DNA of 38,428 bases from a virus (lineage: Duplodnaviria > Caudoviricetes), in the IMG/VR virus record IMGVR_UViG_3300037424_000274, positions 1 through 38,428 of that record, one strand, 5' to 3'. The notes below the pieces were generated by a model. That model worked only from the letters and a program-made list of their open reading frames with translations, was not told the origin of the DNA and searched no databases. The translations under genes and the position numbers were made by a program. Shown in pieces: positions 1 through 38,428 of the stretch (position 1 is the first letter of the stretch; each line of letters opens with the position of its first letter).

Positions 1-127
1 TTCAACGTTGGGCACGGTTGGCGATATTGTTCTGGCTTCGATGAGCCAGTACCAGGCGATCAGCAAGGGCGGCGTGAAATCGGCCTCTAGCATTCACGTC
101 CAGTTTGCCACCGATGAGATGGCGTTC
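1..127. repeat. Terminal direct repeat (circular assembly overlap), left copy
   Basis: Bases 1-127 are identical to 38302-38428. The repeat lies mid-CDS and preserves the MCP reading frame. 127 is a common assembler k-mer size. Confidence 0.95.
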
Positions 128-235
128 CGGTTTATCTATCGGATTGACGGCGCTCCCAACTTGGCAAGCCCCGTGACTCCCTTCAAGGGATCGAATACGG
201 TTAGCCCGTTCGTCGCCCTGACCACCTCGACCTAA
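2..235 (+). CDS. C-terminal end of the protease-major capsid protein ORF (continues from 36413 across the circular junction)
   Basis: Same frame as 36413-38428. The sequence SIHVQFATDEMAFRFIYRIDG...SPFVAL is a typical HK97-fold MCP C-terminus. Confidence 0.92.
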   Translation, partial: STLGTVGDIVLASMSQYQAISKGGVKSASSIHVQFATDEMAFRFIYRIDGAPNLASPVTPFKGSNTVSPFVALTTST

Positions 236-260
236 GCCGGACCAATAGGAGAAATTGAAA

Positions 261-773
261 ATGGCTACACATTTCGGTATGTACGAGAATATTGTCCCGC
301 TGGTCGCTCCCGTTGACGGAACGACCAGCTCCCCGGCTTCGACCTACCTGGACATCCAGAGTGCGCACCGGGCTTCATTCCTGCTGTACTTTGGCGTCGT
401 GACCAGCGCAACTGCTACCGACACCATGACCCTGACCGTCGAGGCTTCGACCGCCTCCGCGTCGAACGCGACTGAAGAGGCGATTGCCTTTGATTATCGC
501 CTGTCTGACGCCTTCGCGGGCGGAAACACCTGGGGCGCAGTCACCGCCGCAACGAGCGCGGGCCTGAGCCTGGGCGCTTCAACCGTGTTTGACGGTTTCA
601 TGGTGTACATCGACATTGACCCGCAAGCGGTCACGGCGAAGAAACCGGACGCCCGTTGGGTGCGGTTGGTCCTGACCCCTTCAGAGGCCTATAGCGCGAT
701 CCTTTACACCGTTATCGGCATGATCGACCCACGCTACAAGGGCACTACCATGATCGCGGCTACGGTTACTTAG
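261..773 (+). CDS. Putative capsid decoration/cement protein
   Basis: Directly follows MCP. Ala/Thr/Ser-rich with a beta-type pattern. AGGAG SD precedes the ATG at 261. Function inferred from position. Confidence 0.55.
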   Translation: MATHFGMYENIVPLVAPVDGTTSSPASTYLDIQSAHRASFLLYFGVVTSATATDTMTLTVEASTASASNATEEAIAFDYRLSDAFAGGNTWGAVTAATSAGLSLGASTVFDGFMVYIDIDPQAVTAKKPDARWVRLVLTPSEAYSAILYTVIGMIDPRYKGTTMIAATVT

Positions 774-862
774 TCCATCCTCCTCCCAGGGTTGGAGGGC
801 CGGGGGCGAGTCTTGGGACAGACCCCCGGCCAGAATGGGAGTTCAACAACCTGGAGAATGCA

Positions 863-1960
863 ATGCAAAAACTGGCGATAGTAGGAACACACCCGGCGAC
901 ACGAGATAACGCGCCATTTGGCGACGAATCGTTTGATATTTGGGTATTCAACGAAGCACCGCAGGCCGATTGGTGCAAACGCTGGACGGCCTGTTTCCAG
1001 ATGCACGCGCCCGAAGTCTACGAGAGCCGTAACAACTTTGTTCACAAGGGACACTGGGAATGGCTGCAAGAGGATCACGGCGCGGACAAGGTCGTTTGGA
1101 TGCAGGACGTGGACGCGCGCGTGCCTAACTCGCGCAGATTCCCAATGGACGAACTACCCGCCGAATGGCATCCAACCGGCGTAAAGTGGTTCACATCTAC
1201 CGCGCCGATGTGCCTGGCGCTTGCGCTGCATCTTGGCTATGAGTACATCGAGGTCTATGGGGTGGAATTGTCGAGCAATACCGAATACAGCTATCAGTTA
1301 CCTTGCTGGCTGTATTGGGTGGGTGTAGCCAGGGGGGTAATCGGAAACAACCTGGTGCTCAAAAGCGGGCAAGAACACTTTGACGCCAGGTTATACGGCT
1401 ACAACGGGGAAATCCAGATCGACAAGGATTATTTCTTACAGCGCATGGCAACGTTTGAGGCACAGAAGAAAACCCTTCAAAGCCGCATGGACAAGATACG
1501 TGATCGCATTATCGCCTGCACTTTAGACAACAAATACGACAAGTTTCCAGACCTGATTACCGAGGCTCAGAACGTCGCCATTGACCTTGGGGAATCGGCG
1601 GGAGCATTGCAGGAAGCCGAGCAATTTGCAACGCGGCTTGACCCGATACCTCGCCAGCAGTACGAGAGGCGGGCAGCCCAGGCACAAGAGGACGGTGATA
1701 AACAGCGTTCCTTGATGGATAAAGAGTTTGGCAAGGTCGAGTACGTGTTCAACGCCTGGAAGTTAACCAGCAACTACGAGGCGCTAAAACAACTGCGCAT
1801 GTTCTACGGTCAGCTGCTGGAATTCGCCTTCAAGGTTGGTGGAAATCTGGGCGTGATGAAAGAGAACACGCATTATGCAATCGAATATGACAGCCGCGTG
1901 AGTGCGGCAGGTGGGCAGCGCACCCTAACGGCGCTAGGAGTTAACAACGATGGCGGTTAG
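863..1960 (+). CDS. Glycosyltransferase-like protein (sialyltransferase/Maf-like Rossmann fold) with coiled-coil C-terminus
   Basis: KLAIVG...DIWVFN at the N-terminus and FTSTAPMCLALALHLGYEYIEVYGVEL resemble GT29/GT42/Maf-type motifs. The C-terminal half is helical and charged. Confidence 0.5.
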   Translation: MQKLAIVGTHPATRDNAPFGDESFDIWVFNEAPQADWCKRWTACFQMHAPEVYESRNNFVHKGHWEWLQEDHGADKVVWMQDVDARVPNSRRFPMDELPAEWHPTGVKWFTSTAPMCLALALHLGYEYIEVYGVELSSNTEYSYQLPCWLYWVGVARGVIGNNLVLKSGQEHFDARLYGYNGEIQIDKDYFLQRMATFEAQKKTLQSRMDKIRDRIIACTLDNKYDKFPDLITEAQNVAIDLGESAGALQEAEQFATRLDPIPRQQYERRAAQAQEDGDKQRSLMDKEFGKVEYVFNAWKLTSNYEALKQLRMFYGQLLEFAFKVGGNLGVMKENTHYAIEYDSRVSAAGGQRTLTALGVNNDGG

Positions 1961-2318
1961 TGTTGATAACAGTGGATATTTGCACAAAGTAAAGTTTACC
2001 CTCCTGTCAACTACGGCGGGCAGTGATTCGGAAGTAACAACCGAGCAATTTAACGACATGCTGATGCGCGTAATTATCACCCCGGACGGCGGTGGCACAG
2101 CCCCGTCAGCGGCCTGGGACGTGACGGTTACGGACTCTGACGGCGGGGACGTTCTGGCGGGGCTTGGGGCAAACCTCAGCGAAACGGCGGTAACGTACAA
2201 GTCGAGCAATGACGGGTTGGGTTGTGTGAAGTCATCGGCCCTGACATGCAGTGCCACCAACATGGGTGAAGGTAAGGGAGCGACTGTCACCCTATTCATG
2301 CTTCAACTGGATCAGTAA
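1950..2318 (+). CDS. Hypothetical virion structural protein
   Basis: Thr/Ser/Gly-rich, coupled to neighbours in the head-neck module, GGAG SD. Confidence 0.55.
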   Translation: MAVSVDNSGYLHKVKFTLLSTTAGSDSEVTTEQFNDMLMRVIITPDGGGTAPSAAWDVTVTDSDGGDVLAGLGANLSETAVTYKSSNDGLGCVKSSALTCSATNMGEGKGATVTLFMLQLDQ

Positions 2319-2926
2319 TGACGATCACAAACGGCTACGCAACGCTGGACGAATTCAAGGCGCGTCACTATGCGTCATCCGCTGATACGACAGACGATAC
2401 GGATATAGAGTTTATCATCCAGACGGCAAGCCGGGACATCGACAACTACATGGGGCGGCGCTTCTACTCTACCAGCGCGGACGAAACGCGCACATACCAG
2501 GCGTCTAGCCCTTGCCGAGTGTTTACCGACGACCTGCTCACCATAACCTCGCTGAAAACAGATGAGGACGGCGATAGGACGTATGAGCTAACTTGGGCCA
2601 CTACGGACTACGACCTTCTGCCCGAGAACGCGGTGGTTGACAGCAAACCATACACCTACATCGAAATTGCTCCCCAGGGTAATTACTCATTCCCTATGCA
2701 CAGGAAGGCTGTACAGATCGTTGGCACGTTTGGATACTGCGTGACGGGGTCGGAGCCGGATATTATAAACCAGGCGTGCTTGATCCAAGCCAACCGCATT
2801 TACCAGCGCAAAAACGCGCCTTTTGGCGTGACTGCGCCGAATGAGTTTGGGCAGCAAACGGTAATGGGCAAGCTGGACCCGGACGTAGAACAAATGCTCA
2901 ATCCGTTGCGAAGGAAGTTTTACTAA
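2318..2926 (+). CDS. Head-tail connector/adaptor (gp6/gp15-like)
   Basis: YATLDEFK start, ASRDIDNYMGRRF, GY...PDIINQACL, and LDPDVEQMLNPLRR end. Confidence 0.85.
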   Translation: MTITNGYATLDEFKARHYASSADTTDDTDIEFIIQTASRDIDNYMGRRFYSTSADETRTYQASSPCRVFTDDLLTITSLKTDEDGDRTYELTWATTDYDLLPENAVVDSKPYTYIEIAPQGNYSFPMHRKAVQIVGTFGYCVTGSEPDIINQACLIQANRIYQRKNAPFGVTAPNEFGQQTVMGKLDPDVEQMLNPLRRKFY

Positions 2927-3345
2927 TGGCTCTCCAGGATGCAATCGAGCGCGTGCAGTACCACGCCACGCAGACAACCAGCATCCGCGCCGCGCCGGAT
3001 AACCTTGACTTCGACGCCGCAAACCAGGGAGTGTATGCCTTCTCGTATCCCGCAACCGGATCAATGGGAACTGAGGCAAGCGGGCAGGGGCACGATTTGC
3101 ATACCATCGCAACCGAGATACACGTCACCGGCAGCGATATCAAGCAAATCAGCATCAAGGATGAGGGGATATTGGAGGCGTTTGTCAACAAACTGCGCGG
3201 GGATACAACGCTGAATGCCACAGTAAGCACGATTGTCCCGCCGATCACCTATGCCACGCAGGTATTGGTAGACCAGCCGGTAAAGCAGATCGTTCACGTA
3301 ATCAGTACAACCGTAAAGATAAGACCGACATACACGGTAACTTAA
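2926..3345 (+). CDS. Putative tail terminator/neck protein
   Basis: 139 aa between the adaptor and tail tube, with an LRGDTTLNATV motif. Confidence 0.6.
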   Translation: MALQDAIERVQYHATQTTSIRAAPDNLDFDAANQGVYAFSYPATGSMGTEASGQGHDLHTIATEIHVTGSDIKQISIKDEGILEAFVNKLRGDTTLNATVSTIVPPITYATQVLVDQPVKQIVHVISTTVKIRPTYTVT

Positions 3346-3356
3346 AGAGGTAAGCA

Positions 3357-4361
3357 ATGGGATTAACGAATTTACGCAAAATGCAAATGGGCGCAGAAGC
3401 GAGTACAGCGCAAGGCACAGCCGTTGCCGCTACCTCTATCTTTCGCGGCCCCGCTGATTTGATTGTCGATGACGTAGAGCGCACGATGGTAAGCGAGAAT
3501 GTGGCTTTTCTCGTGCAGACTGACAGGGGGTATTTCCCGTTCAGGTCTGCCAGCCTGCCGGTGCGCGAGACTGAGGCCACGTTCGAGCAGGTGCAGTACG
3601 TATTCGAGGCCGGGTTATCCACCGCGGCGGCAAGCGCCAACGGCGGAACGACCACGGCTTACGTGTATGAGTATCCCGCCAGCGTAACCAGCCAGCTTTC
3701 CATTCGTACATTCACCTGGGAAACGGGTGACGACCAGGAACAGTACGAGATGGAGTTTGGCTACGTCAAAGACTTCACCATAACTGGAGCGCCCAACCAG
3801 GCGGTAATGATCGCCGCGAATTGGGGGGGTAGGCAAAAGACTGCCGCCGACTTTACAACAGCCCTCAGCTTACCAACGGTCGAAGAAATCCTGTTCAACA
3901 AGTGCAAACTATACCTTGACGCTGCTGGCGGAACGCTCGGGGCAACGGTCAGGGCAAATACATTCCTGGGATTTACGATCAACTTTACTACGGGGTGGAC
4001 GCCTGTTTATACGGGTGACGGTAACCTGTATTTCTCATTCCTGAAGAACGTTGGCCCGGAAGTCACCGGGGCGTTTACCCTGGAATACGACGCGGTTGGC
4101 GAGGCAATGGAAGATGTGTTTGCGGCTGGCACAACCTACCTGTCGCGCGTTGATTGCATTGGCTCTGCCCTGACGGGCACTGGTGGAACGCACGCCACGA
4201 AGTTGCTGCGCCTTGACCACGCCATACAGATCACCAGCGTTGAGATGAACTCACAAGACGGTAACGACGTTATCACGCTTAATTGGAAAGCGGTTTACAA
4301 CGTAGCCGCGACGCTGTTTAGCAATTACACCGTGTGCAATCTATTGAGCGCGGTTCCATAG
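3357..4361 (+). CDS. Major tail (tube) protein
   Basis: 334 aa, GAE..QGTAVAAT N-terminus, beta-rich, precedes the chaperone and tape measure. No sheath gene is present. Confidence 0.8.
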   Translation: MGLTNLRKMQMGAEASTAQGTAVAATSIFRGPADLIVDDVERTMVSENVAFLVQTDRGYFPFRSASLPVRETEATFEQVQYVFEAGLSTAAASANGGTTTAYVYEYPASVTSQLSIRTFTWETGDDQEQYEMEFGYVKDFTITGAPNQAVMIAANWGGRQKTAADFTTALSLPTVEEILFNKCKLYLDAAGGTLGATVRANTFLGFTINFTTGWTPVYTGDGNLYFSFLKNVGPEVTGAFTLEYDAVGEAMEDVFAAGTTYLSRVDCIGSALTGTGGTHATKLLRLDHAIQITSVEMNSQDGNDVITLNWKAVYNVAATLFSNYTVCNLLSAVP

Positions 4362-4375
4362 GAAAGGGGAGGGGT

Positions 4376-4618
4376 ATGGCATTCAAATTTTCCGTTGATA
4401 TTCACAAGGTGAAAACACGAGAATGGATTACGGCATTCTCGGACGACGCAGCGTCAATCGAGTTGATGAGCCAATTTCTTGTCAACGATAAAGGCGATTC
4501 AATCCCACAGGGTGAGGCGCGGGAAATGCTGCTAGATACCACGCTCGATGAATTGGGGGCAGCGCAGGAGAGTTTTTTAACGGACTTCGCCCGAGCAAGG
4601 CAGATTCACAAAGCCTAG
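4376..4618 (+). CDS. Tail assembly chaperone (lambda gpG-like)
   Basis: Lies between tube and TMP. GGAGG SD before ATG 4376. Slippery heptamer T TTT TTA at 4573-4579. Confidence 0.8.
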   Translation: MAFKFSVDIHKVKTREWITAFSDDAASIELMSQFLVNDKGDSIPQGEAREMLLDTTLDELGAAQESFLTDFARARQIHKA

Positions 4619-4800
4619 CGGCTTACGGTGGTGGGCACACAGACAAAGTACCGTTTTGGGTGTTGTTTCTGCAAGCCGGGGAAGAATGGGGAATACCGCC
4701 ATGGGAAGTAGAGAACGGTCCGGCGCATTGGTTCATCAAGTGGAAGGAATACGCGACGGCGCGTGAAGCTAGAGAAAAACATGCCAGAAGAAAAACTTAG
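4376..4800 (+). CDS. Tail assembly chaperone, -1 frameshift product (gpGT-like)
   Basis: The -1 frame is open from the slippery site to TAG 4798-4800: FNGLRPSK...EEWGIPPWEVENGPAHWFIKWKEY...RRKT. It fills the gap before TMP. Confidence 0.78.
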
Positions 4801-5929
4801 CATTCGTTTGGTAGTGAATGACGCCGAAGCCACAAAGCGCCTGATGGGGTTCGGGCAAAAAATTAAGGAAATGGGCGAGCGCGTTAGCTTTGTTGGCTCG
4901 CGCTTTACAGCTATGTTTACCGTGCCCGTAATGGGGGGGCTTGCCCTTCTCGGAAGGTATGGGTCTGAGGCCGCAAAACAGGTAAACGAACTTCAAAAAG
5001 AATTGACCGCCGCAATCAAGGCCGGTGATGTTGATACGGTTGCTGCGCTAAACGAACAGATGAAGGCGCTGCCTGAGCATGTCCGCAGGAGCGCCCGCGC
5101 GTGGAACGACTTACAGGCCGCACTGCAACCCGCTAACGATGCGCTGAACGAGGCCAAGACAACGCTGCTTGAATCCATTGTGCCGTTGGTGCGTGAACTC
5201 GCTCCGCTGCTTACTGACGCGGCAGTTGCCATAAAGGATTTAGTTACCGGATTTAGTAATCTACCAATTGGCGCACAAAAGGCAATCATTGGGATGGTTG
5301 GACTTGGAATATCCATAGGTCCTGTCATGCTGATTGTCGGACAATTTATGGGCATGCTCGGGTCGGCGGCGCAGATACTAGGTTTTCTTGGCATTGGGTT
5401 TGGCGCGGGTGGGGCGGCTGGGGCGGCTGGTGGAGGTTTTGCGGGTGCGGTTGCCTGGGCTGCAAAAGCTATTGGTGGGTTCGGAGTAGCGCTTGGTGAA
5501 CTTCTTCTCCCACTCGGTTTGTTTGTGGGTGCGTTGCTAATAGCGGACAGGATTGTAAAAGATTACATTGGTTCATGGCCTGAAGCATTTAGGCGGGCAG
5601 CTACCGCCGCACAACAGTTATTTGTTATAGGGAATACCCTTATTGGTGGAAGGCAAGCGGGGCTAAACACCTACAATGCTTTCGGAATGGGTAGAGCCGG
5701 GGGCGGCTCTACCCTACCCGGACATTCTTACATGGTGGGTGAACGAGGCCCCGAAAGGCTAACCCAGGGTGCAAGGGGCGGTTATGTTACCCCGTTGTCT
5801 GGTGGATCTCGCGGCGTAGCGGGTGCAACGGTCAACTTCTACTACAACCCAGGAATTAGCCTTGCATCTCAGGACGAGATAGAACGCGCCGGGAATGTGC
5901 TGCGTGATGCACTGCGGAGAAGCCCATAA
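4781..5929 (+). CDS. Tape measure protein (short, ~382 aa)
   Basis: Ala/Gly-rich helical sequence, FTVPVMG near the N-terminus, C-terminal GRAGGG...YMVGERGPE motif. Confidence 0.85.
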   Translation: MPEEKLSIRLVVNDAEATKRLMGFGQKIKEMGERVSFVGSRFTAMFTVPVMGGLALLGRYGSEAAKQVNELQKELTAAIKAGDVDTVAALNEQMKALPEHVRRSARAWNDLQAALQPANDALNEAKTTLLESIVPLVRELAPLLTDAAVAIKDLVTGFSNLPIGAQKAIIGMVGLGISIGPVMLIVGQFMGMLGSAAQILGFLGIGFGAGGAAGAAGGGFAGAVAWAAKAIGGFGVALGELLLPLGLFVGALLIADRIVKDYIGSWPEAFRRAATAAQQLFVIGNTLIGGRQAGLNTYNAFGMGRAGGGSTLPGHSYMVGERGPERLTQGARGGYVTPLSGGSRGVAGATVNFYYNPGISLASQDEIERAGNVLRDALRRSP

Positions 5930-8295
5930 TGCCTGGATATGGTATTTCTGTTTATGGCGACACAGATGATTACTACGGCAATGCAAGCGCAAGTGGTCTG
6001 AATGGCGCGGTGCAGTGGATATTCCTGGTTGATTGGGACGGGGATGGAACGTTCGCATACAACGAGGGACCTTACCTGATTGACGCGTGGATCATGCGCG
6101 GTGAGCGCTATTTCATCGACCAGCACGGCACGGAATTCGTACCAATTCGCCCAGGCGAAGGCACGGCGACCCTGACGAATAAAGATAACCGCTTCGATCC
6201 TGACTACGTTGCCGGTCCGCTGTACGAGAAGATACTGCCTGGGCGCAAGTTTCGCCTTATGGTCAAAGACTTGGGGACGGGCACGACTTACAACGTCATG
6301 GCTGGGTTTGTGTACGACATTCCGCCCATCACGGAACGCGATACGATCCAGCTCCAATTGCGCGAGAGTTCATCGCTGCTTGACAACGAAGTGTCCATAA
6401 ATATCCTGTACCGCAACAGCATCACCGAGGCAATGACGCAGCTACTCAGCGCGGTGGAATGGCCTGCGGCATTCGGCACGTCCCTGGATACCGAAAGTCA
6501 GCAGATTACCGCCTTCACGGTTGACAAGATCAATGCGCTTGACACATTCATCGACCTGGGCGCGGCGTGCCTTGGGCAGGTATTTGCCGACAATACGGGT
6601 AAGCTGAAATTCTACTCGCGCGGGCATTCCACCATGCCAAGCGTAGCTGTAGACCAGGCGCAGGTCGAGAAGCAGATACGGCGCAGCCAGCCGTGGGAGA
6701 ACCTACGCAATATTATCCACGTCACGGCTAACAAGAAGGTCAAGGCTCGTGAAGAACCTATCTGGCAGAACAGCGGCCCGATACAGTTGAACGGTTCATC
6801 TAGCACTACGATCTGGGTGCAGTACCGGGATGCAATTGACGTGAGAGTCTACACGTTCACGGCTAATTCGTCCGTCAACGGGACGGGTTCAGACCTTACG
6901 TCGTCCGTTACATACGACCTGGATATATTCCCGTCGAGCCTAAAAATCACGTTCAGCGCGTCCACCGGGTATGTAACCGAAATGGTGGTGCTTGGACGAC
7001 CGATCCTCGACCAGCCAATCAGGAAAACCGTACAGAACGCGCTATCTACCGCCACTTACGGCAAGATGATATTTTCGTTAGATAACCCGTGGCTGCAAGA
7101 CCTGAGTCACGCTACCGAATACGCCACGATGATTAGCAACTTCCTGGATGAGCCGCAGCGCACGATCCAGGTGACAATCGACCAACGCCCCGACCTTCAA
7201 TACAGCTTTGACCTGATGGACAAGATACCGTTCACGGCCGCCAAGCTGGCTATTGACGCGACCTACTACGTTGGGCTGATCGAGCATAAATGGATGGAGG
7301 ATACCGGGCAGGCGGTAAAGACCACGCTGGTCATGCGCCCGCGCCTTACTGACGCCACGGCGATCAGCAACGACCCGGAGGACCCGGACCTGCCCTACAT
7401 CCCAGAGCCGCCGTATAACCCAGGTTGGCCGATTGATATTCCCTCTACTCCGCCACCAATCAACGCGCCGGGCGGAACGTGCCTTACTGATCCTGCCGCA
7501 GATGCCAACGGGCCGTTCAACCTATCCGGTCCGTTCCCCATAGACCTGCGCTCGAACGGTACATACCAGCGCGATTTGGGGATAGTTGACGGCGTATATA
7601 TTCGCCCGTCCAACTTCACCAACAAAAGCATGATTACCGTAACGGGCGATTGGCAGACATACGATCCGATTACAAAGGGGTGGATTGGCGAGACATCATC
7701 GACTAACTGGCGGGTTACGGTCAACGGTGGGTTTGAGGCAACCAAAAGCCCCATTACAGACCAGGGCAGCGGAACTCGCTTGCTTACCTTTGACTCAGGC
7801 GGAGGGCAGTCTCTGTCCAGCCTGCGCTTTGCGGTTGACCAAAGCGGGTTAGCTTATACCGTGATAGCTCCCGTTGCATCCGGTGATGTCAACTCGACAA
7901 ACGAGAGCGGGGTTGAGACTGGCGTTGTCATTGGGCAGTGGTACGCGATAGAGGGAACGGGGGGACCGTGGGACAACGGCGTAGGCGATAGTGTTTATCA
8001 ATTTGCGGTAGCACAAAACGCGTCCTTTACCAGCGCCGCTTATTCAGGAGTAGTCAACACAACCTATGGTCAGGACCTTGGCTTCGCGGCTCATGCCTAT
8101 CGGGTGGGTGCAACAAATTACGGGCGCATATTCTTCAAGGCAGTCACCCCGACCGTTTGGATACGGGCCAATGATTACCAATTTGGAGACAACAGCGGAA
8201 CTCAGGGCTGGCTATTGAGCACTGCCAGTTATGACGAGGTACACCGCTGGTATATTCGCGGCGTGTCTCTATTCAACGTTTGTGGGAAGGCATAG
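5929..8295 (+). CDS. Tail tip/baseplate hub protein with C-terminal adhesion-type domains
   Basis: Follows TMP. VDWDGDGTF, GTATLTNKDNRFDP, VFADNTGKLKF; Pro-rich linker, then beta-rich domains. Confidence 0.7.
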   Translation: MPGYGISVYGDTDDYYGNASASGLNGAVQWIFLVDWDGDGTFAYNEGPYLIDAWIMRGERYFIDQHGTEFVPIRPGEGTATLTNKDNRFDPDYVAGPLYEKILPGRKFRLMVKDLGTGTTYNVMAGFVYDIPPITERDTIQLQLRESSSLLDNEVSINILYRNSITEAMTQLLSAVEWPAAFGTSLDTESQQITAFTVDKINALDTFIDLGAACLGQVFADNTGKLKFYSRGHSTMPSVAVDQAQVEKQIRRSQPWENLRNIIHVTANKKVKAREEPIWQNSGPIQLNGSSSTTIWVQYRDAIDVRVYTFTANSSVNGTGSDLTSSVTYDLDIFPSSLKITFSASTGYVTEMVVLGRPILDQPIRKTVQNALSTATYGKMIFSLDNPWLQDLSHATEYATMISNFLDEPQRTIQVTIDQRPDLQYSFDLMDKIPFTAAKLAIDATYYVGLIEHKWMEDTGQAVKTTLVMRPRLTDATAISNDPEDPDLPYIPEPPYNPGWPIDIPSTPPPINAPGGTCLTDPAADANGPFNLSGPFPIDLRSNGTYQRDLGIVDGVYIRPSNFTNKSMITVTGDWQTYDPITKGWIGETSSTNWRVTVNGGFEATKSPITDQGSGTRLLTFDSGGGQSLSSLRFAVDQSGLAYTVIAPVASGDVNSTNESGVETGVVIGQWYAIEGTGGPWDNGVGDSVYQFAVAQNASFTSAAYSGVVNTTYGQDLGFAAHAYRVGATNYGRIFFKAVTPTVWIRANDYQFGDNSGTQGWLLSTASYDEVHRWYIRGVSLFNVCGKA

Positions 8296-8301
8296 GGAAA
8301 C

Positions 8302-9015
8302 ATGGCATACCCTGGAGCAATAACTTCATTTAGCACGAAAGTGGACGGCGCGGGGAACACAATCCTTGCCGCGCACATGAACGCGGTACAGACAGACGTT
8401 ACCGCGATTGAAACCGAATTAGGCACAGACCCCGCCGGAACCACAACGGACGTAAAGACGCGCCTAGCGGTTAGCCTGGCGGATGACGGCGACTTGCGCC
8501 TGACAGGATCGTCTACCCTGACCATATCCGGCGGCGTGATTACGGCAACGAACAACCTGCACAAGGTTGACACCGAGGGAGCTGCCAGCACAGACACCCT
8601 GGACACGATCAACGGCGGGGCGGACGGGTATGTTTTGTTCCTGGTTGCAGCGAACAGCGCCCGCGTCGTGACGGTGGCGCACAATACGGGGAACATCTAC
8701 TGCGCCCGCTCTAAGTCGATTGTCATAAGTTCGGACAGCGAATTCGTGATGCTAGTCTATTCCAGCGCGCTGAGTAAGTGGCGGGCTTTTGGCAATCCAT
8801 ACGTCGAGCAAACAGCGCTTACCACGCAGTTGACAACGATCACCGCCAGCGCGCCGGGCACGCCGGATTACGCAATTCAGGACCTTACCAACAGCAGCGG
8901 GTATGGCTTTGTAACGTCAGATGAGGGGCAGAGTTTTCTAAAGGTTGTATTGAATCTACAAACCAGGGTGGGGGAGTTAGAGACCAAATTACAGACGCTC
9001 GACTTCCTCGCATAG
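8302..9015 (+). CDS. Tail fibre-like/minor tail protein
   Basis: AHMNAVQTDVTAIETELG N-terminal motif, Thr/Gly-rich body, coiled-coil C-terminus NLQTRVGELETKL. Confidence 0.6.
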   Translation: MAYPGAITSFSTKVDGAGNTILAAHMNAVQTDVTAIETELGTDPAGTTTDVKTRLAVSLADDGDLRLTGSSTLTISGGVITATNNLHKVDTEGAASTDTLDTINGGADGYVLFLVAANSARVVTVAHNTGNIYCARSKSIVISSDSEFVMLVYSSALSKWRAFGNPYVEQTALTTQLTTITASAPGTPDYAIQDLTNSSGYGFVTSDEGQSFLKVVLNLQTRVGELETKLQTLDFLA

Positions 9016-9023
9016 GAGCGACA

Positions 9024-9968
9024 ATGGCATACGAAACTAACGCAAAAGGCATTTTATCCAGTCACTACGATGCGACAATCAAACCGGCTGGATTAGAGGC
9101 AATGGATTTCATGCTCACAAAAATGGGCGGGTCGGACGATAAAGACCTCTACGAAGACCCAACCTGGGCAAGCCGGGTGCAACTCGCCTATGACACGAAT
9201 ACGATTTGTGGCGCGTTCTGGTTTTGCGGTCCGCGTTATTGGCTGGAGCGCAGTCAAACGATGGGCGCGATTGACAAAATGACGGATGATGAGCATCCCA
9301 TTTTGGTGTTCATCCGTAAACTGTGCCAGAACAAATACTTCCACTGGTTAGATTACGACATTGAAAAGAACACCCTATACACCAGCATGGGGCAGGTGAC
9401 CGAGGTATGGGTAAAGTTCTACATGGCCGATCTTGTCCAGCGCATCCAACGCCAACAGGCAAAGGGTAATATTCGCCCGTTCAAGCATGGCATTTATTCC
9501 AGCCGTTCGTTTATGGACGGTACGCAAGTCACGCCCAACAACCCGCAAACATCTACCAATATCTACCTGGGCGTACAGCCTGATATTTACATTCATCCGG
9601 CTAATTGGCCGAGTGGGACGGGCGGAACAAAGTCACTGCTCGAACTGTCGCAAATGACGATACCCGTCACGCACATCCCTAAGTCGTTTGGCTACTGCCC
9701 AACGCGCCCGCGCACGTGGGACTTCTGGCAGGCTTATGGCGACGCGGGACAGGTGTGGAAAAGCACGGACGTTCTAACCGCAACGGGTGGGACGCGGCCG
9801 GTGTGCCTGGAGGTGTTCAACGGCACGGTTGCCGACCTGAAAGCATGGGCTGGCATCACGGTTACGCCGCCAGTGCCTCCAGTACCGCCAGCGCCAGGCG
9901 AGGTTGTTGACCTGACGGCGCGGGCTGAGATAGCCAGCGTGAAAGCGCAGTTGCAAGCAATTAGGTAA
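9024..9968 (+). CDS. Endolysin, divergent GH25 muramidase-like
   Basis: DFMLTK..G, Y.DP, GAFWF, LDYDIE (DxE), GIYS, WDFWQ, VFNG follow GH25 motif order. Pro-rich tail. Confidence 0.65.
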   Translation: MAYETNAKGILSSHYDATIKPAGLEAMDFMLTKMGGSDDKDLYEDPTWASRVQLAYDTNTICGAFWFCGPRYWLERSQTMGAIDKMTDDEHPILVFIRKLCQNKYFHWLDYDIEKNTLYTSMGQVTEVWVKFYMADLVQRIQRQQAKGNIRPFKHGIYSSRSFMDGTQVTPNNPQTSTNIYLGVQPDIYIHPANWPSGTGGTKSLLELSQMTIPVTHIPKSFGYCPTRPRTWDFWQAYGDAGQVWKSTDVLTATGGTRPVCLEVFNGTVADLKAWAGITVTPPVPPVPPAPGEVVDLTARAEIASVKAQLQAIR

Positions 9969-9989
9969 TGGCAATTGGAGGATGTGAGC

Positions 9990-11981
9990 ATGGATAGACG
10001 CAGATTGATACAGATGTTAGTAGGCGCGGGTGTGATGGGGGGCGGTAGTGGATTCAGGAAACAACTAACAGTTAATCATTCACTGATTCCAGGCGATTTG
10101 ACCAACTTCCCGGTGCTATTGTCTATAGAGACAGACGCCGATCTTGCGGCAAAGTGTAAAAGCGCGTCAGACATCCGCATAACGGATGCCAATAAAAACT
10201 TGTTGGACTATGAGATCGAACGCTTTGACCGCCACACGGGAGAATTGATATTGTGGTTCAAGGCCCCAGCTTTGAGTAGCGCGGTTGATACAAATTTCTA
10301 TCTGTGCTATGGAAATCCATCTGCGGCAAGCGAGAATGCGGCAGGTGTCTGGGATGCTAATTATATGGCCGTGCATCATTTGGCACAAACATGGAAACCA
10401 TACGCGAGCAACCCCGTTCTAACGGTAACTGGAGCGGAAACATTAGCAACCTGGGGGTCGGTGGTTATAATCGGGTCTGTCTGGCATATGTATTTTTCCT
10501 ATAATCCTGGAGGGACCGGAACCAAGAACGTAATCGGACATGCGACCAGTTCTGACGGAAAAACATGGACGCGGGACGATGACAATAACCCTATTTTGGA
10601 CGTAAGTGTCGGAAAATTTGACAGCGACAATTGCTGGCTTCCTCGTGTGTTTCTGGAAGGGGCAACCTATTATATGCTGTATTCCGGGTCTGGAAGCGGC
10701 GCTGGAACTTGTATAGGTTTGGCAACGAGCCCAGACGGAATTACATGGACAAAAGCCAACGACGGCGACCCAATTTTTACCGGGACAACCGCCGAATGGG
10801 ACGCGACAGACACAGAAATATCGTCAATTATCAAGGTGGGGGAAACGTATTATCTGTGGTACAACACGATCAGCGCCAGCCCACGGCAATCGGGGGTAGC
10901 TACTGCCACGAGTTTGTTGGGCCCGTGGACAAAAGATGTTAACAATCCAATATTTACAGGGGCAGACTTAGGGCGTTTTTGTGGCGATATTTGGAAATAT
11001 GGGGATACCTACTATTATTGCACTCCGCATTACACGTCTGGAACTGACTATGCGGAATTTGAGCTTTATCAAGATGTTGCGCCAACATTTTATAGCGAAT
11101 CAAGGGTTCCCCTGGGTGTAATCAAACGTTCTCCCCAAACAAATGGATGGGATAGACTCGATGCGGATACCCCCTGGCTGGTGACCGATGATGTTTATCG
11201 TAACACTTTTTCTGGGACGGGCGGAATGTTCTACCTTTATATGGCAGCACAGGCCAACGGGCCTGGAGCCTGGAGTATGGGGCTGTTGGTTGCAAACCCA
11301 ACTAACGCTCTAAACGCAATGGGGAAAGATTCAACCGACAACCACAATTTAGTATTTCCGGCGTCCACAAACGAAAAAATATTGCCTCCATTTATGGCGG
11401 CACAAATAGGTGGGGGTCGCGAGTTTGTGGCGACATGGAGTAATTACATATCCATGACCAAACACGCAGATTTGAATCCTGTTACTAATGGCGGTTTTGT
11501 TTGGGAGGTTTGGCTAAAGCCATACAGTGTGACCGGACAACACGAGATTTTAGAGTACCGCAACGCAGCGTCTTCGTCACAGATCATCACCCTTGTCACT
11601 ACTACAACCAGTTTGTTCGCTCAAGTACGGGGAGTTGATACGGTAAACGTGACCGGGACCGCCGATACAGCGCTAGAGATTGGAGGTTGGTACAAGGCTG
11701 GAATTTCGAGAGAATTAGACGGAAAGGTTTATATATGGCTTAATGGCGTCAAGAAATTACTTGGAACAACGACATCTGCGGTGGCCCCCGACCAGGATTT
11801 CTTTATCGGTACTGCGGTAGATGGTGGTCATGCAGTCCCAGGAAATTTATTTTTTGCGGGTATTTTGGATGAAATTAGAATTTCAAATTCTCCCCGCTCC
11901 GACGCCTGGCTACAGGCAGGTTATAACAACGAGAGTTCACCAGGGACGTTTATCGCTGTTGGTACGCAACAATCGGGATAA
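9990..11981 (+). CDS. DUF2341 + beta-propeller glycosidase-like + LamG/ConA domain protein (putative receptor-binding protein)
   Basis: LTNFPVL, DIRITD, LDYEIE, YLCYGN (DUF2341); repeated IGxATSxDGxTW/NP(V/I)(L/F) blades; GILDEIRIS...RSDAWL..YNN (LamG). Confidence 0.75.
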   Translation: MDRRRLIQMLVGAGVMGGGSGFRKQLTVNHSLIPGDLTNFPVLLSIETDADLAAKCKSASDIRITDANKNLLDYEIERFDRHTGELILWFKAPALSSAVDTNFYLCYGNPSAASENAAGVWDANYMAVHHLAQTWKPYASNPVLTVTGAETLATWGSVVIIGSVWHMYFSYNPGGTGTKNVIGHATSSDGKTWTRDDDNNPILDVSVGKFDSDNCWLPRVFLEGATYYMLYSGSGSGAGTCIGLATSPDGITWTKANDGDPIFTGTTAEWDATDTEISSIIKVGETYYLWYNTISASPRQSGVATATSLLGPWTKDVNNPIFTGADLGRFCGDIWKYGDTYYYCTPHYTSGTDYAEFELYQDVAPTFYSESRVPLGVIKRSPQTNGWDRLDADTPWLVTDDVYRNTFSGTGGMFYLYMAAQANGPGAWSMGLLVANPTNALNAMGKDSTDNHNLVFPASTNEKILPPFMAAQIGGGREFVATWSNYISMTKHADLNPVTNGGFVWEVWLKPYSVTGQHEILEYRNAASSSQIITLVTTTTSLFAQVRGVDTVNVTGTADTALEIGGWYKAGISRELDGKVYIWLNGVKKLLGTTTSAVAPDQDFFIGTAVDGGHAVPGNLFFAGILDEIRISNSPRSDAWLQAGYNNESSPGTFIAVGTQQSG

Positions 11982-12004
11982 GTCACGCAATGAAGCATTG
12001 ACCG

Positions 12005-12718
12005 ATGTTTACCACCTACCTGCCCATGATTGCCACTGACACGCCACCCGCGCCTGTAGCCAGACCGTACAAGGGGCTGGCATTCGCCGACCCGACACAC
12101 CCAGAGGACTTAGCCGCTCTCAACGTGTCCTGGTGGTACGACTGGACGCCAACCGGCCAAGTCCCTATGCTTTGGGGCGGAAGCATCAGCACGGCGATAC
12201 AGCCGGACTACGCGGGGGACCTGCTCGTGCTGAATGAGCCCAACCTTACAACGCAAGCCAGCCTGACACCCCAAGCGGCGGCGGCGCGTGTCGCTACCGT
12301 GAGGGCGTGGTATCCCAACGCGCGGCTGATAGCGGCGGGGGCGAGCGTGTTCGCTACGTCGTGGGTGGAGCAGTTCGTCAAGGCTGGCGGGCATGCTGAC
12401 GCCTGGCACGTCCACGCCTACACCGAGTTATGGATTACGCCGCCGGTAGCACAGACTTACGTGGAGATCCATCACAATATCACGGGCGGTGAATACTGGA
12501 TTACCGAGTATGGCAGCCCGGACGGAAGTCTAGCCGACTTTGCAAATATGAGCGAATGGTTTATGCGCCAGCCGTGGATTACCCGCATAGCCGCGTACAC
12601 CAACCGCCAGCCCGATGGCGTACCCTGGGGGATTGGCGCGGGCTGCGACATGGTACGCGCTGACGGCAGTCTTACGCCGATTGGAGAGTATTACAGCCAG
12701 TTACCAGCAACACGATAG
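12005..12718 (+). CDS. Glycoside hydrolase, GH128-like (clan GH-A)
   Basis: WWYDW, VPMLWG, NEP (acid/base), HVHAY, WITEYG (nucleophile). Confidence 0.8.
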   Translation: MFTTYLPMIATDTPPAPVARPYKGLAFADPTHPEDLAALNVSWWYDWTPTGQVPMLWGGSISTAIQPDYAGDLLVLNEPNLTTQASLTPQAAAARVATVRAWYPNARLIAAGASVFATSWVEQFVKAGGHADAWHVHAYTELWITPPVAQTYVEIHHNITGGEYWITEYGSPDGSLADFANMSEWFMRQPWITRIAAYTNRQPDGVPWGIGAGCDMVRADGSLTPIGEYYSQLPATR

Positions 12719-12740
12719 CCGCTCTAGGGGGGCGGCAGAA

Positions 12741-13634
12741 TTGACCAACACACAGACGCCGGAGAGAGAAGCATTTGGGCGTGCCCTAAACATTGAACAT
12801 ACAGCCGGGTACACCTACCGAGAACTAGCAATCAAATACCACAAGTCACCTGACGCGATTAAAGGACTTATTCGCACCGCAAGGATCAAGGGGACACCCG
12901 CCGAGTTTGACGCCATCCGCCTGCCAACGCCGCTAGAGTTGGCAGGTGACTTTTTGGTTGTTGGAGATGTTCACGTACCAGCGACTGACTGGAATTTCGC
13001 TCAGCTTGTCGGGCGCGTCGCTGAACACACGGGGATCAACCGCCTGATTATCGCGGGCGACTTCTTCAACTTCGACTTGTGGAGCCGGTATGACCACGTT
13101 ATCGCGCCGCCTACCTGGAAGCAGGAACGCGACGCCGCGCGGGTATTGATTGGCGATTGGCTAGAGGTGTTCGCGGAGATTTACACTATCTCGGGCAACC
13201 ACGACCAGCGCATTGCCAAATGGTCGGCGGCTGAATTCGATGAGGTGGATACATGGGGAATGGTTGCCACAAGTGGTAAATTGACGCACTCGAATTGCGG
13301 ATATTGCACGGTGAAGTCGGGCGGGCAGACCTGGCGCGTGACGCATCCGGCAAGCTATAGGCGCGGGCGGTTGTCGGTGGCGAACGAGTTAGCCAACAAG
13401 TACCAGGTGAATGTTATCAGTTTCCATGAACACCACCTGGGCAAAACTTTTGATGAGTACGGGCATTACGTGATTGTCAACGGGGGGATGCTGGCGGACG
13501 CTGAGAAGATGGCTTACGTATCAATCAATGACACGGTATCGGCTCGGATGGTGAAGGGATTTGTCGCATTGCAGAACGGGTGTGCTACTGTATACGGGGA
13601 GAGGCCGTTTACGGATTGGTCGTTTTTAGGTTGA
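12741..13634 (+). CDS. Calcineurin-like metallophosphoesterase with N-terminal HTH-like segment
   Basis: GDVHVP, AGDFFNFD, GNHD, H, FHEHH motifs. TTG start at 12741 chosen from the upstream AGGGGG. Confidence 0.8.
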   Translation: MTNTQTPEREAFGRALNIEHTAGYTYRELAIKYHKSPDAIKGLIRTARIKGTPAEFDAIRLPTPLELAGDFLVVGDVHVPATDWNFAQLVGRVAEHTGINRLIIAGDFFNFDLWSRYDHVIAPPTWKQERDAARVLIGDWLEVFAEIYTISGNHDQRIAKWSAAEFDEVDTWGMVATSGKLTHSNCGYCTVKSGGQTWRVTHPASYRRGRLSVANELANKYQVNVISFHEHHLGKTFDEYGHYVIVNGGMLADAEKMAYVSINDTVSARMVKGFVALQNGCATVYGERPFTDWSFLG

Positions 13635-13692
13635 ATTCACGGAGCGCAACTCCGTGAATTCTAGGTAATGTTTTCACTGCCAATGAAATCAT

Positions 13693-13720
13693 TTGCGAGT
13701 ATGCTACTTTGCAGTATAAT
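13693..13720 (+). promoter_or_regulatory. Sigma70-type promoter upstream of the tRNA
   Basis: TTGCGA-N16-TATAAT. Confidence 0.55.
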
Positions 13721-13784
13721 ATAAGCAGCCTCGTGTACCATGTGTACAAGGAGATCTGAAGCCCTCGGCAACGGGGGCGGATGT

Positions 13785-13856
13785 AGCGCGGTAGAGAAGT
13801 GGAATCTCGCCCGGCCCATAACCAGGAAATCGGCAGTTCGAATCTGCCCCGCGCCA
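13785..13856 (+). tRNA. tRNA-Met(CAT), initiator-like
   Basis: Acceptor AGCGCGG/CCGCGCC, D stem GAGA/TCTC, anticodon arm CCCGG-CCCATAA-CCAGG, T arm GGCAG-TTCGAAT-CTGCC. No encoded CCA. Confidence 0.88.
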
Positions 13857-14225
13857 CTATTTTACCCATTCCAGTATCGCGCCCTGATCCTCTAAAATCT
13901 TCGCCATATCCTCCAGGTGGTAAACGCCGTCCTTGCGATAGGCGGTAAATTCTTCAACCTTGCCCTGGATGCGCCGTAGCACCCGCAGGTAGACCGGCCC
14001 GCCGTCCTCAGCCTGGCAGACCATGACGTATGACTCCTTGAAGGGGTTATACCATCTCATCGCGTTGCCGTGCTGGTCGAAACAGTTACGCGCGTCGATA
14101 GCATCCTGCCCATGCTTCAGCGCATGGCTCAGGCCAATGCCAACCACGACGGAGGCAAGCATTACCACGAGCGCCCACGGGAAGCGCGGGTTACTTATCG
14201 GGCGGCACAGTGCTGTAGTTGCCAT
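13857..14225 (-). CDS. Hypothetical membrane-anchored protein
   Basis: N-terminal TM segment WALVVMLASVVVGIGL; last gene of the leftward operon. Confidence 0.65.
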   Translation of the reverse strand: MATTALCRPISNPRFPWALVVMLASVVVGIGLSHALKHGQDAIDARNCFDQHGNAMRWYNPFKESYVMVCQAEDGGPVYLRVLRRIQGKVEEFTAYRKDGVYHLEDMAKILEDQGAILEWVK

Positions 14226-14592
14226 CGTAAGCCCCCATGAGATCTTCGTAAGCTTTGCGCATTACCGCGCCTTCCTTGCTGTCCTGGTCGATGTAGTCTA
14301 TCAGGGTTGACGCCACTTCGTTGATGATGTAGCGCAGCCTCTCAGCCCCCAACGGGCTGGCGCTTATCGCGGCCTCCAGCTGGGCGACGCGGGATTCGGC
14401 GAACTCGGCGCGGGTAAGCAGGGCGGCTATTTCGCCAAGCAACTCTAGAACCATGCCGGGATTAGCGGATGCCATATAGTCCGCAACCTCATTCGGAACG
14501 GTGCTTGTTGCAAAAAACCGCGCCATAGGCATCCCAAGAACGGCGACGGCCCTTTCTCGAAGTAATGCCCTACGTGCTTCCTGCGCGGTCAT
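14191..14592 (-). CDS. Hypothetical protein (Ead/Ea22-like motif)
   Basis: ADYMASANPGMVLELLGEI motif followed by a coiled coil. Confidence 0.55.
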   Translation of the reverse strand: MTAQEARRALLRERAVAVLGMPMARFFATSTVPNEVADYMASANPGMVLELLGEIAALLTRAEFAESRVAQLEAAISASPLGAERLRYIINEVASTLIDYIDQDSKEGAVMRKAYEDLMGAYDGNYSTVPPDK

Positions 14593-14804
14593 GGCTTCAC
14601 CTCGGGCGGGGTAGGGTACTTGTATGCGTTTCCGGTCGTGACTAACAACTCTTGTGCCAGCCGTTGCGTCTCTAGCCGGGCATTGTCCATGTCGTGAATT
14701 GCGTTATAGGCGTCCTTCAATTCTGCGCGCAAGTGTGCGATCTCGTCGCGTGCCTTGCACAATTCTTTCCACTCGCCCATGCTTATAATAACGTCGTCAA
14801 TCAT
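14589..14804 (-). CDS. Hypothetical coiled-coil protein
   Basis: GAAAGGA SD before ATG 14804; ATGA overlap with the next gene. Confidence 0.6.
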   Translation of the reverse strand: MIDDVIISMGEWKELCKARDEIAHLRAELKDAYNAIHDMDNARLETQRLAQELLVTTGNAYKYPTPPEVKP

Positions 14805-14818
14805 TGTGTTTATCCTTT

Positions 14819-15175
14819 CTAATACTTCACCGTCATGCGCCAAATCGCATAACGGACAATATCCCGGTACACCTCGGGGGAGCGGTAGCCGTTCTCAACC
14901 ATTGCCACCGCGCCCCTGAACGCCCGTGCTAACTCGGGCGACGACTCAACCAGCGCGGTCATGGCCGCCATTGTCGGGCTGGACGATTCCAACTCCAACA
15001 GCGTACTCATGGGCACGGTAAGCCACTCGCTGATAGCACGCAGCGTCAGCAGGTCATACGTGCCGCCAGCCAGGACGCGGTTCAGCGTGGTGTGCGATAT
15101 GCCGATCAGACGGGCGGCCTCGCGCGCGGACAGGTTGAGGGCGTGAATGCGGTCGTTGAGCAGGGTTATGAGCAT
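14819..15175 (-). CDS. XRE-family HTH transcriptional regulator
   Basis: LSAREAARLIGISHTTLNRVLAG...TLRAISEWL. Confidence 0.8.
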   Translation of the reverse strand: MLITLLNDRIHALNLSAREAARLIGISHTTLNRVLAGGTYDLLTLRAISEWLTVPMSTLLELESSSPTMAAMTALVESSPELARAFRGAVAMVENGYRSPEVYRDIVRYAIWRMTVKY

Positions 15176-15188
15176 GGGGAGCCTTTCG

Positions 15189-15401
15189 CTAGGGTAGGGG
15201 AGGTTCCCACTTCATGCGCTCACCACAACACAGTTTTTTCGGCCAGCCGTGTCCCAGGTAATAGCCGCATTCATCGCGGGTGTAGTGTATCGTTGCACCG
15301 CATTTGTGGCAGTACAGCATTTGACCATCAGGCCAAACGTCGCCAGCGATACTTGAATGAATGTTTTTCGCGGCGTTGATGAATTCGTTTAGTTCTGGCA
15401 T
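15189..15401 (-). CDS. Small Cys-rich (Zn-finger-like) protein
   Basis: CHKCG...CCG; GAAAGGA SD before ATG 15401. Confidence 0.6.
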   Translation of the reverse strand: MPELNEFINAAKNIHSSIAGDVWPDGQMLYCHKCGATIHYTRDECGYYLGHGWPKKLCCGERMKWEPPLP

Positions 15402-15406
15402 CGTGT

Positions 15407-15865
15407 TTATCCTTTCGCATTCTTCCAAACATTGAACATGAATACCGCCAACTTTTGCCACTTCTCTAGCTCTGCTGCGATATGAACGTGATCCATTGAA
15501 TTCTGCTTATGATCGCCAAGAGCCAAGTTATCAAGCCGGTTATCTTGCTTGTCTCCATTCAGGTGACGGACAACCTCGTGCCGGTTTAGCGGTCTTCCGA
15601 TCTTGCGCGCCATAACAAGCCGGTGTTCCAGGACGTAATGAAGTTTCGTATCAGCAAGCAGCTTGTCGTAATCAGACAGCATATAAAGCGAGATGGCTCT
15701 ATAGCCCTGGATGATATGACATTCATAATCCCTTGCCGACGGTTTGGCACGATTTACGGCCAACCTTCCCCCGCATTGTCTGCCGCACGTTGTTCGATCA
15801 ATTGTTCTAGCAAAATGCGCCCTGGTTACTTCAGCACCACACACTACGCAAATCCTTGTTTCCAT
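15407..15865 (-). CDS. HNH homing endonuclease with N-terminal Zn finger
   Basis: CVVCG...TCGRQC; YVLEHRLVMARKIGRPL...VRHLNGDKQDNRLDNL. Confidence 0.85.
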   Translation of the reverse strand: METRICVVCGAEVTRAHFARTIDRTTCGRQCGGRLAVNRAKPSARDYECHIIQGYRAISLYMLSDYDKLLADTKLHYVLEHRLVMARKIGRPLNRHEVVRHLNGDKQDNRLDNLALGDHKQNSMDHVHIAAELEKWQKLAVFMFNVWKNAKG

Positions 15866-16028
15866 GATAAAGCGCCCCCAATTATCTGGCCGACGGCTGC
15901 GGTTCTCAGGCACACAGCGGGTTAGACCAAATAACGGAGGGCGCTTTACCAACAAAATCATTTGTTGCGTTGCAGCCGCTTTAAATAAAGCGCCCGCCAT
16001 GTGTGCCTGAGATAAATAAATTATATCA
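15866..16028 (-). promoter_or_regulatory. Extended -10 promoter plus structured leader RNA (element A)
   Basis: TGATATAAT; 13-bp perfect inverted repeat (15904-15916/16000-16012); 26-bp anti-SD stem (15925-15950/15866-15891). Confidence 0.75.
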
Positions 16029-16348
16029 CGAATTTCCATTTGTGCGCATCGACTTTCCGGTGGGGGAGTACCAATTATAATGTGTACAATTTGGATAAAA
16101 CTTGACGGTTTCGATAAATAACATTATGCGCACCGTTTTATTATCGCAACCATACGCCACTTTTACCATGTTCTAACTCTGTTCTAACAATTCGTTTTGG
16201 TTCGCTCCAAGTCTACAAAAATGTATACTTTGGCGCAACGTAAATATACGCGTCTATATTTTCAAAGCCAGCCGACACCTGTAAATATGTTTCAAGGGTC
16301 TCCCCTCTTTAACATCTCCCAAATCGACAAATAATACTACACGCATTG

Positions 16349-16693
16349 TTATTCGTGCCTCTCCACCAGCGCCCTCAGCACGTCCCTTGGTGGCATATCT
16401 GCCCACTTGGTAGGCGGCTTGCGCGTTGTAGTACACCGCTTGCTAATATGTACCTCCCCACACTTTGAACAGGCTGGCGCAAGTCCGTCTAGTGGCGGCA
16501 GCCCCAACACGCGGCGGTAAACAGGGTTCTTTGGGTCACGTCCATTGGCTATTGCGCTCAGGGTTCCGGCGGGGACAATTGCCCCGAGAGCCACGGAAAC
16601 AGCACGCCACGTCCCCTTTATCCTTTTCAACCGTAGCAAATCAGCACGTACCTTGTCCAGCGTTTGGACACGATTTTTAATGTATGTTGTCAT
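16349..16693 (-). CDS. Hypothetical HTH-like protein with CxxC motif
   Basis: TWRAVSVAL...AGTLSAIANGRDP; CSKCG. Start uncertain. Confidence 0.55.
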   Translation of the reverse strand: MTTYIKNRVQTLDKVRADLLRLKRIKGTWRAVSVALGAIVPAGTLSAIANGRDPKNPVYRRVLGLPPLDGLAPACSKCGEVHISKRCTTTRKPPTKWADMPPRDVLRALVERHE

Positions 16694-16742
16694 CGCCAAT
16701 ACCCCCATTTGTGCGCCCATTTACGCGCCGTCGCTGGCGTGC

Positions 16743-17306
16743 TCATGCCTTCTCCAATCCGTACATCTGCAACGCCGCCGATCTGTTGGTGAACCTTGCC
16801 GAGTATGGCCCAGCGGCTGGTTTGACGTAGCCCATGATTGACCACTGGTCGGTTAGCGCCTGGAGCCATTTGCGTTCCTTGCTGCCCTCGCCGTAATCGC
16901 GCAGGGGTGGCAGGTAGTCCTCGAACCTGCTCACGTTGTAAGCGAATAGCCAGGGCACGCGCTCGCCGTTCACTTCGATGTATCGCGGCTCAATGCCTTC
17001 CAGCGCGGGTGACAGGTGGATGCTGTTCATCAGCGCGTCAAGCTGGCCTTCGTTCAACTTTGCCAGCACCTCCAGCACGCGGACCCGCTCGGTGTAGGAC
17101 TTTGCATCAATGACGCGCACGTAATTATCTACGCCGTTGGATGCCGCCCAGTTGACGCCCAGCAGCAGGGCTGCCAAGAGGAACACAATCGCGCACAAAT
17201 AACTGGCGATGTCGAAGCCGGGGGGTAGGTGGTCCTTCGCCACGAATAGGGCAACTGCAATAACAGCAGCCAATATCGCGTGTGTGATTCTAGGTTTGTT
17301 GAACAT
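16743..17306 (-). CDS. Hypothetical membrane protein (2 TM)
   Basis: Two hydrophobic N-terminal segments; GGAGG SD. Confidence 0.7.
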   Translation of the reverse strand: MFNKPRITHAILAAVIAVALFVAKDHLPPGFDIASYLCAIVFLLAALLLGVNWAASNGVDNYVRVIDAKSYTERVRVLEVLAKLNEGQLDALMNSIHLSPALEGIEPRYIEVNGERVPWLFAYNVSRFEDYLPPLRDYGEGSKERKWLQALTDQWSIMGYVKPAAGPYSARFTNRSAALQMYGLEKA

Positions 17307-17374
17307 AATCAGACCTCCCCCACCCCATCTGAAAGCGTGCTAAATTGGATATGTCCACCGCACGCACTGTAGAA

Positions 17375-17836
17375 TTACACGTTTTTCCAGGTAGTTCCAT
17401 CTACTATACCCGAAATTGTACGACGGTGAACACTATAAATTATGGCAAGTCTTTTCCTGCTATAACCTTGTAAAAATAGCGCCTTTATTTCCCGAACGTC
17501 TTTAGTGCTCAGACGATACAGGGAATTTTTATCTCCGCACATCTTGTTGACGGAGAAGTCCCTATTTCTACCCTTTTGTATCATGTCCCTAACGTTATCC
17601 AGGTTTGTTCCCAAGAACAAATGCTCAGGGTTCACGCAGTTCCTATTGTCGCATTTGTGCAATACAAACATGGCGGGGTGTTCGTTCCATTTTAGGAACC
17701 ACGAATAACGATGCGCCTTGTATGCTTTCCCGTTTACGTGGAAGCAACCATAGCCGTCCTCGTGGGTTGCGCCCGTCCAGAACCAGCACCCATCGGTCTT
17801 GTCTACCTTGCGCCAAAATCTTTCCTCATCGTTCAT
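17375..17836 (-). CDS. HNH homing endonuclease with C-terminal HTH
   Basis: RFWRKVDKTDGCWFWTG, AHRYSW, VLHKCDNRNCVNPEHLFLGT..DN..DM. Confidence 0.92.
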   Translation of the reverse strand: MNDEERFWRKVDKTDGCWFWTGATHEDGYGCFHVNGKAYKAHRYSWFLKWNEHPAMFVLHKCDNRNCVNPEHLFLGTNLDNVRDMIQKGRNRDFSVNKMCGDKNSLYRLSTKDVREIKALFLQGYSRKRLAIIYSVHRRTISGIVDGTTWKNV

Positions 17837-17998
17837 TTCTTTTCCCTGTTTTCTTTAGCTTATTGTTTAGCTTTACCCATTCCCGGTCGCTCTGCAAGAA
17901 TTGATTTTGACTTGGCAGCCCTACCCCATCCGGCAGCCCGGCAGGCGGCTTGTCGCGCGGGTCTTTAGGCTTGTCGGTTTGTTTTGTTGGTGTCATTT

Positions 17999-18217
17999 CT
18001 ACCTCTTGAATGTATGCGGTCGTGTTGCGGTGAATTCCTCGCCGCCGTCAACCGGAATGAACGTCTGGGAAGTTACGCCGGGCGGCCAAATAATATCCTC
18101 CGAACCTCGCTCGTTCCCGGCGCACGTATCGCATTGACCGCGAATGCCGTTATAGCCAAGTTTGTACAACTTCCCGCACATGGGACATTTTTTGACTACT
18201 GGTTTATTTGGGTTCAT
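17999..18217 (-). CDS. Small Zn-finger protein
   Basis: CPMCG...CDTC; ATGA overlap. Confidence 0.55.
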   Translation of the reverse strand: MNPNKPVVKKCPMCGKLYKLGYNGIRGQCDTCAGNERGSEDIIWPPGVTSQTFIPVDGGEEFTATRPHTFKR

Positions 18218-18432
18218 TTCGTTTCCTTTCGTGTTTTCTCAATGCGCGTGCAATTTTTACAAACCCTGTACGTGTCTGGGTAACGCGACAAGACTTCCTC
18301 AACAACTAAAAGAGGTGCATGGTCGGTAGTCATACCACATAAGGTGTGTACTGTTTCTCCCCACGGATACGTTACCCACTTTATATAATGGATCACACAG
18401 CCGAACCCGAGAGTCCATCCGTATGTAGTCAT
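18214..18432 (-). CDS. Small Cys/His-motif protein
   Basis: H...TLCG...CKNC; ATGA overlaps on both sides. Confidence 0.55.
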   Translation of the reverse strand: MTTYGWTLGFGCVIHYIKWVTYPWGETVHTLCGMTTDHAPLLVVEEVLSRYPDTYRVCKNCTRIEKTRKETK

Positions 18433-18731
18433 CGTTTCATGTTCCTTTCGCTCAATCGTTTAGTGGACTCTCTCAGCCTCAACCTGGTCATGTATCCGCT
18501 CGCCCGCATCTCCGCCTCTATCGCCTCAGCCTTCAGCTCTGCCCGGCGCTGCCTGACGTAGTACCCCTGCACCTCGCCCTCCCACCCGTCAGGCGGTGGC
18601 GTGAACGGGTCGGCGTCATGCGCTGGCGGGTCGGCTTGCTTTAGCCTGCCAAGTGCGCGGATAATGTCAATGGCTACCACCCCGGCGACAATGGCGATAG
18701 CGGTTAGGCACGCGCCTTGAAGCGGTGTCAC
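18429..18731 (-). CDS. Hypothetical protein with N-terminal TM segment
   Basis: GTG start overlapping the upstream stop (GTGA); CLTAIAIVAGVVAI. Confidence 0.5.
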   Translation of the reverse strand: MTPLQGACLTAIAIVAGVVAIDIIRALGRLKQADPPAHDADPFTPPPDGWEGEVQGYYVRQRRAELKAEAIEAEMRASGYMTRLRLRESTKRLSERNMKR

Positions 18732-18871
18732 AGCACCACCACGAACACGTACAGCGCCAGGCATATCACAATCAGCATGCCCAGGCACAGCAGGATAATC
18801 ACGCCCATCACAGGCGGCTTGTCGCTGCAATCGTCACAGGATAGCTCTTCGTCGTGCAGGTAGTCGTTCAT
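18728..18871 (-). CDS. Small membrane protein (47 aa)
   Basis: MNDYLHDEELSCDDCSDKPPVMGVIILLCLGMLIVICLALYVFVVVL; below the ORF-track cutoff; AAGGA SD. Confidence 0.5.
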   Translation of the reverse strand: MNDYLHDEELSCDDCSDKPPVMGVIILLCLGMLIVICLALYVFVVVL

Positions 18872-18889
18872 TGCTCATCCTTCCTTTGC

Positions 18890-18927
18890 GCCCAGGGGTG
18901 GCAGACCTGTATCATTCACCCCTGGGC
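18890..18927. other. Intergenic hairpin (terminator or processing site)
   Basis: Perfect 11-bp inverted repeat GCCCAGGGGTG/CACCCCTGGGC. Confidence 0.5.
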
Positions 18928-18949
18928 TGATAAGCCAGATCGCTGGCGG

Positions 18950-20032
18950 TTATCCTACGGGTTGCGCCTTCGCCTCAATGTGCGCGTTGATGATTGCTAA
19001 CACCTGCTCGGGCGTACTCTTCCAGTCCGGGCGTTCCTTCTGCAAAATGGCGTCGGCTTCGTATTCGTTGATGGGGCGCATACGAATCTCCCGCACCCAT
19101 GCCGCCGGGTAGTTGTGCCCCTCGCCCTTCTTGCCAAGCGATGCACCGCGTTCGGGGTAGTTGTAAGGCGTGTCTGTGTCCATCTCGCGCTGAATGTTTG
19201 CATCCAGATCGTCGTTAGCCGCGTCACCGCTTGGGCCAGGCATCGCGGATGCTACAAAGGCGCGTTGCTCTGCGGCGGTACGGGCGATAGGCTCGGCTTT
19301 GGGATGGGTGGTGGGCTCTACCTTCACGGTTACGGGCGGTTCCTCGTGCCACTCGCCCACCGCGTAATCCTCAATATCCTGGGTGAAGTATTCACTGGCG
19401 TTGCACCCTAACAGCACGGCGGCGATAATAGCGCGTTTCTGTGCCATCTTGTCGATAGTGTTCACTACGTCGGCGGGGTCCGGGTTCACCACCTGCCCTA
19501 CCTGCTGCCCGACAATCTCCGGGGCGGTATCCACAAACTTCGCACCGCACCCGCCTTTCTTCAAGAAGCACAACCACCCGCCGCCGAATTCCTTTTTACC
19601 GGCGATAATGGTAGCCTTGCCGCACTTGGGGCAGATGCGCTCACCGTTGCGGTAGCGGTATTTCTTTTCCCACGAGCTGCACGAGCCGATACCCTCAGCG
19701 ACAACCAACTCACCGCGCATTGCCTGGGCCTTGTAGCGGTAGAAGAAGAACGGCTCGCCGCCATGTTCCCCGCCGGTCCAATCCTCGGTGACGGTCATGC
19801 TCTGCAAGCGGATGGCCAGCCCGAAGAAGCGCGATAACTTCTCGGCTCCCGGCTTCAACAGGGTCGGCTTGCTACCAGCGCCGGGGATTACCCCGAAGTC
19901 TACGCCCTCATGCAGCACGCCAGCTACAAAGTCCTTCATGGATTGATACGCCTGGAGGGCCATGCGCAGGTCTGCAACCGGCGCGATAAACTGCGATTGT
20001 GGCATTGCCACCGTCAAAGCGTTCTCAGTCAT
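18950..20032 (-). CDS. Putative single-strand annealing/recombination protein with Zn-ribbon insertion
   Basis: GVDFGVIPG..KPTLLKPGAEKL...EGIGSCSSWE...CPKCG...NTIDKMAQKRA...FTQDIED, then a low-complexity tail. The SSAP function is inferred. Confidence 0.55.
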   Translation of the reverse strand: MTENALTVAMPQSQFIAPVADLRMALQAYQSMKDFVAGVLHEGVDFGVIPGAGSKPTLLKPGAEKLSRFFGLAIRLQSMTVTEDWTGGEHGGEPFFFYRYKAQAMRGELVVAEGIGSCSSWEKKYRYRNGERICPKCGKATIIAGKKEFGGGWLCFLKKGGCGAKFVDTAPEIVGQQVGQVVNPDPADVVNTIDKMAQKRAIIAAVLLGCNASEYFTQDIEDYAVGEWHEEPPVTVKVEPTTHPKAEPIARTAAEQRAFVASAMPGPSGDAANDDLDANIQREMDTDTPYNYPERGASLGKKGEGHNYPAAWVREIRMRPINEYEADAILQKERPDWKSTPEQVLAIINAHIEAKAQPVG

Positions 20033-20193
20033 TAGTATTTGCCTTTCCCGTTCGCCGTAAACTTGCGGATAACCCTCTGCTCGCGCCCGTTGTTGATGGC
20101 GCTGAACAGCCTGTCTAATTGGCATAAAAGCCACATGATACCGAACACGCTCGCGCACGCGATAAGCCAGAATGTAGCAGCGTCTAGTTTCAT
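20032..20193 (-). CDS. Small membrane protein
   Basis: MKLDAATFWLIACASVFGIMWLLC; GGAG SD; TAATG coupling. Confidence 0.5.
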   Translation of the reverse strand: MKLDAATFWLIACASVFGIMWLLCQLDRLFSAINNGREQRVIRKFTANGKGKY

Positions 20194-20377
20194 TCCAAAC
20201 TCCCCTCTGTGATTCTCCATCCAAGAGCCAACATGAATATGTTTTTATGTTCCAGATCCATGCTGTTCAGCCACACCAGGATGCGCCCGTGAATGTCGGT
20301 AATATCTTCAGCGCCCAGGCCATACACAATGTCGTAGATGTCGCTGGCAAGGCGTGGCAGGTCGAAATACGTTTCGT

Positions 20378-20683
20378 TCATAGCGTCACCCCATCCTCGA
20401 AAGCATCCGGGTGTTCCCACCAAATTTCTCGCATCAGCTGCAATTCGTTGTCGATGTCCGTCACCAGTTTGGCGGCCTCGCCCAGTGCCTCGCGCGTCAC
20501 GTCGGTCCCGGCCTGAATGTGCATATCTTCGGCCTGGTCTAGCTTCTCTAACGCCGCCCGAAGTTCCTCGTTCTTGCGCTGAATGGGCAGCGGTATCCAC
20601 ACGCGGGCTGGCGGCTCGATGCGCTCCCAACCGTGCGCCCACTCAGTCAATACTTCCGGCTTGCACGTGCATTGCGTGGTCAT
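20378..20683 (-). CDS. Hypothetical protein
   Basis: ATGA overlap with the upstream gene; helical C-terminus. Confidence 0.55.
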   Translation of the reverse strand: MTTQCTCKPEVLTEWAHGWERIEPPARVWIPLPIQRKNEELRAALEKLDQAEDMHIQAGTDVTREALGEAAKLVTDIDNELQLMREIWWEHPDAFEDGVTL

Positions 20684-20862
20684 GATTGCTCCCCTTCCGG
20701 CGCGGCCGGGATGATGCCAGCCTCGATAAGGCGGCGGTATTCCCGCTCCAGCAGCATGTCGATTACAGCAACCTTTGATGTTTGTGGGATTGTGTACTTC
20801 AGGATCGCCTGGAGCCTTTTCTCCCCCTTCTCCTTTAGCGTCACTACCGGTCTGCTTGCCAT
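20680..20862 (-). CDS. Small DNA-binding protein (Cro-position, ribbon-helix-helix-like)
   Basis: First gene after the leftward promoter; GGAGG SD; beta-helix-helix pattern PVVTL...SKVAVIDMLL. Confidence 0.55.
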   Translation of the reverse strand: MASRPVVTLKEKGEKRLQAILKYTIPQTSKVAVIDMLLEREYRRLIEAGIIPAAPEGEQS

Positions 20863-20904
20863 TTGGCCTCCCTAAATGATAGTTGAATTCTACGATCTAA
20901 TAAT

Positions 20905-20932
20905 ATTATACGCCGTTTGCTGGTGTTGTCAA
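20905..20932 (-). promoter_or_regulatory. Leftward early promoter
   Basis: TTGACA-N16-TATAAT on the minus strand. Confidence 0.85.
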
Positions 20933-20958
20933 GTATCAATCTTTATAAATATTAGTCC

Positions 20959-20987
20959 TTGACTTACAATATCATTACACTTATAAT
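20959..20987 (+). promoter_or_regulatory. Rightward promoter for the repressor-like gene
   Basis: TTGACT-N17-TATAAT; a second TATAAT at 21016-21021. Confidence 0.8.
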
Positions 20988-21035
20988 AAAATTATACGAA
21001 GGGGGCATAATCCGGTATAATGAGGAGGCACTTAC

Positions 21036-21416
21036 ATGGATGCAAGAAACAGGGCTGAAATACGCAAGATTTTGTTTAGGCTGAAACGGGCCTATGAGAA
21101 CGAGCAGGGCGCGGCGGTAAGCGATGCAGCATTCAGTGGGCGTATGGGGATTACCCCCAGCGTCTACAACGGATACAAGAAGGGCCATAATGTACCGGGC
21201 CCGGATAACAGTCGACTCATTGGGAGTTGGGTCGCCCGTTACCTGGGTGAGGTTGAGCGCAAGAAATTTATGGAGCTTTGCGGCCACGATGCTGAACTGC
21301 GCAAGATAGAGGGGCTCGACCTGGCCTACATAGTTGAACATTGGGAAGATGTCCCGATGGAAAAGAGGCGGGAAATTTATGACCAAGTTGCACAGCGAGA
21401 TAAGGCAGGACCGTGA
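21036..21416 (+). CDS. CI-position XRE-like HTH repressor
   Basis: SDAAFSGRMGITPSVYNGYKKGHNVPG; GAGGAGG SD; divergent from the small DNA-binding gene. Confidence 0.7.
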   Translation: MDARNRAEIRKILFRLKRAYENEQGAAVSDAAFSGRMGITPSVYNGYKKGHNVPGPDNSRLIGSWVARYLGEVERKKFMELCGHDAELRKIEGLDLAYIVEHWEDVPMEKRREIYDQVAQRDKAGP

Positions 21417-21531
21417 TGAGATAGAGTCGTTAGACTTACTGGATCAATTCATTGTTGGCTGGTATGAAGCAAGCGAGGAGGCCCGACGCCGGGCCTTTTC
21501 TATTGTCTGGAGCTATCTCCACCGTAATTAG
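21379..21531 (+). CDS. Small hypothetical protein
   Basis: MTKLHSEIRQ... overlapping the 3' end of the repressor. Confidence 0.35.
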   Translation: MTKLHSEIRQDRDEIESLDLLDQFIVGWYEASEEARRRAFSIVWSYLHRN

Positions 21532-21603
21532 ATAATCTACGCCAGGGGGATATTATACGGTCATCAAATGCGCCTCCGGCGTCCTACGATCAAATATTAG
21601 TAG

Positions 21604-21632
21604 TTGACATTCGTATGATAATGCCTTACAAT
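21604..21632 (+). promoter_or_regulatory. Promoter of the replication operon
   Basis: TTGACA-N17-TACAAT. Confidence 0.8.
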
Positions 21633-21659
21633 GGAATTGATTTGACGCGCGGAATGCGC

Positions 21660-21797
21660 CGGGTGCCAGCCCGAAAACACAGGGAAGCGCCAGAGTAGAC
21701 CCTTCGCGGGTTCTTCAACTGGTCGGTAGGTATAGCCCTGGCAGGCTCAGCTTCCCGGCCCAACCGATCAGTTGAAGAGCGCACGAGGGGTTTTTGT
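21660..21797 (+). ncRNA. C4-like antisense/attenuator leader RNA (element C)
   Basis: CGGG-TGCCAG-CCCG and AGCC-CTGGCA-GGCT hairpins have complementary loops; GGGAAGC/GCTTCCC; ~28-bp stem ending in a U-tract. Confidence 0.65.
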
Positions 21798-21813
21798 ATC
21801 AAGGGGTGAGGGG

Positions 21814-21915
21814 ATGATCTTTCAATACATTTACGCAATAGTAACTCGGTGGTCGTTCTGGCTGGTCGTTGCGTTCATTATCGGCGCGGTGATTGGCTTG
21901 TGGCTGAGGGGGTAG
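21814..21915 (+). CDS. 33-aa single-TM peptide
   Basis: MIFQYIYAIVTRWSFWLVVAFIIGAVIGLWLRG with a G-rich SD. Confidence 0.5.
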   Translation: MIFQYIYAIVTRWSFWLVVAFIIGAVIGLWLRG

Positions 21916-21919
21916 GGGG

Positions 21920-22267
21920 ATGGAATTAGATTACGCCCTGAGCCTTGCGACCTTGTTGACAGACAATCACCAGACCAGGCCGCTACTGCTCGATGACTGG
22001 TATGAGGAATTTGACCCGGGATTTGTGAATTACTACGAGTACATCAAATCACCTGAGTGGCGGGTGAGAGCCAATGCAGCTAAACGACGCGCCGGGTATC
22101 GCTGCCAGACTTGCGGAAGCAATAACAAATTGCAAGCGCATCATCTTAGTTATGACCGCCTGGGTGATGAACGGGAAGAGGACATAAAAGTTCTTTGTGA
22201 TGAATGCCACGAAGCGGTAAGTAAAGCCCATAAGAAAGTAAACAACTACGGCGATATTCCTTATTAG
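21920..22267 (+). CDS. HNH endonuclease (McrA-like Zn-binding type)
   Basis: YIKSPEW, YRCQTCG, LQAHHLSY, VLCDECH. Confidence 0.85.
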   Translation: MELDYALSLATLLTDNHQTRPLLLDDWYEEFDPGFVNYYEYIKSPEWRVRANAAKRRAGYRCQTCGSNNKLQAHHLSYDRLGDEREEDIKVLCDECHEAVSKAHKKVNNYGDIPY

Positions 22268-22274
22268 GTGACTT

Positions 22275-23282
22275 ATGACTATCGATACCATCTTACGCGA
22301 TAACGACCTGCTGCGCCTTGCGGAACACGACGGGGCGCAATTCAAGAAAGGACGTACTGACTGGCGTTCACATTGTCCCATTCACAAAGGTGAAGACAGA
22401 GGCGCGTTTGCAGTATGGGAAGAAGATGGTAAGCAGAAATGGAAATGCTTTACCGGAGTATGCGGCAGCGGTGACGTGCTTGATTATGTCATGGCATACG
22501 AACGGGTGGACCTAAAACGGGCGATGGAGATATTAGGCGGCGATCATCCCGTAACCCAGGCCGAAGCACAACAAGCCGCCGAAGCCCGCCGCGTAAGTGC
22601 TGAGGCATACGAGGCAAGGAAACGCGCTGAATACCACCAGGCGCTAGAAGAATTGTGGCGGGCGCGAATGTGGGAACGCTATTACACCAACCTGGAAAAC
22701 GACCCGGACGCGCAACAGTTATGGATCAAGCGGGGCATACCCGTTGACTGGCAGAGTTTATGGCAGTTAGGGTATTGCCCCGATTTTGTTTATTCTACCG
22801 ACGGCGCGGTACATCATTCAGCATCTTTGACCATCCCGATATTCACGGGCAGGGACCAGCCCGACAATATCAGGCACAGGATACTAAGCCCGTTCAACCC
22901 GAACGACAAGTACCGCCCGGATCGCCCAGGATTGAAGGCTCTCCCGTTCATGGCCGACCAGTACGAGAAAGACCATGAATGCGTGCTTGTTGTTGAAGGG
23001 GAAATCAAGGCGATGGTTTCCTATATATGGCTTGACTCGAAGAAGTGGCAGGTGTACGGGATACCGGGAAAAGAGCAGTACCGGGAGTTGTGTGAATCGC
23101 TGAAAGGCCGGGCGGTATGGTTTGCGTTTGATCCTGACGCTACATCTCAGGCGGAGGCGGCCGCTCGGGTTGTTGGGGGGCGGGTGATACCGATGGTTAC
23201 AAAGATAGATGACGCCCTGAATGCACGGATCTTAAATACTAAATCTCTTAGACGGCTTTTATCAATGGCAAGGAAGGTATAG
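22275..23282 (+). CDS. DNA primase (CHC2 Zn finger + TOPRIM)
   Basis: CPIH...WKCFTGVCGSGDVLDY; VLVVEGEIKA; FDPD. Confidence 0.85.
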   Translation: MTIDTILRDNDLLRLAEHDGAQFKKGRTDWRSHCPIHKGEDRGAFAVWEEDGKQKWKCFTGVCGSGDVLDYVMAYERVDLKRAMEILGGDHPVTQAEAQQAAEARRVSAEAYEARKRAEYHQALEELWRARMWERYYTNLENDPDAQQLWIKRGIPVDWQSLWQLGYCPDFVYSTDGAVHHSASLTIPIFTGRDQPDNIRHRILSPFNPNDKYRPDRPGLKALPFMADQYEKDHECVLVVEGEIKAMVSYIWLDSKKWQVYGIPGKEQYRELCESLKGRAVWFAFDPDATSQAEAAARVVGGRVIPMVTKIDDALNARILNTKSLRRLLSMARKV

Positions 23283-23975
23283 ATGGCAAACGCAAGGTTT
23301 TCTATCTTACAGGCTAAGGCGGTTGAGGACAAGCGTATCAGTAATGCGCAATTTAGAACGCTGGCGGCATTAGGTACGTTTGGGGATAAAGAAGGGTGGT
23401 GCTTTCCTAAGTTGAAAACAATAGCTGACATGATTGGAAAGACAAGACAGGCCGTAAACCGTGACTTGATACACCTTCAAAAGTTAGAGTACATCGAAAT
23501 CCACCACCAGCACCGGCCCGACGGAGGACTATCGAGCAGCTTATATCGCCTGATATTCGACCCCCCCGTAAACACTACGCTTACACCCCATCAACCTCAG
23601 GAGCTTACACCTGTAAGCGTGGCGGTTGATACCCCATCAACATCTGAGGTTGACGCATTAACGCCCCATGTTAACGACCCATCTAATGATCCAGAAGAAG
23701 TAGTAGAAGAACCACAACGCCCTAATGTTTACGGGGTGTATGAACGGGAGGTTGGGGGACTAACCCAAATGATAGGTGAAATGCTAGACGAAATTGACAA
23801 GGCATACCCGGAAGGGTGGTTCGAGAAGGCGGTGAGAGAAGCAAAGAAAAGCACAACTAGAGTGACGTTGAAATATATCGAGGCAATTATGAAAAGGTGG
23901 AAGGCGGAAGGATTACCGGGTGAAATGATTGACGCGCCCGCCTTCACGTCAAACACCGGAAGGGTATCGCTATGA
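23283..23975 (+). CDS. Replication initiator (N-terminal wHTH, C-terminal DnaD-like)
   Basis: GWCFPKLKTIADMIG..RQAVNRDL; YEREVGGLT...LKYIEAIMKRW. Confidence 0.85.
   Translation: MANARFSILQAKAVEDKRISNAQFRTLAALGTFGDKEGWCFPKLKTIADMIGKTRQAVNRDLIHLQKLEYIEIHHQHRPDGGLSSSLYRLIFDPPVNTTLTPHQPQELTPVSVAVDTPSTSEVDALTPHVNDPSNDPEEVVEEPQRPNVYGVYEREVGGLTQMIGEMLDEIDKAYPEGWFEKAVREAKKSTTRVTLKYIEAIMKRWKAEGLPGEMIDAPAFTSNTGRVSL
23566..23690. repeat. Iteron-like repeats, putative replication origin
   Basis: ACCCCATCAAC x2, GCTTACACC x2 and GGTTGA x2 cluster in the initiator linker, as in lambdoid origins. Confidence 0.55.
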
Positions 23976-25018
23976 CTGAAAAAGAATTCGATCCAAAGTC
24001 TGCCGTTTACACGCCGCCAGAGGTTGCTACCTATACCCTGGACGCGATCAAGGAAGTCAAGGAATTAAAGACGCGGGGTATCGCCCTTCCAATAGCAGAC
24101 ATAAAAGATTATTTTGCACCGCTGCTGCCGGGTCAGATATGCGTAGTCCAGGCGCAAACCCACCAGTACAAAAGCGGCTTCCTTCACTTTTGGGAGAACG
24201 CGGCCGCTTTGCAGTTGATGGAGGACGGGCGCGATGATGAAGCAATTATTCACGTATCGGTTGAGGAAGTTGTAGAAGAACAGGGTTTCTTGATGCTCGG
24301 GCGCATGACCGGTGAAGACGCCGGGAAGTTGGCAAGGGGTGAGGTACAGGACTGGTCAAGGTTAGAGGCTGAGGCGCAGCGTATCGGCACAATTCCTATC
24401 TACCGGATAGGCGATAGCCTGGCCCGCGCCGAGGATATGCCAAACCTGTACTTATCTAATATGGTCAGGGCTATTCGGTCGCTGGTGGATGGCAGCGTAA
24501 CCGGGCGCAAGATCAAGCCCGCCCTGCTTACCTTCGACTATTTGCAAGCCTTCCCCATCGATCCAGAGATAAAGAAGGCGCAATTAGAAAACCAGCGCAA
24601 TCTACAAGTACGCCAGGATTTCTATAGACTCTACCAGGCGGCTGCTTACTTCAAGTGTCCGACCCTTGTGGCTGTACAGGCCAAACAAGAACTAGAAAAA
24701 CGAAGGGGGGATAGTAAGATGCCGGGAATGTATGACGCCCAGGAAACCAGCGCAATTGCACAACGTACTCAGCGCATGATAAGCCTTTGGATGCCAAAGG
24801 TAACAGAAGGGGTAGGTTCGCAAATTACGATTGACAACCAAACGCTAACCGTCACAGAGAATATGCTATTCGTCAAAGTGGCGAAGCAGCGCGGTGGCTT
24901 ACCATCCGGTCAGACGTGGTTATGCCAGATCGACTTCAGCAAGAACCTGATAGCGCCACTCGTTACGGACAAGCAATCCCAGCCCGCCACGCAGTACCCG
25001 AAGGGGCGGCAGTCATGA
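23972..25018 (+). CDS. DnaB-like (SF4) replicative helicase
   Basis: LLPGQI, HVSVEE, LLTFDYLQ, VAVQ, TSAIAQ, VAKQRGG. Walker A is atypical. Confidence 0.8.
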   Translation: MTEKEFDPKSAVYTPPEVATYTLDAIKEVKELKTRGIALPIADIKDYFAPLLPGQICVVQAQTHQYKSGFLHFWENAAALQLMEDGRDDEAIIHVSVEEVVEEQGFLMLGRMTGEDAGKLARGEVQDWSRLEAEAQRIGTIPIYRIGDSLARAEDMPNLYLSNMVRAIRSLVDGSVTGRKIKPALLTFDYLQAFPIDPEIKKAQLENQRNLQVRQDFYRLYQAAAYFKCPTLVAVQAKQELEKRRGDSKMPGMYDAQETSAIAQRTQRMISLWMPKVTEGVGSQITIDNQTLTVTENMLFVKVAKQRGGLPSGQTWLCQIDFSKNLIAPLVTDKQSQPATQYPKGRQS

Positions 25019-25185
25019 CCACCCACATCATCACCTACCTGCACCGCTGCCGCCGCTGCCTATGCGAGTGGCGGGCGTCGTATGCCGAGGCGAGATGCCC
25101 CAGGTGTAACGGGGCTGACGTGAGGGTGGATATTCAACTTTCAGCGAATGATGAAAAGAAAGGAATGCGAGATGAGCGAATATAA
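25015..25185 (+). CDS. Small Zn-ribbon protein
   Basis: CRRC...CPRC; ATGA overlap. Confidence 0.55.
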   Translation: MTTHIITYLHRCRRCLCEWRASYAEARCPRCNGADVRVDIQLSANDEKKGMRDERI

Positions 25186-25543
25186 AGAGAAACTTCTTGC
25201 AAGCGCCAAGGGTATGGATTCATATTCATTCCAGGATTGGCTAATTGCCAAGTTGGAATATGCCGAGAGGACTATCCAGAGAGTCGAGGGTGATCTTATC
25301 CAATCGAACGCCGAGCGGGACAGATATTACGAGCGCATTCAGGAATTGATCGTGGAGAACAACAAGCTGTTTGACTTGTCTAGCCGTATGCGGTGCGCCA
25401 TTGGATATTTGTACGACCAATGCGATAACGTACCCCATGCAGATAACTGCGACGTAGACAACACCGGATATTGCACGTGTGCAAGGGCCGAATTCAACTC
25501 GCTGGTAGTGAATTATCACGCCGAATTCCAGGGGAAACTATGA
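25172..25543 (+). CDS. Hypothetical coiled-coil protein with Cys/His motif
   Basis: AAGGA SD; H..NC......CTC. Confidence 0.55.
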   Translation: MSEYKEKLLASAKGMDSYSFQDWLIAKLEYAERTIQRVEGDLIQSNAERDRYYERIQELIVENNKLFDLSSRMRCAIGYLYDQCDNVPHADNCDVDNTGYCTCARAEFNSLVVNYHAEFQGKL

Positions 25544-25728
25544 CCCCCACGCAACCCCGGCTAACCATGCACGAACTTACCATCCCCGACCACTTGCGCC
25601 CCGGCCCTATCGTTGCGGTATCCGACACGAACACGGCGCGGGATAAGGCTGACGCGGATGCGGCGGCAAGGGCGCGGGCGCTGGCGGAATACATGGCGAA
25701 GGTGAACGCAGGGAGGGGGCGACGATGA
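25540..25728 (+). CDS. Hypothetical protein
   Basis: ATGA overlaps on both sides. Confidence 0.5.
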   Translation: MTPTQPRLTMHELTIPDHLRPGPIVAVSDTNTARDKADADAAARARALAEYMAKVNAGRGRR

Positions 25729-26174
25729 CCACCACACGATTACCGGACGATACCCTGACGTTTGGCAGGCTAGTCTACTGCTCTTCGTGTGGCAAGCCTG
25801 TCTACCGACGGCGTATCAACGTGACCGGCCCGCGTTGTGACAAATGCAGGAGAGAGGTACGCAACGAGTACAACCGGCGGCGACGGCGTGGCCTGGAGCC
25901 CGCAGTCATACACGGACCTTATCAGCCGCGCGAGCCTAAAGAGAGGCAGGGCCGCTACACCGCGATACTTACGGCTGGCACGGTGCTGGTCTACCATGCG
26001 GGCTACCGGGCGCGGGTGGTGTTCGAGTATGAGCAGTACCCTATCGAGGAGATACGCGCGAGCCTGGCGGCGGATGCGCTTCCGGACGGGGTGACGTTCC
26101 ACGCGATGAGGGGCGGAGTGGACTTGGGCTACTGGCGGGCTGAGTGCGGAAGTTTGGTTGAGGCGCAACCATGA
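25725..26174 (+). CDS. Zn-finger hypothetical protein
   Basis: CSSCG...CDKC; coupled to neighbours. Confidence 0.55.
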   Translation: MTTTRLPDDTLTFGRLVYCSSCGKPVYRRRINVTGPRCDKCRREVRNEYNRRRRRGLEPAVIHGPYQPREPKERQGRYTAILTAGTVLVYHAGYRARVVFEYEQYPIEEIRASLAADALPDGVTFHAMRGGVDLGYWRAECGSLVEAQP

Positions 26175-26359
26175 CCGGCTGGCGAGCCCTGCGCACGTGC
26201 GAGGAATGGGCGTTCGCGTTGACGGTGGCACTTGGCTACTACTACGCATGGGCGGATGAGTACGCTTGCGAGACGGCATTCGCTGAACGGCCGTGCTACT
26301 GGACTTGGGACACGATGAATGAGAAAACGAGGCTGGAATGGAAGCGAGGGATGAAATGA
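26171..26359 (+). CDS. Hypothetical protein
   Basis: ATGA overlaps; Trp-rich. Confidence 0.5.
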   Translation: MTGWRALRTCEEWAFALTVALGYYYAWADEYACETAFAERPCYWTWDTMNEKTRLEWKRGMK

Positions 26360-26715
26360 GTACAGGCGATTGGATTGCAGTATGCACGAAGTGCGGAAGA
26401 GAATACTTCTATGGGCACGTTTGTGAAATTATGCGCAGGTATGCGGTTGGTTCGTACGAAGTGTGGAATAGCCCGAACACGTTCTGGAACAACCCGCTAA
26501 AAAAGGAGCGCGACGAAGCCAGAGCCTGGGCGCGGAAGCTGTATCGGCAGGTAGAGGGGCAATCCGCCCGTATCGGACAGTTAGAGGTGTCGGTGGAAAC
26601 GCAATCCGCCTATATCGCACAGCTAGAGGCGGCGGTGAGGGATGCGGAATACTTTGCGCACAAAGACGCTGACGCCCGCAAACTACGCGACGAACTGAGG
26701 GCGAGGGGCAAATGA
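26356..26715 (+). CDS. Hypothetical coiled-coil protein
   Basis: CTKCG; ERDEARAWARKL. Confidence 0.55.
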   Translation: MSTGDWIAVCTKCGREYFYGHVCEIMRRYAVGSYEVWNSPNTFWNNPLKKERDEARAWARKLYRQVEGQSARIGQLEVSVETQSAYIAQLEAAVRDAEYFAHKDADARKLRDELRARGK

Positions 26716-27011
26716 AAGCATATAAAGCTTCGTTCGATGGCGAAGAATGGATGACGCTTATTCACGGCGAATCCACGGCAAAGGCTAAGTATCGCTTTAT
26801 GCGGTGCGAACCTACCGGCTTTGCCGATAAATCGATGTGGGTAGATGCTCGCCTGGTACGTTTACCGGAGTGGGACAATCGCCCATTTGTGGACGGCGAA
26901 GAAATTAGATTGCTATTCCTGCCGTCAGACTATACCGAGGACGGCGAAGGATTATTTGACCCGTTTGTGAATGACTGTGACTGCGAGTTATGCAAGGCGA
27001 GGGGCAAATGA
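26712..27011 (+). CDS. Hypothetical protein
   Basis: Flanked by 16-bp direct repeats; C-terminal CDCELC. Confidence 0.6.
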   Translation: MKAYKASFDGEEWMTLIHGESTAKAKYRFMRCEPTGFADKSMWVDARLVRLPEWDNRPFVDGEEIRLLFLPSDYTEDGEGLFDPFVNDCDCELCKARGK

Positions 27012-27211
27012 CCGATACCACTATTGATACTATCGAGGCACGGGCTAAGGCATTGAACCTCCAGCGCGCCGACCGGCTACCGTTCGACTGGACCGACCAG
27101 GCGTATGACCTTGACACGGCATACCGGGCGTATGTAAGGCGAAGGCAGTGTAAGCCTAACATGTTCTTTGAGCGGCGCGGATATGTGTACGTGTGGAGAG
27201 ATGGGGCATGA
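27008..27211 (+). CDS. Hypothetical protein
   Basis: ATGA overlaps on both sides. Confidence 0.5.
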   Translation: MTDTTIDTIEARAKALNLQRADRLPFDWTDQAYDLDTAYRAYVRRRQCKPNMFFERRGYVYVWRDGA

Positions 27212-27261
27212 TAACAATTTGCCTAGACTGGCCCGCTAGAGAGCTATCCCCGAACGCCCGC
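27208..27261 (+). pseudogene. 5' remnant of a RusA-like resolvase gene
   Basis: MITICLDWPARELSPNAR matches the L.WP...LSPNAR start of phage RusA-like proteins; interrupted by a promoter. Confidence 0.55.
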
Positions 27262-27267
27262 GTTCTG

Positions 27268-27436
27268 TGGTATAATTGTAATTACCTAGACGAACGGATA
27301 ACCAGGGCGCTTTGCTTTAACCAAGGCCGCCGTTTATTCCACAAATGTTTTTGTGGGCAAAGTGCCCCTCATGTGTAGGACTCACGTCCTGGCTGTTCGT
27401 CTAGGTAACGACGGCGCACATGGGGGGCATTTTGCT
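27268..27436 (+). promoter_or_regulatory. Extended -10 promoter plus structured leader RNA (element B)
   Basis: TGGTATAAT; 16-bp stem (27282-27297/27393-27408); 20-bp anti-SD stem (27356-27375/27417-27436). Confidence 0.75.
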
Positions 27437-28414
27437 ATGTGGACACAAGAAGAAGACAATTTGTTAAGAGACCTTTATGAGGTACGCGAATACGCAGAAA
27501 TCGGCGAGATATTAGGGAAAACACAGAACGCAATTAGAAACAGATGCTGGAGATTGAGGCTTAGAAAGCGTCCTGCGTTTTGGACAGACGAAGAAATTGA
27601 TGTTCTCAAATCCCATTACCTGTCTGCGGGTGTATTCAGAGTAGACCTCGATGCATTGGCAAAGTCGATGGGGCGGGGACGAATGTCTGTCGCCCTCAAA
27701 GCGTCCGAGCTAGGTCTTTGCAACAAAGGGCGAGTGAAGCGTGGGGGGAGAAAAGACCACAGGAAGTACAAGGGGGATAAGGCTTTGTTGCACAAGGCCC
27801 TTAGCGACCATTCCAAAAGAATGATAGCCGAAAGGGGGCACACCAGGGGAATGCTCGGGAAACACCATTCAATAGATACCAAGAAAATACTTTCGGCTAA
27901 GTCTCAATTCGCGCAAATGAGAACGACTGAAGAAGAGCGGGAGAGAAGGCGGGCAAAAAGGAGGGAAACAAACATGGCGAGATATGGCACTTATGCGCCA
28001 CAAATGAAATCGTCTAATCCGTATAGTCGGGCGAGGGGTGGAAAGCGAGAGGATTTAGATAATAGATATTTCCGTTCATCCTGGGAGGCAAACTACGCAA
28101 GGTATTTAAACCTCCTTGTTCTACAGGGGAAAATACTTAGATGGGAATATGAGCCGGAAACGTTTTACTTTCCCAACGTAAAGCGAGGCGCGTTGTCATA
28201 CACGCCAGACTTCAGACTTTATGAATTGGACGGAAGCATTGTTTATCACGAAGTAAAGGGGTGGATGGACACAAAGAGTAAAACAAAGCTCAGGCGCATG
28301 AAGCAGCACTTCCCAAACATTAAAATTGTAATCATAGACGCCGAACAATATAAATCGGTAAGTCAATTCGCGGGACTGATTACGGGATGGGAGTCTAACA
28401 AATGGGACTTCTAA
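27437..28414 (+). CDS. PD-(D/E)XK endonuclease (DUF1064/T7 endo I-like) with Myb-like repeats and NUMOD3-like motif
   Basis: WTQEED/WTDEEI repeats; GKHHSIDTKKILS; FRSSWE...WEYEPETF...YTPDF...EVKG. Confidence 0.8.
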   Translation: MWTQEEDNLLRDLYEVREYAEIGEILGKTQNAIRNRCWRLRLRKRPAFWTDEEIDVLKSHYLSAGVFRVDLDALAKSMGRGRMSVALKASELGLCNKGRVKRGGRKDHRKYKGDKALLHKALSDHSKRMIAERGHTRGMLGKHHSIDTKKILSAKSQFAQMRTTEEERERRRAKRRETNMARYGTYAPQMKSSNPYSRARGGKREDLDNRYFRSSWEANYARYLNLLVLQGKILRWEYEPETFYFPNVKRGALSYTPDFRLYELDGSIVYHEVKGWMDTKSKTKLRRMKQHFPNIKIVIIDAEQYKSVSQFAGLITGWESNKWDF

Positions 28415-28473
28415 TCTGGGGAGATGTGAGACCGCATGGCATGGTTGAGTTTACGTTGATGGAGGGGGAATGA
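28402..28473 (+). pseudogene. Probable 3' remnant of the RusA-like gene
   Basis: LLIWGDVRPHGMVEFTLMEGE*; the stop overlaps the ATG of the next gene (ATGA). Confidence 0.45.
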
Positions 28474-28703
28474 ATGACACATCATCTTTAAAATTTGATA
28501 CGCTGGTACGACATAAATATTACGGACGTGGTCGGGTTGTGGCATTTAGTATGTACTTTTACGAACCAGTCGGAGTGCAGTTTGATACTCCAACCGGCAA
28601 ACCAGAAACGTGTTATGGGTATGGCGTAAATGGGTATTGTGCTTGGGTGGACCGACGAGACCTAACTATTTTGACTGAGCCAAACAATTCGAGGGAGAGG
28701 TGA
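28470..28703 (+). CDS. Small SH3/KOW-like hypothetical protein
   Basis: VRHKYYGRGRVV...VGVQFD; GGAGG SD. Confidence 0.6.
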   Translation: MNDTSSLKFDTLVRHKYYGRGRVVAFSMYFYEPVGVQFDTPTGKPETCYGYGVNGYCAWVDRRDLTILTEPNNSRER

Positions 28704-28737
28704 TGCGTCATGCGGGCGTACAATAACGTTCAACCTA

Positions 28738-28767
28738 TTGTATTGTTAGTTCATTCGTGCTAAACTA
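28738..28767 (+). promoter_or_regulatory. Candidate late-operon promoter
   Basis: TTGTAT...TGCTAAACT in an AT-rich intergenic region before the holin/terminase genes. Confidence 0.45.
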
Positions 28768-28891
28768 AATATCATACGGTTGTATGATTTTAGACGGTTG
28801 TATGTGGTTGCGTAGAGACGCAGCGGGCCGGTATTCCGGAGCTGGTGTAGGGGCGGGAGGCCAGCAATTAGGAAAGGTAAAGGGTGGTTAT

Positions 28892-29272
28892 ATGCCTGAT
28901 TTCGTTTTGACACCTGAGATGTTAGCCGGTTTAACTGGCGCTGTGATTTCCCTGTTTTTCAATTACTTCCCGTGGCTCAAAGATAAATTCGCCGGACTTG
29001 CGTCTGACGTCAAGTCATTCGTGATGATTGGCATGATGGCGGTCGTAACCGCAGCCATTACCGCTCTGAGTTACTACGGGGTATTGAATGCGGGGATTGA
29101 GTTTACCCCAGGCTGGCCGTGGCACGTCGTTTGGGTGTTCGTGCTGGCGGTGGTTGGTAATGCGGCTGCGTTCATAGCGTCACCCCAAACCAAGAGCGTG
29201 AAATTAGCGAAGGCAATGCGCAACTACGACGAGTGCCAGGAAATGTATCTGGAAGCGCGCGGGGAAGAGTAA
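28892..29272 (+). CDS. Putative holin
   Basis: Three hydrophobic segments and a charged C-terminus. Confidence 0.65.
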   Translation: MPDFVLTPEMLAGLTGAVISLFFNYFPWLKDKFAGLASDVKSFVMIGMMAVVTAAITALSYYGVLNAGIEFTPGWPWHVVWVFVLAVVGNAAAFIASPQTKSVKLAKAMRNYDECQEMYLEARGEE

Positions 29273-29294
29273 TGCCAGCCATAGGGGGTGACTG

Positions 29295-29636
29295 ATGGAC
29301 TGGACTGCGCTGCTCGCACAGGCTCCCATTGTGGGAGCGTTCATTTGGTTCTCCATCGAAATGCAGAAGCGTTATACCGCGTCCCTGGAAAAGAGAGACG
29401 ATCTATTCCAGAAATCCTTGCAGGAGCAGGCCACACAGTGGCGTAGTTTTTTTACACAGCTAAACGACGGCAACAAAGACGACGTCTGCAAGATCGCGGA
29501 CACCTTAGAGGCTGTAGCTGGAATTGTCCGTACTTTGGACGCAAAACTTGACCGGCACGACAGCCGAGTAGATGAGCGAATTCAAGCCACGGTACAAATT
29601 GCAACCAAACCACTTCCACGCAAAAGGGGCGAGTAA
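29295..29636 (+). CDS. Holin-like (BhlA/UviB-type) membrane protein
   Basis: N-terminal TM followed by a coiled coil. Confidence 0.5.
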   Translation: MDWTALLAQAPIVGAFIWFSIEMQKRYTASLEKRDDLFQKSLQEQATQWRSFFTQLNDGNKDDVCKIADTLEAVAGIVRTLDAKLDRHDSRVDERIQATVQIATKPLPRKRGE

Positions 29637-29637
29637 T

Positions 29638-30066
29638 ATGACTATGACAGCCGACCAGTTGTTTATTGTTGCGATAGTTGTGGCGCTGGCCGGGACGTTA
29701 GGGACTATTGTGGCCCAGTTTATGACCCAGTTGTTTACCTGGAACACGTCACAGGAACAGCGCCGCCGTGATCTAGAGGACAGGCGCGAGGTGGTGAAGC
29801 AGGCAAAGGCGGCAACAGAAGCAGCGGCGCTTGCCTCTAAGGTTGCCACACAGGCCCTGACTATCGTACACGCCGAGGTGGTCAAAGTGGGAGAGAAGGC
29901 GGACGCTGCTTACAAAGAAGCAAACCAAAGCAACCTGAAAATACAGGGCGTTCAGGACGTGTTGACTACGGCGCTAAACCTGCCGCAGACGCCGATAACC
30001 GCAACGACTGGGGCAAACGAAGCCAAGACAGTACCGCGCCCGGTGGTGAAGAAGGCGGCGGAGTGA
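29638..30066 (+). CDS. Membrane-anchored coiled-coil protein
   Basis: LFIVAIVVALAGTLGTIV followed by an Ala-rich helix. Confidence 0.55.
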   Translation: MTMTADQLFIVAIVVALAGTLGTIVAQFMTQLFTWNTSQEQRRRDLEDRREVVKQAKAATEAAALASKVATQALTIVHAEVVKVGEKADAAYKEANQSNLKIQGVQDVLTTALNLPQTPITATTGANEAKTVPRPVVKKAAE

Positions 30067-30281
30067 GCGAGCCAGACAACGAATTAGCAAAGACTGACAT
30101 TCTCGCCCTCGACTATGGGGGCAAGATAAAGCTGCTTGAACGGATAGCGCAGCGCATACTCGACACGCAGATTGAATACTCGAAGATTGCGGGGCGTAAT
30201 GCTGAATTGAAAGCAGAGATTGAGGTACTAAAACAAGTCAAGAGCGCACTACAAAGCGCGATACGTGCAGAGGGTAATTGA
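30063..30281 (+). CDS. Small coiled-coil protein
   Basis: GTGA/TGATG coupling. Confidence 0.55.
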   Translation: MSEPDNELAKTDILALDYGGKIKLLERIAQRILDTQIEYSKIAGRNAELKAEIEVLKQVKSALQSAIRAEGN

Positions 30282-30745
30282 TGGCGGATGTCAAAATATG
30301 GGAACAGCGAGCCGATGAACCAGACCGGGCTTATGCCTGCTTCCTGGTTTATTTGCAGTTGGGTCCGGGGCGTAGCCTTGAAAGGGCTTATGAGGCAGCG
30401 TCAAATCGCGTCAAATCGCGTCGCTCGTCAGGACAGTGGGTCTATTACTCAACCACCTATGATTGGGTTGCGCGTTCACAGTCCTTTGACATTGACGCGC
30501 TATCCCAACACGGCACAGAGGTTGTTATCAACTGGGTGCAATCCCTGGTCAAGCTATCCGAACTTGCCTTCGAGAAAATTACAAGCGGAACGGTCGAGAT
30601 TCATAGTCTCGGGCAACTGCTAGAGGTTATCAATGTTCTCGGAAACTTCGTCACGCCAGAAACAATCCAGGCAGCACGCGAATTTACAAGCGGTGATTTC
30701 GGGCGCAAGGTTATCGAACCAGGGGGGGCCGAAGAAGATTTTTAG
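30281..30745 (+). CDS. Terminase small subunit
   Basis: WEQ..DE..RAY..F..Y..LGP.RSL...W.....DWV.R...FD; immediately upstream of TerL. Confidence 0.7.
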   Translation: MADVKIWEQRADEPDRAYACFLVYLQLGPGRSLERAYEAASNRVKSRRSSGQWVYYSTTYDWVARSQSFDIDALSQHGTEVVINWVQSLVKLSELAFEKITSGTVEIHSLGQLLEVINVLGNFVTPETIQAAREFTSGDFGRKVIEPGGAEEDF

Positions 30746-32216
30746 CGGGTGGCGAAATTGGCTAACCGAGTTATTCCCTACTTATGTAAGCAAACCATTC
30801 TCAACCAGGCACGTTGATTTATGGGAGTGGGTAGAACATTTACAACCGCATATCAAACCCCGTCCATTTGTGGCGCTGTGGCCTCGTGGTGGAGCCAAGT
30901 CAACTACAGCCGAACTGGCGTGTGTCTATGCTGGCAACAATAAGAGCCGTGGCTATGTTTGGTACGTATCATCTACACAAGATAAAGCCGACAGGCATGT
31001 TGAGAATATCGGCTCATTGTTAGAGAGCCGGGCACTAGAGCGCCACTACCCCGCGTTAGCATCTCGCAAAGTTGGCAAGTACGGAAACAGCAAGGGCTGG
31101 CGGCGGTCAAGGCTGCGCACGTCCAGCGGGCTAACCGTTGACGCGCTAGGGCTTGACGTTGGGGCGCGTGGTGCAAAGGTTGAGGAGAAACGGCCAGACC
31201 TGATTATCTTCGATGATGTGGACGAAAAGCACGACACGGCAAAGACGGTGCAAAAGAAAATCGACATTATCACCACGAGCATACTACCGGCTGGGTCGTC
31301 GGAATGCGCAGTACTGTTCATCCAGAACGTTATCCACGACGGGAGCATAGCTGACAAGTTGGGGCACGATGCAGAATTCTTGATTGACAGGATTATCAGC
31401 GGGCCGATCAAGGCGGTTGAAGGACTGGTCTATGCACAGATGTTCGATGCCGATCTAAACCGCAATCGCTATGTTATCACCGGCGGCGCAGCGACATGGG
31501 AAGGGCAGGGGCTAGAAACCTGCCAGGCACAAATCAACGAATGGGGGCTGACTGCGTTCTTACAAGAGGCGCAGCACGACACCACCCAAACGGGCGGGAT
31601 ATGGGATCACATCACATTTAGGCATTGCAAGCGGGACGAAATCCCCTCGTTTGTGCGTGGGTGCGTGTGGTGTGACCCAGCCGTAACCGACACGGATGAT
31701 AGTTGCGCGAACGGCATCATTGCGGATGGGATAGCGCGGGACGGGACAATATACCGCGTGTTTGCATGGGAGGCGGTTGACAGTGCGACCAACGTTATCC
31801 GCAAGGCAATCAACACGGCGATAGATTGGGGGTTTGGTACAGTCGGAGTTGAAACGAACCAGGGCGGGGATTTGTGGCGCAGCACTTACGACACGATCCT
31901 TGCAAAGATGCAACTGGAAACGCAAGATGCGCTAAAGGGTAAGTACGGCAAGGAGTTGGAAGAACATTATAGCAAAATCATCTGGCCGTCATTCAGAGAA
32001 GCGAAGGCCGGGGCCGGTACGGGCGGCAAAGTGGAGCGAAATCAATTGATGCTGGCGGATTACGAGAAAGGCGCAATTGTACACGTAGAGGGTACGCACG
32101 AGATTATCGAGCGTGCCCTAAAGCGTTTTCCTAACGAGCCGCTGGACTTAGCTGATGCGGCTTTTTGGGGGTGGGACGATTTACGTAATCCTAGTTGGCT
32201 TATGGCGGGGAGTTAA
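30633..32216 (+). CDS. terL: Terminase large subunit
   Basis: Walker A PRGGAKST, Walker B LIIFDD, nuclease CDPA, VETNQGG, DLADA. Confidence 0.93.
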   Translation: MFSETSSRQKQSRQHANLQAVISGARLSNQGGPKKIFSGWRNWLTELFPTYVSKPFSTRHVDLWEWVEHLQPHIKPRPFVALWPRGGAKSTTAELACVYAGNNKSRGYVWYVSSTQDKADRHVENIGSLLESRALERHYPALASRKVGKYGNSKGWRRSRLRTSSGLTVDALGLDVGARGAKVEEKRPDLIIFDDVDEKHDTAKTVQKKIDIITTSILPAGSSECAVLFIQNVIHDGSIADKLGHDAEFLIDRIISGPIKAVEGLVYAQMFDADLNRNRYVITGGAATWEGQGLETCQAQINEWGLTAFLQEAQHDTTQTGGIWDHITFRHCKRDEIPSFVRGCVWCDPAVTDTDDSCANGIIADGIARDGTIYRVFAWEAVDSATNVIRKAINTAIDWGFGTVGVETNQGGDLWRSTYDTILAKMQLETQDALKGKYGKELEEHYSKIIWPSFREAKAGAGTGGKVERNQLMLADYEKGAIVHVEGTHEIIERALKRFPNEPLDLADAAFWGWDDLRNPSWLMAGS

Positions 32217-32218
32217 TA

Positions 32219-33844
32219 ATGGCACATAGAAACGTTTTATTGGACGGCGGGGCAAGCAGGAAGGCAGTCAACCTTTGGGGCGATGAGGGCTGGGTAACGA
32301 TTGGTGGCGGAGATGACGAACGGCGAAAGGGCGTCGATGCGTATTATGCCGCTGTGCCCTGGTTGTTTCGTGGGGTGAAGTCACGCAGCACTGATGTAAG
32401 CCACGTCCCATTTGCCCTCGTGTTGGGCGACGAAGCTGTTGCAACGTCAGACAAGTGGCAGCCCGACGCATTGCCCACAGCAGTAAAGCGTGATATCGAA
32501 TTCCTTCACAACCCGCGTAAATTGTTCGCACAGCTAGAGCAGTCGTTGACTATGTGCGCTAGGGCGTACATCCTGCTGACCACAAACCCGTCAGGCTACA
32601 TCAAGTCGGCGCGGTATCTCAACCCGTACACCGTTACACCTATCAACAAGAAGGATGAGAATGGCAACGAAACGGGTGAGATAGAGAAGTATGAGCGCAG
32701 AGTCGGTAATCGAAAGCTCGACTTGAAGCCGGAAAACGTAGTAGCAATTTACGACCCAGATTACCTGACCGAGACGGGCGCGGGTACGTCTCCCGCAAAG
32801 GTGGCGCTGGCTGCAAGCGGCGTGTTATTCAACGCCGATGTGTTTATTGCTAATTACTTCGAGCGCGGGGCGATCAAGGCTACAATCCTCAGCGCAGATA
32901 CACCAGACCAGGGAGAGGCTAAGGCGCTTCAAGCGTGGTTCTCTGATGTTATTGGTGGTATCAAAAACGCGTGGTCGGCCAAGGTGATGCGGGCCAAGAT
33001 CGTTACCCCTATCGTGATCGGAGAGGGGTTAGAGGGTTTGCAAAACACGGACCTGACCAAAGAGAAGCGCCAGGATATTGCCACCGCGCTAGGCATTCCC
33101 GAATCGCGCATGTGGTCTGCTGCGGCAAACTACGCCACCCGCTCCGAGGATGAGGTCGCCTATTATCGAGGTACGATCATCCCCGAGTGTGACCTGATTA
33201 CCGAGGCGTTCAACGAGCAGGTGTTCAATGAGTTTCACCACCTGGAGCAGTACCGGCTTGAATTCAAGCCGGAGGGGTTAGACATATTCCAAGAAGACGA
33301 AACCGCGCGTGCTGGCAGCCTGGGGCAACTGGTATCAGCCCTGCAAGACCCGATTAGCGAAATTGCTATGGTTATCCTGGGCTACGAAATTGACGACGAA
33401 ACTATGGCAAAGCTGCGGGTGTATTGGGCCGACAAAACAAAGCGGGCCGAGGCGGTTGTAGCGAATATGGCACAGGGTGGCGATTCCAACAATCAGCCCA
33501 ACCCACAGACCGCAGACCAGGAGGAAGGCGGAGAGAATGCGCAAGGCGAGAAGCCCAACGGACAGGCTACCCGCTCCGCTCTATTCCAGTGGCGCAAGTG
33601 CGCACTGACGGCGATCAAGAAGGGCGAGGCTGCGGCGGTTGAATTTGACAACCCGGCGATACCTGATAGAGTAGCACAGTATTTACGCTACGAGTTGGCG
33701 GGAGCAAAGACACGGGAGGATGTTGACCACCTATTTGATACGGCGCGAAAGATGGCGAAGGATACGGAGAACGTTGACCCGCTTGTGCTAGAATTGCGGC
33801 GGGCGAATGAATTGTTAAGTTTGAGTGCAACCCTGGGAGGGTAG
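32219..33844 (+). CDS. Portal protein (HK97-like)
   Basis: Follows TerL; YLNP..V, NYFERGA, DIATALGIP, ANYAT. Confidence 0.9.
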   Translation: MAHRNVLLDGGASRKAVNLWGDEGWVTIGGGDDERRKGVDAYYAAVPWLFRGVKSRSTDVSHVPFALVLGDEAVATSDKWQPDALPTAVKRDIEFLHNPRKLFAQLEQSLTMCARAYILLTTNPSGYIKSARYLNPYTVTPINKKDENGNETGEIEKYERRVGNRKLDLKPENVVAIYDPDYLTETGAGTSPAKVALAASGVLFNADVFIANYFERGAIKATILSADTPDQGEAKALQAWFSDVIGGIKNAWSAKVMRAKIVTPIVIGEGLEGLQNTDLTKEKRQDIATALGIPESRMWSAAANYATRSEDEVAYYRGTIIPECDLITEAFNEQVFNEFHHLEQYRLEFKPEGLDIFQEDETARAGSLGQLVSALQDPISEIAMVILGYEIDDETMAKLRVYWADKTKRAEAVVANMAQGGDSNNQPNPQTADQEEGGENAQGEKPNGQATRSALFQWRKCALTAIKKGEAAAVEFDNPAIPDRVAQYLRYELAGAKTREDVDHLFDTARKMAKDTENVDPLVLELRRANELLSLSATLGG

Positions 33845-33845
33845 G

Positions 33846-34580
33846 ATGCCTGACTTCGACCCTGAAGAAATCCACCGTGTAGCCAAGGCCGTCCGTGAGC
33901 GGGCGTTCCTCGACTACATCAAGCGCCAGCGCGAGATCAAGACGCAGGGCGCGTTTGAGTATCACGTCTGGAACTATATGCGCGAGTACTTCACCTCCAC
34001 CGCAAACGACGCGGCATTTACGTTCCTCGACCAGATGATAGCCGAGGTTGACAACCAATACCACCGTGCCTGGAACGAGGGGGCGCATTCAGTTGACGTG
34101 CTACCAGCAGACATGACCGACATGGATATGATGGTACTGCAAGTTGAGATTGGCGGGGAGCAAAACCTATTAGGCGGGATCGCCGGTGATATTGAACGGG
34201 CGAAGGCTGACGGGTTGACTGACGCGGAATTCCATAGCGCATTCCGCAACCGCGCATTCATGTGGTCGAACAGGTACAACGCCGTAGCCGACAAGGCCGC
34301 AACCTATTTCGGGCAGCGGGCTAAGTTCGAATGGGTGCTAGGCGGCACGGAGAACCACTGCCACACGGGTGACGAAGGCAAGCCGGGGATTGGCTGCGCA
34401 AACCTGGCGGGTATCGTGATGTGGGGGCACGAGTGGGACGTAGCCGACATCAAGCCGCAGCAGACAACCCTTGTGTGTGGCGGGTATAACTGCGAATGCA
34501 GGCTAGAGCCAACGGATAAACCACGCACGCGCGGCGGGTTAGGGCGCGTGCTGGATATGAGAGTAGCGGCGAGCCTATGA
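33846..34580 (+). CDS. Head morphogenesis protein (MuF/SPP1 gp7-like)
   Basis: After portal; EWVLG.TENHC...C..L.G...CGGYNCECRL. Confidence 0.75.
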   Translation: MPDFDPEEIHRVAKAVRERAFLDYIKRQREIKTQGAFEYHVWNYMREYFTSTANDAAFTFLDQMIAEVDNQYHRAWNEGAHSVDVLPADMTDMDMMVLQVEIGGEQNLLGGIAGDIERAKADGLTDAEFHSAFRNRAFMWSNRYNAVADKAATYFGQRAKFEWVLGGTENHCHTGDEGKPGIGCANLAGIVMWGHEWDVADIKPQQTTLVCGGYNCECRLEPTDKPRTRGGLGRVLDMRVAASL

Positions 34581-35311
34581 CCGCCCCCCTCACCGAAACC
34601 CTGACCGCCTGCCCAATCTGCCACAGCACAGATATATACCCGCGCGTGTTCGGGCGGGCGCAAGGCTCGATGTGCTACGACTGCGGACAGGCATTCCTAA
34701 ACCCCCGCATGAGCGACAAGGACACCGACGAATACTACCGGGGCGCGTACAGGGATGAGGTAAGTTTGCCGGGGTCTAACGCGATTGACCAGGTAGACCA
34801 TGAGCGCCAGAAGCGGCGAGCAGACAAGCAAATTGAATTGTGCGGCAAGTTTATCGACGAGTGCAAGACCTGCCTCGAAATCGGTTGTAGCGTTGGCGTG
34901 ATGCTAGACAGGCTAGACAGTGAGTATGGCATTAAGAGCGTTGGCATTGAACCAGAGGAGCGGCATAGGGCGGTCAACAAACACACCACATACGCGGATA
35001 TAAGCGAGTGCCCGCGTCAGGCGTTTGACTTGATCCTTATGTCACACAGCCTGGAGCATTTGAACCACCCGCGCGGATATTTGCAGTATCTTGTGGAACG
35101 GTTCGCGGATCCGGGCACGCGTTTCTTGATTGAGGTTCCCAACTTGGGAACCTACGCGACTTGTCTAAACCCGCATCACCCGTTTGCGTTTTCAGCGGGG
35201 ACGCTGGAAGGGTTATTTGAGATGATCGGCTACAAACCGCTGATGATTGCCACGCATGGGTTAGGCGGGCCAAACATGGTCTATTTGTTGGGCGTATTTG
35301 GGAGGGTGTGA
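34577..35311 (+). CDS. Class I SAM-dependent methyltransferase with N-terminal Zn ribbon
   Basis: CPIC...CYDCG.AFLNPR; LEIGCSVG; GIEP; FDLILMSHSLEHL; IEVPN. Confidence 0.9.
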   Translation: MTAPLTETLTACPICHSTDIYPRVFGRAQGSMCYDCGQAFLNPRMSDKDTDEYYRGAYRDEVSLPGSNAIDQVDHERQKRRADKQIELCGKFIDECKTCLEIGCSVGVMLDRLDSEYGIKSVGIEPEERHRAVNKHTTYADISECPRQAFDLILMSHSLEHLNHPRGYLQYLVERFADPGTRFLIEVPNLGTYATCLNPHHPFAFSAGTLEGLFEMIGYKPLMIATHGLGGPNMVYLLGVFGRV

Positions 35312-35451
35312 TGAGAAAATTTTTTGCTTGGGTGTTCCTGATGATTGGTGTTTTTTTCCTGCTGATTGCTGGATTGTTTGATGGTGAGTTTTCTGGCAAA
35401 ATATTTGCGAACGCTTGGAACAGCGTTGAGAAAAGGGGGGTCAATGAATAA
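35311..35451 (+). CDS. Small membrane protein (46 aa)
   Basis: MRKFFAWVFLMIGVFFLLIAGLF...; GGAGG SD; TGATG coupling. Confidence 0.55.
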   Translation: MRKFFAWVFLMIGVFFLLIAGLFDGEFSGKIFANAWNSVEKRGVNE

Positions 35452-35671
35452 TTTATTAACTCCCCTATATCACAGATACGGCGATTTTCCTTGTGGTAAA
35501 GTTGCTATGTACACAGTGGGGCGTCTGATAAAACACATCGACACCCTAGATGCTTGGAAATTTGTTAGACTGGATGGCACGCATCCTATTGATGGGGTGG
35601 ATGAAATTTTATGCGGTCATTGCTTACGTCCTGTTTACCCCGGCATAGATGTGGTATACGAGGACGAATGA
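35444..35671 (+). CDS. Small Cys/His-motif protein
   Basis: H....CG...CGHC; GGGGG SD. Confidence 0.55.
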   Translation: MNNLLTPLYHRYGDFPCGKVAMYTVGRLIKHIDTLDAWKFVRLDGTHPIDGVDEILCGHCLRPVYPGIDVVYEDE

Positions 35672-35790
35672 TAGACACCTTATTTAATTATGTAATAGTG
35701 ATCTGGATAATTAGATTGTCTATCGTTGCTTTGCTGTGGTTTGGCTGGGGGATTTATTCATTAATTCATCAGTTACGCATTAGGAAATGA
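35668..35790 (+). CDS. Small membrane protein (40 aa)
   Basis: MIDTLFNYVIVIWIIRLSIVALLWFGWGIYSLIHQLRIRK; ATGA overlaps at both ends. Confidence 0.5.
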   Translation: MIDTLFNYVIVIWIIRLSIVALLWFGWGIYSLIHQLRIRK

Positions 35791-36278
35791 TGATAACCAC
35801 CGACACCGCCCTACTCACGCAAGACATAACCCGCGTTACCAACAAGCTTGGTAAGCTGGGCGGCGTGTTGGGTGATCTAATTCCACAGTACACCGCGCCT
35901 GCCGTGGTTGCGTTGATGAAGATATACGAGCCAGCAAAAAGCGTGACCAGGCGGGCGGCGTATGGGCGTACTTTCCAATCGCGCAAGCAGCAGCGGTACT
36001 TCTTCTATGCCCTACGCGCGGGGATAATCAGCGTGCCGCACCGCCGTACGTTTGGAATGCGTAACGCCTGGCGCATCGAGGGGAAAGGCAAAAATACTGT
36101 GGTGGTGAACGACACACAGGCGGCACGCTACACGATGGGCACGGACACGCAATCGCGGCATGAAAAGCTGGTAGGGTGGCATACGGTAGGGTGGAGGTTG
36201 AAGCACCCAGGGCGTGAGGTTATGCAAGCAGCAGCGAATGGCGTAAAGGCGGCGATTAAGAAAATAGGGCTTGCATAG
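35787..36278 (+). CDS. HK97 gp10-like neck/tail completion protein
   Basis: Basic; RRTFGMRNAW...VVND..AARY..G matches the TG.L..SW...V.N...YA.Y pattern. Confidence 0.6.
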   Translation: MMITTDTALLTQDITRVTNKLGKLGGVLGDLIPQYTAPAVVALMKIYEPAKSVTRRAAYGRTFQSRKQQRYFFYALRAGIISVPHRRTFGMRNAWRIEGKGKNTVVVNDTQAARYTMGTDTQSRHEKLVGWHTVGWRLKHPGREVMQAAANGVKAAIKKIGLA

Positions 36279-36299
36279 TACAAAGGTTCGTGGTAATAT
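36271..36299 (+). promoter_or_regulatory. Candidate promoter for the protease-capsid gene
   Basis: TTGCAT-N17-TAATAT with TG extension. Confidence 0.55.
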
Positions 36300-36334
36300 T
36301 GTTCTATAACTGAATAACTAGCCGGTACAGCTCT

Positions 36335-36390
36335 AGGGCTGTGGCAACTGTTACCCAAATTTTGGGTAGTGTTTGCCACAGCCCTTTTTT
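36335..36390 (+). terminator. Intrinsic terminator-like hairpin
   Basis: AGGGCTGTGGCAA/TTGCCACAGCCCT plus inner TACCCAAA/TTTGGGTA, followed by a T-run. Confidence 0.65.
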
Positions 36391-36412
36391 GTTTCACTTT
36401 ACGAGGTGATGT

Positions 36413-38428
36413 ATGTCTGAGCCTAACAAAGCAAAAGAATTGACCCTGGACGACCAGGTTTACAAAATCCGTGATGCTATATCCAGCAAGCTAAATCCAG
36501 GTATGGATACGAATACCGGGATGGTGGGTGGCGATGAACATTACTGGATTAGCGAACTTTACGACAGTCACGCGATCGTCTGCAAGGGTGAAGTTTATTA
36601 CGACGTGTCATATTCGTTCACCGTTGATGGGTTGGAATTGGGCGACATGGTTGAGGTAGAACGTGATTGGCGTCCAGTCGGAGCAAAACTTCTGGGCGCA
36701 TTCAAGCGCGGGGCACGCAATAGCCGCAAGGATCAACAGCGCATTCAAGGTATCCACGATTACGCCACAGAGAACGGGGCAGTATGCGCTGAAAAGAAGG
36801 ACTTTGACCTTCCGGACGGCGACGATGCCGTAATCCAATACGGGGAAATGGTCAAGGCAACGCGCACGGACGCTGGGGTGAAAGTAGGGGGATACCTCAT
36901 TCGCTTTACCAACGAAAACGACCTCGACCTGACGGGCGACTTCTTCGCCGCCGATACCGATTACGACACCGAATTGCCCGCTAGCAAAACAACTTACTTT
37001 CATCATGGCATGGATGCGAAGGTTGGTAAGCGCAAGCTGGGACACGCCGATTTACACCAGGACGAATTCGGCATCTGGGCTGACACGATCTTACAAGAGC
37101 GCGACGAATACGAGAGGTTTATCGCGGAGTTGGCCTTGGCCGGAAAGTTGGGCTGGTCGTCTGGTACAGCCGGTCACTTGATGGACAGGCGCAGGGTGGG
37201 AAATGCCAATAAGATCACGCGCTGGCCTATCGTTGAAGCCAGCCTGACCCACACACCGGCAGAACCGCGTAACAGCGTAATGCCCATGAAATCATTAATA
37301 ACCGTTACTGGTACGGGCGAGCAGCCTGTGGTGGCGGATACAAAGCACGAGCCTATTGTTGAGCCAAAACTTAGTGAGGACAAAATGGACGAAGAGATGA
37401 AGGCTTTATTGGCGCAGGTTGCTACCGATGCCGCGACTAAAGCGGTCGAGGAATACAAACGCGCTGAACCCGCCAGTGACAAAGCTGGCGTCAATATTGA
37501 GGTTGGCCTTGATGAGGCTGACCAGCCGTGGGAACATGCGGGGCAGTTTTTCAAAGCTGTCAAAACCGCTACGTTCCGCCCTGCTGCGGAAGACCCCCGC
37601 CTGCGCTCCGTGAAGGTTACGGGCATGAGCGAGGGCGTTCCGGCTGATGGCGAGTACCTTTTGCCGAAGCCAGTTGCCGAAGGCATCCTGGAAAATATGT
37701 TCGCGGTTGGCAAGATTTTGAGCCGCCTCCCGATTGACCCAGTTGCCGGAAATTCGATGACATACAACGGCGTCGATGAGACTTCCCGCATCGCCGGTTC
37801 ACGGCGCGGTGGGGTACGTGGTTACTGGCTGGCTGAGGGATCGACCATCACTTCCAGTAAACCGAAATTCCGCCAGTTCGAACTCAAGCTGAAAAAGGTC
37901 GGCGCATTATGCTACGCCACCGACGAGCAGCTTGAGGATACGGTGAACCTGGAAAGTTGGCTTGGGCGCGTTGTGCCGGAAGAGTTGATCTTCATGGCCG
38001 AAGACGCGATCTTTGAGGGTGATGGCGTTGGCAAGCCGCTTGGCATTATGGCCGCCCCCGCCCGCGTTGACGTTCTCCGCGTTGACGCCAGCACAATCAC
38101 CTTCGCCGACCTGTCGAAAATGTGGGCACGGCGCATGGCGTGGTTGAATGATTACGTCTGGTTTGTCAACCAGGACACCAACCCGCAACTCGATTCCCTC
38201 ATTCTGGCAAGCTCCACCGAAATCCCGACCCGCTTCGTGCAGTACGGACCGGAAGGCGTTCTGACTATCAAGGGACGCCCCGTGGTTGAGGTTGAGTACG
38301 CTTCAACGTTGGGCACGGTTGGCGATATTGTTCTGGCTTCGATGAGCCAGTACCAGGCGATCAGCAAGGGCGGCGTGAAATCGGCCTCTAGCATTCACGT
38401 CCAGTTTGCCACCGATGAGATGGCGTTC
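36413..38428 (+). CDS. Prohead protease-major capsid protein fusion (707 aa when joined to 128-235)
   Basis: Open frame from ATG 36413 (GAGGT SD) to the window end, so it is missing from the ORF track. Protease motifs DLTGDFF, YFHHG, LGWSSG, EASLTHTPAEPR; MCP motifs DGEYLLP, WLAEG, LKLKK, EGDGVGKPLGI, IKGRPV. Confidence 0.9.
   Translation, partial: MSEPNKAKELTLDDQVYKIRDAISSKLNPGMDTNTGMVGGDEHYWISELYDSHAIVCKGEVYYDVSYSFTVDGLELGDMVEVERDWRPVGAKLLGAFKRGARNSRKDQQRIQGIHDYATENGAVCAEKKDFDLPDGDDAVIQYGEMVKATRTDAGVKVGGYLIRFTNENDLDLTGDFFAADTDYDTELPASKTTYFHHGMDAKVGKRKLGHADLHQDEFGIWADTILQERDEYERFIAELALAGKLGWSSGTAGHLMDRRRVGNANKITRWPIVEASLTHTPAEPRNSVMPMKSLITVTGTGEQPVVADTKHEPIVEPKLSEDKMDEEMKALLAQVATDAATKAVEEYKRAEPASDKAGVNIEVGLDEADQPWEHAGQFFKAVKTATFRPAAEDPRLRSVKVTGMSEGVPADGEYLLPKPVAEGILENMFAVGKILSRLPIDPVAGNSMTYNGVDETSRIAGSRRGGVRGYWLAEGSTITSSKPKFRQFELKLKKVGALCYATDEQLEDTVNLESWLGRVVPEELIFMAEDAIFEGDGVGKPLGIMAAPARVDVLRVDASTITFADLSKMWARRMAWLNDYVWFVNQDTNPQLDSLILASSTEIPTRFVQYGPEGVLTIKGRPVVEVEYASTLGTVGDIVLASMSQYQAISKGGVKSASSIHVQFATDEMAF
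38302..38428. repeat. Terminal direct repeat, right copy
   Basis: Identical to 1-127. Confidence 0.95.

Follow-up and report, generated by a model that had tools for sequence, protein, structure and literature searches.

A covarying leader RNA at the head of phage endonuclease cassettes: a candidate antisense lock on nuclease translation

Why should two unrelated endonuclease genes of one phage be preceded by the same elaborate leader? The question is raised by a 38,428-nucleotide stretch of DNA from a virus of the Caudoviricetes (IMG/VR record IMGVR_UViG_3300037424_000274, positions 1 to 38,428), which was analysed at its full length and is called the window here. It contains two such elements, A (16028-15866, minus strand) and B (27268-27436, plus strand). 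On balance, we favour the view that each heads a mobile phage endonuclease cassette, and that its covarying RNA is likely a two-loop antisense lock of the C4/CI type on translation of its own nuclease.

A preliminary description had listed nine parts, in the same order in A and B, and every one of them was found where it had been placed. In A (minus strand throughout), a predicted extended -10 promoter motif (16020..16028), kept across the family described below, is followed 7 nt past the -10 box by the P1 5' strand (16000..16012). Then come box 1 (15986..15995), which covers the anti-SD strand when P1 is closed, segment X (15972..15979), which resembles the a' loop of C4, and the small hairpin P3 (15950..15967). 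The anti-SD strand with its variable extension (15926..15949) resembles the b' loop of C4. It is followed by the P1 3' strand (15904..15916), the anti-X target (15893..15900) and the main target, namely the anti-extension with the SD box (15867..15890). The gene behind the leader (15407..15865, 152 aa) encodes an HNH_3 endonuclease according to Pfam (E 1e-10). Upstream of the promoter motif, an ATG (16037..16039) lies 14 nt 5' of the -10 hexamer; its frame crosses the whole leader and is fused to the HNH gene, and it is not coupled to any upstream gene. One weak promoter site (9/12) lies inside A (15909-15881) and has no counterpart in B.

In B (plus strand), the predicted extended -10 motif (27268..27276) is followed 5 nt past the -10 box by the P1 5' strand (27282..27297), box 1 (27305..27315), segment X (27328..27334), P3 (27339..27356), the anti-SD strand with its extension (27357..27376) and a further small hairpin, P4 (27378..27389). 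The P1 3' strand (27393..27408) is the partner of anti-X in the alternative fold, and it is followed by the anti-X target (27410..27416) and the anti-extension with the SD box (27416..27435). The gene (27437..28414, 325 aa) encodes an endonuclease with a Myb-like domain and DUF1064, of the PD-(D/E)XK type (PHROG 190). A frame of 56 codons (27208..27378) begins with an ATG that shares bases with the stop codon of the gene before it (26990-27211). This frame spans the promoter, P1, box 1, X and the anti-SD strand and ends within the extension; it has no Pfam match. The two nucleases are unrelated to each other (best E 6.2), as the preliminary description had maintained in placing A before an HNH gene and B before a PD-(D/E)XK gene.

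The pattern of hairpin plus AAAGYGCCC occurs exactly twice in the window and in none of 100 shuffles, and both leaders fold far more strongly than their own shuffles (z -5.9 for A and -5.6 for B). The SD-bearing segment is a third copy of the GGGCRYTTT box, and it pairs with the strand made of AAAGYGCCC and its extension over about 20 bp in B and over 24 in A, there with mismatches.

A and B turned out to belong to a family of 16 distinct members, the other 14 coming from IMG/VR phage records. In 14 aligned members, double-sided changes occur at 13 of 15 P1 pairs and at 5 of 14 pairs of the SD helix, values matched by none of 500 shuffles, although the members are related by a tree that is unresolved and the shuffle P values therefore overstate independence. 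A nuclease gene lies downstream of 14 of the 16 members (10 HNH, 3 GIY-YIG and 1 PD-(D/E)XK). One of the two others, L271, has no nuclease adjoining. The protein downstream of L277 has no Pfam or PHROG match and received no family name from Atlas; it was left out of the count since no family could be assigned. Of the hairpin that had been called conserved, the stem is indeed kept across the family; the sequence of its loop is not. In most members P1 runs to 12-17 pairs without a break. It begins 2-7 nt past the -10 box in every one of the 16, so that transcripts from the cassette's own promoter would need no 5' cut.

The preliminary description had also proposed a comparison with Rfam (C4, c4-2, c4-a1b1 and HEARO). 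A scan of the window (E<=1) returned a tRNA as its sole match, with none to C4, c4-2 or c4-a1b1, and a scan of 14 further loci (11 other members and three divergent leaders) gave no C4-clan match at E<=5; no HEARO-type match was seen in the window or in these 14 loci. Two snoRNA matches on L305 scored below the gathering threshold and were taken as chance. Among the members scanned, the leader RNA family is absent from Rfam. We met no description of such a system in the open-licence PMC and bioRxiv literature, and blastn gave no match among GenBank phages or PLSDB plasmids. A strict hairpin pattern matched no viral contigs, since the P3 loop is not conserved, and in a metagenome scan its 111 loci included no member. 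A scan of GTDB genomes gave 18 loci and no members, which is little informative because the pattern required GGGG whereas most members have GAGG. A Chloroflexota host is unsupported: the family pattern is absent from 401 genomes in the class of one Anaerolineae record (G012), and the window's helicase has no match in 151 of these.

Two folds of similar energy are predicted for the leader, the second of which, like the open frame discussed below, did not figure in the preliminary description. The first has P1 closed, with an accessible ribosome site and two exposed loops; in the second, the ribosome site is buried in a long helix. In 13 of 14 leaders the P1-closed state is predicted to be the most stable for as long as the SD region has not been transcribed, and in the remaining leader it stays so throughout. 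In the complete leader, the SD-paired fold is lower by 0.3-7.5 kcal/mol in 12 of the 14, and most members have the hairpin that joins the P1 3' strand to anti-X in this fold. Two held-out members are predicted to be most stable with P1 closed, and in L277 and L291 the two folds are not separated. The barrier between the folds along a nested path is estimated at 26-42 kcal/mol in 12 of 14 leaders, an estimate that ignores pseudoknotted paths.

What the exposed loops might recognize is suggested by their complements downstream. X pairs with anti-X over 6-9 bp in all 16 members, in 10 of them without a G-U pair. Predicted cognate duplexes are stronger than non-cognate ones both for X (-13.8 vs -10.3 kcal/mol) and for the extension (-10.4 vs -5.6 kcal/mol). 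For the X segments of A and B, cross energies are -6.2 and -9.7, against -16.8 and -11.7 for the cognate pairs, and the two elements are predicted to be largely orthogonal. Still, the cognate X is the best partner for just 6 of 14 targets, and half of the 16 members share an X code of the GCTGCC type; X codes being few, most of the specificity would have to come from the extension. The earlier proposal that the variable paired segments could give each cassette its own antisense immunity specificity, by analogy with C4 and CI, fits the anatomy and the predicted orthogonality of A and B. P1, X:anti-X and anti-SD:SD cross one another in cis, and anti-X begins at most 4 nt from the P1 base, an arrangement that suits pairing between molecules.

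The leader would also be open to translation. Twelve of the 16 members have no stop in the nuclease frame anywhere along the RNA, as compared with two of 16 for each of frames +1 and +2, and over all members frames 0, +1 and +2 contain 6, 37 and 46 stop codons. Dinucleotide shuffles lead one to expect 1.9 open frames among the first 14 members, of which 10 are in fact open; when five close members are collapsed, 1.5 are expected and 6 of 10 are open. Both members found after the idea of read-through arose agree with it. Ten of the 16 members have a start codon 5' of the -10 box that is tied to the stop of the preceding gene, and in 11 of 14 complete nuclease genes the stop and a downstream start codon overlap or are no more than 5 nt apart. 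Four of the 16 members do have stops in the nuclease frame, and L277 and L291 have no read-through frame whatever. The promoter motif by itself would already account for an ATG at -6. A conserved leader peptide was considered and rejected, since the conserved boxes are read in different frames among members. Given the open frame and the coupled start, a read-through phage mRNA would escape the lock and leave the coupling to downstream genes intact.

The cassette anatomy, both sets of helices, the loop-target matches and the open frame are taken from the sequence; the steps of the mechanism we infer, and with them the action of the leader RNA in trans. Transcription from the cassette's own promoter would begin with the opening bases of P1. 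The growing transcript would fold with P1 closed and box 1 masking the anti-SD strand, so that the ribosome site is free and an initial burst of nuclease can be made. Trimming from the 3' side would then release the P1-closed domain of about 115-135 nt, which would accumulate. Its X and extension loops would pair with anti-X and the anti-extension on new leaders, whereupon the anti-SD strand would swap onto the SD and translation would cease. On long mRNAs from upstream phage promoters, ribosomes would cross the RNA from a start within or just before the promoter motif, usually one coupled to the stop of the previous gene. Such ribosomes would open the lock and pass on to the next phage gene, and the insertion would not be polar.

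Is RNA in trans needed at all? The leader might instead be a kinetic timer working in cis only: the transcript opens, is translated briefly and refolds by itself into the SD-paired state, with the X:anti-X pseudoknot nucleating or delaying the change. Since the SD-paired fold is conserved in cis, such a switch accounts for much of the anatomy. Both folds are complete and of nearly equal energy, the SD-paired one is the minimum in those 12 of 14 full leaders, and neither element yielded a processing signal or a terminator behind P1. It sits badly, though, with the height of the nested refolding barrier and with the geometry, as in most members anti-X lies so close to the base of a long P1 while X lies beyond P2. 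Moreover, A and B, in the same phage, retain distinct loop codes, a difference that is relevant only if their RNAs meet in trans. We regard the timer as possible, if rather doubtful. A more distant idea reverses the sign: the resting leader is locked, and a released RNA or a protein opens it by binding anti-X, as with IsrK of Gifsy-1, which is a precedent (extract of PMC4825925). Most full leaders are predicted to be most stable when locked, and an RNA occupying anti-X would keep the P1 3' strand from forming its hairpin with anti-X in that state. However, the released RNA also bears about 20 nt complementary to the SD region and would cover the SD, and that three unrelated nuclease superfamilies are served speaks against the nuclease itself as the ligand. 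We consider activation very improbable.

The regulatory logic matches that of P1 immI and of P4, and one may ask whether the module serves the phage as an RNA antitoxin or in superinfection exclusion, the nuclease being a toxin in cells without the cognate RNA, like P1 icd or P4 kil. A tyrosine integrase is encoded in two of four other carrier records tested, whereas the genome of the window itself yielded none. The proteins encoded by the cassettes are of the kind usual for homing (HNH, and GIY-YIG with NUMOD repeats) and lie at unrelated positions, relatives without the cassette exist, and an HNH homologue elsewhere in the window, 39% identical, has no leader. This makes such a role improbable in our judgement. 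Finally, the preliminary description had raised, as its more speculative option, that the RNA is a guide or cofactor of the nuclease, as in HEARO or OMEGA. A structured RNA does adjoin a nuclease gene, most commonly HNH. Nevertheless, near-identical RNAs head HNH, GIY-YIG and PD-(D/E)XK enzymes, the variable segments match their own leader only (nowhere else in the window does a match exceed 9-10 nt), and Rfam gave no HEARO-type match, so we attach next to no weight to it.

The layout of the family is that of free-standing homing endonuclease cassettes, with an HNH, GIY-YIG or PD-(D/E)XK gene between other genes, and members occupy varied neighbourhoods. In five of five terS relatives with the upstream gene in view (two of them nearly identical), an HNH gene stands directly before terS without a cassette; this HNH-terS junction is the one locus for which empty alleles are known. 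The sequencing runs listed as containing the sequence include no RNA run; in the single DNA run, which may be the source of the window, the genome is circular and no joint skipping either cassette is listed. The portable family of promoter, RNA switch and nuclease that had been proposed is thus upheld by 16 members, strong covariation, three nuclease superfamilies, varied insertion contexts and alleles free of the cassette. A wider proposal is more tentative, and we would not yet bet on it: that this is a portable, sequence-coded antisense immunity module for selfish endonucleases, in which the promoter motif doubles as an upstream-coupled start, and the 170-nt head lets any nuclease gene enter a phage operon without polarity and fire on arrival in a naive cell, after which both it and incoming cassettes that share its code would be silenced in trans.

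What is known of how free-standing homing endonucleases keep the harm to their phage in check comes mainly from simple T4 hairpins. The family points to a more elaborate arrangement, in which antisense logic in the style of C4 and CI is set on an exchangeable head shared by three nuclease superfamilies, and its frame through the RNA would keep the host operon translated. The 16 matched pairs of lock and key RNAs are a natural panel for direct reporter tests, and the family may mark mobile nuclease cassettes in uncultured phages.

We know other systems with which it can be compared. HEARO and OMEGA RNA-associated nucleases combine one protein family with a guide segment. They resemble our cassettes in that a structured RNA adjoins an HNH gene; here, in contrast, three superfamilies share the RNA and its variable parts pair within the leader only. 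In T4-type homing endonucleases (I-TevI, I-TevII, I-TevIII, segB, Aeh1 mobE), hairpins likewise sequester the RBS and the outcome is set by the transcript's promoter (section 12 of PMC2988022). The T4 helix is a simple hairpin that locks long upstream transcripts and is unlocked by an internal late promoter, whose transcripts lack its 5' arm. Here the -10 motif lies 5' of the entire fold, the fold is two-state with coded loops, and it is the upstream transcripts that would be unlocked, through translation. P4 CI RNA (seqA/seqB/seqC) and IsrK of Gifsy-1 share with our leaders a segment complementary to an upstream and a downstream box of its own transcript, and alternative folds (extract of PMC4825925). 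CI acts by premature termination, whereas in our leaders the part of the downstream box falls to the ribosome site, which lies 3-5 nt ahead of the start codon; no terminator-like site was found at A or B, the U-run after the helix being short and running into the start codon. IsrK, for its part, activates.

The closest likeness is to C4 of P1 and P7 (RF01695; c4-a1b1, c4-2), in which the RBS is covered by the b' loop and specificity comes from the a' loop, 7-11 nt long (extract of PMC5320573). As there, a branched RNA closed by P1 exposes two loops in the order of two downstream targets, one loop lying over the RBS and the other being a short variable code, in our case in silico. Unlike C4, the family has no Rfam match among the members scanned, its P1, so close behind the -10 box, would leave transcripts from the cassette's own promoter with no RNase P leader and no room for separate upstream targets, and its anti-RBS strand is masked by an internal box. 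The genes controlled would be homing-type endonucleases rather than icd or ant, and a coupled reading frame crosses the RNA.

The two leaders reported in the preliminary description, A (16028-15866, minus strand) and B (27268-27436, plus strand), are both confirmed in this phage, whose whole circular genome of 38,428 bases is the window. Their common core occurs exactly twice in the window and in none of 100 shuffles, and each leader folds far better than its shuffled versions. A is followed by an HNH_3 nuclease gene and B by a gene for a Myb-like plus DUF1064 PD-(D/E)XK nuclease; by sequence comparison the two nucleases are mutually unrelated. The Rfam comparison that had been proposed gave one match in the window, a tRNA gene (13785-13856, plus strand, 50.3 bits) where the late and leftward gene blocks meet, and none at A or B; nor did Rfam, scanned with the window and with loci holding 11 other members, match the leader family. 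One contig from the DNA sequencing run skips 13703-13830, a span overlapping this tRNA gene.

Pattern scans of IMG/VR returned 0, 2, 2, at least 118, 17, 24 and 32 loci. When the paired architecture was required, 14 distinct members (from 16 records) remained, and A and B bring the family to 16; the other loci were discarded as chance matches. A covariance model, R1, built from the first 14 members detects nothing in the window besides A and B, and scores two later-found members outside the model at 156 and 109 bits. Library searches confirm a nuclease downstream in 14 of the 16 members (10 HNH, 3 GIY-YIG and 1 PD-(D/E)XK), one of the HNH genes being reached through a 7-codon ORF overlapping its start; the protein downstream of the L277 leader was assigned to no nuclease family by these searches. 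The portable family of promoter, RNA and nuclease proposed at the outset thus holds, with 16 members, covariation, three nuclease types and varied insertion contexts: this is a real, uncatalogued family of covarying RNAs heading mobile endonuclease cassettes.

Two members deserve separate mention. In L280 (2429-2452) the element would control the 7-codon ORF; the start of a 279-aa HNH_3 gene is overlapped by the stop of that ORF, an arrangement reminiscent of icd-ant coupling. L271 retains the RNA without an adjacent start codon or nuclease: in 2456-2730 the element is intact, no start codon follows the SD box, and the following gene is served by a ribosome site of its own, 93 nt further along. 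This element may be what is left after the nuclease was lost, or else a leader that has been co-opted.

In the 14-member alignment, double-sided changes are found at 13 of 15 pairs of the P1 stem and 5 of 14 pairs of the SD helix. None of 500 shuffles reaches these covariation values and slid controls drop to about 40% paired, both controls leaving the kinship of members in place. Recurrent G-U pairs in the helices indicate an RNA on the sense strand. Two conserved folds are predicted. In the open fold P1, P3 and P4 are formed and the anti-SD strand is taken up by box 1, with X, the extension and the SD unpaired; in the locked fold the SD is covered by the anti-SD strand and the extension, X pairs with box 1, and anti-X pairs with the P1 3' strand. 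The open fold is the predicted minimum in 13 of 14 members up to the point where the SD region is transcribed, and in the full leader the locked fold is lower by 0.3-7.5 kcal/mol in 12 of 14, the barrier being 26-42 kcal/mol when counted on nested paths only. Energy prediction does not separate the two folds in L277 and L291, and makes the open fold the minimum in L344 and L335, the two later-found members.

All 16 members can pair X with anti-X over 6-9 bp. For X and extension alike, cognate duplexes are predicted to be stronger than non-cognate ones, and the cognate RNA ranks first as partner in 6 of 14 cases with X and in 10 of 14 with the extension. Since one X code is common to 8 of 16 members, orthogonality would come mostly from the extension. 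Cross-pairing between A and B is predicted to be weak.

A further regularity concerns the frame of the nuclease. From the -10 box to the start codon, the 16 members hold 6 stop codons in this frame against 37 and 46 in the others; it is stop-free in 12 of 16, each of the others in 2 of 16. Among the first 14 members 10 are open (1.9 expected) and an upstream start reaches the nuclease start in 11 (2.9 expected), counts which treat members as independent, only approximately true, their tree not resolving their kinship; collapsing five close members gives 6/10 (1.5 expected) and 7/10 (2.3 expected). In both later-found members an ATG coupled to the upstream stop lies six bases ahead of the -10 box and opens a frame fused to the nuclease. 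Of the 16 members, 10 have a coupled start with a frame running past the anti-SD strand: seven are fused, two end just after the nuclease start, and that of B ends in the extension. Because the conserved boxes fall in differing frames among members, the peptide is not conserved, and the point of the frame is likely ribosome transit. At the other end, of the 14 nuclease genes that are complete, 11 have a stop that overlaps a downstream start codon or is no more than 5 nt from one. Against read-through, however, L277 and L291 have no such frame, the start of A is uncoupled, and the ATG belongs to the promoter motif itself.

What might such a leader do? P1 begins 2-7 nt after the -10 box. A transcript from the cassette's own promoter would therefore start at P1 and lack the upstream ATG; it would fold open and allow a burst of nuclease, after which stable RNA derived from it would lock further leaders. 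Ribosomes would cross the transcripts that come from phage promoters upstream, avoiding polarity and permitting nuclease synthesis while the surrounding operon is on. We regard this full scheme as somewhat probable, and some control of nuclease translation by the RNA as much more secure than its trans step. Action in trans is suggested by helix geometry, P1, X:anti-X and the SD helix being mutually crossing in cis, and by the different codes within one genome. A cis pseudoknot route may replace trans pairing, and a timer working in cis only is possible though rather unlikely. That the cassette serves as a toxin or in exclusion is improbable: its cargo proteins are typical of the homing type and sit at unrelated positions. 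Activation by the RNA has a slim chance, and a guide role, the preliminary description's more speculative option, we consider very improbable.

Members are inserted behind a capsid gene, among tail genes, at an HNH-terS junction, in replication modules and among sugar-modifying genes (neighbouring ORFs named by inspection). At the L289 site, 12 loci were returned for comparison, and the five terS relatives in which the upstream gene could be seen, two of them nearly identical, all carry HNH immediately ahead of terS and lack the element. In the window, an HNH gene without this leader (17375-17836, minus strand) is 39% identical to the nuclease of L284; a second leaderless HNH gene lies at 21920-22267 (plus strand). 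The L289 relatives and the leaderless homologue argue that RNA head and nuclease are separable modules. In L308 (1195-1295) a short coupled ORF after the nuclease stop ends a few bases before terS and, compared with cassette-free relatives, looks like the 3' tail of their HNH gene, as if insertion had split that gene yet kept the ribosome relay.

Other candidate switches were seen. A putative attenuator region at 21604-21810 (plus strand) has a strong sigma70-type promoter (11 of 12), followed by a hairpin of 18 bp, a second helix that closes it, and a U-run; the inner loop of the hairpin (21756) is complementary to a 7-nt segment lying upstream (21682). In layout this is reminiscent of a P4-type attenuator, and it stands ahead of the HNH and primase genes; the 290-nt region taken whole has only a slight folding advantage over its shuffles (z -1.9). 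Within 20680-21416, two small divergent ORFs without a PHROG match are separated by strong promoters placed back to back (20905-20987), which suggest a repressor/cro-like switch; an integrase was not found in the genome. Three carrier phages have divergent second leaders: L298 (G002:3096-3284, 41.5 bits) and L300 (G005:48383-48520, 20.8 bits) before T5orf172/MUG113 proteins, and L299 (G004:44693-44849, 34.1 bits) before a 262-aa protein without a family match. All three have a -10 box and a P1 stem, with a target of 17-22 bp lying downstream, and because a U-rich run follows the target they may be terminator versions.

The open-licence PMC and bioRxiv literature searched yielded no description of C4-like RNAs on homing endonucleases; C4 families and their icd/ant targets are listed in PMC2864571 (with supplements), PMC5737381 and PMC10695390. 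In PMC5320573, C4 has a two-loop arrangement like that of our family, its b' loop occluding the RBS and its a' loop conferring specificity, and in PMC4825925 P4 CI RNA pairs with boxes both upstream and downstream of itself. By analogy, the leader would work like C4 and CI, yet it is not a member of their group, because it has no Rfam match, transcripts from its own promoter would carry no leader for RNase P, and its cargo differs. With the T4 RBS hairpins, as portrayed in PMC2988022, the family would share a purpose, but which transcripts are unlocked would be inverted.
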